Origin: Pristiophorus japonicus
Taxonomy: Eukaryota
Assembly (NCBI RefSeq): GCF_044704955.1
Contig: NC_091979.1
Span: forward strand, 304,296,001 to 304,360,000
DNA: 64,000 nucleotides
Direction of reading: 5' to 3'
How positions within the stretch are numbered: position 1 is the first letter of the stretch; every line of letters starts with the position of its first letter. The translations under genes and the position numbers were made by a program. The notes beneath the pieces are model-generated. The model was given only the letters and a program-made list of their open reading frames with translations, did no database searches and had not been told where the DNA came from. Positions 1-64,000 of this stretch are shown in pieces.

Positions 1-193
1 CCTGTGGTTGAGTCAGAAGATCCATTTTATACCAAATAGTCCACATACCTCAGCATCCAGCACAATTAACTAACCAGCAACTATTGTCACGTGTCCTTCG
101 TGAAACATTTACTGTTTAACTTCTTGTTGAAATCCATTTAAAACACAAGGAGATGCCAGGGAGAAAGAAAAATGTTACTTTTTTTTCCCCCCC

Positions 194-380
194 AGAGATT
201 TGAGCACATAATCCAGACTGGTACTCACTGCTGTTTGTGGGAGCTTGCTGTGCACAAATTGGTTGCCGCGTTTCCTACATTACAATAGTGACCACACTTC
301 AGTAGTACTTCATTGGCTGTAAAACTCTTTGGAATGTCCTGTAGTTGTGAAAGGTGCTCGACAAATGCAAGTTCTTTTTT
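194..380 (+). mobile_element. DeuSINE (SacSINE1/AmnSINE1-like) fragment, internally deleted
   Basis: GTTTGTGGGAGCTTGCTGTGCACAAATTGG...AAATGCAAGTTCTTT 3' half; same family as 15044-15447. Confidence 0.75.
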
Positions 381-429
381 GATTTCCAATATAGCCTGTA
401 ACTTGCCCACTTGCACTACGCCACTCTTT

Positions 430-1836
430 GGGCCCAAGTTTGCACCCATGGTTAGAATGGTGCACCTCCGTGAGGTGCGCGACTTTTTAAGAACAGAAAC
501 GGCGCCTATTATTTACCTTTGTATTCTCCACGTAGCAGCACCGATGTAGGGCCCTGGCGTAGCACAGCAGAACATGTGGGGGAGGGAGCCAGGTCCCGGC
601 ACTGAAAACCGTGCCGGGACCTTTGCACATGCGCGTTAAGAGTGTGCACGCATGTGCAGTAGCTCCTGGCCCCCAGATTTGTGTGCATGTGCTGCAGGCT
701 GTGTGGGAGAGGCCCGAAGCACGCCACCCCTAGCCCTGGCCGAATGGGCTCCCTGCCGCGACCTGCGAGGGAACAGACGGCAATGCCCGTCATCGGAGAC
801 AGGAGATCCCGGGAACGGAAAGCCAAACAAGAAAGGGAGAAGGAGCTGGCAAAGGTGACCATCAAGGAGGAAGATGACTGAGGCCATCGAGTGTTCCTTG
901 GGGCTTTCTTGGAGATATTCGGAGGCTGGGGGTAGCAGGAAAACAAAGAGATTGGGGGCAAGACGCGAGTAGGATGGGACCTGGGCAGGCTCGTCTGTTT
1001 AACGTTGTCCCCTCTCCCACTCCCTCCCCCTCTCCCTCCTCCCCCTCCCTCCTCCTTCTTCTTCCCCCTCCTCCTTCTTCCCCCTCCTCACCCTCACCCC
1101 TCCTCCTCTTCCTCACCCCTCCTCCTCTTCCTCACCCCTCCTCCTCTTCCTCACCCCTCCCCCTCCCCTCTCCCTTTAACCCCCTCCTCGGTGGCCCGCT
1201 GCCTTTCCTTCACATGAAGGTAGGACTTCTATTTTGTATTTGTTATTGATTGATTGCTTATTACTTTGGTCTTGGTGCCTTAAATGCAGGGTTCCTTCTA
1301 TTTTTTATTTGTTAATGAATTGCTTCTTACTTTTTGTGCTCCGTTTAGTGCTTTGTAAATCTTGGTGCTTTCCTTATATTTTTTATTTGTTATTGAATGC
1401 TTATTTTTGTGCTTTGTTTAGTGCTTGGTGCTTTAAATGTACTTATGCTTCTTTAATATCGTTGTGAAGATGTTTAGTGCTTTGGAAAATTCTCTAACTT
1501 CCCTTTCCTCCCCGCCTCCAGCCCCACACCCCTCTATCTCTGGCTACCTGCGCTGATTTCTAAAGTGTCCGCAAGGTTTTTTTTAAGCATACCAAAGTGT
1601 ACACATACGCTGGCCTAAGTTAGTTTGGAGTAACTATTGGCTGTCTAAACTTGCTTAAATGGCCAAAACTGGCGTAAGTGGCTGGTAACGCCCCATTTTG
1701 AAATAAAAAACTGAACTAAAAAGAAACTGAATTAACTCACTGAAACTAAATGTGGAGAATTGCGATTTTTAAGATACTCCAAAAAAAAAACGTTGCTCCA
1801 AAAAAATAGGAGCAACTCCTGTGGAAACTTGGGTCC
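430..1836 (+). mobile_element. Non-autonomous PIF/Harbinger derivative
   Basis: TIR GGGCCCAAGTTT (430) / AAACTTGGGTCC (1825-1836); the last ~300 bp align with the right end of the Harbinger at 45412-49559; C/T low-complexity tract at ~1010-1176. Confidence 0.75.
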
Positions 1837-2153
1837 TTTATCTCCACTGTAAGGAGGGAAATACTCAGCTGAGATCTAGTACTGGAAACTCTATTAGCAC
1901 AAAGGCAGGCCAAATATACTTTGAGGAGCTGCTGTTGAGGAAATATCTGAATTGCTTCAGTTTGTGTTTGTTCCCCAAAGCTCTCAATTGCCCTCTAGTG
2001 TTGGCCTGTCATCCCGAGTACCCAAAAAAACAGATGATAGGTGGTTTCTCTTTACTACTTCAAGTATTATATATCACTTGGATTCTATGTTTAAAAAAAA
2101 GTACCAGCGAGACAAATCTGCATCAGGTGAGAGAAAGGAGCACACCTCAGTGT

Positions 2154-2360
2154 CAACAACAAGAAGTTATATTTATATAGCGCCTTCATCATAGTAAAAC
2201 ATCTCAAGGCGCTTCACAGGAGACAAAACAAATACATTTAACAGATGACCAAAAGCTTGGTCAAAGAGGTAGGTTTTAAGGAGCGTCTTAAAGGAGGAAA
2301 GAGAGGTAGAGAGGCGGAGAGGTTTAGGGAGGGAGTTCCAGAGCTTAGGGCCCAGGCAAC
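2154..2360 (-). mobile_element. L2-type LINE 3' fragment
   Basis: Translates to GPKLWNSLPKPLRLSTSLSSFKTLLKTYLFDQAF, followed by a GGCGCTATATAAAT tail. Confidence 0.7.
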
Positions 2361-3099
2361 AGAAGTGTCTGGTCAATAACATTTTATTAAAAAAAAGAAC
2401 GGAATCATTTCCTTAGTAACTGATTAACAAATATTAATTTAATTTAACATGACAAAGTTATTTCACTTGGAACAAAGTTCATTCACTCTCAAGACTCCAG
2501 TTTAGGAATGCAATCAGTTAAAAATCATGGGCTCAAGTTTCGGCCTGAGTTGCTCCTATTTTTTTGGAGCATCTAGTTTAGAATGGAGCATCTTAGAAAT
2601 TGCAATTCTTGGCATTTAGTTTGCTCCAGTTCTAGTGAGATAGAACAGATGTTTTTCCCAAAAGGGGGCCTGTTTTGCAAGTTTAGGCAGCGAAAACTTA
2701 CTCCAAACTAACTTAGAATGGAGTAAGAGTAGATTTATGTACGCTTAGAAAAACCTTGCCTACACTTAGAAATCAGCTGTAGGGAACGAGAGATAGGTGG
2801 GGCGGGGGGGAAGGGGGGTTTACATACATTAAACACTTCACTTTTACAAATAAAGAGCCATCATCAATAATAAATAATAAATAAATCAATAAATCAACCG
2901 ATAAATCAACCCAAAAAATTTTTTAAATAACAAAAATAATAAAAAGAAAATTTTAAAAAATTAATTTTCTACTCACCAACTGCAGCACCGGGAGCCCTCC
3001 AACAGCGTGCTGGGACGGCCCCCACCCCACCCACAGTATCTCTCTCTCTGCCTTTGACAGTGCCTCTCTTTCTGTCACTGTCTCTCTCGGTTTCTGACA

Positions 3100-4230
3100 G
3101 TGAGGGGTGGGGGGGGGGGGGAGGAGAGGGGGGGGGGGGGGAGGAGAGGGGAGGGAGGAGAGGAGGGGAGGGGAGGGAGGAGAGGGGAGAGAGGAGGGGG
3201 GGAGGGGAGGGGAGGGAGAGAGGGGGGAAAAGAGCGGGGGAAGGGGGGGGAAGNNNNNNNNNNNNNNNNNNNNNNNNNNNNNNNNNNNNNNNNNNNNNNN
3301 NNNNNNNNNNNNNNNNNNNNNNNNNNNNNNNNNNNNNNNNNNNNNNNNNNNNNNNNNNNNNNNNNNNNNNNNNNNNNNNNNNNNNNNNNNNNNNNNNNNN
3401 NNNNNNNNNNNNNNNNNNNNNNNNNNNNNNNNNNNNNNNNNNNNNNNNNNNNNNNNNNNNNNNNNNNNNNNNNNNNNNNNNNNNNNNNNNNNNNNNNNNN
3501 NNNNNNNNNNNNNNNNNNNNNNNNNNNNNNNNNNNNNNNNNNNNNNNNNNNNNNNNNNNNNNNNNNNNNNNNNNNNNNNNNNNNNNNNNNNNNNNNNNNN
3601 NNNNNNNNNNNNNNNNNNNNNNNNNNNNNNNNNNNNNNNNNNNNNNNNNNNNNNNNNNNNNNNNNNNNNNNNNNNNNNNNNNNNNNNNNNNNNNNNNNNN
3701 NNNNNNNNNNNNNNNNNNNNNNNNNNNNNNNNNNNNNNNNNNNNNNNNNNNNNNNNNNNNNNNNNNNNNNNNNNNNNNNNNNNNNNNNNNNNNNNNNNNN
3801 NNNNNNNNNNNNNNNAGGGGGTGGGGGAGGGAGGGGGGCTGAACGGGGGGGAGGGAGGGGGGCTGAACGGGGGGGAGGGAGGGGGGCTGAACGGGGGGTG
3901 GGAGGGAGGGGAGCTGAACGGGGGGGGAGGGAGGGAGGGGGGCTGAACGGGGAGGAGGGAGGGAGGGAGGGGGGCTGAACGGGGAGGAGGGAGGGAGGGA
4001 GGGGGGCTGAACGGGGGGTGGGAGGGAGGGGAGCTGAATGGAGGGAGGGAGGGAGGGAGGGAGGGAGGGAGGGAGAACGGGGGGTGGGAGGGAGGGAGGG
4101 GGGCTGAACGGGGGGGAGGGAGGGGAGCTGAACGGGGGGGAGGGAGGGGAGCTGAACGGGGGGGGGAGGGAGGGAGGGGGGCTGAACGGGGGGTGGGAGG
4201 GACGGGAGCTGAATGGAGGGAGGTTGAATG
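3100..4230. repeat. G-rich low-complexity/minisatellite (GCTGAACGGGGGGGAGGGAGG-like units) spanning an N gap
   Basis: Repeated GCTGAACG(G)n units at 3838-4215; N-run 3254-3815. Confidence 0.9.
3254..3815. other. Assembly gap (562 N)
   Basis: Run of N. Confidence 1.
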
Positions 4231-5682
4231 GGCCCCGCCGCTGACGGGCTCCCACGAAGGACTTCGGGCGGGTCCTGTGGACGACGAGTTAAGAGGTGTC
4301 AGGCCACTCGGCCTGGGATAGGGGCGATGTCCCTTCGGCCAGGGATAGGGTCGTCGCCCGGACGTGCTGGGAGGGCCAGGAGCTACTGCGCACGCGCGCA
4401 GCTGCCGCCACTGTTTTTGGCGCAGGGCTGTAGCGAGGTGGAATTGGGCCTACAGCTATCGGAGAATCGCGAGGTAAGTATTCGGCGCAATTTTTGTTCT
4501 GCAAATTAGGCGGGCCTCTCCGATGTGCGCCGTTCTAGCGGGGATCCGAAACTTGAGCCCCTGATTCTAATATTTAACAGGTCTCAGTATTTAACAACAG
4601 GCTATGTTTCACAAACACTGCCCTGTACGGCTTCACCCAATTACAGTTCTAAGGCCAAGGTTTTTTCTCAATTACTGTATTGAGGGCAGTGCCCCTTTCT
4701 GTTGACCTCCTGAAACCTCTTGACCTTTATGCGAACTAAATCAGCAGAAGCGAAATAGCCAAAAGTCGCATTGAAATAGTGAAAATGCCAAAATGATTTT
4801 GGGGAGAGGCAAGATTAATGAGCAGGCTTGTTGAACAGGAGTAGAATCACTGTTTCTTGCTAGTTCTTACATTTTTCAATGAAAGAAAACAAATAAAACT
4901 GCCTTCGGCTCACGTGGCAGTTTCCGCCCATAAAAAACAATCTTACCCCACCCCCCACTACTTGAAGATATTTTTAATCCCACTCTAGATTACAGATCGC
5001 AAACTTCAAAGCTCTGAGTCACAGTAGATCTATGCAAAAAAAAGTTAATGCTTCCCTAATGTGCTACGCAGTGCCGCACAGAACACTAACCGGAGAGCAT
5101 TTAACCAACAGGTTGGCTACTTGCACTGGAACTTTCAGGACTCGACTGGTAACTGCAAATTCATATCCAAAAAGCAAGGGGCAGCTTAACATTACGCAGC
5201 GCCTTTAAAAAAAAACAGTATATATAAAACCCAACTGTATTTGAAAGCGATAATACAGAGTTATTCCACTTGCTTCATTTTCTGAAGCATTACTGTTGGA
5301 AATGCTCATCGAGGTCAATGGAGTGTGTGGTAGAAAACCAACAAATGACTTGTATACACTGCCTTACTGGAAAATAAACTATCTCCCGACATCAGCACTC
5401 CGTGGGTGATCTGTCCCTGATGTCACTCAGTGGTACATTTTCCAGTAAACTGCTGCTCGCTGCTTCTACAAATGGACACGAGTTGTTTCGGACCAGACTT
5501 GCACAGAAATGGAACAATACTGCCATTATCACGTCACAAACAAGTCACAAGTTAGTCAAAATTTGCTTATGTCTACAGGGTTCTGGGAAATTACTTGTTT
5601 CAGAACGGAATTCCTGCCCTATTCCAACCATCTTTGAAAGTCAAGTGTTCCATCTTATACAGGTACAGTGTTTTACAATTGC

Positions 5683-6819
5683 ACAAGATAAAAGTTCACG
5701 GGGTTGGGGGTAATATATTAACATGGATAGAGGATTGGCAAACTAACAGAACAGAGAGTCGGGATAAATAGTTCATTCTCGGGTTGGCAATCAGTAACTA
5801 GTGGGGTGCCGCAGGGATCAGTGCTGGGACACCAATTATTTACAATCTATATTAACGACTGGAAGAAGGGTCTTGAGTGTAACGTAGCCAAGTTTGCTGA
5901 CAATACAAAAATGGGAGGAAAAGCAATGTGTGAGGACACAAAAAAATCTGCAAAAGGACATAGACAGGCGAAGAGAGTGGGCAAAAATTTGGCAGATGGA
6001 GTATAATGTCGGAAAGTGTGAGGTCATGCACTTTGGCAGAAAATATCAAAGAGCAAGTTATTATTTAAATGGAGAAAGATTGCAAAGTGTCGCAGTACAG
6101 TGGGACCTGGGGGTACTTATGCATGAAATACAAAAGGATAGTATGCAGGTACAGCAAGTGATCAGGAAGGCCAATGGTATCTTGGCCTTTATTGCAAAGG
6201 GGATGGAGTATAAAATCAGGGAAGTCTTGCTACAGCTGTACAGGGTATTGGTGAGGCCACACCTGGAATACTGCATGCAGTTTTGGTGTGCATATTTATG
6301 AAAGGATATACTTGCTTTGGAGGCAGTTCAGAGAAGGTTCACTAGGTTGATTCCGGAGGTGAGGGGGTTGACTTATGGAGGAAAGGTTGAGTAGTTTGGG
6401 CCTCTACTCACTGGAATTCAGAAGAATGAGAGGTGATCTTATTGGAACGTATAAGATTATGAGGGGGCTTGACAAGGTGGACGCAGAGAGGATGTTTCCA
6501 CTGATAGGGGAGACTAGAACTAGAGGGCCTGATCTTAGAATAAGAGGCCTCCCATTTAAAACTGAGATGAGGAGGAATTTCCTCTGAGGTTTGTAAATCT
6601 GTGGAATTCGCTGCCTCAGAGAGCTGTGGAAGCTGGGACATTGAATAAATATAAGACAGAAATAGAGAGTTTCTTAAACGATAAGGGGATAAGGGGTTAT
6701 GGGGAGCGGGCAGGGAAGTGGAGCTGAGACCATGATCAGATTAGCCATGATCATATTGAATGGCGGAGCAGGCTCGAGGGGCCGTATGGCCTACTCCGGC
6801 TCCTATTTCTTATGTTCTT
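5683..6819 (+). mobile_element. CR1 LINE, 5'-truncated, degraded RT C-terminus
   Basis: [25 protein letters not shown] and [14 protein letters not shown] motifs; TTCTTATG-type tail. Confidence 0.92.
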
Positions 6820-7117
6820 ATTTTTGTTCATTGGCTGGGCAACATACCCATTACAAGAGCAACTTGTTCATTGGCTAGGCAACATATCCATTCTGTGAAT
6901 TGGCTGGGCTAAACATCCATTACAACTACAATCTGCTCATTGTAATTGGTACTTGATCGAGCCAAATACAATCTTCTCGCTGGCTGGGTTAAACAGCCAT
7001 TACAGGTATTGGCAATCTGATTTGAGAAATGCCAATCAAACGTTGTAAAAGGTTTCAGGGTTTCAAACGATTTCAATCTATTTCAGCAACATATTTTACA
7101 ACTATTTTGTTGTATCT

Positions 7118-7270
7118 GTAAATCAATAAATCATTAAATCAAGTGCCCCCTAATTAATGGGGTGATGATGCACTCCGGTTCCTCCGGCGCCCACCTCTCG
7201 CGGAAGGCTGTGAGCGTACCGGTGGACACCGCGTGCTCCATCTCCAGGGATACCCTGGCTCGGATGTACA
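7118..7270 (-). mobile_element. Tx1-clade LINE 3' fragment
   Basis: Minus strand reads YIRARVSLEMEHAVSTGTLTAFRERWAPEEPECIITP, resembling a Tx1 ORF2 C-terminus, then a short T-rich UTR. Confidence 0.6.
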
Positions 7271-8081
7271 TATCTTACAGATGTTATATCGCAGTTGAGA
7301 GCTCACAAAGAAATGATTATTACACTCATCCTTGAGCCACAAAGAAATGATTTCAAGAGGACAGGAATGCCTGCAAGCTCTTGCTCAGCTTGTTTGATCA
7401 CAAGTGAGGTGACATTAACACGAGTCTCTCTGTGCTTCTATTTCTATTGTACCTTGCTCGTTACCATTACTAGGTTGTGTGTGATTGGAGTGGGCAGGCC
7501 AATCACACTGTTGACTCAGTTAAGTATATAACACTTGAGCTAACATTTGCTTGCAAAAACTTCAGTTTTAACTCACAGAAAGTAAAATACCAGATGCTGT
7601 GATTAATATCTTTTCAAATAGGTTTCAGATTACACTTTAGGAATTCAGCTGCTGAGCTATCTTGGAAAAAAAACGTGAAAAGGAGCAGTTTTGCACTGAC
7701 CCTACATTAGGTCACAACAACTCTCATTTATTGCAATATACTTTAAACCTTGCAGCTGAAGGCCAGATGCGATGAAATAGAAATAGCACAACAGAACTTT
7801 ATTTAATTCCATCAGTCTTAATTCGTAACAGCGCCTGTACAGCTTTTGAAGCTTCCAAACTTGTTATAATGTCTGATTTTCAGTTTTTTGATTCATTATT
7901 CTTTTAAGTGCTCTGAAACTGAATTTTATTCCTTATCAAATTGCATGAGAGTCAATCACATAGACCCAGATTTTCTTTCTGCTCCCCTCCGATTTCTCTG
8001 CAGATGTGGGCTGACATGTAGAACAAAGAATCGAATGAGGTAAATATGAGCTCCGACCTATTTCGCAGAACGTTTTATTAC

Positions 8082-8717
8082 TTATTATTCATTCACAGGC
8101 TGAGGGCGTCACTGGCAAGGCCAGCATTACAACAAAGTGGCTTGCGAGGCCACTTCACAGGACAGTTAAGAGTCAATCACATTGGTGTGGGTTAGAAGCC
8201 AGACCAGGTGAGGATGGCAAGTTTCCATCTCGGCCTTTTGGCTAAGATCTGCATAACTAACCTGACCAGCCACCATGACCTCCGGGTGGTTTCTCCCTGG
8301 TCAGGAAGGTATATGCTTACATTTTTGTAAACAGGAGGTGGGTGGGATGGCTTGACCCATCCACCTCCACGGAGGTGTGTGGGGGACCTGACCCATCCAC
8401 CTCCATGGCACGAACCTGGTATTGCAGTACTTCCAGGAACGGTGCAGTGGCTCTAGGCCTTTTGGCTAAGAGCATTGGCGCAGAGTGATCCTTGACTGGT
8501 GCAGGGTGACCTCTGGCGTTTGTGACTTGACAAAGAATTGGAAACGATTGGCTACGAATTTATATTTAAAAAAAAAGTTTCCATCCCTAAAGGATATTAG
8601 TCAACCAGTTAGGTTTTTATGACAGTCTGACAGTTTCATGGTCACTTTTACGGATACCAGCATTCTCACATTTTCCGGATTATCAGTCCAAGCCTCTGGA
8701 TCACTAATCCAATAATA
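8082..8717 (-). mobile_element. Old SINE with LINE-derived tail; host of the U2/U1 insertion
   Basis: CCAGACCAGGTGAGGATGGCAAGTTTCC|ATCCCTAAAGGATATTAG is contiguous once 8230-8585 is removed; tail related to 30560-30600. Confidence 0.6.
8230..8576 (+). mobile_element. U2/U1 snRNA-derived chimeric retroelement (SINEU-like)
   Basis: U2 stem-loop I TCGGCCTTTTGGCTAAGATC; U1-like 8253-8305; Sm-like ATTTTTG; duplicated SLIII-like hairpin; U2 SLIV ACCTGGTATTGCAGTACTTCCAGGAACGGTGCA; second SLI; A-tail; TSD AAGTTTCCATC at 8219-8229 and 8575-8585. Confidence 0.85.
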
Positions 8718-10067
8718 TCATCATCACAGGCAGTCCCTCAGAATCCAGGAAAACTTGCTTCCACTCAAAGTGTCTCAGGTGACTGAACAGTCGAATACGG
8801 GAATTACAGTCTCTGTCGCAGGTGGGGCAGTCGTTGGAGGAAAGGATGGGTGGGGAGTCTGGTTTACCGCACGCTCCTTCCGCTGTCTGCGCTTGTTTTC
8901 TGCATGCTCTCGGCGACGAGACTTGAGGTGCTCAGTGCCCTCCCGGATGCTCTTCCTCCACTTAGGACGGTCTTTGGCCAGGGATTCCCAGGTGTCGTTG
9001 GGAAATGTTGCACTTTATCAAGGAGGCTTTGAGGGTGTCCTTGAAACGTTTCCTCGGCCCACTTGGGGCTCGCTTGTCGTGTAGGAGTTCAGAGTAGAGC
9101 ACTTGCTTTGGGAGTCTTGTGTCAGGCATGCGGACAATGTGGCCCGCCCAACGGAACTGGTCGAATGTGGTCAGTGCTTCGATGCTGGGGATGTTAGCCT
9201 GGTCGAGGACGCTAATGTTGGTGTGTCTGTCCTCCCAGGGGATTTGCAGGATCTTGCGGCAGCATTGTTGGTGATATGTCTCCAGCGATTTGAGGTGTCT
9301 ACTGTATATGGTCCATGTTTCTGAGCCATACAAGAGGGCGGGTATCACTACAGCCCTGTGGACCATAAGCTTGGTGCCAGATTTGAGGGCCTGATCTTCA
9401 AAAACTCTCTTCCTCAGGCAGCCGAAGGCTGCGCTGGCACACTGGAGGCAGTGTTGAACCTCGTCATCGATGCCTGCCCTTGCTGATAAATAGGCTCCTG
9501 AGGTATGGAAAGTGGTCCACGTTGTCCAGGGCCGCACCGTGGATCTTGATGACGGGGGTGCAGTGCTGTGTGGTGGGGTCAGGTTGGTGGAGGACCTCTG
9601 TCTTACGGATGTTTAGTGTAAGGCCCATGCTTCGTACGCCTCGGTGAAGATGTTGACGATGACTTGAAGTTCAGTCTTTAAATGTGCGCAAACGCAAGCA
9701 TCATCCGCGTACTGTAGTTCGACGACAGAGGATGGGACGGTCTGGGATCTGGCCTGGAGGTGACGAAAGTTGAACAGGTTCCCACTGGTTCTAGTGTTTA
9801 GTTCCACTCCAACAGGGAGCTTGTTGAGTGTGAGGTGGAGCATTGCAGCGAGGAAGATCGAGAAGAGGGTTGGCGCGATGACGCAGTCCTGCTTGACCCC
9901 CGTCCGGACATTGATTGGGTCTGTGGTGGATCTGTTGGTAAGGATCACGGCCTGCATGTCGTTGTGGAGCAGGCAGAGGATGGCGACAAACTTTTGGGGG
10001 CAGCCGAAACGGAGGAGGAAGCTCCATAGTCCCTCGCGGTTAACAGTGTCAAAGGCCTTTGTAAGGT
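8718..10067 (-). mobile_element. RTE (BovB-like) LINE, 3' part, degraded; continues at 11996-12070
   Basis: LTKAFDTVNREGLW, ELQYADD and DTRLPKQVLYSEL motifs; (GAT)n tail at 8718. Confidence 0.92.
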
Positions 10068-10652
10068 ACAGAGAAACATAGAAACATAGAAAATAGGTGC
10101 AGGAGTAGGCCATTCGGCCCTTCTAGCCTGCACCACCATTCAATGAGTTTATGGCTGAACATGCATCTTCAGTACCCCATTCCTGCTTTCTCACCATATC
10201 CCTTGATCCCCCGAGTAGTAAGGACTTCATCTAACTCCTTTTTGAATATATTTAGTGAATTGGCCTCAACAACTTTCTGTGGTAGAGAATTCCACAGGTT
10301 CACCACTCTCTGGGTGAAGAAATTCCTCCTCATCTCGGTCCTAAATGGCTTCCCCCTTATCCTTAGACTGTGTCCCCTGGTTCTGGACTTCCCCAACATT
10401 GGGAACATTCTTCCTGCATCTAACCTGTCTAACCCCGCCAGAATTTTAAACGTTTCTATGAGGTCCCCTCTCATTCTTCTGAACTCCAGTGAATACAAGC
10501 CCAGTGGATCCAGTCTTTTTGATAGGTCAGTCCCGCCATCCCGGGAATCAGTCTGGTGAACCTTCGCTGCACTCCCTCAATAGCAAGAATGTCCTTCCTC
10601 AGGTTAGGAGACCAAAACTGTACACAATACTCCAGGTGTGGCCTCACCAAGG
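10068..10652 (-). mobile_element. CR1 LINE 3' fragment, left arm of a composite insertion
   Basis: [15 protein letters not shown]...ELDEVLTTRGIKGYGEKAGMGY; (TTTCTATG)n tail near 10070. Confidence 0.92.
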
Positions 10653-11454
10653 TCCATCAGTACGGTGGGTTCCATCAGTACGGCTGGGACGGCAATAATT
10701 TCCTCACCTTGGACATGGAGCACAGTGTGTGGGTCACCCGGTACACTGGGGGGAGATCACCAAGAACAGGTGGAACCAGGACAGGGTCGGACTGCTGCAG
10801 GACAAGGGTTACCTGGAGCAGGATTGCATCGAGTGGCTGAAGAAATACCTGAAAGCCGGAGCGAGAGATCTGAGAGCTGTTGCACCAGCCGTGTCCTTTA
10901 CTCGTCCGGGCGATGCTAAACAGCTGTCCTGTGTCACCATCGGGTTTTACCCTCAAGCCATCGAGGTGACTCTGCGGAGAGACGGAAAGTTCCTCGATGA
11001 GACCCAGTCCCAGTGGGATCCACCCCAACCACCACGGCATCTACCAGAACAGATGGACGGAGTTTGACCCCGAGGACCAGGGCAGGTTCTCCTGTGAGGT
11101 GGAGCAAGGCGGGCTCGAGGGGAATGTCGTGGTCTTTTACGTGTGGAAGCCTGGCTCCCAAGTCCCTATTATTGTCGGTGTTGTGTTTGAGCTTCTGGCG
11201 CTGCTCGTCATTCTCGCCATTGTGGCTGTCGTCATCAAAAAAAAAAGCGGGGAAGGAGAGCGGATACAATCCCGCGAAGACTTCTGATAAAGGGGAATCC
11301 CCATCAAACTCCTCCGTCCCGTGTCCCGCTGATACTCCAAGGACGTCAGTCCACAGTCAGTCAGCGTGGAGAGAGAATCGGGGAGGGTGGCTTTTCATCG
11401 CGGTGATGGCGATTGACTGACGGCTCTGCGTCTGTGACCCTGTTTAATTGTAAC
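10653..11454 (+). pseudogene. Processed MHC class I alpha chain pseudogene (shark UAA-like): partial alpha2, alpha3, TM, cytoplasmic tail and part of the 3'UTR, intronless, frameshifted
   Basis: GGFHQYGWDG...WGEITKNRW...GYLEQDCIEWLKKYL...LSCVTIGFYPQAIEVT...FSCEVE...hydrophobic TM...GYNPAKTSDKGES contiguous across normal exon junctions; frameshifts near 10740, 11010 and in the poly-A at ~11240. Confidence 0.93.
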
Positions 11455-11995
11455 GGTGGGGGTTGTAGGCCGGGGCCACTACAGGGAGCAGCGTGCAGTG
11501 GCATACCACTGCAGAGAGCAGCGCGTGCGCTGCAGGAAGGCGATGGCTGCGAAGTCCGGTCGCTGACTGCAGTGCGGGCAGGCACAGCAGGAGGGGCGAA
11601 GGAGCGGCAAGAGTTTGTGGAAGGAAGTGACCAGGGCCCAGGAGAGGCGTGAGTTTGGGGCTCAGAAGAGGCGAGGGCCCAGGGGCAGCACGGGCCAGCC
11701 CACACTGCGATGTGTGCGGCGCTCGGTCTGTGCAGCTGAGCTGGTCTCCAGTCATCTTGGGTAATCCTTGCCATTGGACCAAGACCTAGCTCTGTCACGC
11801 CCATCTGGTGGCTGGTGTGCAACGACCACCACGCGTTAAAGAAATTCACGTACCGGGAACTTCCACCCCTTCCAGATGTAGTTTGGGACCTGGAATATTA
11901 GGTCCTTCATTGAAACACCTGTGAACTCATCCCTTTTTGGTGTGGAAGGGATGAGTTCACAGGTGTTTCAATGAAAGGGACCGCCGATGATGATG
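11455..11995 (+). mobile_element. Non-autonomous RTE-tailed element (bipartite RTE/SINE-like)
   Basis: GC-rich non-coding body; ends GTGGAAG...AGGGACCGCCGATGATGAT like the RTE tail at 30140-30193; 5' boundary approximate. Confidence 0.7.
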
Positions 11996-12070
11996 TAAGG
12001 TCACTGAAGACCATGTACAAGGGTTGGTGCTGTTCCCTGCATTTCTCTTGCAGTTGTCACGCCATAAAGA
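11996..12070 (-). mobile_element. Continuation of the RTE LINE at 8718-10067
   Basis: Encodes QLQEKCREQHQPLYM, which lies immediately N-terminal of DLTKAFD; TGTAAGGT is duplicated. Confidence 0.85.
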
Positions 12071-12608
12071 AAATATAACAACTACACTACCGCCATTTGA
12101 ATATTGGGGTCAAGGGATGCCTGTTAGGCCTAGGCTCACAGTGTCCTGGTTGGGCATATGTTGGGAGGTGTTATCACATAACATAATGGTTTAAGGACTG
12201 AACTACTCAAAACTCGATTACTCACAGTGCCAGGTACACAATAAGCTGGTGGAGGGACTATAGAGTCTCTAGGACTGCATTGAGAAGCTGATAAGATAAA
12301 TCTGATTCACTGTTCCATATTCGTTGTAAGAATTCCTTACATCTCCCCCGGTTGTTTGCAGCACTGTCTGGGAGATTAACCTCAGAATCCTGGTGACTCT
12401 GGAACAATCTGGGAGGGTCAGTAACCGGACATCCACAGAATGTCGCCTCGCACTGGGCTCAAAGGATAACGGCCAGCCACAGTAAAACTCTGTGACAACA
12501 AGCCCCGCCCCTTCTCCTCCTCCCCACCACGCCCCAGTCTGCCACGACTACCCGGCAGAAATTCAGCTGGGGTCAGGGGGGGCATCGCCATGAAGAGAGA
12601 GTCCCAAC

Positions 12609-12893
12609 TATTGTGTCTGTAAGCACTCTAGTAATGACTCCACGAGGTAAGGTATTGCACTTGAACTGTTGTGACCTTAGTCCATTTATTGCAGCTCCTG
12701 AATGAGGGTACAGTATGGTGAGCTCACTTTTATACCTGGTTACCTGTTGTGTACAGGTGACCCCTAGGTCTCCACCAGTTGCACCCTCTGGTGGTACAGG
12801 CATAGTGTATGCAGTGTGAAGATACATTCAGTGGTCTTATGTAACTGTATATTGAGTGTACAGGGTATATACATATATTATACATGCACAACA
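12609..12893 (-). mobile_element. Solo LTR
   Basis: Ends TATTGTG...CACAACA, 5-bp TSD CCAAC; minus-strand TATAAAA and AATAAA; homologous to 35616-35919. Confidence 0.8.
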
Positions 12894-15043
12894 CCAACCT
12901 GCTGTCTCGCCCAAGGGAGGTCATAAGCACTGGGCTGTAATGTGACAAAGCCAGCATCAGTCCTGTTCGAAGCTAGCTTCCAGCTATCGAGCCGGGTGAT
13001 ATAAATTTGTGGGATGCAAGGAGAAAATAATTTATTTTTTTTGCGCAGTTATTTCGTAACACTGTACAAAACAAACTGTGCACCTGAAGGCAACTAAGTG
13101 AGCTTGGAGGGGAAAAAAAATAATATTACAAAGAAAATATTAAGAGTTTATTTAAAGTAATATACAAACTCTCCACTGGATCTTTTGTTAGCTCACCCAA
13201 ATCTGGCTGTGCTGTTATAGTCTTGTGGCAAACTTAGCATTAAAAGGTGAGGCAACTATATCAATACTCCTGGCACTATGAGCACAGAAATAGTAAGCAC
13301 GGTTAAGCTGAAAGATGAGATCATGTTCAGAGAAACAGAAAAAACCCCAACTAGATGTATAATTAGAAAAAGCAGAATACTCATTTTCTAAGTAATTATG
13401 GAAACACTTCAAAACACACAGAACCCTTTGTAATGTATTTCGCTTGGCTAGAATCCCAAGTTTAACTTGATGCTGCGAAGACTAAATATCTTTGGAGTGT
13501 AAGCTTTCCTTCAAGTCTGTACAGCTTTGTAGCAAGACTATAATTAAATGCAATTCAAAAATTACTTATATAGCAAAAAAAAAGTGCAGTACAGTTTGAG
13601 TAGCCCCTCCCAGCTCCCATGTTCTCTATTAAACGAGTTCTAGGAGCAGTCCTTAAAGCTGGAGTATTTAGTTTCAGTTTTATCTAGTCTTGGGCATAGC
13701 ATCTGCTGTCCATGTTAAAGAATGGTCTTGTCGGTTTATGTCTTTGATGAATTGTTGAAAGAAAAGTATAAAGTGACTCTGCAAACACTACATGGAAAAC
13801 ATTCATTTCAATCACAAAATATTCATTATGACCTGATTCAAATTGCCCATAATAACACAGTTTAAACTCAAAATAGTTAAAAAGCTCCGAAGTGGTTGAA
13901 TATTTGTTTTAATATAAAGACTGGTCAGCTTAGGTAAAACGGAGTCTTGTTGACAATTCGTATTATCGCAGGGTCAACAAACATATGACAATGTTTTGCA
14001 AAAAGTGCTGAACTGGTTGTTTAAAAACCATGATTTTTCATCAGTCTGGATCAAATCACATGACTTTTATGGTTAGACAGGAAACCTTTGCCCATCTTAA
14101 ATGAATGATCTCAGTTCCCACATCAGATGCAGAGTGTTCTTTTGAATAAATGCCACTAATTATGTTGCCTCAAGTTCACTTTTGGTTCTCCCCGCTAGGC
14201 CCCCTTCCCCCCCCACCCAGAAAACAAAAAGCAAGGCGCAAGTTACATATGATTCAGATGTTATTTTGGTCTTTTGTGATTAAGTGGTAAGAGATACCAA
14301 GAAATGATCCCTGGGCAAGGGGGGTGGAGGGGAGGGAAATGAGTTATTATTCAAAGGTGGTACATCAAGCGACTTGTATCAGAAGCACAGTTATAAACGT
14401 GGTTACTAAAAGAAAATGCTTCACATTCTAATAACATTCTTAATTAATCCACAGCATGAAATGTTTTCGCTGAATTCCTAGCCTACCAGATCATGTAACT
14501 AGGACTTGAAGCTTTGGGGTTTCCAGAAAGTAGGATATAAGCAAGCAGTGGTCTCCATTTATATTGCCTTTTGTCAAGGCCCTGCTGGTTACAGATGCAG
14601 CATTAATCACAAAAGGAGGACAAGAATCCTGTACAGGCTGGACTCAACTTTAATTTAGTTTTTGTTTAAAAAAGAAGCTTAAATAGAATTTTTATTGCAA
14701 GTGACGTTTGTTCCTGGAGCCACGCTGGCTCCAAACTCCCATTAAAAGTTACATTTTAGCTGGGCACTGCATTCTTGTCTGCACTAGCATTATATACAAG
14801 GGGATTGTTTTTTCAACTTTCATCTATTTGTCAAAAATATGATACAGCTGACTTTGCCTCCGCTTGTGTGAATATTGGATGAGAACATTTCTGTGAATTG
14901 ACAATCTAAAACCGTTTCCAACCCCACACCTGTCAAATGGATCATTTTAACCATTTTTGTTTTGTTCCAGACATCCCAGATTGCAAAAGTTATCTTTCGT
15001 ACAATGCTGCGCCTGCTTTATGGTATTTCTAAAACCCACTGTT

Positions 15044-15447
15044 AGCCTTGGCTCAGTTGGTAGCTCTGAGTCAGAAGATTGTGGGTTCAAGTTCCACTCA
15101 AGAGACATAATCTAGGCTAACACTCCAGTGCTGTACTGAGGTACTGTCTGTCGGGTGAGATGCTAAACCATCTGCCTTCTCAGGTGGACATCAAAGATCT
15201 CATGGCACTACTTCGAAGAACAGCAGGCGAGTTCTCCCCTGTCCAATATTTATCGCTCAACCAACATCACTAACAGATTATCTGGTCATTAACTCATTAT
15301 TGTTTGTGGGAGCTTGCTGTGCTCAAATTGGCTGCCGTGTTTCCCTCATTACAACAGTGACTTCACTTCAAAAGTAATTCATTCCTATAAAGTGTTTAGG
15401 GATGCCCTGAGGTGAAAGGCGCTATATAAATGCAAGTTCTTTCTTTC
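15044..15447 (+). mobile_element. DeuSINE (SacSINE1/AmnSINE1-like), near full length
   Basis: tRNA-like A box TGGCTCAGTTGG and B box GGTTCAAGTTCC, body, GGCGCTATATAAATGCAAG tail. Confidence 0.85.
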
Positions 15448-16079
15448 GTTGAATTGGGTTCATTGATGATTCCCAACAGTGTGACAGAAACTACGTGCGT
15501 ACATTGTGCAGCTCTGCTGCTAGGTTGGAGTAGATGCCTTGTGAGGCACATGCATGGCAACGATGAGTCGGAGCTACTACATTGTAACCCTATCGCCGAC
15601 CTCCATTCGCATCAGGTGAGAGCGAGGCTCGGCACCTGCAGAGAACTCTTGCAGTTACTGCCTTTACATTTCAGAAGTTTTCCCATTACAACTGGAAGTG
15701 TGCATCAGATTGTGTAACAGAAAGCTCTTAAATGAACACAAACCTTGCTTCCTGTTATCATGTTTTTTTTGGCTATATTTTTCTGTCAGTATTTAACATT
15801 GTAAACTGCTGTCAACAGTCACGGTGCAATTACAGGTGTTGGCCACTAGGCGTCTCTGCATGGCAAATTTGTGAAGTCTGTCTGCTGTGTTGCATATTAA
15901 CAACATACTTATATTATTAATGAAGTGCAGTCATATAGGAAAATGCACGGCGGGATCCTACAAAACAGCAATAAGACATATTACCTATTAATTTTTCTGA
16001 TGTTGGATTGGACACCAGGAGGATGCCCTGCTCTTGCCCAAACAGCGCTGAAGGATTTTCAACAGCTGACAAACCCTCC

Positions 16080-16302
16080 ACACCCTGGAATTCCCTCCTA
16101 AACCACCTCTTTCTCTCCATTTCCCTATTTCCCTATTTCCCTCTTCTCCTTTAAGACCCTCCGTAAAATCTGGCTTTTTTCTGACCAAGTGTTTGATCAC
16201 TCCTCCGAAAATCTCCTCCATGCTTATTTTGATTACACCTCTGTGAAGTGCTTTGGGAGGTTTTTCTATGTTAAAGGCCCTATATGAATGCAAGTTGTTG
16301 TC
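16080..16302 (+). mobile_element. L2-type LINE 3' fragment
   Basis: TGGAATTCCCTCCTAAACC...; tail CTATATGAATGCAAGTTGTTG. Confidence 0.6.
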
Positions 16303-16765
16303 CACATGTACTACAAGTTAAGATCTCGCCCAAGGAACAGTACCTCTGACAACGGTACCTCCCTCAATACTGCGCAGAAGTGTCAGACTGCATTAAGTGC
16401 TGAAATGCTGGAGCGGGGCTTGAACCAATGACCTTCTGAATTAGATGCTATTGCTGCACAAGTCCCGAAAAGCCAGAAGTAAAATGAATCTCAAAATATT
16501 TCATGCCTCTATGAATGCTCAGAGATTGGCCTTTTTGCATTGTGCTCAATACCTTAGTAATCACACACGCACGTGCTTGGAGGTGCTCTCACCCTCCCAC
16601 ACATACACACCTCTCTGCAAGGTGAGCTCTTTTACAAGTGATAATGCAATAAACCGCAAGTTTAGAAGCTGAAGTAAAGATCAGCCATAATCTAATAGAA
16701 TGGCAGAGCAGGTTTGACGGGCTGAATGGCCTCCTCTGATTTTTATGGTCCTAATTTGACACATT

Positions 16766-17479
16766 GGCCCTGAAATTCCGGCCTCCCCGGGTCCATACGG
16801 AGTGTGCACGCAATGCGCATGCGCCGAAAACCAGCTTTTCCGATCCGTCAAGTTTCTGGCTTGACAGATCTTCCGCGCCTCGGGGAGAAGGACACTCCCA
16901 CGGCAGAGATTGGGCTATTTGCCCATCTCTTGCCCTGCGAATGTCCTTAAAACTCTTGCGCCTGGTAAAAGCAGGCGCATAGTCTATTTTTACCAATGTA
17001 AGAGTTTTAAAACATATCAAAAACATTAAAAAACATTTTAGAACACATATTTATGTTAAAAACCCTGTCCACTCAGGTAATTTTATTTTAAACCATAATT
17101 AAAACTTTTTTTTTTAAATCGGCAAATTTTTTTTTCAAAAACATTTCTATCAACTTTAATTTTTATAATGTATTTTTGTGAGGTGCTTTTTTATTTTTTA
17201 ATGTAGTGTTTGGGGGTGTTTCTCATTCATAATAATAGGAGTTTCGGACTTACGAAACTCCTATTACTATGAATGAGAAAACACTTTACCGTGATTGGGT
17301 GTCCAGGCCCACGTGACTCCTACGGATGTCCCAACGTGAACGCGCTCCGTTGCATAGGGAGAGGAGGCGGCCTCGAGTCCGGAATCTCTGGCGGGCGTTC
17401 GACCCAAAGTTAAGTGCGCATCTTTTCTCCTATTTTTAGTCAAACGCCCGCGGGAAGTAGTAACCGGGATTTCAGGGCC
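16766..17479 (+). mobile_element. MITE (probably Harbinger-type)
   Basis: TIR GGCCCTGAAATTCCGG / CCGGGATTTCAGGGCC; inverted homolog at 39452-40954. Confidence 0.8.
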
Positions 17480-19695
17480 ATATCTGTTCCAATAATGTAA
17501 TGGGGAAGGAGGGAGAGACACAGATACACCGTAAAAATCCCTGTCAGACGCTGGGATGCTAAGGTTAAAATGAGTTTACGGTAAACTACTCAATGACCAG
17601 GTCTGGATCACATGTTTCAAAGAATAAAACTTCAGAATCTTTTTTGTTTCGTACAGAATTTAGTGGTTTTAGATTCTGTCCCTCCTCCTCCCTCGCTTTG
17701 TCTGAATTATTAAAGGTTGAGTAGCAAGATGTATGGACTAATTGCGGAACGGGAGCTGAAGGACTATTAAGATAGCAGGGACACAGAACGTCAAACAATG
17801 GTCTATTATTTCAGCTTGAATGACATTGTAGCGCATTGAATCAACAAGCCCAGCAACCTTGTGACTAAAACTCTAACCTAATTCAATTACCGAGCAACAT
17901 TTAACTTGTGTTACCAGCACACACACACACACAAAAAATCATAAACTTAACTGAATTAAGCCAAACACAAATTAATCTTGAAATCAAACTTTCACATTAC
18001 TAATTAACCCGGACAAATATTTCAATGTGAGCTATTTTCAGGATCTGCCCTCTTAACCGGTGCAGCTGTTTGCAAAAGTCTAGTTTTATTAATAATGTAA
18101 AACCTTACACAAGCAGAAGGTAAACACTTTGTAGCCTGGCGTCTACAAAGGCTATAATGAAGAGTTGACAGATTTTGTATTTCAACTGCTTTAAGGCTGA
18201 TCTATTTTTAAAACAAAAGTTTTGACCCGCTTTGTAACAAAGTACCTGGGTGAAATTCTGTGGTGAATTGTGCGGTTTGAAAAAACATGCTGAACAGTCA
18301 ACGTGACAAAGTGACGAGGAGTGTCCGAGCAGCTCTTACTTGACTGAAATCCCTCTCTAACCTTTATTCAATTATCTCCGGATTGCTGAAAAAGAAAACC
18401 TGTTTCCCTGTTTAAAGTATTGCAAGAGGCAGTTTAAATATCTGGCAAAGCAACTCCCATCCTATAAACACACTAAATCAATTACACTTTGTGCCAAAAT
18501 TCATTACAAAAACTTTTATTCGGAGCCACTCATTTCTTTTTAAGTACCCATGCCATTATTCACAAACAGAATGATTTTTTTTTTGCAAAGGAGGACCAGG
18601 ACAAACATTGTTATAAATGGGTTATGTTATGCGTGCTTTTTGCTTTTCTATAAATAACACAGTAATCTCTTTATAATACGTTTCTGCATTGTACCACAAA
18701 GAAAAGATCTTGTATTATTTTCTGAGAACTGAATAGCTTTGTATCGAAGCCTAAATCAATGTTTGTGCTCCGCAGTTACAGCTGAATGCCAAATAACTAT
18801 TCCAAGAAAATTTACAACATATGGCTCTTTTATTGCGGCATGTAACATAAAACACTAAAACAAATGATCTTTCTTGATTAAAACTCCACTAAGTAATAAC
18901 AGAATAATACATTCCTCCTTCTGTGCATATGAAATAAGACACTAAGTATTGAACATTAAGTACATGAACAAATTGCATTTATAACATTTTTCTTTTAAGA
19001 AATCACTTATTAAATTCCAACGGTAAGGCTTCCCCCACCACTAACCCCCTCCCCCCAACCAACCAATGATATAAAGGCGCACTTGATAAAATACCATCCT
19101 ATCGTAAATATAACTAGTGACTGCAGAGTATCGGTCTTTATGGTGTCAATATTTCTGCAAGACGGATTTCATGACAGAATTGTGCAAATAACTCAATTTA
19201 TACGCCAGTTAAATGCCAGAGGAATTCTGGGAAGTGCTGGAAAAATTCGCATTTTGCTTCTTTGAACTTATGTCTGAACATGTGACAATCCCATGATCTG
19301 AGCGCTGTGCCAGAAGAAAGGATTGACCAGACGAGAGCTTGACCTTCTATCTAAATACCTCAACCCTTAATTAAAAAACCCGGGGTGTGTTTGTAGTCCG
19401 AGGCTCAGTCTGTCACCCAGCATTGCAGCACTTAATCATGGGCAGCGTATGATGAATAACTTTCCCAATAATGAGATCTGAAGGATGTATTTAGAGGAAT
19501 CGCATAATGTAGTAGCCAGATAACCAATGCAAAGTTTATATTCGTAAAGAATGAACTGCTTTGTATTGATGAGATAAGCGGATGGTTCTGATTATCAGAT
19601 CTTGTCAGCCACAAGCTTGAATAAAGCGAATGCTCATTACTTTTCTGTCATTGATTCTGCAATTTATGAGCTTTAAACCACAATCCGTACCAGAG

Positions 19696-22270
19696 TCATC
19701 ATCATAGGCAGTCCCTCGGAGTCGAGGATGACTTGCTTCCACTCTAAAAGTGAGTTCTCAGGTGACTGTACAGTCTAATGTGGGGCCTACAGTCTGTGTC
19801 ACAGGTGGGGCAAGGGTGGGTGGGGAGCCTGGCTTGCCGCACGCTCCTTCTGCTGTCTACGCTTGGTTTCTGCTTGTCCTCGACAATGGGACTCAAGATG
19901 CTCAGCGTCCTCCCGGATGCTCTTCCTCCACTTTAGGCGGTCTTGGGCCAGGGACTTCCCAGGTGTCGGTGGGGATTTTGCACTTTATCAAGGAGGCTTT
20001 GAGGGTGTCCTTGAAGCATTTCCTCTGCCCACCTGGGGCTCTTTTGCCGTGTCGAAGCTCCACATGGAGCGCTTGCTTTGGCAGTCTCGTGTCGGGCATG
20101 TGGACGATGTGACCCGCCCAACGGAGCTGATCAAGCGTGGTCAATGCTTCGATGCTGGGGCTGTTGGCCTCAGCGAGAACACCGATGTTGGTGTATCTAT
20201 CCTGCCAATGGATTTACAGGATCTTGCGGAGGCAGCGTTGGTGGTATTTCTCCAGTGCTTTGAGGTGCCTGCTGTATATAGTCTACGTCTCTGATTCATA
20301 TAAGAGGGCGGGTATCACTACTGCCCTATAGACCATAAGCTTACTGCTGGATTTGAGGTCCTGGTCTTCAAACATACGAAGCTATACCAGGTATTGGTGA
20401 GGCCACACCTGGAATACTGCATGCAGTTTTGGTTTGCATATTTATGAAAGGATATACGTGCTTTGGAGGCAGTTCAGAGAAGGTTCACTAGGCTGATTCC
20501 GGGGATGAGGGGGTTGACTTATGAGGAAAGTTTGAGTAGATTGGGCCTCTACTCATTGGAGTTCAGAAGAATGAGAGGTGATCTTATCGAAACATGTAAG
20601 ATTATGAGGGGGCTTGACAAGGTGGATGCAGAGAGGATGTTTCCACTGATTGGGGAGACTAGAACTAGAGGGCATGATCTTAGAATAACAGAGATGAGGA
20701 GGAATTTCTTCTGTGAGAGGGTTGTAAATGTGGAATTTGCTGCCTCGCAGAGCTGTGAAAGCTGGGACATTGAATAAATTTAAGACAGAAATAGACAGTT
20801 TCTTGAGCGATAAGGGGATAAGGGGTTATGGGGAGCAGGCAGGGAAGTGGAGTTGAGTCCATGATCAGATCAGCCATGATCTTATTGAATGGCGGAGCAG
20901 GCTCGAGGGGCCGTATGGCCTACTCATGTTCTTATGTAAACACTCTCTTCCTCAGGCGACCGAAGGCTGCACTGGCGCACTGACCTCGTTGTCAATGTCT
21001 GCTCTTGCTGACAGTAGGCTCCTGAGGTATGGGAAATGATCCACATTATCCAAGGCCTCATTGTGGGTTCTGATAATCGGGGGGCAGTGCTGTGTGGTGG
21101 GGTCAGGTTGGTAGAGTGTGCTTAGCGCAAGGCCCATGCTCGCGTACGCCTCGGTAAAGGTGTTGATAATGATTTGGAGTACGGCCTCCGATTGTGCGCA
21201 GATGGAAGCGTCGTCTGCATACTGTAGTTCAATGACAGAGGATGGGACGACTTTGGATCTGACTGACCTGGAGGCGGCAGAGGTTGAACAGATTCCCATT
21301 TGTTCTATAATTTAGCTCCACTCCAGCAGGGAGCTTGCTGAGGGTGAGATGAAGCATTGCAGCAAGGAAGATCGAAAAGAGCGTTGGCGCGATGACACAG
21401 CCCTGCTTGACCCCGGTCCAGACGTGGATTGGGTCTGTGGTGGATCCATTGGTCAGGATCACAGCTTGTATGTCGTCGTGGAGCAAACAGAGGATGGTGA
21501 AAAACTTTTGAGGGCAGCCGAAACAGAGGAGGATGCTCCTTAATGCCTCACCGTTGACAGTGTCAAAGGCTTTTGTGAGGTCAAAGGCGGCCATGTACAA
21601 GAGTTGGTGCTGTTCCCTACATTTCTCTTGTAGTTGTCGCGCGGTGAAGATCATGTCCGTTGTACCCTCAATGGACGGAATCTGCATTGCGACTCTCGGA
21701 GGAGCTCTTCAGCCACAGGGAGAAGACGATTGAGGAGGATTCTTGCAATGACTTTCCCTGTGTCCGACAGCAGGGAGATTCCTCTGTAGTTACCTCAGTC
21801 AGACTTGTCCTCTTTTTTGAAGATGGTCACGATTAAGGTATTTCTGAGACCTTCTGGCATGCTCTCCTCCTTCCAGATAAGAGAAATGAGGTCATGTATT
21901 TTGCCAATAGTGCTTCTCCGCCACGTTTCAGTGCTTCGGCGGGAATTCCATCTGCTCCTGTTGCCTTGTTATTCTTCAGCTGACAGATGGCCTTTTCTAC
22001 CTCGTGCAGGGCTGGGGTTGTGCTGAGATGGTGGCGGGTAGCATGCTGCGGGATGGAGTCGAGGACACTCGCGTCGAAGGCAGTCTCTGTTAAGGAGATC
22101 TTCGAAATGCTCATTCCAACGGGCACTGACTGCCCCTCTGTCCTTGATGGGTACCTCACCGTTCTTGACCCTCAGTGGCCTTGGGTGGTTGAGCCGTAAG
22201 TGGTCTTGACTGAGCTGAAGAATCCACGTACATCGTGGTTGTCGGTTAACTGTTGGATCTTCTGTGCTAT
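19696..22270 (-). mobile_element. RTE LINE, degraded, interrupted by a CR1
   Basis: GTTDMIFTARQLQEKCREQ, FDLTKAFD and ELQYADD motifs; (GAT)n tail at 19696. Confidence 0.9.
20375..20937 (+). mobile_element. CR1 LINE 3' fragment nested in RTE
   Basis: LVRPHLEYC and [14 protein letters not shown]; flanked by an AAACA duplication. Confidence 0.9.
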
Positions 22271-22659
22271 GCAGTATGGGCTACGAGAGCACACGGCAAA
22301 TAACTTTTGGTGTGGCATCCAAGCCATAAGTGAAAGGTCTTCAAATGCTTTCACCAAACAAACTCCTAATACTTAGAAATATGTTATTTAGTTTGAGATA
22401 AGTGTTGGTTGCACTACATTATGCCCAGACATATTCACCGGAGAGGTAATGCTTCGAAAATAAAAGCCATAGGGATTTTTCAAGCACAGATTGGCATTGT
22501 TTCCTCTCATTTTTATTTTCGGTGCAGAGTCCCTTTAATTTTCATGCATGCGCTGTAAGTAAAAGCCAGTAAGCAGCCTGCGCGAGTCCTGCAGGCCACT
22601 CAGCTTAATGGGCACGTTGCTTGTTGGTATTTCATTCGTTGTGCATGTTCATTTAGAAA

Positions 22660-23062
22660 GAAAAGAAAAAAGTAAGAACTTGCATTTATTCATAATAGTG
22701 CCTTTTCACGATGTCCCAAAGCACTTTACAGCCACTGAAGTACTTTTGAAGTGTGGTCACTGTTGTAATGTAGGAAAAGCAGCAGCCAATTTGCATACAA
22801 GCTCCAACAAATAGCAACGTGATAATCTGTTTTTTTAGTTAAGTTGGGTGAGGGATAGTGCCCTTCTTCGAAATAGTGCCATGTGGTCTTTTACGTCCAC
22901 CTGAGAGGATACGGGGGCTCGGTTTAACATCTCATCCGAAAGATGGCACCTCAGGCAGTGCAGCACTTCCTCAGCACTGCACTGGAGTTTCAGCCTAGAG
23001 TGAGATTTGAACCCATGAGTACCTGATTCAAAGCGAGTGCACAACAGACTGAGCCAAAGGCT
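22660..23062 (-). mobile_element. DeuSINE copy
   Basis: Reverse complement of the 15044-15447 family. Confidence 0.8.
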
Positions 23063-23139
23063 CTCACCTAAAACTTATCAAAAGAGAAAAAACATTTGCA
23101 CTCGAAATATTTTGGACTTTCATTCTGAAAATTAAATTG

Positions 23140-23997
23140 CGTGCGGTTCTGGTCGCCGTATTGTAGGAAGGACATGATTGCACTGGAGAGGATACAGTGG
23201 AGATTTACTAGGATGCTGCCTGGAATAGAGAATCTTAGTTATGAGGGCAGATTGAATAGTCTGGGTTTGTTCTAATTGGAACAGAGGAGGTTGAGAGGAG
23301 ACCTTATTGAGGTGTACAAAATATTGAGGGGCCTGGACATAGTGGATAGTAAGGGCTTATTTCCATTGGTGGAGGGGTCTATTACGAGGGGGCATGGTTT
23401 TAAGATGGTTGCTGGAAGGTTTAGAGGGGATTTGAGGGGGGAGTTTCTTTACGCAGAGGGTTGTGGGGATCTGGAACTCGCTGCCTGGAAGAGTGGTGGA
23501 TGCAGAAACCCTCACCACTTTTAAGAGATGGTTGGATGGCCGTAATCTGCAAGATTACGGCCCCAGAGCTGGTAATTGGGATTAGACTGGATAACCTCTT
23601 GTTGACTGGCACAGATATAATGATAAGTACTGCAGGGAATCGAATACGGCCAGAATGATCTCCTGGACTAGTTTCGATCGCCTGGATAGGTCGGAGAGGA
23701 ATTTTCCCAGATTTTTTTCTCTAAATTGGCCTGGGTTTTTTATCTGGTTTTTGCCTCTCCCAGGAGATCATATGGCTGGGGTTGGGGTGGAGTGTAGAAT
23801 GTTTCAGTAATAAGGGTGTCGCAGTTGTGTGGGGCGGACTGGTGGGGCTGGGTGCTCTTTGCCTTTCCGTCATTGTTCATAGGTTTATATGTAACCTTCA
23901 GGACTGCTGACCGAGGGCCGTGCGGCTCTTTGTCGGCCGGCGCGGACATGATGGGCTGAAATGGCCTCCTTCTGCGCTGTAAATTTCTATGTTTCTA
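23140..23997 (+). mobile_element. CR1 LINE 3' fragment (long 3'UTR subfamily)
   Basis: EQRRLRGDLIEVYKILRGLD; TTTCTATG tail. Confidence 0.85.
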
Positions 23998-25342
23998 AAT
24001 CTAGTCCTTTTGGCGAGCAAGGTCAGAATGTGCATCAAGACTATTAAACAGTTTCTTACTTACACTGGGACAGGACTGGTGGGCCGAATGAGGCAAGTTA
24101 AACTTGAAGGGGCAGGTCTTGCTATTCTTGCACTCGATGTATTGGATCGGCTAGGCACAGCAAGTACAGTATATACGGACAGTGAGCCACGCACAGCTGT
24201 CTGGAAGGTTCCAGGTTCTTTCAATCTTCAACGAACATTTCAAAATATTTTCTTCGGATTTCTGAATAAACTGCTCTAATTCCAACTGAACAACTGTAAT
24301 TGTTTGCTGTCCCATTTTAAGGCTGCATCAATGCATATTCCAGTTTGGTAACCTCAAGGACAGACTTGGTTTGTGCAATGAGACACAAGCAACAAATGAA
24401 TAGGTATTTTGCCAACATATGACTCACCCCATTTCACTGTACAGTTCAGTAAGGTGTTATAGATGATATTTCTTATAAAATTGTGATTTATATGTTAATA
24501 GCATTTTAATGAATTATTAAACATATATAACACTAGCTTTGCCCCTTGCTGAAATAATGTATTGCCCAAATTATACATACGCCCGTTTGTTTGATGTCGA
24601 GAATTCTCCATTTATATTCATTTATTATATCAACCAGATACTTGTAGACAATCAATTCATTGTTCAGTTTGTTAACACCCCACAATTTATTTTTAATGAA
24701 TTTCCAATGCATATAAAACAAGCAGGTTCTGCTTGGAATATTCCTTGGGAGCAGAAATGCAGAAATGTCAGAATCGGATTTTGCTATTTGATATAAGGTA
24801 ACCATCCATCACCACCAACAGGGGGGGGAGAGAACCACATACATACGAGAGCTTTGCCAGAACAGTGAAAGCAAGTCTGAACAAAAGAATTCTTCCTAAA
24901 AATCATAATATCTTTTCCTCGCAAAACAGAATGCTCCTCTTTCTGAACAAGTACTGACAGGCCCACTACCGTGAGGCAGTGCATGTGTCTGAGTAAATAA
25001 TATCTCAGACTACAGCAGCATTGTCATTAATATTCCCCGAGGAAAAAAAAATGTATTATATGTTCAGAGGGCGAAGTAGCCAAAAACAAGGTTTTTCCTT
25101 ATAAAGTAACCCAATTGCTGCTGCATAAATGGAATTTTTATTAGTTTTGAGATGCCAGAAAGGAATGCAATTGATAGTTTGATTTAAATCCATTTCCCTT
25201 TCTAACTCCCCCCTGCCCTTCTTCTACAAAGAAAAATGTGATTTCCAAAACTGTCAACAAGAGAAATGTGCGAGATGGAGGATTGCAATGAGCATGGATA
25301 GCATTGTAATCAACTTTAACTTATTGTAATTTGTTAGCGCTG

Positions 25343-25572
25343 TATATAAATATCATTAAAATACACAGCTTCACACATTAAGTGTGTAGGTTATGTAAAA
25401 TTTTCCTGTAGCCGGGTGGGAGGGGTATTATTCCTTTCTGATTGGCTCAAATAAAGAATTTAACCACACTGATACGCTGAATGCAGATTGGAAAAGATCC
25501 CACAGAAAAGCAACCAATTCAATTGCTGCAGTGTGAGCCAATCACATCGTTCAATTTCCCGTCGCCATCTTG
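25343..25572. promoter_or_regulatory. Promoter-like motif cluster in unique intronic DNA
   Basis: TATATAAA 25343, TTATGTAA 25391, GGGTGGGAGGGG ~25414, four CCAAT/ATTGG boxes (25441, 25487, 25514, 25538), YY1-like CGCCATCTTG 25563. Confidence 0.4.
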
Positions 25573-25887
25573 ATTTCTGAACCAACTGAATATGTATCTG
25601 TACAAATAACAATTAATAGAAACACACATTTTCAAAATAATTTTACACCGAAGTCATTAAACCCGTGCACAAAATTAAAAATCTTCTAGCGCCTGACCCT
25701 TGACTTCTGCTTCAGTCCCAAAGCTGAATACTTCACGTCTGTTTTGAGTGGCCAAAGGGTAGACAATAAAGGTTGCCGATGTGGGTGCAACTGTCAGAGT
25801 TGAAACCATGCGCCAGTAGAGTTCAATGGGAATCAGGGAGAAAGCTGGCTGGAGTTATACCTAGCACAAAGGAAGATGGTTGTGGTT

Positions 25888-26346
25888 AAAAGAAAGACTT
25901 GCATTAAAATAGCCCCTTTCACGACCACCGAACGTCCCAAAGCGCTTTACAGCCAATGAAGTACTTTTGGAGTGTAGTCACTGTTGTAATGTAGGAAATG
26001 CGGCAGCCAATTTGCACACAGCAAGCTTCCACAAACAGCAAAGTGATAATGACCTGATAATCTGCTTTTTAGTGATGTTGGTTGAGGGATAAATATTGGC
26101 CAGGACACCAAGGATAACTTCCCTGCTCCTCTTCAAAATAATGCCATGGAATCTTTTACATCTACCCGAGAGGACAGATGGGGTCTCGGTTTAACATTTC
26201 ATCCGAAAACGGCACTTCAAACAGTGCAGCACACCCTCAGCACTGCACTGGAGTGTCAGCCTAGATATTTTGTGCTCAAGTCCTGGAAGTTTGTGGGTTC
26301 AAGACCCACTCATGACTCAGAGAGGAGGGTGCTACCAAATGAGCCA
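25888..26346 (-). mobile_element. DeuSINE copy, full length
   Basis: Reverse complement of the 15044-15447 family. Confidence 0.85.
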
Positions 26347-26860
26347 ATCGCTGCAGAGGTTCCTCAGGGCAGTGTCCTGGGCCCAACCATCTTCAGCTGC
26401 TTCATCAATGACCTTCCCTCCATCATAAGGTCGAAGTGGGTATGTTCGCTGATGACTGCACAGAGTTCAGTTCCATTCACAACCTCCCAGATAATGGAGC
26501 AGTCCATGCCCACATGCGGCAAGACCCGGACGACATTCAGGCTTGGGCTGATAAGTGGCAAGTAACATTCACGTCACACAAGTGGCAGGCAATGACTATC
26601 TCCAACAAGAGAGAGTCGAACCACCATCCCTTTACATTCAACGGCATTACCATTGCCGAATCCCTCACCATCAACATCCTGGGGGTCACCATTTACCAGA
26701 AACTTGACTGGACCAGCCACATAAATACTGTGGCAACAAGAGAGGATCAGAGGCTGGGTATTCTGCAGCAGAAATATCTCACCTCCTGTCTCACCAAAGC
26801 CTTTCCACCATCTATAAAGGCACAAGTCAGGAGTGAGAAGGAATACTCCCCACTTGCTTC

Positions 26861-29800
26861 CACTGCCTCCATGGAGTTGATTTTGCTATCAAGAACGAGC
26901 TGGTCGACCGCCTCAGAGACTCCCCCTGTGGGAATAGCGAGCGTCTCATGACTCTCCGATGCACCCGATCCTGGAACCAGTGTGCCACAGTCATCACTGC
27001 ATACGCCCCAACACTCGATGCAACAGATGAGGCCAAAGAGGGTTTTTACTCCAGCCTCGAAAAATCCCGACGGGCGACAAGCTGATCCTCCTCAGTGACT
27101 TCAACGCCAGGTTCAGCAAGTACACAGACCTCTGGGGAGGCGTGATCGGCAGAGAGGGGGTAGGGAAACCCAACTCCAGCAGTACCCTACTCCTGACAAA
27201 ATGCCTGGAGCACGACCTCGTCATCACCAACACCTTGTTCCGCCAGAGGGACAAATACAAGGCATCATGGCAACACCCTCACTCCAAACATTGGCACCTG
27301 CTCGACTAGGTCATCGTTCGAGCCAGGGATCGCAAGGATGTGCGCATCACCTGCGCCATGACAGGAGCGGACGGCTGCTGGATGGACCACCGCCTAAGCC
27401 GATCCATCATCAACATCAATATAGCCCCAAAGTGGTGACGGCAGCAGAAGCAGTGCCGCAAAAGTCAATGCCGGGGCACTCAAAGATCCAGCTTAGAGAG
27501 CCCTATACAGCCAGCGCCTCACTGCTAACCTCGCGACCCTTGATGACCCCGAGACGCAGAATGCCCACAGCTTGGTCTGCCCTCCAGGCCACCATAACCA
27601 GTGCCTGCGAAGAGACGCTCAGTCACTCAACCAGGAAACACCAGGATTGGTTTCATGAAAATGACCAGGAGATCCAAGAGCTAATAAATTGCAAGCACAG
27701 GGCATTTCTGAACCTAAAACAACCCAACTCGAGAGCAGCAAAGCAGCTTTACAGACGGCTTAAGGCCGAGGTCCAATAAAAAACCCTCGACCTAAAGAAT
27801 AGATGGTGGGTGGAGAAAGCACAGGAGATACAGCAAGCTGGCCAACAGCCATGATGTGCGAGGATTCTTCATCGCAGTCAAGGCCACCTACGGTCCAAAC
27901 ACCCAAGGCCCCACCCCACTGCTGGCCAAGAACGGGGAGACACTCATCAAGGACACCGAGGCATCAGGACCATTGGAAGAAGCACTTCGAAGATCTCCTT
28001 AACAGAGACTCTGCCTTTGACTCGAGTGTCCTCGACTCCATCCTGAGATGGTAGCATGCTACTCGCCACCATCTCAGCAAAACCCCAGCCCTGCACGAGG
28101 TAGAAAAGGCCATCCACCAGTTCAAGAACAACAAGGCCACGGGAGCGAATGGAATCACCGCCAAGGCACTAAAGTATGGTGGAAAGGCACTATTGGCATG
28201 AATGCATGACCTCATCTCTCTCATTTGGAAGGAGGAGAGAATGCCGGGAGATCTCAGAGATGCAGTGATCGTGACATCTTTAAAAAAGGGGACAAGTCCG
28301 ACTGCGGCAACTACAGAGGAATCTCCCTGTTATCAGCCACTGGGAAAGTCATCGCTAGAGTCCTCCTCAACCGTCTTCTCCCTGTGGCTGAGGAGCTCCT
28401 CTTGGAGTCACAGTGTGGATTTGGTTCTCTATGGGGTACAACGGACATGATTTTTATAGCGCGACAGCTGCAAGAAAATTGTAGGGAATAGCTTCAACCG
28501 TTGTACATGGCCTTCTTTGATCTTACAAAGAGTAGGGCCTTGGGTGTTTGAGCCGTAGGTGATCTTGATTGCGCTGAAGAATCCTCGCACATCATGGCTG
28601 TCGGCCAGCTGTTGTATCTCCTGTGCTTTCTCCACCCACCATCTGTTCTTTAGGTCGCGGATTTTTTGTTGGACCTCAGCCTTAAGCCGCCTGTAAAGCT
28701 GCTTTGCTGCTCCAGAGTTGGGTTGTTTTAGGCTCTGAAATGCCCTGCGCTTGTGATTTATTAGCTCTTGGATCTCCTGGTCATTCTCATCAAGCCAGTC
28801 CTGGAATTTCCTGGTTGAGTGACCGAGCGTCTCTTCGCAGGCACTGGTTATGGGTGGCCTGGAGGGCAGACCAAGCTGTGGGCAAAGGCCTTTGACACTG
28901 TCAACCGTGAGGGACTATGGAGCGTCCTCCTCCGTTTCGGCTGTCCCCAAAGATTTGTCACCATCCTCCGCCTGCTCCTTGACGACATACAAGCCGTGAT
29001 CCAGACCAACAGATCCACCACAGACCCAATCCACGTCCGGACCGGGATCAAGCAGGGCTGCGCCATCACGCCAAGCCTCTTCTCGATCTTCCTCACTGAC
29101 ATGCTCCACCTCACACTCAACAATCTCCCCGCTGGAGTGGAACTAAACTACAGAACCAGTGGGAACCTGTTCAACCTTCGTCGCCTCCAGGCCAGATCCA
29201 AGACCGTCCCAACCTCTGTCGTCGAACTACAGTACATGGACGACGCCTGCGTCTGTGCACATACAGAAGCAGAACTCCAAGTCATAGTTAACATCTTCAC
29301 TGAGGCGTATGAAAGCATGGGCCTTACGCTAAACATTTGTAAGACAAAAACCCTTCACCAACCTGACCCCCAGTCATCAAGATCTGCGGCGCGGCCCTGG
29401 ACAACGTGACCATTTTCCATACCTCGAGAGGCTATTATCAGCGAGGGCAGACATTGACGCGAGGTTCAACACTGCCTCCAGTGCGCCAGCGCAGCCTTCG
29501 GCCGCCTGAGGAAAAGAGTGTTTGAAGATCAGGTCCTCAAATCTACCACCAAGCTCATGGTCTACAGGGCTGTAGTAATACCCGCCCTCCTGTATGGCTC
29601 AGACGTGAACCATATACTGTAGACACCTCAAATCGCTGGAGAAACACCACCACGATGTCTCCGCAAGATCCTGCAAATCTCCTGGGAGGACAGGCGCATT
29701 AACGTTAGCGTCCTCGATCAAGCCAACACCCCCAGCATCGAAGCACTGACCACACTCGACCAGCTCCGCTGGGCGGGCCACTTTGTTTGCATGCCGACAC

Positions 29801-30193
29801 GAGACTCCCTAAGCAAGCGCTCTACTCGGAACTCCTACACGGCAAGCGAGCCTCAGGTGGGCAGAGCAAACGTTTCAAGGACGCCCTCAAAGCCTCCTTG
29901 ATAAAATGCAACATCCCCACCGACACCTGGGAGTCCCTGGCCAAAGACAGCCCTAATTGGAGGAAGAGCATCCGGGAGGGCACTGAGCACCTCGAGTCTC
30001 GTCACTGAGAGAATGCAGAAAACAAGCGCGGGCAGCGGAAGGAGCGTGTCCGTCCCACCACCCTTTTCTTCAACCATTGTGTGTCCCACCTGTGACAGAG
30101 ACTGTAATTCCCGTATTAGTCACCTAAGAACTCACTTTTAGAGTGGAAGCAAGTCTTCCTCGATTTTGAGGGACTGCCTATGATAATGATGAT
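26861..30193 (+). mobile_element. RTE LINE (APE endonuclease part + RT), degraded, with internal inverted segment
   Basis: AYAPT, DFNAR, HPHSKHWHLLD, KKGDKSDCGNYRGISLL and KAFDTVNREGLW; GAGGGACTGCCTATGATAATGAT tail. Confidence 0.92.
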
Positions 30194-31830
30194 GGATTTG
30201 TACAGCTCCAACAACACAAGAAGCTCAACACCATCCGGGACAAAGCAGCCAGTTTGATCGGCACCTCATCCACCACCTTAAACATTCAATTCCTCCATCA
30301 CCGTGTCTACAGTGTGCACCATCCACATGACCCACTGCAGCAACTGGCCAAGGCTTCTTCAGCAGCACCTCCCAAACCCGCGACCTCTACCACCTAGAAG
30401 GACAAGGGCGGCAGGCGAATGGGAACACCACCACCTCTAAGTTCCCCTCCAAGTTGCACACCAACCTGATTTGTCACTGCGTTAAAATCCTGGAACTCCC
30501 TCCCTAACAGCTCTGTGGGAGTACCTTCACCACACGGACTGCAGCGGTTCAAGAAGGCAATTAGGGATGGGCAATAAATGCTGGTTTTATCAGCTCACCT
30601 CCCAGCAACAAAAGTTGTTAAAGCTCCAGGTCAGTGTTGGGGCACCTGTTGTTTATAATTTTTATTAAGTGGAATATGATCCAAGATGTCGAAGTTTATG
30701 GATGACATCAAGTTTGTTCAGTGGCCAATGATGCTAACCAATGTTCTTGCTGAACTCCCTCAGCTGCAATCCCCCAATGCCTCAAATTAACAACTATGGT
30801 CCATGTAAATGTATATTATCGCTGCACAAAATATCTCTTAATGGTAAATTCAGAAAGGTCACAGCCAGTGATGGACAGACATTTGTAGACAACTGCAATT
30901 TACATTTGGCGGTTTGTGAGGAAGAAGACTTCACTCAGCGCAGAGCCGCCATGTACTTTTCCACAAAATAAATTTTGCCAAACAGCGTTTTGCTGAGGGG
31001 CAGTTGATTCATGGTGCAGGCAGTGGTAAAACTCATTCCCGTGATACAGCACAGCTCACCTCAAGGCAAGTTCATATCCGTGATTTAAAAGGAAATGTAA
31101 ATTCATGGACAATGTGTTCTACGTGAATATAGTGTTGCAAAATATAATTCAGTGAAAACTCACCCACCTACAATAAACTAGATGTGTAATGCTTGCAAAG
31201 GATAACAGTGAATCACAAAATTTGTTCAATTTCTTATCCATCTTAATTGTACAATAAGCAATTTTATTGCACAAAAGTACCAGCATATTTATCCTGCACT
31301 ATAAATTATACAGGCACTAATTACCATGCTAAATAAATCAAAGTCATCAGGGAGTAACTGTGATGCAGTTCAAGATAAACATTACATGGAAAATATTTAA
31401 ATGTTATTTCTTTTTCTGAAGCATATGCACAATTTGAAGGGATGATCAATTGAAAGCACAAACTGCTTTAATTGCTAATACTAGGGGCTCAATTTTCCCC
31501 AAGCCCATTTTCTGCCGTATTGCCAGAAATACGCCAGTTTTTCTAGATCAGAAATGCGGCAGAAATATTTTGCCAAAGTTTCCCCGATGTATAATTCGAA
31601 TTTGGCGTCACGCAGCGTGTCCAGTCACCTCGCGGGGTGGAGTCTGCTGTCTGCGCCAAAAAAAAATGCCATACCTTCTGCGCATGCGCGGGAAAAAAAG
31701 TAAAGTTTTTAACGTCGTTGCAATGGACGCACATGCTCAGTACAGCTCCCAGTTGGCAATCGGCCATTTTTAAAGAGCCAGTTGTGTGTGTGAGAAGGAG
31801 TGCTGTGTGAGAGCATTGGAAAAATCGCAG

Positions 31831-33816
31831 CTGGAGCAACACAAGATGTAACGCGGAGCACAGACCAAGAATTTCTTACAGGAAGAAGTGGAGGCACTAG
31901 TTACTGTGATTGGGAACAGATGGCAGGAGTTGGACATTAGCAGAGGTCACATAAAAGTTCCACTAAAAGAAATGAAGAAACGCTGGAACCAAGTTGCAGA
32001 TGATTACTGTGCAATGGTGAACACCACGAGATCTGGAAGCCAGTGTAAAAAGAAATGGCCAGACCTTTAGCAAGTAGTTAGTGTAAATAATATTTTCATT
32101 TATTCAATGCAATTGTAAATGTGACCATCTGTATATGTTCCACCCTGCAGAAAGGCACCCTCTCTAGAAAGTTGTATTTTAATCTTTGCAGAGGAAAATG
32201 GCTCGCAACAAAAGGGAAAGAACTCGAATAGGAGGAGGCCCGGCAAATCTGCAGCCACTGACACCCTTGGAAGAGAGGGTCGCTGCTTTGATGGGACCTG
32301 GAAAAAAGCAATCAGTACTGCACAAGGAGAGGGTAAGTCCTGCAAATTCACCGTGGCCCTTCAAATCAGCCTGCTGCCTGGCCTGCCATGTGTGAGCCTA
32401 CTCATGCCACACACCCTGCTCCCTCCTCTGCTGCTGTTGTCTGTTCTGTTATATTTTGCAGAACTGGAGGCCAACGCTGACGATGCAGATGATTCAGACG
32501 CAGACGAGCCTGAAGAGGAGAACATCTTCCAATTCATCCATGGGGATTAGGGGGAGGGGATGGAGCTGGATAAAGTTCCCACTGTTCTACTGACTTTGGA
32601 GGATGTGCTGCTCAAGGAGGTGACAGCCTCTTCAGTGACTAGTGGTTTGAATGTTGGTGGGACATTCCATGGTTTCACACCTTCTGAGATTGTGGGTCCC
32701 AGTAGTGGGGTGCAGTGAGGCACACCCAAGGCCCCACCGTCCCAGGCTGTGGGTCCCAGTAGTGGGGTGCAGTGAGGCACACCCAAGGCCCCACCGTCCC
32801 AGGCTGTGGGTCTCAGTAGTGGGGTGCAGTGAGGCACACCCAAGGCCCCACCGTCCCAGGCTGTGGGTCCCAGTAGTGGGGTGCAGTGAGGCACACCCAG
32901 GGCCCCACCGTCGCAGGCTGTGGGTCCCAGTGATGTGGTGCAGTGAGGCACACCCAGGGCCCCACCATCCCAGGCTGTGGGTCCCAGTGATGTGGTGCAG
33001 CAAGGCACACCCAGGGTCCCACCATCCCAGGCTGTGGGTCCCAGTGATGTGGTGCAGCAAGGCACACCCAGGGTCCCACCATCCCAGGCTGCGGGTCCCT
33101 GTGGTGTGGTGCAGCAAGGCACACCCAGGGCCCCAACGTCCCAGGCTGCGGGTTCCAGTGGTGTGTTGCGAGGCACACCCATGGGGAGGAGGGGACGGAG
33201 AGCTGGACCGCGCTCTCCTGAGATGCAGGATTTAACAGATGTGAGTCAGAGGATGTCATTGAGTGCAGAGAGCATTGACCTTACCCGATCACTCCCAGAC
33301 ACCATCCATGCGGTGAGTGATGAGGTAGCGGGACTGTTGGGAGAAGTAACAACACTCTCACGAAAAATGGGAACGATATCTGGGACCATCAGTGAAGGAA
33401 TAGTGTCCATGAGGGAGGGAATGTCAGAGGTAGTGCAAACCACATCACTGACCATGAAGGAGGGAATGTTGCAGGTAGTTGAGACACTGTCAGGGTGCAT
33501 GAGGGACGGCATGTTGGAGTTAGCTGCTGCAATAAGGGACCACACCCAGACCCCGCGCCCATTGACAGAATCAACTGCCACTCCCACTGCAATCCCCACA
33601 CCAGCCTCTGAAGAGCCCAAAGCCGGGCCGTCCAACTTGCCACCTGACGCGGACGCTGCTGCCCCCCCCCCCACCCACCCCCACCCTCAAGAGGTGCGCA
33701 GTACCCGAGATGTTAGAAAGAATAAGCTTGGTACCAAGCCCAGAAACACTGCCACCGCCTGCGGGCAGGGGTGGTGGAGTATCCAAGACCAAGCGCAGCG
33801 GGCGGTCTTAGAATAA
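31831..33816 (+). pseudogene. Harbinger Myb/SANT-like DNA-binding protein pseudogene (3 exons: ~31831-32082, 32192-32332, 32462-33816)
   Basis: TKNFLQEEVEAL...RWNQVA...RSGSQCKKKWPDL; GT-AG introns; several in-frame stops. Confidence 0.8.
32692..33180 (+). repeat. 57-bp minisatellite, ~8.6 copies
   Basis: Unit GTGGGTCCCAGTAGTGGGGTGCAGTGAGGCACACCCAAGGCCCCACCGTCCCAGGCT starting at 32692, 32749 ... 33148. Confidence 0.95.
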
Positions 33817-35119
33817 GGGGGAGAGATGGGTGCAGCCTTTCTTTGCTGCTGTTGTTGTTGTTGTTATTGTTACTGTTGTAACTTTCTCAAATTAAAGGTT
33901 TTTTCTAAGTTATGCAAATTTACAAGTTTATGTGATCTTAAAGTGGAGTTTGATACAAGAATAATTTTATTAAAGTTAAGTTATTGTAAACATTTGAATA
34001 AAATATATTTGACATTAAAAGTGAACTATGTTCCATTAACACAACAAAACATTACGGAACAGCTCCAAACAGTAAACATGTCCATGTGAATAGTTGTCGC
34101 TGAGCCCTCAGGGTCTCTTCTCTAACCCTCCCCTTGAGTCTTGTGATCTCTCTCTCTCTCCCTCCCCGGGCTCCAAGTCTGTTTCTCTGTGTGTGTGTGT
34201 GTCTCTCTCTGTCTCTGTCTCTCTCTCTGTCTGTTTGTCTCTCTCTCTCTGTCCTCCTCCTCCCCCCCTCCCCACCACGGCTTGTTTTGTAGCTGAGCCC
34301 GTGTCCAGACGTGAGGTCGATTCTGCCGGCCAAACTTATGATACTCCAGCCCTGCTTCAAGATGTTCGGTGGTGGCGTGAGTGAGTAAAAAAAAAAAGAG
34401 AAAACTTCTGAAATCCAACAAATTAACACTTCTACTTTGAAAGGTAAAAAAAGATGAACTTTATTATTGATTTTGACAGTGTTCGTGACTCCCTCCAAAA
34501 TCTTCGATTTTAAAAACAATGGTGTCTTTCAGCGCAGATTTGTGAATGTGCGCTGGTTTTCTTAACTCACCAGAGAGTTTTTCGGGAGTGGCCAGATACA
34601 CCAATGTAAACTGCGAACAATTGAAAAAACCGGCGCAGACACGAGGGAACTGGCCCAGAAAAATCGTAACTAAGCCAGTTACGCAGGCACAGATCGCAGG
34701 GGGGAAAATTTGAAAAAAATAAATACGACAGAAAAACGGGCGCTGCCAAAAAATGGGCGCAAATGGCTGGGGGGGGAAATGAGCCCATGTATGGGCTGGC
34801 TTCCGGAATGCTGACATCACTGGAACTTTATGGTTAATTCCAACTTACGCCTTTACTTAGGAGTGTTGGCTGAACTCAAGAGCTAGACACCTTAGGGAAT
34901 GTAGGAACACTAAATACTGGTTGTTGAGACCCTTCATGGCTCTGCCAAAAAACGAACCCCAAGAGACTGGGACATCCATAGGTGGTTCATTAAGTTGGGC
35001 AATAGCCACTCAAAGACATCAGCAAGCCAAGCTGACTGTGAGACTCAGCAAACTAAAACTGGCATCTTCTCAAAGGCAGGTAGACAAACACAGCCCCTAA
35101 CCCCCAGTGATGTCCCTGC

Positions 35120-35555
35120 ACAACAATTTGCATTTATATAGCACCTTTAACTTAGTCAAACATCCCCAAGGCATTTCACAGAAGCGTCATCAGACAAAAA
35201 TTGACACGAAGGAGGAGCTGTTAGGGCAGGTGACCAAAAGCTTGGTCAAACAGGTAGGTTTTAAGGAATGTCTTAAGGGAGGAGAGAGGTGGAGAGGTTT
35301 GGAGAGGGAATTCTGGAGCGAAGGGCCTAGACGGCTGAAGGCACGGCCGCCAATGGTGGGGCAAAGAGAGCGAGGGTGCACAAGAAGCTCGAGTTGGAGC
35401 AACGCAGAGTTTTCGGTGGGTTATCGGACTGGAGGAAATTACAGAGATAGGGAGGAGCGAGGCCTTGGAGCGATTTGAACATGAGGATGAGAATTTTAAA
35501 ACCGAGGCATTGGTGGAATGGGAGCCAATGTAGCTCAGTGAGCACAGGGATGGGT
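35120..35555 (-). mobile_element. L2-type LINE 3' fragment
   Basis: PVLTELHWLP...FKILILMFKSLQGLAPPYL; GGRAFSRLGP; LKTYLFDQAF. Confidence 0.8.
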
Positions 35556-35615
35556 TGCAAGGCATTTCGAGAAGGATCTCATAGCGTTGAAGAACAGCGC
35601 CTGTGCTGAATGCAC

Positions 35616-35919
35616 GGTTATATATGCAGACTATAGATATACTCTTATACTCTCTGAGTAGTCACTGTATAGTTGCATAAGATGGAGACTTGTATACCTG
35701 ATGTACTATCAATAAGGTTTACACTGTGTATATACTATGCTGGCACCACTAGAGGGTGCAACTGGTGGAGACCGGGGTTTCCTGCTCTAGTGGCAGGGGC
35801 TGTATAAAAGGCTGCCCACCATGCTTGTGCCTCACTCTGGAGGTACAAATAAAGGACCAAGGTCACTACAGTTTGAATACAACACATTGCCTCGTGGAGT
35901 CATTCATAAGTACATTACA
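35616..35919 (+). mobile_element. Solo LTR
   Basis: 5-bp TSD TGCAC; ends TTACA; TATAAAA ~35803 and AATAAA ~35848; homolog of 12609-12893. Confidence 0.8.
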
Positions 35920-36112
35920 TGCACAATTCTTTTTCTTAAATCATGTTTGGGATCATGTGATGCATTGCACAATCCCTCTCAGCACAAGGCTATAGGAAGG
36001 GCGGAACAGCAGTAGGCCATTCAGCCTGCTCGGCCATTCAGTTAGATCGTGGCTGATCTGTCAATCAGTGGCTTCTGCACACTGAAGCCTGCAGCTAAAG
36101 GCCTCAGTATAA

Positions 36113-36687
36113 TTGTAAGGCCGCACCTGGAATACTGCGTGCAGTTTTGGTCACCTTACTTAAGAAAGGATATACTGGCTTTGGAGGGGGTACAGAGACG
36201 ATTCACTAGGCTGATTCCGGAGATGAGGGGGTTACCTTATGATGATAGATTGAGTAGACTGGGTCTTTACTCGTTGGAGTTCAGAAGGATGAGGGGTGAT
36301 CTTACAGAAACATTTAAAATAATGAAAGGGATAGACAAGATAGAGGCAGAGAGGTTGTTTCCACTGGTCGGGGAGACTAGAACTAGGGGGCATAGCCTCA
36401 AAATACGGGGGAGTCAATTTAAAACCGAATTGAGAAGGAATTTCTTCTCCCAGAGGGTTGTGAATCTGTGGAATTCTCTGCCCAAGGAAGCAGTTAAGGC
36501 TAGCTCATTGAATGTATTCAAGTCACAGATAGATAGATTTTTAACCAATAAGGGAATTAAGGGTTATGGGGAGCGGGCGGGTAAGTGGAGCTGAGTCCAC
36601 GGCCAGATCAGCCATGATCTTGTTGAATGGCGGAGCAGGCTCGAGGGGCTAGATGGCCTACTCCTGTTCCTAATTCTTATGTTCTTA
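36113..36687 (+). mobile_element. CR1 LINE 3' fragment with intact reading frame
   Basis: [14 protein letters not shown]...KGYGERAGKWS; TTCTTATG tail. Confidence 0.92.
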
Positions 36688-37729
36688 TATAATTGAAGCT
36701 TGTGAGAACTATTTTGTGCTGATTATGTTCAGAAACATGAATATTTGCTACAGATTCATTGACTATCATTTGACAGTATTTTATTCCCCCACACAAAGTA
36801 TGCATCCTTGCAGAGCATGCAAAAAAATATTTTTTTTTTTTTAAAAACAATGCAGGGCCAATTGCTTTCTTTATTTAGGAATGTAATCAATGTTGCGTCA
36901 GAAGGAAAAATGTGGTGTGCTTATAAATGATTGTTCAGTCATCTGATATTGCACAACTTACTGTATATAAGTCTTGCTTACAAAATATGTTGCTGTCTGA
37001 TATTTCACAATACATTCAAAAGGGTCTGTGTGTTTAACCTTGCACCATATTTATGTGAAATGCTGTAATATATTTCACAAACCTTCAAGCCAATAAACCA
37101 TTCATCAATAGTTGATGCAATCTAGCCAAGTGAACAAGGCTTAGACACTGGCCCAAGGAGAGGGATGTTGACAGAAGTCCATACTGGGAATTATTACAAG
37201 ACTGTAATATTACTAATGCACATACTCTGCAGCAATGGCTCAGCCAGTTTGTCCAGGGTGCAGTGGAACAAAACAGACCAGGCCGGTTTCAGGTTCATCC
37301 GCGCTCTGTGCTAAGTTAGTTGGATCGGGGTGGGGTGGCTATAATTTGATTCAGTGAACCTGGGTTAGAGAGAGAAAAGTTAATCCAGGTTCCTATCCCT
37401 GGTTAGTACTCCAAGTGTGGACTGGCGGCATAGGCACGATTGGGCGCGGCTGTGGTGCCCTCACAGTTGAATAGTCTGGCGCCGCTCGCAGTGCAAGGCT
37501 CATGCAGAGAGAACCGGGTTGCAATGCATTCTGAATGCAGGAGAAATGGGGACGGGGAATAAAATAAGGATACCAAACACAGACTTGGAAATGTCACCAA
37601 CAGTAAAAGCTTTTGCAGTGTATTACAAGTTTTAGGCGAATGGAGACCAAGACTTATTGAATATAAGTGCAACTTCAGTGGTCCTGCACTGATAGCAGGG
37701 AGCCTCATTATACAGCAGCTAAGCCAGAG

Positions 37730-38250
37730 GACATAGAAATACAGGAATTACCAGACAAAAAAAGACCCAGGGTCCAACTAGTTCCCCTTCTACCATCCTG
37801 GTAGTTACATAGTACAATGATAATGGAGTTATTGAATAATCATAACTCTCAATCTCTATCAAAGAGTCTAGAACAGACCCAGACATGAAGCGAGGAGAAC
37901 CCCAGTGGTGCAGAGCTTTAGGAACCATAGATCCAAAGTCCCCTGTTCCTCCCGAGCACGCTACATTAATCATGTCACGTTTCAAATTACTCCGATACTG
38001 TAATCCAAAATGTTATTTTCTGAAAGAAATCTAATTTGCATTTGACTGAATCGATACGAACTGCTTCCACTGTCTCCCTAGAGAGGCTGTTCCATAGATT
38101 GACCACTTGCTCACTGAGATATTGTTGCTGCAAATTAACATTGAATTTACCCCCCCTTCAAACGCAGGCAGTGTCCTCTGGTTCTACTGATCTGGACAAG
38201 GTGGAACAGCTGGTCATGGTTTATATTATGTAACACTGTACTGCTAACTC
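37730..38250 (-). mobile_element. CR1-like LINE 3' fragment (diverged subfamily)
   Basis: ISRTRGHCLRLKGG and QVVNLWNSL motifs; TTTCTATG tail. Confidence 0.6.
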
Positions 38251-38614
38251 CCCAACCCACACTCCCATTGACTGAGCCTACAATGCTGGGAGCACAGGAT
38301 CGCTGAATAAACCTGACAGAATTACGGATGGCAGGGTACAAGGCACTATTCCATTTGAGGTATTCAAATGATGTCACAAACCCCAAGAGGGAAATCAAGG
38401 AATTTGAAAAAAACCTCTGATTAAATAACAGGCTAGAAATGCTTTTAATAAGGTGTGAGAGGTTTCAGTTTAACGCAATGTTTCCCATTCATAGTTGGCT
38501 TAGTGTTCCTGGTGCAGAATTGGGCAGTACAGACAGGAGGAGAATAGCAACTTTGACATAGTTAGAGAGAAAAAGGCTGCAGCTGGATTCAAGGACATTT
38601 AAAAAGGAACACTA

Positions 38615-39043
38615 GAAAGACCTGCAATCATGTGACCTCTTTCACCACCTCAAAACGTCCCAAAGCCCTTTACAGCCAACGAAGTACTTTTGGAGTGTAG
38701 CCACTGTTGTAATGTGGGAAACACAGCAGCCAATTTGTGCACAGCAAGCTCCCACAAACAGCAATGTGATAATGACCAGATAATCTGTTTTAATGATGCT
38801 GGTGGAGGGATAAATATTGGCTAGGACACCAGGGCTAACTCCCCTGCTCTTTTTCGAAATAGCGCCATGGGATCTTTTATGTCCACCTGAGACACCAGAC
38901 AGGGCCTCGGTTTAACGACTTAGCTGAAAGACAACGCCTCCGACAGTGCAGCACTCCCTAGATTTTGTGTTTAAGTCCCTGGAGTGGGGCTTGAACCGTA
39001 AACCTTCTGACTCAGGAGGGCGAGAGTGCTGCCCACTGAACCA
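38615..39043 (-). mobile_element. DeuSINE copy
   Basis: Reverse complement of the 15044-15447 family. Confidence 0.85.
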
Positions 39044-39451
39044 TTGATACAGAGAAAAATAATAATAAATGTATAAACAGTGACGTGCTGAGGAGCTGAA
39101 TGAAGCAATGAGAATAGCCTTTTGTGTTTGTAGTGACTGTGAAGATTATACTGAGTATAGATCCCCTGATGCCTCAGTAAGTAGCTCTGCTAGCAGAAAC
39201 CTACACGGTCGCAGGTCAGTCCCGAATATGTTGGGATGGCTGATCGGAGTCAGGAGTAAGGGACTGTCGCTCCAGATCGATATCCAACAACACCTGCTGG
39301 AAGTGCAAGTATGTGGATGCCTGGGTGAGAACAGGATCAGGCCGGGCTGCGCTGCCCCCTCCGGTCGAATAGGCTATCAAGACTGACTAACATGAATAAT
39401 TGGAATGAGGTACCATGGAATCATATTGCAACAAGGAGTCAGGAGAGGATG

Positions 39452-40954
39452 GGGAAGGAAATTCCAGTTTCTCCTTCCCGCGGGCATTCGACTGGATTCT
39501 AGAAAAAAAGAAGCGCACCTACCTAAAACTGCTGGGCCCACGCGAGATCCCGGTCCGGAGGCCTCTCCTGACTGCGCATTGCAGTGCATGCACATCAGGA
39601 CATGTGCAGGCCTGGAGCTGGAGTCACATGGCTCTGGGCAGCCAATAAGGTACAGGTTGAGCGTCCAAAATCCGGAGCTCTGGAATCCGGAATGTTCCGG
39701 AATACGGACCGTTTGGTGGCAGGGTCGTCCGGAATCCATAAAATGTTCCGGAATCCGGACCCGCCGGCCCCGCGACCGAGGTCCCGCCGCTGCCTCACCT
39801 CGGGCCTCGCCTCACCGCCCCTCGCCACTTCCTGACCTCGAGCCTGGCCTCACCGTCCCTCGAGCCTGGCCTCACCGTCCCTCGAGCCTGGCCTCACCGT
39901 CCCTCGAGCCTGGCCTCACCGTCCCTCGAGCCTGGCCTCACTGTCCCTCGCCTTGCCGCCCCTCGACCTCGGGCCTCGCCTCACCGCCCCTCGCCACTTC
40001 CTGACCTTGGGCCTGGCCTCACTGTCCCTCGAGCCTGGCCTCACCGTCCCTCGCCTTGCCGCCCCTCGACCTCGGGCCTCGCCTCACCACCGGCCGACCG
40101 AGGCCTCCTCGCCGGCCCGCCCGAACACCACCTCCGCGATGGGGCCGCCCGACCAGCTCTTTGACGGGCCCCACTGGACCACCTCCTCGGCGGCTGGTCC
40201 CGCTCGAACCCGTCCCCGGTGATGGGCCCCTGCCCGAGTACTTCTCTGGCGGCAGGGCTGCACCTCATCGCCCAGCCAACACCTCCCTGCTGACGTTCCA
40301 AATTCCGGAAATACCCGAACCTGGGCTCTGGTGTTTCCGGATTTGTGACGTCAGAAAGACGTTCCAAAATCCGGCAAAACGCAAAATCCGGAACAGCCTT
40401 GGTTCCGGATTCGGGGTGTTGCAGCTGCATAGTATATTCTCATTCATAGTAATAGGAGTTTCTGAAATCCTATTACTATGCATGAGAAACACCCCCAAAC
40501 AGTACATAAAACATTAAAAAAAACACCTCACAAAAATACACTATAGAAATTAAAGTTGATAGAAATGTTTTTGAAAAAAAATAATTGCCGATTTTTTAAA
40601 AAAGTTTTAATTATGGTTTAAAATAAAATTACCAGAGTGGGCAGGGTTTTTAACATAAATCTGTATTTTAAAATTTTATTTTAATATGTTTTTGATATGT
40701 TTTTAAACTCTTACGCTGGTAAAAATAGGCTATGTGCCGGCTTTTACCAAGCGCAATAGTTTTAAGGACTGGGCAAGAGATGGGAAAATAGCCCAATCTC
40801 TGCCGTGGGAATGTCCTTCTCCCTGAGATGTGGCGATATGTCAAGCCAAAGCCGGTTTTCAACACGTGCGCAGCACCGAAAACCAGCTTTTCCGAAGCCT
40901 TCCCGGGTCCGTAGGAACTCCGTATGGACCCGGGGAGGCCGTGATTTCTGGGCC
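39452..40954 (-). mobile_element. MITE of the 16766-17479 family, interrupted by a Tigger-like element
   Basis: Reverse-complement homology on both sides of 39653-40427; ends GATTTCTGGGCC; left end degenerate. Confidence 0.8.
39653..40427 (+). mobile_element. Tc1/mariner (Tigger/pogo-like) MITE with internal 22-bp tandem repeat
   Basis: TA|CAGGTTGAGCGTCC...GCAGCTG|CA; TCCGGA-rich subterminal repeats; unit CCTCGAGCCTGGCCTCACCGTC. Confidence 0.75.
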
Positions 40955-43900
40955 AATGGTGCAGAACCAAAAGCCGCTGTGTAAAATGCAGTGAGATTGA
41001 CGTGCCGAGCTGGTATTTGACAGTGTGTTCAGTTAGAACTTGTAGTATTTAGATCATAAATACAAAGAGACATTAATTATTGTAGGCAGAAAAGACAAAT
41101 CACGATCAGGCATAAGATAACCATCAATACCTACACATCTCTCCAGTTTGGACCAATGTGAACCCACATTTGACTCTGTTGTTGGAAAGTGCAAGTGTTG
41201 CACCGACTCGAGCTCATGTTTCTACTGGATGATTAACAGTATGATTAGGTCATGTACCCAATCTGGAAAGAAACCAAGCTGATAACACTATGTGCCTTAT
41301 CACAGTTGCTGAATTAAACCCAATGAAATGGTTACACATTTTATAAATGTGATAACGGAGACAAACAAATGTTTAAGGAAGTGTTTGCGGAGGTATGGTC
41401 AGGGCTAATTGTTCCCTCCATGTCCATTTTAAACAGTTAGCTAGCACCAGCGGAAAGTGGGCATAGCAGTATTTACAGACAAGCAGGAACGAGAACAAAG
41501 AAAATCTGTAGCAGACCCAATTTCAAAAGGCGGTGTCAGATAACATGAAGCTAATTCTGAAGTTAAATAAAAAGAAAGATTTTTTTTTTTTAAACTTAGA
41601 ATGACAAATTAACATTTACAGGGTGATAGCACCAAAAGGCAAATCCCAATTTCTACAGAGGGATTTGAGAAGAGGAAGACCATGTTAACTGAAGCACAGC
41701 AACGAGACTCTCTGTATAAAGTCATATCCATTTTATAAGTCCTGCTCTTAGAATACATTTCAAATAATGGATGATCAGGAATGCACTCCAAATTTATATG
41801 CTTTTGGCTCTGTGCCATGAAAGTGCATGCAGGTGACCCATCTCCCACCATCTGTTACTGCCTATGTCTGTGTATGCATCCATAGACAGACCGTGCTCTT
41901 TTTCTAAGCATTTTGTCATATAAATGGTTGCTGCCATTAGTTTAGGGCCATGCATTGTGCTGGCTAATTGTTACCAAAACTCTATAATGTTAATGGGCTT
42001 AATAGCTGCAAAACGGGAGAAATGGTGATAGAAAATGCGTTGCATTTCACCCCAAAAGAAAAGGTGCAGCATAAATGGTGGGCTCTCTGCCCACACATAA
42101 GAAGCATATCACCGTCATCGTCACCATCGGCCGGCTTTCTTCGGAGCACGGTTACTCACGCCGCGTTCCGTACTGTCGCCGTGTCACAGGTTGTGGATGC
42201 CACTGGCTAATTCAAGGATTAGCACAGCCGCCTTTTTTGATGGCGTTTCCTCCATCAAGGGTCCCACTCCCCTCCTCCAGGCATTCATCCGCCCCGAAGC
42301 CATTGGAGCTTTCGGGAAGTGGCCTGGTTACTTAATCACCACCCGGCTCTCGCTGTCGACCAATCACAGGTAGTACTGTCTGCTGTCATTACAGGTAGAA
42401 GATTCCAACACCTGACCTGACACCAAGGAAACGTATACAAAGGGCAAAATACATCAGGGGATGGACATTTCTAGTGGAACCCGAAGTACTGAGTGCATTC
42501 AGGCTTCAATAGCTGCACCATTCATTTTTGAACCCAAGATGTTCATTTGATGACGCCAATCTGAAGGCAAATTCACAAAAGTGGAATTAGAGAGAGACAA
42601 GACGACAGGAGATTGAGTACTCGAGTTGGAGATGCTCCATGTGTAAAGAGAGCTATGCGATAATATTAATATTCGCATTGTAAAGTTAGAATAAATCATT
42701 TCATGCATTCAAAGCAAGAATCAGCAGGTTAATTATTTATATTAACTAATGTGTTAATTGCTGAATCTGTTTGTTGTGGAGGAATTGCCCATACTAGGAA
42801 CATTATTATCCCCGACAGTTTTGCCATGGTAACCTGCAATAAGCAATGTACTTTTTCACTCTATACGACTTCATCTAGTCCATTCTCATTGTAGAACTGT
42901 CACTCATTCTTCATCACTTTAATTACATTTCTGCTTAAAAAAAGTCTCGTTACATTTTTCATTTTTGAGCGATAAATCCTGCTGTGGTGTTAATATAACA
43001 AGCACTATTTAAAATTGAGGAAAGTATAAGACTATTTAGTAATTTATGTACATTTGCTCAATGAGTCAGGGGATATACAGTTTCATACCATGCAATGCAC
43101 AATTTTTAATTCTGCTTTTTTAGGCAACAAAGTGTAAATGTTCTGAAGTAAACTTAAGCTCAAGTCACTCACAGTTTCATTGTTGTTTGGTCAGGGAACT
43201 TTGCAAATTGTAAAATACTTCTGTATTTAACTGTAGTCAGAAGCACTTGGCATTAACTAACTGGCTTTTTTCTGTGTTTTTTGTAAGGTTATTTTGCACC
43301 TGTAAAAAATGTGTAATGTTCGAGTGTGATATCTGGCGTGTGATGTTGGTATGAGGCCTAGAGCGCGAGGCCTGGAGCATGGGGCGCGAGGCCATACCCT
43401 TTTTAGTACAAAACATAGATAAATATAGAATAGACAGATAGATAGACAGATAGATATTAATGGGTGCTTGGGAACAGGTCTTAAGGCTGTAAGTTAAATA
43501 TGACATTATAAGCTATAAGAATGAAGCTTGGACAGTTTACAAATAGCTGACCATGCCCGAGGTTAGGTTACAGCCGTCAACTTGTGGCTGGTATTTATGT
43601 ATTATTTCTATAACATATACTGTGAATGCAATTTTACATTACAACACTGAAGTGTTTTTGTCACAGTGCCAGGATTTGAGAGTTTTTCACAATGTCAATG
43701 TAATGCAAAATGGCACTCATCATGTTATGTGATTACTACATTAGAAAGGAATCCAGCAGGCTATAGGAAAATTCCATTGACAATATAGGATATAAATAAA
43801 ATATATATACACATATAATATATGTTAGTGTAGCATATTAAACCTATTTATTATTCACTGAAAATTAAACAGACTTTGAAGCATGTACAATAATAATTGA

Positions 43901-44654
43901 TGTTAATAATCCTATCGATGGTTCCTTGCATAGTGTGGTCATAAACACATTATCTGAACAAATGAGTCAGGCCCATTGTGTATTTTTCCACTCGGTCTGC
44001 CCAGAATGGGCAGCTAGTCAATGCGTTTTTTTTTTATTTTTAACTTGCCATTCAGTTCTCTATAGAACAAAAATCAAAGTGGAAAAGAAGCCGGTTTGAA
44101 TTTATAGTTACGCTGACTGATAGCAATCTGCAAAGAAACTAATTAAAGTAATTTGATAACCTAATGGCAGCTGGAGAGAGAATTCCAGAGCTCGAAAGTT
44201 CAAGGTTAATATTTCTAAATAAAGGAAACACAGCCAATATTGCCAACTGCATTTCGTCAGTTTTACTCATTTCTGGCAACAGTCCAACAGAATGTGATTT
44301 TTCAGCAGAAATACCTGCTCTACATCAACAATCCAGCTCTTCTAAAGACTGATACCATGTTTACTTTGGTCGTATAAAAGCTGTAGAATGTTGTAATCTC
44401 CAAATTGGATCTGACCGTCTGACCAAAGCAGAATGCGTGCCCATCCCATCTTCCCAGTTCTTAGGCAATGGTTAATAATCCAGGCAATTCTTAAACGACG
44501 AGGCCTCTTCTCTTTTGAACAATGAATCTTTTTAGGCCAGTCCAAGACTCCGGTTATTTTGCGTCAGGTGTCCGGGTTGTAAAGCACAAGAGCTAGTTCA
44601 CAGTGGTAATCTTTTTTTTTTTTAAAAAGCATTTTTTCCTTCACCGCCATCTAA

Positions 44655-44957
44655 TGCAACCCTCCGCGACATCTGTGTTCCTCCAACTCTGACTTCTTGT
44701 ACATCCCCCACTTCCTTTGCATCACCATTGCTGGCCGTGCCTTCAGCTGCCTGGGCCCTAAGCTCTGGAATTCCCACCCCAAACCTCTCCGCCTCTCTCC
44801 CTCTCTCTTCTCCTTTAAGGTGCTCCAAAGCTTTTGGTCATCTGTCCTAATATCTTCTTCCTTGGCTCGGTGTCAATTTATGTTTGATTATGCTCCTGCG
44901 AAGCTCTTTGGGACATTTTACTACATTAAAAGACACTATATAAATACAAGTAAATGT
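44655..44957 (+). mobile_element. L2-type LINE 3' fragment
   Basis: TIAGRAFSCLGPKLWNSHPKPLRLS; CTATATAAATACAAG tail. Confidence 0.75.
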
Positions 44958-45936
44958 TAAAAAAAAATTAACAAATGTAAATGCAAAATTTTGTAACGTG
45001 TTGTACACGTCTAAAGTTTCTGAGTGCTATAAGCATCGGGTGTTGGAAACATTCACCACCTCATGCTGTCCCTTTGACATGCCAAAATGATTTCGGGACT
45101 TAATTGTAATCTGTTTTTGCAAATTGATTTCTGCACACGAAAGAGAAAGAGAAATGTTAATCATTAAAGAAACAATTCTGATGATCTAAATATGCAGTTT
45201 TAACAAATGAACGTACAATTTTTCTGTTTTGCATATTCCAAGTTTTCCAAAATATCTGTGATAGTCTTTTTTTGCACCCCCATGTGTAAGATGATCAGAG
45301 CTGCAACATCCAGTCGGAGTTGCAGAAGGCAACTACTGGGCTTAGTGCAATGTCATTGTTGGCCACTCGGTGAACTAGGAAGGGTTTTTTGTATCCTTTA
45401 CGCTGGATTTATGGGGTCAAGTTTCGGGCCGCGCCAAGAACGGCGCAGCCCCGCCCTGGACGCCCGTTTTTCGTGCCTAATAGCACGACAGAAAATTACC
45501 TCTTAATTCTCTGGCTCCTTGCTGGTCCCTGGGAGTTCAGCAGCAGGGGGCAGAGCCACAGAGTCACGCCGATTCTGCAAGTGGAGGGCGGCGGGGCTAA
45601 GTTAAGTGAGGCAACGTCGTGCCGGCAGCCCTGCGCGTGCGCGTTGGAGTGCGCGCGCACGCGCAGTAGCCCAGAAACATTGGCACTCGGCCATTTTTAA
45701 AGAAATTTAAAGAAAAGTGCTGATTTGTCTCGTGGACCTCTGGAAAGGCTTGGGATTGTATTTTGGTGGTTTTTGTGCCTGAAGGAGTGCTTTTAGCAGC
45801 ACTGTTAAATAAATCACCCGTTGAAATCAGTGAGTGCTGCTTTTCACTGCTAAACTTCCAGAACAGGTGCAGCATAGGCCGATGCAAATTAAGGACTGTG
45901 TGTTTTGAAAAATCAAAGTGTCAATTCAATACAGCA

Positions 45937-47258
45937 ATGGAACAACGTCCACCAAGAACAAAGAATTTCTTGCATGAGGAAGGGGAGATATTAATCAACG
46001 TCATTGAGCAGAGATGGCAGGAGCTAGATACCAGCAACAGAGGTCGCATAAAAGTGCCACCTAAAGAAATGAAGAAACGCTGGAACCAAGTTGCAGAAGA
46101 TTACTGCGCAGTGGTGCATACCAGGAGATCTGGAAGTCAGTGTAAAAAGAAATGGCACGACCTTAGTCAAGCAGTTAGTGTAAGTAATATTTTCAATTTT
46201 TAATGTAATCGTAATTGTAACGTGACTATCTGTATGTCCCACCCTGCAGAAAGATGCACTCTGTAAAAAGTTATATTTTACTCTTTGCAGAAGAAATTGG
46301 CCCACAACAAAAGGGAAACAACTCGAAAAAGGAGGAGGCGTGCCAAATCTGCATCCACTGACACCCTTGGAATGAGTCGTACCTGGAGAAAAGCAATCGG
46401 TACAGCACAAGCTGGGCCCGCACGCGAGGGAGGGGGCAAGTCCTGAAAATGCATCGTGGCCCTTCAAATCAACCTGCTGCCTGGTCTGCTATGTGTGAGC
46501 GTACTCATGGCACCCATCCTGCCCCCCTCCCTTGCTGTTAAACATTTGACTGTTCTGATATATTTTGCAGAACATGATGATGATGATGCCGCTGCTGCTG
46601 CCAACCCTGAGGATCCTGAAGATACAGAACAAGACTGGATGATGGCGGCGATGACTGAAATGTCTACAGAGGAGAGCTTCCAAATTAATGTTTATGAGCC
46701 CCCATTAAGGGGCATCAAAGTTTCAACCCCTTGCATAGGTTCTGGTTCCACCTTCCATGGTTTTGATTCCGACGTTGCAGGTCCCAGTGATATAATGGAG
46801 CAGTTTACACCCACCATCCCAGCCCATGGCTCGCACTCGAGTGCTGTCGTCTGGAACACCGAGCGCCCCAGCCCGCACCTCTCTCTCTAGTACTGCCGTC
46901 TGGAACACAGAGCGTCCCACCGTCCCAGCCCGCGCCTCCCAGTGTAGTGGTGCCATGAGGCAGACCCAGGCAGAGGAGAAGGAGATTGGAGACACGCTCT
47001 CCTGGGATGCAGCGTGCAACATGTGCGGCTCAGGTTGTGGCATTGGGTATGGAGACCAATGAGCTTACCCGATCACTCATCGGTAGCGTCAGTGCAGTGG
47101 GTGAAGAGTTGACGGTCCTGACGGGAGAAATAGCAGTAATGACACGGGAACTTAGGGAGGGAATGTCCGAGGGAGTGCAATCGACGGCACAGGCCTTCAT
47201 GGAGGTAGCTGCTGCAATAAGGGCACACAGCCCGGCCAATCAAATGACACCCCCATGA
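45937..47258 (+). pseudogene. Harbinger Myb/SANT-like protein pseudogene (exons 45937-46179, 46291-46435, 46571-47258)
   Basis: MEQRPPRTKNFLHEE...RWNQVAE...RSGSQCKKKWHDL; splice sites match the copy at 31831; frameshifts and stops in exons 2-3. Confidence 0.85.
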
Positions 47259-47669
47259 AGAAGTGAACATTCACTGAGATATGGATGAGACATGGTTGCA
47301 GCCTTTCTTTGCTGCTTTTGTTCTTGTTCTTGATGTAGCTGTAGTAGCGTTTTTCAAATTGAAATTGTTTTGTAACTTTACAACTTATAAGTGATCTTAG
47401 GGTTTTTAAGTGATCCTATAGTGTAAATGCTCTCTCATTTTGTATCTTATTTAATTTTGCATCTAAAAAGTGATCCTGAAGTTTAAGTGATCGTGAGAGT
47501 GTAAGATTTTTCAGTTTGAAATTGTTTTCTAACTTTTGTAACTTTACAAGTTTATAAGTGATCTTCAAGAGTCATATTAAAAAGTAAAGTTCGATACAAC
47601 AAATATTTTATTACAGTGACGTTAACTTTTCAATAAAATATTTTTTCATTAAAACTGAATCATGTTCCA

Positions 47670-48957
47670 TTAACACAACACAACGTAGGAACAACTGCAA
47701 AGAATAAACATGTCCATGCGCAACAGTGGTCGCAGAGCCCTCAGGCAACAGTAATTGAAGCGTTTACGGATGAGCTGCTGGCGCAATGCTCGAGCAATCG
47801 TTAAAGGAGCACGATGGACGGTCCTCCTCCGACCTCGTGCTCCGGCATCAGTCATTTGTATGCTTTCTTGATCGTCGTCATCATCCACATCCTGCTCTTC
47901 CGTAATACTATCATCATGCACTGGAGCCTCACGTTGGTCTTCTGGTTCCACTACCAGCTCCTGCTGCCTCATGATGGCTAAGTTATGCAGCATGCAGCAC
48001 ACAACAGTGAACTGACCGACAATCTGAGGAGAGTACAGCAAGTGGCCTCCAGAATGGTCCAGGCATCGGAAACGCTGTTTCAAGATGCCAATGGTCCTCT
48101 CAATGATGCTGCGCGTCGCAATGTACGCCATGTTGTATTGACGGTCAGCTTCTGTCCATGTCACGCGTAGCGGACGTCATGAGCCAGGTGGTCTGGCCGT
48201 ACCCTTTGTCTCCCAGCAGCCAGCTCTGCCCTTCTGGCTGCTGCTCAAACATGTCAGATATAACGCTGTGGCGTAGGATGAACGCATCATGGGTGCTGCC
48301 AGGGTATCTCGCATCGGCTGACATGATGTGCTGCTTGTCGTCACACACATTGATGAAATGGAAACCTTTTCTATTCCTGTACTGCTCTGAATCCTCCACT
48401 GGTGCTCGCAAGGCTATGTGGGTACAAACCAATGCAGCCCTGTACCTTTGGGAAGCCAGAAAGCCTGAAGAAGCCCACAGCCCTCTCATGGATCGCTGTG
48501 CGGTCATTGGGAACTTGATGAAGTCATTCCTCCGCGCATACAGTGCAGCCGTGACCTGGTAAACGCAGGCGTGTATTGCACGTTGAGAGATGGCGCACAC
48601 ATCTCCAGTTGTAGTCTGAAACGATCCCGAGGCATAGAAGGCAAGTGCAGCTGTTACCCTCACTTCAACAGTCGAGGCAGTTGGTGTTCTGCTTCTGGGC
48701 TGCAAATCTGCTCTCAGCATATCACAGATCTCAGCGACAACTTCTCTGTGGAAACGCAGCCTTTTGACACAATCAGCCTCGCTCGTGTCCAGGTACGAGC
48801 GCCTGGTTCGATATTGCCGATGTGGGTAAGACCTCCTGCCCATCAGCCTACGGGCTATGACGGTCCTGGTGCGGTGAGCTCCAATCAATTCTCTCTTATG
48901 CAGTGAATTGATGGAGAACCATTGCATAATCCGTGGTGTTGACAATGCAGCACCCAT
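47670..48957 (-). pseudogene. Harbinger (HARBI1-type DDE) transposase pseudogene
   Basis: ALAFYASGSFQ, CTHIAL (preceding Asp lost), NRKGFHFIN, YPGSTHDAFIL, LLGDKGY, RSIIERTIGILKQRFRCLD, CCMLHNL; several frameshifts. Confidence 0.93.
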
Positions 48958-49565
48958 TCTGCAAATTTAAGTTTCAAACTGGCTATCTGGCTGCCTCGCC
49001 CTGTCCCTGGCCGAATGGCCTCAGCTTCCCTCGCAGCTCGAAGGCTGCTTGCTTGCTGTGTCTTCGGCTGCCATTGAGTCACTGACGCCGCCCGTCTCCT
49101 ACATGGAAGGCCTGCCTGAAGCACCGCAGCTCGAAGGCTGCTGCTTCACACAGGTAGGAATATTCAATATTTTTTCTTTGCTTTGTTTATAATCTTTTAG
49201 TCAGGATGGCTCTTTATTTGTATAAGTAAGACTGTTGAATGCTTGTCCCTTCGACCCCCCCCCCATTCCCTACCCCTGATTTGTAAAGTGTAAGCAAGAT
49301 TTTTCTGAGCATACAAAAATCTACACTTACTCCATTCTAAGTTAGTTTGGAGTAAGTTTTCACTGCCTAAACTTTCAAAACAGGCATAAGTGACCAGACA
49401 CGCCCCCTTTTGAAATAAAATCAGTTCCAAAATGAAACTGTTCTAACTGACAAGAACTGGAGCAAACTAAAGGCCGAGAATTGCAATTTCTAAGATACTC
49501 CATCCTAAACCAGTTGCTCCAAAAAAAATAGGAGCAACTCAGGCCGAAACTTGACCCCATTATTA

Positions 49566-50643
49566 CAGGTCCAAAATCCGGAGTTCCAGAATCCAGAATG
49601 TTCCAGAATCCGGACACCGGGCCGATCCGCGGCGGGGTCGTCCGGAAACCGAAAAATGTTCCGATATCCGGACTTCCCCCGCCTCGGCGAACCGACCTCA
49701 CCCCGGCCCGACCTCGCTCCGGCACCCCTCCCTCCCCTTTACCTCGGCTGCCCGACTCCACCTACCTCGGGCCAGACAAGGAACTCCTCCACGTCGGGGG
49801 GGCCCCGCACGAACAACTCGGCGATGGCGAGGCCCCACCCGGCAACGTGAACAGCTCATCGATGAGCACCCCCCTCTCTTCTCCCCCCCCCCCCCACCGC
49901 TCCCCACGCCCCACTCCCCCCCACCACCACCGCTCCTCGTCGCCCCCCCGGCAACGCGAACAGCTCATCGATGAGCACCCCCCCTCTCTTCTCCCCCCCC
50001 CCCCCCCCCACTGCTCCCCACGCCACCGCTCCTCGCCCCCCCCCGGCAACGCGAACAGCTCATCGATGAGCACCCCCCCTCTCTTCTCCCCCCCCCCCCA
50101 CTGCTCCCCACGCCACCGCTCCTCGCCCCCCCCCCGGCAACGCGAACAGCTCATCGATGAGCACCCCCCCTCTCTTCTCCCCCCCCCCCCCCACTGCTCC
50201 CCACGCCACCGCTCCTCGCCCCCCCCCGGCAACGCGAACAGCTCATCGATGAGCACCCCCCCTCTCTTCTTCCCCCCCCCCCCCCACGCCCCACTCCCCC
50301 CCACCACCACCGCTCCTCGCCCCCCCCCCCAGCAACGCGAACAGCTCATCGATGAGCACCCCCCCTCTCTTCTCCCCCTCCCCCCCCACCGCTCCTCGCC
50401 CCCCCCCCCGGCAACGCGAACAGCTCATCGATGAGCACCCCCCCTCTCTCCCCTCCCCCCACCCCCACCCCTCCCCGCGCGGCCCCCCTCCCTCACTCGA
50501 CATTTCAAAATCCGGAAATACCCGAAACTGGGCTCGGGTGTTTCCGGATTCGTGATGTCAGAAAGACGTTCCAAAATCCGGCAAAACACAAAATCCGGAA
50601 CGGCCTCTGTCCCGAGGGTTCCGGATTCAGGACGCTGCACCTG
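49566..50643 (+). mobile_element. Tigger-like MITE (same family as 39653-40427) with internal ~60-bp C-rich minisatellite
   Basis: TA|CAGGT...ACCTG|TA; repeated GGCAACGCGAACAGCTCATCGATGAGCACCCCCC at 49840-50442. Confidence 0.8.
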
Positions 50644-51318
50644 TACAAGTTTAGTGTTTAGTGTGACGTGCACTCGGTTTCACACTGATGCTAAACTTGT
50701 GTAGTGTAAACTGGGTGTGAACTGACTGAAGCGAGTCGCATTCCACTTTGCTGCAGTGTCAGGTTATGCTGGATTCAGGCTGCATTTACAGTATATAGAA
50801 CTTAGCATACCAATGATACAGTTGCAGCATAAATGGTGAAATTATTCAGCAAAATAATTCCGGCTAGCTTTTGCCGCCTTTGGTCAATGTTTTGTTCAAG
50901 GTTCATTCACGAAACATTTTGTACCAGAAAAGAATTCAGCCTTTTGTTTTAAGATCAACTGTTTGATTCCAATAATGCATACAACCTGAAAATGATTTTT
51001 ATTTGCTCCTGATTTCAGGCCATTTCCCAAACAGCACAGCCTGACAATACAAGCAACCTCTTGTTTTCCAACCAAGCCAAACTCAATTTCTGGAGAATTC
51101 TATATGACAATCTATCAAGAAAAAAAACGATATTTCTTTTCAATTCCTTCACAGTTTAGTAATGTAAAAATGTAAACAGTCCTTGGATCTCAACATATTT
51201 TGGTTATCTTTAAAGTCTACGCAGTCCGCAGTTTAGAATGCCAAACTTTTACAATGTCCTCTGTTTTAACCACATTGCTGAGTTCAGATTATCTTACAAC
51301 GCGAGAGAAGGTACTTAC

Positions 51319-51570
51319 CAAACTCATCGCAGACGCTCTCGTTTTCAATCAAAGTTGGATGGTCAAAAGTGTTGCGGCAGTAAAGGATCCGGGTACTCTC
51401 GTTTAGTATCGCAATGCCACCCAACGCCATCACAAACTGGTCGACCAGCCAGGAGGACGACCGGTTCTGAATCCTCTTCAGCATGGAGCGATAGCGGCAG
51501 TACTGTGGGTAACTGAGGACAATGATTTTGGTGTCGTCGACGTCATCGCCATCTTCATCATCATCGGCGC
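51319..51570 (-). CDS. ARID5B: Internal coding exon of an ARID5B-like gene (N-terminal BAH-like region, equivalent of human exon 4)
   Basis: Acceptor TTTCTCCGCAG, donor G|GTAAGT, 252 bp, phase 1-1; encodes ADDDEDGDDVDDTKIIVLSYPQYCRYRSMLKRIQNRSSSWLVDQFVMALGGIAILNESTRILYCRNTFDHPTLIENESVCDEF, matching ARID5B IVLSYPQYCRYRSMLKRIQ...YCRDTFDHPTLIENES.CDEF as recalled; which ARID5 paralog is not certain. Confidence 0.9.
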
Positions 51571-51857
51571 CTGCGGAGAAACACGAGTGTTACACGTGCT
51601 GGCGGAGAATATTAATTGCACGGAATGGAACGTGGACCTGGCCTGTTGCCACGGACAATATGTGCCAGCTGCCTTAGCCTCGCATCCCTGTTTAATTCCT
51701 TTTCCATTTCAAATCACTGGGAAACAGGGTATCATCAGTAATATTAAATATTTGTTCCCATAATCTTCCTGATGTAGCAAGGGAAATATCACAATCCATT
51801 TATGACACGATGTAAGAAATAGGCTTGAAGGCTCATTAATATGAAACACTGAAACAC

Positions 51858-52010
51858 AAGATTTTTGAGCGATAAGGGAGTAAAGGGTTATGGGGAACAG
51901 GCAGGGAAGTGGAGCTCAGTCCACAATCAGATCAGCCATGATCTTATTGAATGGCAGAGCAGGCTCGAGGGGCCAAATGGCCTACTCCCGCTCCTATTTC
52001 TTATGTTCTT
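51858..52010 (+). mobile_element. CR1 3' end
   Basis: AAGGGTTATGGGGAACAGGCAGGGAAGTGG...TTCTTATGTTCTT. Confidence 0.8.
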
Positions 52011-54077
52011 AACCAGTTAAAAATTTACACATGAATATAATAATAAGCCACATGGTGAAGCTGCTGGGAAGGTGGAAGCTCACCCATTGTCTGTTTAAAT
52101 ATTTATTTGAAAGGATGTTCAGGCAAAAATACACATACATACCCTGTATAATTAATGCATAACAAACTTGTGTTTCAAAACAGGATTTTAAAAGTGCTTT
52201 GCTTTATACTGCGAGCTTGTGGCAAACTAGACAGGAAATAGCACAATAACGGCTATTGAGCTCATTATCCTGCACTAACTCAGGCTACAGATACCACACC
52301 TAGGTTAATGACATATGTGCAACAATTTATCTAGATTACAAAATATAATGGGCTGAACAGTACCTTGTATAGTTACTAGATTCACAGGCTTGCTGGATGT
52401 TCTAAATCCCTTAAGCACACTGACTAAGCATTAATATTGCTGTTCTATAATTCGAGGGACCATGGTTTCTTGCAAAAGCATCCTGGAAGGAAAAAAAAAA
52501 AAAATCGCTAGAGATTGAGCCTGGGAGAAGCCAACGTTTAAGGATTCTGCTCTAATTTTGGCCGCAAGATGTAATTTAGGACCTCCTCCTGTTTTGCTGG
52601 GTAAAGGCACATATGGTTTGAAGTTGTACAGACCAAGTCAAACTGCCGAGCCCTGGTCTATGATAAGTTAGATCATGTCAGCTGCGACACATTGGAGCAC
52701 TGCAATTCAAAGTCCCCGAGATACAGAGTGGAAAAATTGATCGAATCGCACTCCTCTTTGATTCCTTGTGATACATGTTGATGCTTTGCGAGAGTCTGTG
52801 GCTGTTGGGTAAAGTAGGGATAGAATTCGACAAGACCAGTTACTTTTGCACAATGAATATTTGTTCTTTGGTTGTGGGTAACACTGGCAATTGCCAATCC
52901 TTAGTTGCCCAGAGGCTGGAGCGGAGCTGACTTCTTCGAACTCCAGAGGGCATTAAGCGTCAAAAGCATGTAGTGTGGACTAGATTGTCATTTAGGCCAG
53001 ACTGAGGATAGTGGGTAGGTAGATCCCCTCCCTGAAGGGCACCAATAAACCAGTTGGTGTTTTGAACCCTTCAAATTGAACCTGTTGAGTTTTTTTGAAA
53101 ACTTATTTTATAAAAGCCATCACATTCTTTAAAGCCACACTAGGTCAATTTCATGAAGACATCCAAGTGTTGAATGTAGCTGGAGAGCTGCCAATGATCA
53201 GTTGATCTGCTACTTAATCTTTCAGATAATATGACGTCTCATAGAATCGTATAGCATAGAAGGAGGCCATTCGACCCATTATGCCTGAGCCGGCTTAAAC
53301 AAAAAAAGACTTGCATTTCTATAGTGCCTTTCACGATCTCAGGTCTTCCCAAAGTGCTTCACAGCTAATAACATACTTTTGAAGTTGTAACGTAGGATAC
53401 AGCAAGAAAAGAGAACTAGTACACAGGTACAATTTATGCTTTCAAGAGGGAGCTGGACAGGTTCTTGTCTGGGGCAGAGATCGCATCATAAAAAAGGCAG
53501 GTCAGTGTTCTCTCCTGGGCTGGTTTTGATCACCTGAGAGTCTTGGAGAGAAATTCTTCCAGAATATTTTTCTCCGTACTGGCCCTGTTTTTTCTCTCTC
53601 CCATGAGATTACATGGCTGCGAAGGGAAGGGGGCGGTGAGGAGGGAAGGAGGAAGTGTTTAGCCAGGAGGCTTCAGCCATCGTGATTGTGGAGCAGGCCT
53701 GATGGACCAGAGTGCCTTTTTTTGCCTGTCAATTTTGTATGTTCATCAAGACTGGTAGTTGACTTGTCTATTAACTGGGCCTAGTATAAGGAAGTATCTC
53801 GTTCTGTTCATCAGCACAAAGTGGATTTTTCTTGGAAAATTTGATCCTGATTTTGACAATTTTCCCCTCAATCAGCCAACGTTACTTTCAGCTTTCGTGA
53901 GGTTTTGATGGGCAGTGTATGTAATTCCATTCTGCCGTCTAGTGCAGTTCGTTCATTTATCTGTTCCACATACAGTTGAACTGAAAAGTCACGTGGTGGA
54001 TGCATTTGGTATTTACCAGGACAAAGACAAACATTTTGTTCCTGCAGCACAGATTTAATTTCAACCCCACCCTGAAT

Positions 54078-55518
54078 TAAGAACTTAAGAAAATAAGAAA
54101 TAGGAACAGGAGTAGGCCATATGGCCCCTCGAGCCTGCTCTGCCATTCAATACGATCATGGCTGATCCGATCATGGATTCAGTTCCACTTCCCTGCCCAC
54201 TCCCCATAACCCCTTATCGTTTAAGAAACTGTCTATTTCTGTCTTAAATTTATTCAATGTCCCAGCTTCCACAGCTCGTTGAGGCAGCAAATTCCACCGA
54301 TTTACAACCCTCAGAGAAGAAATTTCTCCTCATCTCTGTTTTAAATGGGCGGCCCCTTATTCTAAGATCATGCCCTCTAGTTCTAGTCTCCCCCATCAGT
54401 GGAAACATCCTCTCTGCATCCACCTTGTCAAGCCCCCTCATAATCTTGTACGTTTCGATAAGATCACCTCTCATTCTTCTGAATTCCAATGAGTAGAGGC
54501 CCAACCTACTCAACCTTTCCTCATATGTCAATCCCCTCATCCCCAGAATCAACCTTGTGAACCTTCTCTGAACTGCTTCCAAAGTATACCCTTTCGTAAA
54601 TATGGAAACCAAAACTGCATGCAGTATTCCAGGTGTGGCCTCACCAATACCTTGTATAGCTGTAGCAAGACTTACCTGCTTTTATACTCCATCTCCTTTG
54701 CAATAAAGGCCAAGATACCATTGGTCTTCCTGATCATTTGCTGTACCTGCATACTATCCTTTTGTGTTTCATGCCCAAGTACCCCCAGGTCCCGCTGTAC
54801 TGCAGCACTTTGCAATCTTTCTCCATTTAAATAATTATTTGCTCTTTGATTTTTTTCTGCCAAAGTGCATGACCTCACACTTCCCAACATTTTACTCCAT
54901 CTGCCAAATTTTTGCCCACTCACTTAGCCTGTCTATGTCCTTTTGCAGATTTTTTTTGTCCTCCTCCCACATTGCTTTTCCTCCCATCTTTGTATCGTCA
55001 GCAAACTTGGCTACGTTACACTCAGTCCCTTCTTCCAAGTCGTTAACCTGTGGAATTCCCTGCCGCAGAGAGTTGTTGATGCCAGTTCACTGGATATATT
55101 CAAGAGGGAGTTAGATATGGCTCTTACGGTTAAGGGGATCAAGGGGTATGGAGGGAAAGCAGGAAAGGGGTACTGAAGGAATGATGAGCCATGATCTTAT
55201 TGAATGGCGGTGCAGGCTCGAAGGTCCGAATGGCCTACTCCTGCACCTATTTTCTATGTTTCTATGTTAATATAGATTGTAAATAGTTGGGGTCCCAGCA
55301 CTAATTCCTGCGGCACCCCACTGGTTGCCAACCCGAGAATGAACCATTTATCCAGACTCTCTGTTCGTTAGCCAATCCTCTATCCATGCTAATATATTAC
55401 CCCGAACCCCATGAACTTTTATCTTGTGCAGTAACCTTGTCAAATGCCTTCTGGAAGTCCAAATATACCACATCCACTGGTTCCCCTTTATCCACCCTGT
55501 TTGTTACATCCTCAAAGA
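54078..55518 (-). mobile_element. CR1 LINE fragment with nested CR1
   Basis: Reverse-complement homolog of 5683-6819; RT motifs. Confidence 0.9.
55047..55265 (+). mobile_element. Short CR1 3' end inserted antisense into a CR1
   Basis: NLWNSLPQRVV...KGYGGKAGKGY; TTTCTATG tail; GTTAA duplicated at 55042 and 55266. Confidence 0.85.
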
Positions 55519-55881
55519 TGTAAACCGATATATCCCTTTCTTTAAATGGATAGCTGTGAAGCATACAGTACTTTGTACTTCTGAAGGCAACTCCTTAAAT
55601 AAACGTTGTTTTTTTTCCAGTGTGCAATTGCTACTTTCTTACAATACCAAGAAAACATCCCAAATGAGTTAGGCCCACACAGCATGCTTGCGGAGGTTCG
55701 TGGAATTGGCTCCGCATTCAAAGAGCTCAGAAATTAATTTGAACAATTAGACACAAATTACGACATATACCCCGATGACTCAAACATGCTTCCTTCGTAA
55801 ATAAGCACAGCTGGGTCAAAGAGGACACAAATGTGGCTTCTGCTGGTAGGGCAGGGATGGGGGGGGCGGGGGGGGGGGGTC

Positions 55882-56170
55882 CAGGACAAGGGGAGCACAA
55901 CCTTAACATTAGAGCTGGGCCATTCAGGGGTGATGTCAGGAAGCACTTCTTCACACAATGGCTTGAGGACATCTGGAATTCTCGTCCCCCAAAAAGCTAT
56001 TGAGGCTGGGGGTCAATTAAAACTTTCAAGGCTGATTATTAGGTAAAAGTACTGAGGGATATGGAGTAAAGGCGATAAATGGAGCTGAGGTACAGATTAG
56101 CCATGATATAATTGAATGAGGGAACAGGCTAGAGGGGCTGAATGGCCTCCTACTGTTCCTTATGTTCCTA
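55882..56170 (+). mobile_element. CR1 3' fragment
   Basis: Degenerate TRGH/WNS region and CCTTATGTTCCTA tail. Confidence 0.7.
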
Positions 56171-56432
56171 AATGTAAAACGCTCAAGTCAAATTGTATTA
56201 TTCCCAGCCTTGCGAGAATCAGTGTGTTTTTTTTTGAAGGATCATTTGAACAAGAACCGAGTCCAGATAACAATCAGGAAGGGACTGTTTCTACCGAGTT
56301 CAAGTGCATCTCGACTTTAGAGGAGCGTCACAGGGTTGCAATTGCTTCTTTGTCTCTTTTGCTCCGGAGCGACAGTGTAAGTGCAGCCTGGATCGGGAGT
56401 CGGGGCCCGAACTGACACCGGAGTGAGACTCA

Positions 56433-56798
56433 AAAGAAATGAAAGAAGGAGTGGCCACCTGGCCCCACGAGCCTGCTCCGCCATTTAATAAGATCATGGC
56501 TGCTCTGACCTTGGGCTCAGCTCCACTTACCTGCCCGTTCCCCCATAACCCTATACTTTCTTATCATTCAAAAATCTGTCTATCTCTGCCTTAAATATAT
56601 TCAATGACCCAGCCTCCACAGCTCTCTGGGGCAGAGAATTCCAAAGATTTACAACCCTCAGAGAAGAAATTCCTCCCCATCTGAGTTTTAAATGGACGAC
56701 CCCTTATTCTGAAACTATGTCCCCTAGTTCTAGATGCCCCCACGAGTGGAAACATCCTCTCTGCATCTACCTTGTTGAGCCCCCTCAGTATCTGATAT
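56433..56798 (-). mobile_element. CR1 3' fragment
   Basis: Reverse-complement CR1 tail and C-terminal coding region. Confidence 0.8.
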
Positions 56799-57938
56799 GC
56801 ATTGCAGGCCTTTCTCTATTTGGTGAGCAGGTACCAACAAGTGAAATGCAACTGTGACAGGAGGTTCTTAACCGGGTTGCATTGATACGACAGCGGAGAA
56901 TTTCAACAAAGCCTACTCAGGCGGGAAACTGACAGGATGGGGCCAGCCGTCCGTTTTACACCCTGCCCCATTTTACCGTCCAATCCCATCATGTCAGTTT
57001 CCCACGGGCGCTGATTAAGGTTAGAATGACCCACGGCTATATAACGAACAGAACTTGGCATTCCCCCAGATGGACAGTGATGCTCCAATTACTGCCCATT
57101 CGTTGCCTTGAGAGTAGAGCACTTTTGATAACCTTGAATAAAAATGTGTTGAATAAAATGGACTGAGTATCATATCGTTGCATTTGTACAATACAGTCAG
57201 TCAACATGCAGAGGACAAAAGAACTGGCAAAATTGATCTTTTAGTTCCTCCACTAGTAACAATGAACTATTTGAAGATTAAGTAGCAACGTTATGATCAT
57301 GGCGATATTTGTGCAAAACTGGAACAAATTAATTTCTACTACTGCTTAATGATTCCCACCATTCCAATCCGCCATATTTAGATACAGCATTACAACCGCA
57401 ACTAGCATTTTAATAGCACCTTTAATGTAGTAAAAGGTCTCAAGGTGCTTTATAGGAGCATTATCAAACAAAGATTGACACCGAGCCAAAGAAGCAGGTT
57501 TTAGGACAGATGACCAATGATCATCATCGTCATTAGTTCAATTAACATTTCTGACTATGGACTGGATTGGCTGACAGAGAGCAGAGTGGGAGGTTTTTAC
57601 AGGTGCAACAGTGTATAACTCGTGCTGCCATATAAAACTTTAATATAGTTATTGAAGTAAAATGAGGGCTTTAAATCATTTTTTGGGCAAACTCAATCAT
57701 AATCTAATACATTGGAAGGATGCCAGTTCTAAAACCTTGCGTCTGTTAGCTGAACTGCCTAATTTTCAGCAATCTACGGTGTTTTGATATTTTCTAAGGG
57801 GACATTTACACTACAAATTATCAGTCAAGCCAGCTTTCGTTTCATGTCGACATTAAACTTGCTGTGAGAGTGTGGAGCCGGGGCCCAACCTGGTCCTGGG
57901 GTGAGCCACAGTAATAATCTCAGGCGCAGGGAGTCTTG

Positions 57939-58092
57939 TCATCATCATCATAGCAGTCCCTCGGAATCGAGGAAGACTTGCTTCTATTCTTAAAATGAGT
58001 CCTTAGGTGGCTGAACAGTCCAATACGAGAACCGCAGTCCCTGTCACAGGTGGAACAGATAGTCGTTGAGGGAAAGGGAGGGTGGGACTGGG
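57939..58092 (-). mobile_element. RTE 3' end
   Basis: CSTCDRDCGSRIGLFSHLRTH zinc-finger-like end; (GAT)n tail. Confidence 0.85.
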
Positions 58093-58103
58093 AGTTTTGC
58101 AAA

Positions 58104-58541
58104 GAGAAGAACGAACTTGCATTTATATCGCATCTTTCATAACCTCATGTCGTCCCAAAGCACTTGAAGTACTTTTGAAGTGTAGTCACTGTTGTAATGC
58201 AGGAAATGCAGCAGCCTATTTGTGCACAGCAAGCTCCCACAAACTGCAATGACATAAACGACCAGATAATCTGCATTATTTGTTGAGGGTTGAATGTTGG
58301 ATAGGACACCGGGGATAACTTTTTTGCTCTTCTTGGGAATGGTGCCATGGGATCTTTTACCTCCACCCGAGAGCACAGACAGTAACATCTCATTGGAAAG
58401 ACGGCACCTCCGACAGTGCAGCACTCCCTCAGTTCTGCCCTGGAATGTCAGCCTAGATCTTGTGCTCAAGTCTCTGGAGTGGGACTTGAATCCACAACCT
58501 TCCGCCTCAGAGGCGAGAGTGCAACCCACTGAACCAAGGCC
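58104..58541 (-). mobile_element. DeuSINE copy, full length
   Basis: Reverse complement of the 15044-15447 family with A and B boxes. Confidence 0.85.
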
Positions 58542-58892
58542 GACACCTTGTATCATTCAAGTTTGAAATCACACCGCGTGTGAATTCAGGGTGGAGTCAA
58601 ACCCGCTTTGCAAAGTGATCCCTGGAATCTCCTGGGAACTGTTTGAAATTAATTTAAATATTTAGTGACCCGTAATTCCCCTTGCCCCGCGCTCTCGACA
58701 TTTGAATTTGTTGAAAGGCAGTGTGCGCGTCTGGATATGGTTTAACTGAAACCCAAACTGCAGCCAGCGGATTCTGCACTGTAAAATGCTTCCGAAAAGC
58801 ACACCGACAGAAACTGCTGCTGATCACATCATCAGGTGTCAATATAATGAACCAGATAAGACAGCTAATTCGAGGTATGATGCTTCTTACTG

Positions 58893-59480
58893 CAGTTGTA
58901 CAAGGCCTTGATGAGGCCACACCTTGAATATTGTGTTGAGTTTTGGTCTCCTAATCTGAGGAAGGACATTCTTGCTATTGAGGGAGTGCAGCGAAGGTTC
59001 ACCAGACTGATTCCCGGGATGGCAGGACTGATATATGAGGAGAGACTGGATCGACTAGGCTTATATTCACTGGAATTTAGAAGAATGAGAGGGGGTCTCA
59101 TAGAAGCATATAAAATTCTGACGGGATTGGACAGGTTAGATGCAGGAAGAATGTTCCCGATGTTGGGGAAGTCCAGAACCAGGGGTCACAGTCTAAGGAT
59201 AAGGGGTAAGCCATTTAGGACTGAGATGAGGAGAAACTTCTTCACCCAGAGAGTGGTGAACCTGTGGAATTCTCTACCACAGAAAGTTGTTGAGACCAGT
59301 TCATTAGATATATTCAAAAGAGAGTTAGATGTGGCCCTTACAGTTAAAGGGATCAAGGGGCATGGAGAGAAAGCAGGAATGGGATACTGAAGTTGAATGA
59401 TCAGCCATGATCATATTGAATGGTGGTGCAGGCTCGAAGGGCCGAATGGCCTACTTCTGCACCGATTTTCTATGTTTCTA
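58893..59480 (+). mobile_element. CR1 LINE 3' fragment
   Basis: YKALMRPHLEYC...KGHGEKAGMGY; TTTCTATG tail; close relative of 10068-10652. Confidence 0.92.
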
Positions 59481-59579
59481 TATAAGAAACAGTTTTGCTT
59501 CCTTGACCAAGCCTATCTCCTCATAAATGCACCACAAATTCCAAAATATTTTGTGCAAATCAGACTTTGCTAAAGATTA

Positions 59580-60331
59580 TGGGCTAGAAATTCAATGCAT
59601 TTGCTTCCCCCATTAGCGCCCCCGGGGCACAAATGAGTTACCGACCGGGCGCGGTGCTATTACAACTCCCGCCATATTGGGCAGGTGTTTAGCGGCGGCG
59701 CTACAGCTTTGTGCGCCGATCTCCTGTGCCCGGAAATCAATGACGTCAACGCCGCGCACCGTCCAATCAGTGCCCCAGCCCCGAAACTCACTTTCACCCC
59801 CAGCAGCAGCAGCGGCGCTGGGTGAAAACACCGGCAGCTGCAGGAGGCGCGGGCGGGTCAGCCTGCTGGCCGCGACCGGAACAAAAATGAAAGGCGAGGT
59901 GGTCAGTGGAAAATGTTTTTAAAAATGAACTTACCTTGCTGTTTCGCGGTGCTGCGGAGTTTTCTTCGCGGGATCCTGGTCGCGATCGCTCAAGCCCGAC
60001 ACTCTGCTGGTCTGATCGAGCAGCACCCCGCTCCGTGGTTGTCCAGGTAGGTCGGTCCCGTTTTAATTTGCAGAGTCAGCAGCCTGGGTCCTTCCCTTTA
60101 AGGGAGGAAAGGGCCCCTGGGACGCGGCAGTGCTGCATGGCCCAGTGTGCAGCGCTGTTGAGGCATCCGCTCTTTTAGCGCCCCAAGAAGGACGTGGTGC
60201 ACCTGATTTAGCTCCACTTCCTTCCGGGAGTGGTAACCCGAATCTTTGGAGAGGGGTGAAACTTCTGTGTCAGGCGCCAAGTCTCGCACCTCCCAATTGT
60301 TGTCGCCCCCAAATGGGGTGATTATGTCCTC
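59580..60331. mobile_element. Probable Harbinger-type MITE (CpG-rich)
   Basis: Begins TTA|TGGGCTAGAAATT; GC-rich body with TAGCGCCCC motifs; right TIR degenerate. Confidence 0.5.
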
Positions 60332-61746
60332 TAAAGTACCCATCAGCCTCAATTATCCAATTGCAGTCAATTTAAGACTGGCAGCAAGTAATAAAATTAA
60401 ATGGATTGGCCATTAAAACGACGGCAATCAAAAGATTTACGCTCACCTGCATGATTTATCTGCCTGCGCACTTCTACGGCAAAAATTCCAAAATCAGCAA
60501 GAGGCTGAAATTGGTCTTTAGACAGCAGCGCTTTACACACACCCGATAACAGGGCGATAGTGGATCGGTAGCTCTCCACACCCATTGTGCGCTAAAGACA
60601 GAGAGCAATTTCACCTGCACTGTATCTATCCGCACAAAAACGCAAATTCAATTAAAACCAGAAGCGTTAAACGGGTGATTCGCTTCCACAGAAATCAGGA
60701 ACAAATTAGGAGTGTCACCACTTACCTGTTCACTCAAAATTGCATTCCCATCAGCAGTAAATACCTTGTGTACTTTACGACTTATTCAAGGGTTAACTCC
60801 GGCAGGCACAATAGCACGATTCCATCATCAACCCTGTGTGCTCATAAAACTTTTTTTTTTTTTTAAAAAGTTGATTAAAATAAATAGAATTTGTTTTTGG
60901 CAGATGGCCACTCCATGAATGTTTGAACTGCAGCAGATTCTGCATGTTCACTGACAACACCCTCTGCCAAAACAAAATCCTCCTGACCTCACGAGCAGCT
61001 CCTCAATAGCTCTAGAAACAATTGCTCGTAGTACGAGCGGACAAGCAATGTGCTCGCTTAAAATTCCCCTTCGCGCTGTTTCAATGCTAGACCGTCTATT
61101 CCGCCCCGTTTTGAATCAGCAGATGGAAGAATATCCTAATGCGGCAAACACTAGTTTCGAGGTTAATAAGTGCAATAAAGGATGTGACGGAGCAATCCCA
61201 GTGACAATAACCTCATCTCAAGCTACGGGTGACAATAACCAGCCAGGATTTGCTCATGTGCTGTCGCTTCACGAGAACCTGTCGAAGAGATTTTTTTTTT
61301 ATAATCACGCCCATTGTTCCCCGTAACATCTATTGGTCTGGTGTGGCCATAAGTAGAACATGTCTATCAGATATAGAATTCAATAGCTCAGTGAAAAGAT
61401 TGAACCATGTCCCCCTTCTCATCCCCATCTGTTCAAAACTCTGTTATTTTGTTCTTGGGATGTTGGCCACATTTATCCCTAGTTGCCTATTCATTTTTGT
61501 CCTTTCCATTCCTACAGAAGACTGGGAGCTACTGAGCTCAACTAAAATACAGGCCTCGGTCTTGCAATATCGTGGTGTAGCACCTACCATTATGCTGCGT
61601 TCTTCATGAGGGAACCCTACTGCTTGCAGCCCCCTTGCATCCCCATCATTCTGCAGGCAGCGAAGTTATTTGGTCCTTTGCTCGGCTGGGATCCGCTTAT
61701 CTTCACACTAAGCTCTCCCACTCCTATCCCCTTTAAATGTCCATTT

Positions 61747-61959
61747 TGTTACATATGTAAACCTGTAAATACCTTGTTTAACCACCAGAGGGCTCATCCC
61801 CTGGAGTCCCAAGGGATCCCACAATCCCTTGGGAGCACCTGTACATAAAGAGGCCTCACAGGCTGGAGAGGCACTCTGGAGACCTGTAATTAAGGACTAC
61901 GGTCACACATTACTTTGAGCGTACAGTATCTGGTCAGATTCTTTTTTCAAGACATAACA
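61747..61959 (+). mobile_element. Solo LTR
   Basis: TGTTA...TAACA ends, TSD CATTT/CATTC; distant similarity to the other two LTRs (CCACCAGAGGG, AAGGAC..GGTCAC). Confidence 0.7.
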
Positions 61960-62485
61960 CATTCTCCTTAGATCATTTGCAACCATCGTAAGATTACCCT
62001 AGGCGTTCATTCACTCCCCGCCCTGCCCAACCCCCACCACGATGTTTGATATTGCAATTTATTTCAGCAATTCCCTAGTTGCCATTTCCTCAATATGGGA
62101 CCAGAGGTCCAAATTTGCATCAGAAACATTGATCCAGCTCCTCGTCACTCCTGAGTCATGGATCAGCATGTTCACCTGAAATTTATATGTTCATTTATAC
62201 TTGGAAGTGCAGTAGAAATTTACCTATTTAGCTAACAGTTAGAAATGCAACTCATTTTCCACTGTGTTAGTGTCAAGTCAAACAAAAATATTAGCCGACA
62301 TGTGTGGAATAAATCAATGGGCAGTAAACTGACATGTACTACTGTAAATGTTAACTGCTGAATTAATTATATAGTAAGTTACATATAAAATGATACAGCA
62401 CAGAAGCAGCCATTCAGGCCATTGTGCCTGTGCCAGCTCTTTGGTAGAGCTACCCAATTAGTCCCACTCCCTGTTCTTTCCCCAT

Positions 62486-63024
62486 TAGAATCATTATAGA
62501 ATCATAGAAGTTTACAGCACTGAAGGCGGCCATTTTGCCCATCATGTCCATGCCGGCCAACAAAAGGCTATCCAGCCTAATCCCACTTTCCAGCTCTAAG
62601 TCCATAACCCTGCAAGTTTGGCACTTCAAGTGTGCCCATCCAAGTACTTTTTAAATGTGGTGAGGGTTTCTGCCTCTACCACCCTTTCAGGCAGTGAGTT
62701 CCAGACCCCCACAACCCTCTGCATGAAGAAATTTCCCTTCAAATCCCTTCTAAACCAATTACTTTAAATTTATGCCCCTGGTTGTTGACCTGTCTGCCAA
62801 GGGAAGTAGACCCTTTCTATCCACTATATCGAGGCCCCTCATAACTTTATACACCTCAATGAGGTCTCCCCTCAGCCTCTCCTGTTCCAAGGAAAACAAA
62901 TCCAGCCTATCCAATCTATCCTCATAGCTAAGATTCTCCAGTCCCGGCAACATCCTCGTAAATCTCCTCTGGACCCTTACATCTTTCCTGTAAAGTGGTG
63001 ACCAAAACTGCACGCAGTACTCCA
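62486..63024 (-). mobile_element. CR1 3' fragment nested in an older CR1 remnant (~62390-63240)
   Basis: [15 protein letters not shown]...RLRGDLIEVYK; TTCTATGA tail. Confidence 0.8.
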
Positions 63025-63708
63025 GCCCTTCAAATGTTTCCAAGTGCTTTTTGAAAGTTACAATTGAACCTGCTTCCATCACCTTTCCATGCAACACATT
63101 CCAGATCATAACTTGCTGCGTTCAAACATTTTTCCTTATCTGCCCTCTGGTTCTTTTGCCAATTATCTCAAATCTGGGTCCCCTGGTTACCGACTCTCCT
63201 GCCAATTGAAAGTGTCTCTCCCTATTTACTCTATCAAAACCCCTCTATTAAATCTCCCATTTCTATTAGTAAATATTTAAAAGCAATCTAGCAGATCTAG
63301 ATTCAAAAGCAAAATACTACAGATGCTGGAGATCTTTTCTCATAAGCATGTGAAAAACAGAGTGGCTGTTTACATTCTCTGTTGGTCTTTTAGGGATGTT
63401 AAATATAACTGGACTTTGAATAAAATGTATTTTTTTTAGTCCAATAAACAATCAGTTTATTAAGTGTTAAAATGCCCCCCTGCTCAAAGAAAAATGTCTT
63501 AATACCAGCATATTGGGAGCTAGTTCACAACGTAATCTAAATGCAATGAGAAGACAAAATGGAAGTGAAAACGTCTTCATTTGAATTTGCGGAAACACCG
63601 CCGCCTCGAAATCACAAACCAATCTGATTTGGTCATATACCACCGTTCCTTCATCGTCGCTGGGTTAATATATCCCAAGATTCCCTCCCTATCATCATCA
63701 TAGGAGTA

Positions 63709-64000
63709 CAAGTTGAACCTCCCTTATCCGGGACTCCCTTATCCAGAACCACCTCTCGTCCGGCACCATTCCCGGCCACCGGGTGGCGCATGCGCAGAAC
63801 TCCGACACGAACAAATTGAAGTCCTTCTTCGCTGCTGACTCCCGCAATCGCTGGCTTGACCCCGCGATCCACTGTCCGCACCCCCACCCCCCTCCCGATC
63901 TCTTTGCCGACTCCCAGCCCCAAGCCAGCCAGCCCCAATATCCCCTTGCTCATCCTGTACCATCCAATTTAACGTGACCTCGCCTCGTCCGGCAGGTCCT
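63709..64000 (+). mobile_element. Tigger-like MITE left end, runs off the window
   Basis: TA|CAAGTTGAACCTCCCTTATCCGG, resembling Tigger4/Zombi-type termini. Confidence 0.55.

What the first reader, a model, noticed from the sequence alone, without database searches (positions are those of the whole stretch)
8219..8585. Retroposed chimera of U2 and U1 snRNA modules: candidate new shark snRNA-derived SINE or copy of an unknown Sm-class RNA
Seen, in order: U2 stem-loop I (8230-8249); a U1-like 5' end and SLI (ATAACTAACCTG...ACCATGACCTCCGGGTGGTTTCTCCC versus U1 ATACTTACCTG...ACCATGATCACGAAGGTGGTTTTCCC) where the U2 branch-recognition/SLII region should be; Sm-like ATTTTTG (8321-8327); two tandem SLIII-like hairpins (8334-8368, 8371-8404); near-perfect U2 SLIV (8414-8446); a second U2 SLI (8450-8473); a ~95-nt unique tail; A-tail; and an 11-bp TSD AAGTTTCCATC that splits an older SINE. 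Known: U1/U2-headed SINEs (SINEU) were described in crocodilians, and snRNA promoters are external, so copies cannot self-transcribe. Inference: this is not a simple U2 pseudogene but the TPRT copy of a ~350-nt modular RNA made from a master locus with an snRNA promoter, moved by L1/Tx1-type machinery. I do not know of such a family described in sharks.
Basis: partly seen in the sequence, partly recalled or inferred. Interest (0 to 1): 0.9.

Follow-up and report, generated by a model that had tools for sequence, protein, structure and literature searches.

The report
Shark retroposon built from snRNA pieces
A 345-base dead retroposed insertion made mostly of U2 spliceosomal RNA pieces, with a probable U1 piece in the middle, sits in a shark-type genome and looks like one copy of a SINEU-type mobile element, a design published so far only for crocodilians.

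Summary
The anatomy is real. Rfam calls 8222-8452 a U2 snRNA (49.6 bits, cut-off 46) whose central part is replaced. A second U2 stem-loop I, a 94-nt unique tail and an A9 run follow. Perfect 11-bp duplications bracket the element, and a paralogue of the host repeat (52850-53063) crosses the site uninterrupted, so this is a true retroposed insertion and not a gene.

The "U1" block (8253-8305) is only weakly U1-like. The Rfam U1 model is silent at E<=10.

I could not fetch a second copy. The scan has noted this design before on other DNA of the same genome: at least 13 unchecked notes of 250-720-letter U2/U1 poly(A) mosaics. That is my only evidence for a family.

Best reading: a dead copy of an undescribed elasmobranch SINEU-like family, assembled by 5' additions of snRNA pieces and moved by a poly(A)-type LINE. 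The architecture parallels crocodilian SINEU-1C, SINEU-2 and SINEU-3. The master locus, its promoter and the LINE partner are untested.

The parts
8219..8229 (+). Left target-site duplication AAGTTTCCATC. Its last bases overlap what the U2 model aligns to U2 nt 1-8, which suggests microhomology at the 5' junction.
8230..8249 (+). U2 stem-loop I (U2 nt 9-28). The U2 sequence breaks off after ...GATC (nt 28).
8250..8252 (+). 3-nt linker (TGC) between the U2 head and the U1-like block.
   Evidence: direct reading
8253..8305 (+). U1-like block: a 5'-end-like ATAACTAACCTG followed by a long hairpin. The 9-bp outer stem pairs 8261-8269 with 8297-8305, with an inner CCACC/GGTGG stem. It occupies the place of U2 nt 29 to about 80.
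   Evidence: no Rfam U1 hit; collinear similarity, 5 of 20,000 shuffles; fold
8306..8333 (+). U2 pre-Sm linker and Sm site (ATTTTTG at 8321-8327).
8334..8405 (+). U2 SLIII-derived hairpin, tandemly duplicated (36-nt period, 86% alike). Copy 1 has a perfect 13-bp stem.
8409..8446 (+). U2 stem-loop IV.
8452..8473 (+). Second U2 head (U2 nt 7-28, 2 mismatches), joined almost directly to the 3' end of the first U2 body. It also ends at U2 nt 28.
8474..8567 (+). Unique 94-nt 3' body. It has no Rfam match, no relative in the window and no AATAAA/ATTAAA signal.
8568..8576 (+). A9 tail. The last two A are shared with the TSD.
8575..8585 (+). Right target-site duplication AAGTTTCCATC.
8060..8218 (.). 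Left half of the older host repeat that was split by the insertion.
8586..8716 (.). Right half of the host repeat.

Best explanation
8230-8574 is one dead, retroposed copy of a composite, non-coding, snRNA-derived retroposon of the SINEU type in an elasmobranch genome.

Modules, 5' to 3':
1. U2 head (nt 9-28).
2. A roughly 53-nt block that is probably U1 5' end plus SLI.
3. The U2 3' half: Sm site, duplicated SLIII, SLIV.
4. A second U2 head (nt 7-28).
5. A 94-nt unique body.
6. A short A tail.

Shown: the RNA was copied into the genome by target-primed reverse transcription. The evidence is the A tail abutting an 11-bp TSD and a paralogous host repeat with an unbroken site.

Inferred:
- The basal unit was 'U2 head + 94-nt body + A(n)'. 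Further snRNA pieces were stacked on its 5' end by template switching of the reverse transcriptase, as Kojima (2015, PMC4494074) deduced for SINEU-1 and SINEU-2.
- The resulting RNA then amplified as a unit.
- It was moved by a poly(A)-recognising LINE of the Tx1 or L1 type.
- Three T4-T5 runs inside the element make pol III transcription unlikely, so it is transcribed by pol II from outside the element.
- Keeping SLI, the Sm site, SLIII and SLIV while losing the branch-site/SLII region may give the RNA snRNP-like stability and cytoplasmic-nuclear traffic without interfering with splicing.
For: - U2 model match above Rfam's cut-off, with the centre replaced.
- Second U2 head.
- Exact 11-bp TSD and A9 tail.
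- Uninterrupted paralogous site at 52850-53063.
- Strong fold of 8222-8412: -92.4 kcal/mol, z -6.8.
- T4/T5 runs at 8236, 8322 and 8460, and no poly(A) signal in the tail.
- Collinear U1 similarity.
- Parallels in PMC4494074. SINEU-1C/H are deduced to have arisen by adding U2 sequence onto a U1-headed SINEU-1 whose base already carries a U2 head, giving U2, U1, U2 and body in order. SINEU-2 is U1 5' part plus U2 3' part. SINEU-3 is U2 nt 1-32 plus a middle 83 nt after an internal deletion of about 50 bp, nearly the same segment that is replaced here. All have poly(A) and roughly 10-bp TSDs.
- The TSD matches the first 11 bases of the SINEU-3 target AGGTTCCCATCAGCAT at 9/11. Matches with 2 or fewer mismatches occur about 20 times per 128 kb of this window, or about 1.6e-4 per fixed register.
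- Family status: at least 13 other first-reader notes of the same design in the same genome, four with follow-ups (s1-874479, s1-874486, s1-874736, s1-876458) whose summaries read them as SINEU-type. In all, 79 notes fit the words 'U2 target'. These are unchecked AI notes.
Against: - I saw only one copy. None of my own searches produced a second one, so the family claim rests on notes I could not verify.
- The Rfam U1 model does not recognise the central block.
- No LINE with a matching 3' end is in the window.
- CpG observed/expected in the element is 0.40, no higher than the window's 0.53, so youth rests only on the intact TSD and A run.
- The U2 heads end at nt 28, not at the Keno/Utopia site between nt 38 and 39 (PMC4640811). 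Simple co-transcription from a LINE-invaded U2 gene therefore does not explain them.
Confidence: 0.65

Rival explanations
1. One-off chimeric retropseudogene. During a single LINE-mediated reverse transcription, the enzyme switched templates several times (tail RNA, then U2 5' end, then a U2 RNA, then U1, then U2). The product is unique, not a family.
For: Such snRNA chimeras with poly(A) and TSDs are known from L1 activity in human (Buzdin 2002 and Garcia-Perez 2007, as summarised in PMC4494074). No second copy was found by any search I could run.
Against: It needs at least three switches, two of them onto internal template positions, and both U2 heads break at the same U2 position (nt 28). 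This scan noted the same U2-U1-U2-tail-poly(A) layout with similar lengths at many other places of the genome.
Confidence: 0.15
2. Retro-copy of a real, expressed variant Sm-class snRNA: a U2 scaffold carrying a U1-like 5' module. Its read-through or polyadenylated transcript was captured by a LINE.
For: The Sm site is flanked by stem-loops. SLI is intact and SLIV nearly so, the SLIII stem is perfect, and the fold is strong with z -6.8.
Against: The U2 branch-site recognition sequence is absent. The RNA continues 120 nt past SLIV into a second U2 head and a tail, unlike any snRNA. No RNA run holding the stretch was listed. This locus has no promoter context, since its flanks are a host repeat.
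Confidence: 0.07
3. This rival concerns a sub-claim only and does not exclude the best explanation. The central block 8253-8305 is not U1-derived. It is a hairpin of other or unknown origin, so the element would be a pure U2 mosaic.
For: No Rfam U1 match at E<=10. Other places in the window reach a combined score of 31 against 35. One earlier follow-up (s1-874736) describes its copy as built from U2 pieces only.
Against: The match is collinear with near-correct spacing and 5 of 20,000 shuffles. There is also a precedent: roughly 55-nt U1 heads (5' end plus SLI) joined to U2 in SINEU-2, whose diverged head string AGCACCGTGACCACG... resembles AGCCACCATGACCTCCG... here.
Confidence: 0.3

Closest known systems
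SINEU-1 subfamilies C/H of crocodilians (Kojima 2015, PMC4494074)
   Same: Short non-coding retroposon with U2 and U1 pieces stacked at the 5' end in the deduced order U2, U1, U2, followed by a unique 3' body of unknown origin, poly(A) and roughly 10-bp TSDs. No internal promoter, and oligo-T runs inside.
   Different: Different host (elasmobranch). This element also carries the U2 3' half (Sm site, duplicated SLIII, SLIV) between the U1-like block and the second U2 head. Sequence homology of the 3' bodies could not be tested, because no Repbase or Dfam was available.
SINEU-2 (crocodile and gharial)
   Same: A U1 5' part of about 55 nt joined to a U2 3' part. The U1 head has diverged in the SLI loop region.
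   Different: Here an extra U2 SLI precedes the U1-like block, and a second U2 head plus a 94-nt body follow the U2 3' end.
SINEU-3 (crocodilians)
   Same: A U2 lacking about 50 internal nt (keeps nt 1-32 and a middle 83 nt), nearly the segment missing here (nt 29 to about 80). The first 11 bases of its usual target AGGTTCCCATCAGCAT match the TSD here at 9/11.
   Different: In SINEU-3 the gap is a plain deletion, whereas here it is filled by a 56-nt hairpin block. SINEU-3 targets a Mariner family, whereas this host repeat is unclassified.
L1-type template-switch chimeras and poly(A)-tailed U1/U2 retropseudogenes of mammals
   Same: snRNA sequence at the 5' end, another RNA at the 3' end, poly(A) and TSD.
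   Different: Those are independent single events with varied junctions. Here the same layout is reported repeatedly in one genome (scan notes, unchecked).
Keno (Tx1 clade) and Utopia (NeSL clade) U2-targeting LINEs (PMC4640811)
   Same: They link LINEs with U2 sequence. Some crocodilian Tx1-Mar LINEs carry U1 or U2 heads.
   Different: Their insertion site leaves U2 from nt 39 downstream, whereas both U2 heads here stop at nt 28. No LINE ORF or matching LINE tail lies in this window.

Membership tests
SINEU (snRNA-headed SINEs, Kojima 2015) | 5' region derived from U1 or U2 snRNA | tested here: met
   Rfam U2 49.6 bits against a cut-off of 46 over 8222-8452. Second U2 head at 8452-8473.
SINEU (snRNA-headed SINEs, Kojima 2015) | Short (<500 bp) non-coding retroposon with 3' poly(A) and TSD | tested here: met
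   345 nt, A9 tail, exact 11-bp TSD. Unbroken paralogous site. The longest ORFs are 52 aa or shorter.
SINEU (snRNA-headed SINEs, Kojima 2015) | Many copies with the same internal structure, meaning a retrotransposition unit rather than independent chimeras | tested here: inconclusive
   No second copy in the window. Only unchecked scan notes of the same design elsewhere in the genome.
SINEU (snRNA-headed SINEs, Kojima 2015) | Mobilised by Tx1 LINEs, shown by shared target preference | tested here: inconclusive
   One TSD only. It matches the SINEU-3 target start at 9/11, about 1.6e-4 per register. No Tx1 copy in the window was compared.
SINEU (snRNA-headed SINEs, Kojima 2015) | Sequence homology to crocodilian SINEU consensus bodies | not testable with these tools
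   No Repbase or Dfam library was available.
Plain U2 processed pseudogene | Collinear copy of U2 snRNA | tested here: not met
   The U2 model deletes its central positions and inserts 56 nt. SLIII is duplicated, and 120 extra nt follow SLIV.
Functional U2 snRNA gene | Branch-site recognition sequence, SLII, and an external promoter with 3' box | tested here: not met
   U2 nt 29 to about 80 are absent. The flanks are the two halves of a host repeat plus the TSD.
U1 snRNA-derived sequence (block 8253-8305) | Match to the Rfam U1 covariance model | tested here: not met
   No U1 hit at E<=10 on 8248-8335, nor at E<=1 on 7000-10000. A weaker collinear similarity exists.

The most novel reading that the evidence does not exclude
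This is a copy of a fairly young, abundant SINEU-type family in sharks that arose independently of the crocodilian one. It keeps the same U2 modules (SLI, Sm site, SLIII/IV), drops the same U2 segment, and inserts at a target motif like that of crocodilian Tx1-Mar/SINEU-3. That would point to a recurrent partnership between Tx1-type LINEs and Sm-class snRNAs across jawed vertebrates. It would also offer intact master copies from which the unsolved question of how promoter-less snRNA-headed SINEs are transcribed could be answered.
Probability: 0.3. Interest if true: 0.7.

Novelty: new member of a known kind. Interest (0 to 1): 0.5.

Why it matters
SINEU is the only SINE class whose head comes from pol II snRNA genes, and in the papers I could search it is reported only from crocodilians. 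Its transcription mechanism is an admitted open question (PMC4494074).

A second, independent family in cartilaginous fish would show that snRNA-headed retroposons are a recurrent outcome and not a crocodilian oddity. Copies with intact TSDs would make the search for master loci practical: either copies with a PSE and 3' box, or copies sitting in transcribed targets.

The shared loss of U2 nt 30-80, with SLI, the Sm site and SLIII/IV retained, also hints at which snRNP features such RNAs exploit.

Tried and rejected
   - One exception was outside my control. The 'relatives' look-up, which I limited to 8219-8412, was widened by the tool itself to 6719-9912. It returned nothing.
2. The look-up of sequencing runs listed four DNA runs of one coded organism holding 0.80 of the words, three small runs holding 0.14-0.27, one run of a second organism holding 0.10, and no RNA run. 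Without laying reads, this says nothing about copy number.
4. The search for homologous proteins with the 71-codon open frame 8198-8410(-), intended to catch ORFs called on other copies, found no candidate.
5. The metagenome scan with a 22-mer across the U2/U1-like junction gave one hit, in a bacterial contig (L001), with no similarity beyond the 22-mer. It is a chance match.
6. Gapped-pattern scans of genome contigs and viral contigs gave 0 hits. These collections hold no shark DNA, so this says nothing.
7. The search of earlier findings by sequence was blank.
8. Rejected hits: the Rfam minus-strand 'Prion_pknot' hits (31.2 and 14.7 bits, both below the cut-off of 39) are an echo of the GGTGG-rich hairpins, and the U8 hit (11 bits, E 4) is noise.
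9. My first 'dinucleotide-like' shuffle mixed poorly and is discarded. The proper Altschul-Erickson shuffle is.
10. The sigma-70 and terminator scan is irrelevant to a vertebrate locus.
11. CpG content gave no age signal.
12. ARAGORN found no tRNA-like head in the host repeat.
13. Co-transcription from a Keno/Utopia-invaded U2 gene was considered as the source of the U2 heads. It fits poorly, because that site lies between nt 38 and 39 and not at nt 28.

Full report
**What is there**

The stretch 8219-8585 reads as follows:
- An 11-bp direct repeat AAGTTTCCATC at 8219-8229 and 8575-8585. It is an exact match in the self-BLAST.
- A 345-nt insert between the repeats that ends in nine A (8568-8576).

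Rfam's U2 model matches 8222-8452 end to end (model 1-192). The score is 49.6 bits, above the curated cut-off of 46, with E 3.5e-8 on 3 kb and 7.4e-7 on the whole window. It is the only family in the 64 kb to reach its cut-off.

The alignment shows these U2 parts:
- U2 nt 9-28 (stem-loop I), letter-perfect, at 8230-8249.
- The Sm site ATTTTTG at 8321-8327.
- SLIII at 8334 onward.
- SLIV at about 8409-8446.

The model's central positions, roughly U2 nt 29-80, are deleted and 56 foreign nt are inserted. SLIII is tandemly duplicated: TRF gives 8334-8405, period 36, 2.0 copies, 86% matches.

Right after the U2 3' end comes a second U2 stem-loop I. The U2 model places it at 8452-8471 (15.1 bits). 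The 20-mer TCGGCCTTTTGGCTAAGATC matches 8454-8473 with two mismatches, where 0 matches are expected by chance in the window.

The 94 nt that follow (8474-8567) match no Rfam family and nothing else in the window. They contain no AATAAA or ATTAAA.

**It is an insertion**

I rebuilt the pre-insertion site from the two flanks and searched the window with nhmmer. A diverged paralogue of the host repeat lies at 52850-53063 (E 1.7e-7). It runs straight across the junction and carries a single copy of the TSD homologue.

The element therefore landed in an older interspersed repeat and duplicated 11 bp. The flanks offer no snRNA promoter context, so this locus is a dead copy and not a gene.

I could not show that the host repeat is a SINE. 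ARAGORN and Rfam see no tRNA-type head.

**The 'U1' block**

The Rfam U1 model gives none. There was no hit at E<=1 on 3 kb and none at E<=10 on the 88-nt piece alone.

A weaker signal exists. The 5' end matches 8 of 9, and SLI matches 22 of 26 with three indels.
- The combined score of 35 is the highest of all 71-nt windows of the 64 kb on both strands. The best unrelated place scores 31.
- It is reached by 5 of 20,000 true dinucleotide shuffles.

The strings were picked after the sequence had been seen, so the real significance is lower.

The block folds into a long hairpin, with a 9-bp outer stem (8261-8269 pairing with 8297-8305) and an inner CCACC/GGTGG stem. The 5'-splice-site-recognising letters are partly buried in that stem.

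I put U1 ancestry at about 70%. The main reason beyond the alignment is precedent. Crocodilian SINEU-2 has a U1 head of about 55 nt (5' end plus SLI) fused to U2 sequence, and its diverged SLI string resembles the one here.

**Structure**

The stretch 8222-8412 folds at -92.4 kcal/mol against -63.6 +/- 4.3 for shuffles, z -6.8. The fold contains SLI, the long central hairpin and two SLIII hairpins, the first with a perfect 13-bp stem.

The second head plus tail is only marginally structured, z -2.0.

**Is it a family?**

This is the decisive question, and I could not answer it with my own data.
- The window holds no second copy (blastn with word size 7, nhmmer).
- A protein-space trick, using the 71-codon open frame of the minus strand, found nothing.
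- Pattern scans of microbial and viral collections gave one chance hit and two blanks.

What remains is the scan's own notebook. In the same genome, on other pieces, at least 13 first-reader notes describe poly(A)-tailed U2/U1 (or U2-only) mosaics of 250-720 letters, most of them 289-354. Four follow-up agents, in their summaries, read their copies as SINEU-type and also could not count copies. In all, 79 notes fit the words 'U2 target' among about 400 windows. Two further notes report a Tx1 LINE with a U2 head and U2 fragments behind a Tx1 tail.

These are unchecked AI notes. Even so, the same layout recurring at many loci is hard to reconcile with independent multi-step chimeras, and it moved my odds for a family from about 35% to about 65%.

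**Comparison with what is known**

Kojima (2015, PMC4494074) defined SINEU in crocodilians as follows:
- Short poly(A) retroposons with U1- or U2-derived heads.
- No internal promoter.
- Oligo-T runs that argue against pol III.
- TSDs of about 10 bp.
- Repeated 5' addition of U1 or U2 pieces by template switching.
- Mobilisation by Tx1-Mar LINEs, inferred from a shared target preference.

Three parallels stand out:
1. SINEU-1C/H are deduced to have arisen by adding U2 sequence onto a U1-headed SINEU-1 whose base (SINEU-1J) already has a U2 head. That gives the order U2, U1, U2, unique body. The module order here is the same, with a U2 3' half added.
2. SINEU-2 is U1 5' part plus U2 3' part, which is the middle of this element.
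3. SINEU-3 keeps U2 nt 1-32 plus a middle 83 nt after losing about 50 nt. That is almost exactly the segment replaced here.

A fourth point is a lead only. The usual SINEU-3 target begins AGGTTCCCATC, and the TSD here is AAGTTTCCATC (9/11). Matches with two or fewer mismatches occur about 20 times per 128 kb of this window, or about 1.6e-4 per fixed register.

Both U2 heads here stop at U2 nt 28. That is not the Keno/Utopia insertion site between nt 38 and 39 (PMC4640811), so simple co-transcription from an invaded U2 gene does not explain them.

Whole-word searches for SINEU, and for SINEs with snRNA-derived heads, found no report outside crocodilians in the held library. Repbase and Dfam could not be consulted.

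**Mechanism, with its status**

Shown:
- Reverse transcription primed at a nicked target, giving the A tail and TSD.
- Insertion into a repeat.

Inferred:
- A basal 'U2 head + 94-nt body + A(n)' RNA gained snRNA pieces at its 5' end by template switching. The junction of a complete U2 3' end to the start of another U2 head is what a jump from the 5' end of one template to the 3' end of a U2 RNA would leave.
- The composite then amplified as a unit.
- Transcription is by pol II from an outside promoter. T4-T5 runs at 8236, 8322 and 8460 would stop pol III.
- The helper is a poly(A)-type LINE (Tx1 or L1).
- Retention of the Sm site with SLI, SLIII and SLIV may give snRNP-like stability and a cytoplasmic phase in which LINE proteins are met.

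**Age**

The TSD copies are identical and the A run is pure, which suggests modest age. CpG observed/expected is 0.40 in the element against 0.53 for the window, so CpG gives no support for youth.

**Host genome**

An MHC class I fragment in the window (10699-11064) is far closer to PDB 6LUP than to any other solved class I chain: 1.5e-28 against 1.8e-14 for the next. From memory, 6LUP is a shark class I molecule.

**Limits to state plainly**

I worked beside them and give no letters of them.
- The 'relatives' look-up widened itself over them without my asking.

**Verdict**

This is a real, cleanly bounded retroposed snRNA mosaic. It is most likely one member of an undescribed elasmobranch SINEU-like family, which makes it a new member of a known kind. 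The U1 component is probable but unproven, and family size, master locus and LINE partner are open.

Noticed in passing
window 52850-53063: Diverged paralogue of the host repeat that was split by the insertion. It crosses the insertion site uninterrupted (nhmmer E 1.7e-7).
   Followed up: yes
window 8717-9100; copies at 29819-30190 (-), 19696-20052 (+), 57941-58086 (+): A repeat of about 380 bp just right of the host repeat occurs three more times in the window at 78-84% identity. Probably a LINE 3' part; not classified.
   Followed up: no
window 9613-10113 (-) and 28819-29409 (+): ORF fragments with reverse-transcriptase domains (Pfam RVT_1, E 3e-12 and 1.4e-17), so LINE remnants. The clade was not determined, and neither shares sequence with the element's tail.
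   Followed up: partly
window 48145-48957 (-): 270-aa ORF with a DDE_Tnp_4 domain (E 8.9e-14): a Harbinger/PIF-type transposase remnant.
   Followed up: no
window 10699-11064 (+): Open frame encoding MHC class I alpha-2/alpha-3-like sequence. The best solved relative, PDB 6LUP (E 1.5e-28), is far ahead of mammalian class I chains, which fits an elasmobranch origin of the window.
   Followed up: partly
window 8219-8229 against the SINEU-3 target in PMC4494074: The TSD AAGTTTCCATC matches the first 11 bases of the crocodilian SINEU-3/Tx1-Mar target AGGTTCCCATCAGCAT at 9 of 11. This is a possible shared endonuclease preference, based on a single observation.
   Followed up: partly
L001 2264-2285 (metagenome contig Ga0255775_1000094): An exact 22-mer match to the U2/U1-like junction lies inside what reads as a bacterial coding region. 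There is no similarity beyond the 22-mer, so it is a chance hit.
   Followed up: yes

What the first reader, a model, noticed from the sequence alone, without database searches (positions are those of the whole stretch)
10060..12002. Composite insertion: antisense CR1 + MHC class I cDNA + RTE-tailed element inside one 8-bp TSD, with tails facing outward at both ends
Seen: an RTE is split at its DLTKAFD codons, with TGTAAGGT duplicated at 10060-10067 and 11995-12002. Between the copies lie a CR1 whose 3' tail abuts the left TSD, an intronless MHC class I fragment, and a non-autonomous element whose (GAT)n RTE tail abuts the right TSD. A 13-nt duplication TCCATCAGTACGG (10653, 10671) marks the CR1/MHC junction. 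Inference: either two different RNAs were primed on the two nicks of one target site and joined head to head, or a CR1 later landed at the 5' edge of an RTE-mobilised MHC retrocopy.
Basis: partly seen in the sequence, partly recalled or inferred. Interest (0 to 1): 0.75.

Follow-up and report, generated by a model that had tools for sequence, protein, structure and literature searches.

The report
Two stacked insertions with MHC retrocopy
Inside a decayed shark retrotransposon lie, back to back, a CR1 element and a broken intron-less copy of an MHC class I gene, and a third short copy of the landing site between them means they likely arrived as two ordinary insertions at one spot, not in one rare two-RNA event.

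Summary
The anatomy is real. The insert holds an antisense CR1, an intronless 5'-truncated shark class I cDNA with 3' UTR, and an RTE-tailed element. It gives the CR1 its own 5-bp duplication; two other nested CR1s in the window have 4 and 5 bp. The likely history is an RTE-made MHC retrocopy (8-9-bp TSD) followed by a CR1 at its left edge. My rough chance estimate for such a hit is 1e-3 per junction. A coupled form, in which CR1 primes on the RTE's second nick, gives the same sequence and is not excluded: about 9%. Dating was inconclusive and no empty or CR1-less allele could be tested. Side findings: a perfect 30-bp fold-back replaced part of the RTE tail, and the DNA-like run holds other intronless class I pieces.

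The parts
8716..10067 (-). Host RTE-clade LINE, 3' part (RT from DLTKAFD, C-terminal region, (GAT)n tail at about 8716-8727)
   Evidence: 84.8% to the RTE copy at 28883-30190
10050..10061 (.). 12-bp palindrome CAAAGGCCTTTG, the longest in the host RTE, overlapping the TSD start
10060..10067 (+). Left copy of the 8-bp target duplication TGTAAGGT
10068..10652 (-). 5'-truncated CR1, 585 nt, (TTTCTATG)n tail at the left end
   Evidence: family continues past 10652 with C, not T
10649..10654 (+). Third target copy AAGGT(C): AAGG is CR1-templated, TC is the start of the MHC piece; read as the CR1's own 5-bp TSD
10653..10683 (+). 13-nt direct duplication TCCATCAGTACGG (10653-10665, 10671-10683) at the 5' end of the MHC cDNA
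10653..11318 (+). Processed class I pseudogene: end of alpha-2, alpha-3, TM, cytoplasmic tail; three frame changes (near 10735, 11011, 11240)
11319..11469 (+). Class I 3' UTR; a paralogous contig aligns to 11469 and then goes on for 112 unlike letters; no poly(A) signal or A-run downstream
   Evidence: record 13
11470..11995 (+). High-copy non-autonomous element with an RTE-type 3' end and (GAT)n tail; left border approximate; no tRNA gene called
   Evidence: depth table and loose ends at 11948
11906..11975 (.). Perfect 30-bp inverted repeat (11906-11935 / 11946-11975); the right arm replaces about 18 nt of the family's RTE-type tail
   Evidence: (table 7)
11994..12001 (+). Right copy of the 8-bp target duplication; its first TG is also the end of the (GAT)n tail
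11994..12070 (-). Host RTE, 5' remainder (RQLQEKCREQHQPLYMVFSDLT), 5'-truncated
   Evidence: 81-83% to two other RTE copies

Best explanation
This is likely a double insertion at one site: RTE machinery likely first copied an RNA made of a class I mRNA and an RTE-tailed element into an older RTE, and a CR1 likely landed later on the left edge of that retrocopy. Step 1 (inferred): a bottom-strand nick primed on the (GAT)n tail through 2 nt of homology (TG). Reverse transcription ran through the element and the spliced class I message, stopped in the alpha-2 exon, and was joined to the target through T or TC with an 18-nt slip that left the 13-nt duplication. The result was an 8- or 9-bp TSD, TGTAAGGT(C). 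The RNA was probably a class I transcript carrying the element in its 3' UTR; a template switch is the alternative. Step 2 (inferred): CR1 primed on a top-strand nick after AAGGT, was truncated at 585 nt, and joined through 4 nt of homology (AAGG), duplicating AAGGT. Shown: the three target copies, the orientations, the missing introns and the homologies. Not shown: the order, the interval, and the parent gene.
For: The layout is target-CR1-target-retrocopy-target: AAGGT stands at 10063, 10649 and 11997 and nowhere else in 10001-12100. The CR1 family continues with C after AAGG (loose ends at 10652), so the T is not CR1. A target match this long across a random junction has probability 0.78% (>=6 nt) and 2.1% (>=5 nt) in 1,981,926 CR1 x MHC junction pairs, and 0.98% and 3.0% in 300,000 insert-wide draws. 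2 of 2 other CR1s in the window whose empty site could be read from a sister copy have short TSDs: AAAC at 20370/20938 and GTTAA at 55042/55266, the second a close relative of this CR1 (84-88%) with 2 nt of 5' homology. A target copy inside the junction is the published sign of double insertion (PMC5932611, passages). 8-9 bp fits the RTE range of 7-15 bp and the TSD starts with T (PMC6007223, passages). Two nested CR1s in 8,034 bp of host elements give about 1e-3 (1e-4 to 4e-3) per junction for a chance hit within 4 nt with the tail outward. For comparison, 11.5% of 113 Alu/L1 chimeras, about 13, were antisense in a mammal-wide alignment survey (10.1101/2025.02.02.635956, section 23). A second RTE copy is broken within 3 nt of the same position, at the same palindrome.
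Against: The third copy has no base that CR1 or MHC cannot supply, so it can be chance (1-3%); the null was framed after the match was seen. The CR1 nick falls exactly at, or 1 nt inside, the end of the RTE TSD, which is what a shared nick predicts. Ages could not be separated: private changes were 18 of 224 for this CR1 (sister copies 15 and 9) but 57 of 1,211 for the host RTE that must be older, so subfamily structure swamps the signal. No CR1-less or empty allele was demonstrated. The nesting rate rests on 2 events. The T-stretch about 10 nt upstream of RTE-type TSDs is absent. No clear TSD was found for four other RTE copies in the window, so there is no local RTE TSD calibration. The one paralogous UTR contig that could be followed past 11469 does not enter the element (record 13), so a parent carrying it was not seen.
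Confidence: 0.75

Rival explanations
1. Coupled nick use. During the RTE-driven integration, after the cDNA had been joined to the left flank, a CR1 RNP primed on the still-open top-strand 3' end (..AAGGT). Its cDNA re-annealed 5 nt back through AAGG and second-strand synthesis went on. One episode, two LINE clades, three target copies.
For: The CR1 tail starts on the first base after the 8-bp TSD. There is no 3' homology between CR1 tail and target. The 13-nt slip and the 30-bp fold-back would fit one error-prone second-strand synthesis. RT extension of pre-existing DNA ends is described for L1 (PMC11702581, passages).
Against: It needs two different RNPs at one nick at once, whereas chance stacking is about 1e-3 per junction. 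The CR1 TSD is ordinary for this window. The nested CR1 at 20374-20937 also lacks 3' homology.
Confidence: 0.09
2. CR1 first. It made the AAGGT TSD in the RTE; the retrocopy then landed at the CR1's 5' junction with a 5-6-bp TSD AAGGT(C). The apparent 8-bp TSD is partly tail.
For: It also gives three target copies. TG of the right TSD copy can be read as (GAT)n tail.
Against: It needs an extra T between tail and TSD that happens to match the original target (about 1 in 12 with the tail phase; my estimate). 5-6 bp is below the usual RTE range of 7-15 bp. It loses the 3' homology.
Confidence: 0.07
3. Dual priming: CR1 RNA primed on the top nick, the MHC-element RNA on the bottom nick, and the two cDNA ends were joined directly. 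The third AAGGT(C) is chance.
For: Both tails abut one 8-bp TSD and face outward. The mechanism was postulated in PMC2837659 (passages). Nine two-RNA insertions, some in opposite orientation, were seen after L1 induction (PMC11702581). U5/L1 twin-primed chimeras exist (PMC4476161).
Against: It predicts two target copies, and a third sits on the junction (chance 0.8-3%). CR1 and MHC share no homology at the join once the target is left out. All published cases I read use one machinery, L1.
Confidence: 0.05
4. The composite was assembled elsewhere and moved as one RTE-driven transcript that was truncated by chance at the CR1 tail, or the join is a misassembly.
For: The window has assembly gaps (562 N). 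No listed contig spans the whole stretch.
Against: It needs two coincidences: truncation at the tail, and the third target copy. A contig of run X1 matches 10626-10953 with 0 differences across the CR1/MHC junction, though with only 27 letters on the left (below the tool's 31-letter bridging rule), and X1 may be the source sample. The RTE frame and TSD are coherent.
Confidence: 0.03

Closest known systems
Double insertion at one target site (McGurk and Barbash 2018, PMC5932611; passages read)
   Same: A copy of the target lies inside the junction between two adjacent elements; three copies in all.
   Different: There mostly same-family dimers in Drosophila; here two clades, head to head, with overlapping TSDs of different length (8-9 and 5 bp).
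Dual priming (Meyer et al. 2010, PMC2837659; passages read), two-RNA L1 insertions (PMC11702581; passages read), antisense Alu/L1 chimeras (10.1101/2025.02.02.635956; passages and section 23 read)
   Same: Two tails facing outward inside one apparent TSD.
   Different: Those have two target copies and one machinery (L1). This locus has a third copy and would need RTE and CR1 together.
Chimeric retrocopies made by stringent LINEs, such as U6-L2, U6-RTE and U6-SINE (Doucet et al. 2015, PMC4476161; Ohshima 2013, PMC3747384; passages read)
   Same: A cellular RNA enters the genome only joined to a LINE-type 3' end; 5'-truncated; short TSD; no poly(A).
   Different: The passenger is a spliced protein-coding mRNA joined mid-UTR, and the parent may have carried the element itself.
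Shark nonclassical class I, UBA lineage (PMC10751288, section 9 read; PMC12562908, passages read)
   Same: Closest proteins are multicopy shark class I sequences, 66-71% over alpha-2/alpha-3, including AAC60348-9, which I recall as the founding UBA clones.
   Different: This copy is intronless, 5'-truncated and frameshifted. PMC10751288 reports all class I genes inside the MHC; whether this window is in the MHC is unknown.

Membership tests
Dual priming (one event, two RNAs) | One TSD around two oppositely oriented cDNAs, tails outward | tested here: met
Dual priming (one event, two RNAs) | No target-derived sequence at the internal junction | tested here: not met
   AAGGTC at 10649-10654; chance 0.8-1.0% for 6 nt
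Dual priming (one event, two RNAs) | Both parts of one age and always inherited together | tested here: inconclusive
   Three-way divergence confounded; no informative allele
Double insertion at one site | Target copy inside the junction | tested here: met
Double insertion at one site | Each element has a TSD typical of its family | tested here: met
   CR1 5 bp against 4 and 5 bp locally; RTE 8-9 bp within the published 7-15 bp; no local RTE calibration
Double insertion at one site | An intermediate allele with one element only | not testable with these tools
   No genome held; contigs at 80% likeness cannot tell alleles from other RTE copies
Processed pseudogene (retrocopy) | Introns missing across exon borders | tested here: met
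   Continuous across the alpha-3/TM and TM/cytoplasmic borders defined by isoform pairs P0021/P0011 and P0015/P0027, and across alpha-2/alpha-3 (border recalled; a contig of X1 stops aligning at 10879, record 6)
Processed pseudogene (retrocopy) | TSD and a priming tail at the 3' end | tested here: met
   RTE-type (GAT)n tail instead of poly(A); TG overlap with the TSD
Processed pseudogene (retrocopy) | Identified intron-bearing parent gene | tested here: inconclusive
   Listed paralogous contigs differ at about 9-15% of sites; none is clearly the parent
RTE-dependent non-autonomous element (SINE-like) | 3' end shared with the RTE of the same genome | tested here: met
   Family loose end at 11948 and the last 20 nt match four RTE tails in the window
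RTE-dependent non-autonomous element (SINE-like) | Pol III (tRNA, 5S, 7SL) head | tested here: inconclusive
   No tRNA and no such Rfam match; the copy may be 5'-truncated, so it is not filed as a SINE
Shark UBA class Ib lineage | Groups with named UBA sequences apart from UAA, UDA and UEA | tested here: inconclusive
   90-column tree leaves the retrocopy in an open fork (86/87) with no lineage-labelled references; the UBA label is recalled

The most novel reading that the evidence does not exclude
A CR1 reverse transcriptase primed on the second nick of an RTE integration in progress, in the shark germ line, so that two LINE clades built one insertion, either by direct dual priming or by hijacking the half-finished 5' junction. 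The sequence cannot exclude this, because the CR1 tail begins on the first base after the RTE's TSD.
Probability: 0.14. Interest if true: 0.65.

Novelty: new member of a known kind. Interest (0 to 1): 0.3.

Why it matters
As most likely read it is a local curiosity with one practical lesson: 'two tails inside one TSD' should be checked for a third, shorter target copy hidden in the 5' homologies before dual priming is claimed. Of more lasting interest is that a shark class I mRNA was retrocopied through an RTE-type tail. Such retrocopies are described as rare where stringent LINEs dominate (PMC4476161), and run X1 holds other intronless class I pieces, so class I processed pseudogenes may recur in this shark and could inflate class I gene counts. 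If the coupled reading were true, it would be a natural germ-line case of cross-clade dual priming, which Meyer et al. postulated but could not validate. Seven paper searches listed no shark class I retrocopy and no CR1/RTE dual-priming case; they cover open-licence papers only.

Tried and rejected
No whole genome is held, so there was no genome-wide scan for similar pairs or for the parent gene. Run search: no RNA holder listed. Laying four of the eight listed runs at 80% likeness showed joints that skip the whole insert, but these cannot be told from other RTE copies and were not taken as an empty allele; 154 difference rows and 218 joints were not shown. Contig depth was not used for zygosity or expression. 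Dating by three-way private changes and by CpG content was rejected as confounded. TSD search for other RTE copies gave nothing clear. Rfam miRNA matches to the fold-back hairpin are far below gathering scores and reflect the hairpin only. A 27-nt pattern from the element found nothing in metagenome or viral contigs. Four look-ups of earlier findings returned nothing. A Pfam scan of 140 of 153 non-repeat open frames found no MHC-region gene, only a weak Kazal-like piece and a DDE transposase, so the chromosomal context is unknown. Considered and given low weight: three stacked insertions with a tailless MHC retrocopy primed at TGTAGG (11464-11469), since a paralogous UTR aligns through those bases. 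Ichiyanagi and Okada 2008 was seen only as cited in PMC6007223. No supplements were read; those of the bioRxiv papers (chimera tables) could hold cases with two tails.

Full report
Observation. The region was read directly. The host is an RTE-clade LINE on the minus strand whose frame reads LYMVFSDLT on the right and KAFDTVNREGLW on the left (RVT_1). Contigs of other RTE-like sequence that skip the insert overlap both sides by 8 letters (table 5), which confirms the empty site as TGTAAGGT|CACTG. The insert holds a 585-nt CR1 on the minus strand (10068-10652), a class I cDNA on the plus strand (10653-11469) and a high-copy element ending in the RTE tail (about 11470-11995).

The class I piece. 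It matches shark class I best (6lup, E 1e-25; 16 shark proteins at 56-71%). Isoform pairs in the protein set (P0021/P0011, P0015/P0027) skip the TM exon and so mark two exon borders; the window reads straight through both, and 653 nt cover about 217 codons. There are three frame changes, and no poly(A) signal or A-run after the stop region. It is a processed pseudogene. Its lineage is probably UBA, but that label rests on my recall of the accessions AAC60347-9 and the tree was unresolved. Listed paralogous contigs differ at about 9-15% of sites, so the parent was not found. In that output, record coordinates on the minus strand run against window coordinates (three contigs share a 1-nt overhang at 11246). 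On that reading record 13 shares the UTR up to 11469 and then goes on for 112 unlike letters, which places the UTR/element junction near 11470. TGTAGG at 11464-11469 resembles the start of the new target. This would fit an element sitting in the parent's UTR with its own duplication and a read-through RNA pairing with the new site, but that is inference. Records 5 and 8 of run X1 (kind guessed as DNA) bridge the exon borders with 28 and 20 differences from the window, so other intronless class I copies probably exist.

AAGGT occurs three times in 10001-12100: at 10063, 10649 and 11997. The middle copy lies on the CR1/MHC junction and extends to AAGGTC, matching the empty site across the nick. 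AAGG is CR1 sequence; the family goes on with C, not T. TC is the start of the duplicated MHC 13-mer. Each partner therefore overlaps a target copy by a short homology, as 5' junctions commonly do (PMC11702581, passages). Random CR1 x MHC junctions give a match this long in 0.78% of 1,981,926 pairs (2.1% for 5 nt); an insert-wide null gave 0.98% and 3.0% of 300,000. The null was framed after seeing the match, so I treat it as roughly 30- to 100-fold evidence, not proof. The two other CR1s in the window whose empty site can be read from a sister copy have 4-bp (AAAC, 20370/20938) and 5-bp (GTTAA, 55042/55266) duplications. A 5-bp AAGGT duplication is thus ordinary for CR1 here.

Mechanism. The simplest history is target-CR1-target-retrocopy-target. 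First RTE machinery primed on the (GAT)n tail with TG homology, copied the element and the spliced message, and joined the truncated end through T or TC, slipping 18 nt to leave the 13-nt duplication; TSD 8-9 bp, within the 7-15 bp given for RTE and starting with T (PMC6007223, passages), although the upstream T-stretch of that signature is absent. Then a CR1 inserted at the left TSD edge. The reverse order needs an extra matching T and a short RTE TSD, so I give it 0.07. Two nested CR1s in 8,034 bp of host elements put the chance of a tail-outward hit within 4 nt of a given junction near 1e-3 (1e-4 to 4e-3), enough for many cases per shark genome. A second RTE copy (about 26.9-30.2 kb, plus strand) is broken at the same 12-bp palindrome, within 3 nt, by a 352-nt inverted piece 91% identical to its own upstream region, with a 5-bp duplication; the third copy has the palindrome mutated and is intact there. 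With 2 of 2 this only hints at a fragile site.

What remains open. If a CR1 RNP primed on the open top-strand end of the unfinished RTE insertion and re-annealed through AAGG, the product would be identical. The exact abutment of tail and TSD is what that predicts. Only ages or alleles can decide, and neither was obtained: private changes were 8.0% for the CR1 but 4.7% for the host that must be older, and the single read-laying run could not separate alleles from family members. One contig of X1 matches 10626-10953 without a difference, which argues against a misjoin, but it has only 27 letters left of the junction and X1 may be the source sample.

The fold-back. A perfect 30-bp inverted repeat (11906-11935/11946-11975) replaces about 18 nt of the family tail, which loose ends at 11948 show in all four runs. 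The reverse complement of the upstream sequence predicts GAAGGACC where the copy has GAAAGGGACC, so a polymerase moving rightwards likely folded back on its own strand and returned through GGACC. Because it removes part of the 3' end that stringent LINEs are thought to need (PMC3747384, passages), it probably arose after priming. No change in 60 nt has probability 0.16 at 3% and 0.05 at 5% divergence, so it may be younger than the insertion.

Comparison with what is known. Two-RNA insertions in opposite orientation were seen after L1 induction (nine two-RNA cases, PMC11702581), as U5/L1 chimeras (PMC4476161) and among 113 Alu/L1 chimeras, 11.5% antisense (10.1101/2025.02.02.635956). A preprint on synchronous L1 insertions concerns two loci, not one site (10.1101/2024.08.27.596794, passages). 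A target copy inside the junction is the published test for double insertion (PMC5932611), and this locus passes it. Chimeric retrocopies by stringent LINEs are known for U6. Passages of PMC2912911, PMC7245038, PMC5322556 and PMC12562908 were also read. Seven searches of open-licence papers listed no shark class I retrocopy or CR1/RTE dual priming.

Verdict. Real, well-formed, most likely two stacked insertions (0.75 in the stated order, 0.82 in either order). A new member of known kinds; interest 0.3. The cross-clade shared-nick reading keeps about 0.14 and would deserve 0.65.

Noticed in passing
window 28526-28887: A second RTE copy is interrupted at the same CAAAGGCCTTTG palindrome by a 352-nt inverted piece of its own upstream region (27562-27914, 91% identical), with a 5-bp duplication CTTTG and no tail.
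   Followed up: partly
window 11906-11975: Perfect 30-bp fold-back in the RTE-tailed element; forms a hairpin of -64.5 kcal/mol as RNA and draws sub-threshold miRNA matches.
   Followed up: yes
run X1 records 5 and 8 (laid on window 10813-11010 and 11064-11296): Contigs of a DNA-like run bridge class I exon borders with 20-28 differences from the window: probably other intronless class I copies in this shark.
   Followed up: partly
window 11464-11469: TGTAGG at the UTR/element junction resembles the start of the target TGTAAGG; may be the element's own duplication in the parent UTR.
   Followed up: partly
window 54086-55430: A short CR1 (55047-55265, +) nested in an older CR1 (-) with TSD GTTAA, giving another head-to-head look that is plainly sequential.
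   Followed up: yes
window 20374-20937: CR1 nested in a third RTE copy with TSD AAAC.
   Followed up: yes
window 8222-8580: Two U2 snRNA 5'-end motifs (8228-8247, 8452-8471) with a 36-bp tandem repeat between them and an A-rich end near 8570; Rfam U2 49.6 bits against a gathering score of 46. Possibly a U2-headed or U2-targeting retroposon.
   Followed up: no
window 30855-30968 (+): Kazal/follistatin-like piece after a TTCAG acceptor-like site, perhaps a host exon (Pfam Kazal_2 E 0.0014, below cut-off; agrin E 6e-4).
   Followed up: partly
window 47673-48966 (-): DDE_Tnp_4 transposase pieces (Harbinger-like, label recalled), E 1e-13 and 4e-12.
   Followed up: no
window 32691-33181 and 49902-50476: A 57-bp tandem array (8.7 copies, 94%) inside an open frame, and a C-rich 93-103-bp minisatellite.
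   Followed up: no
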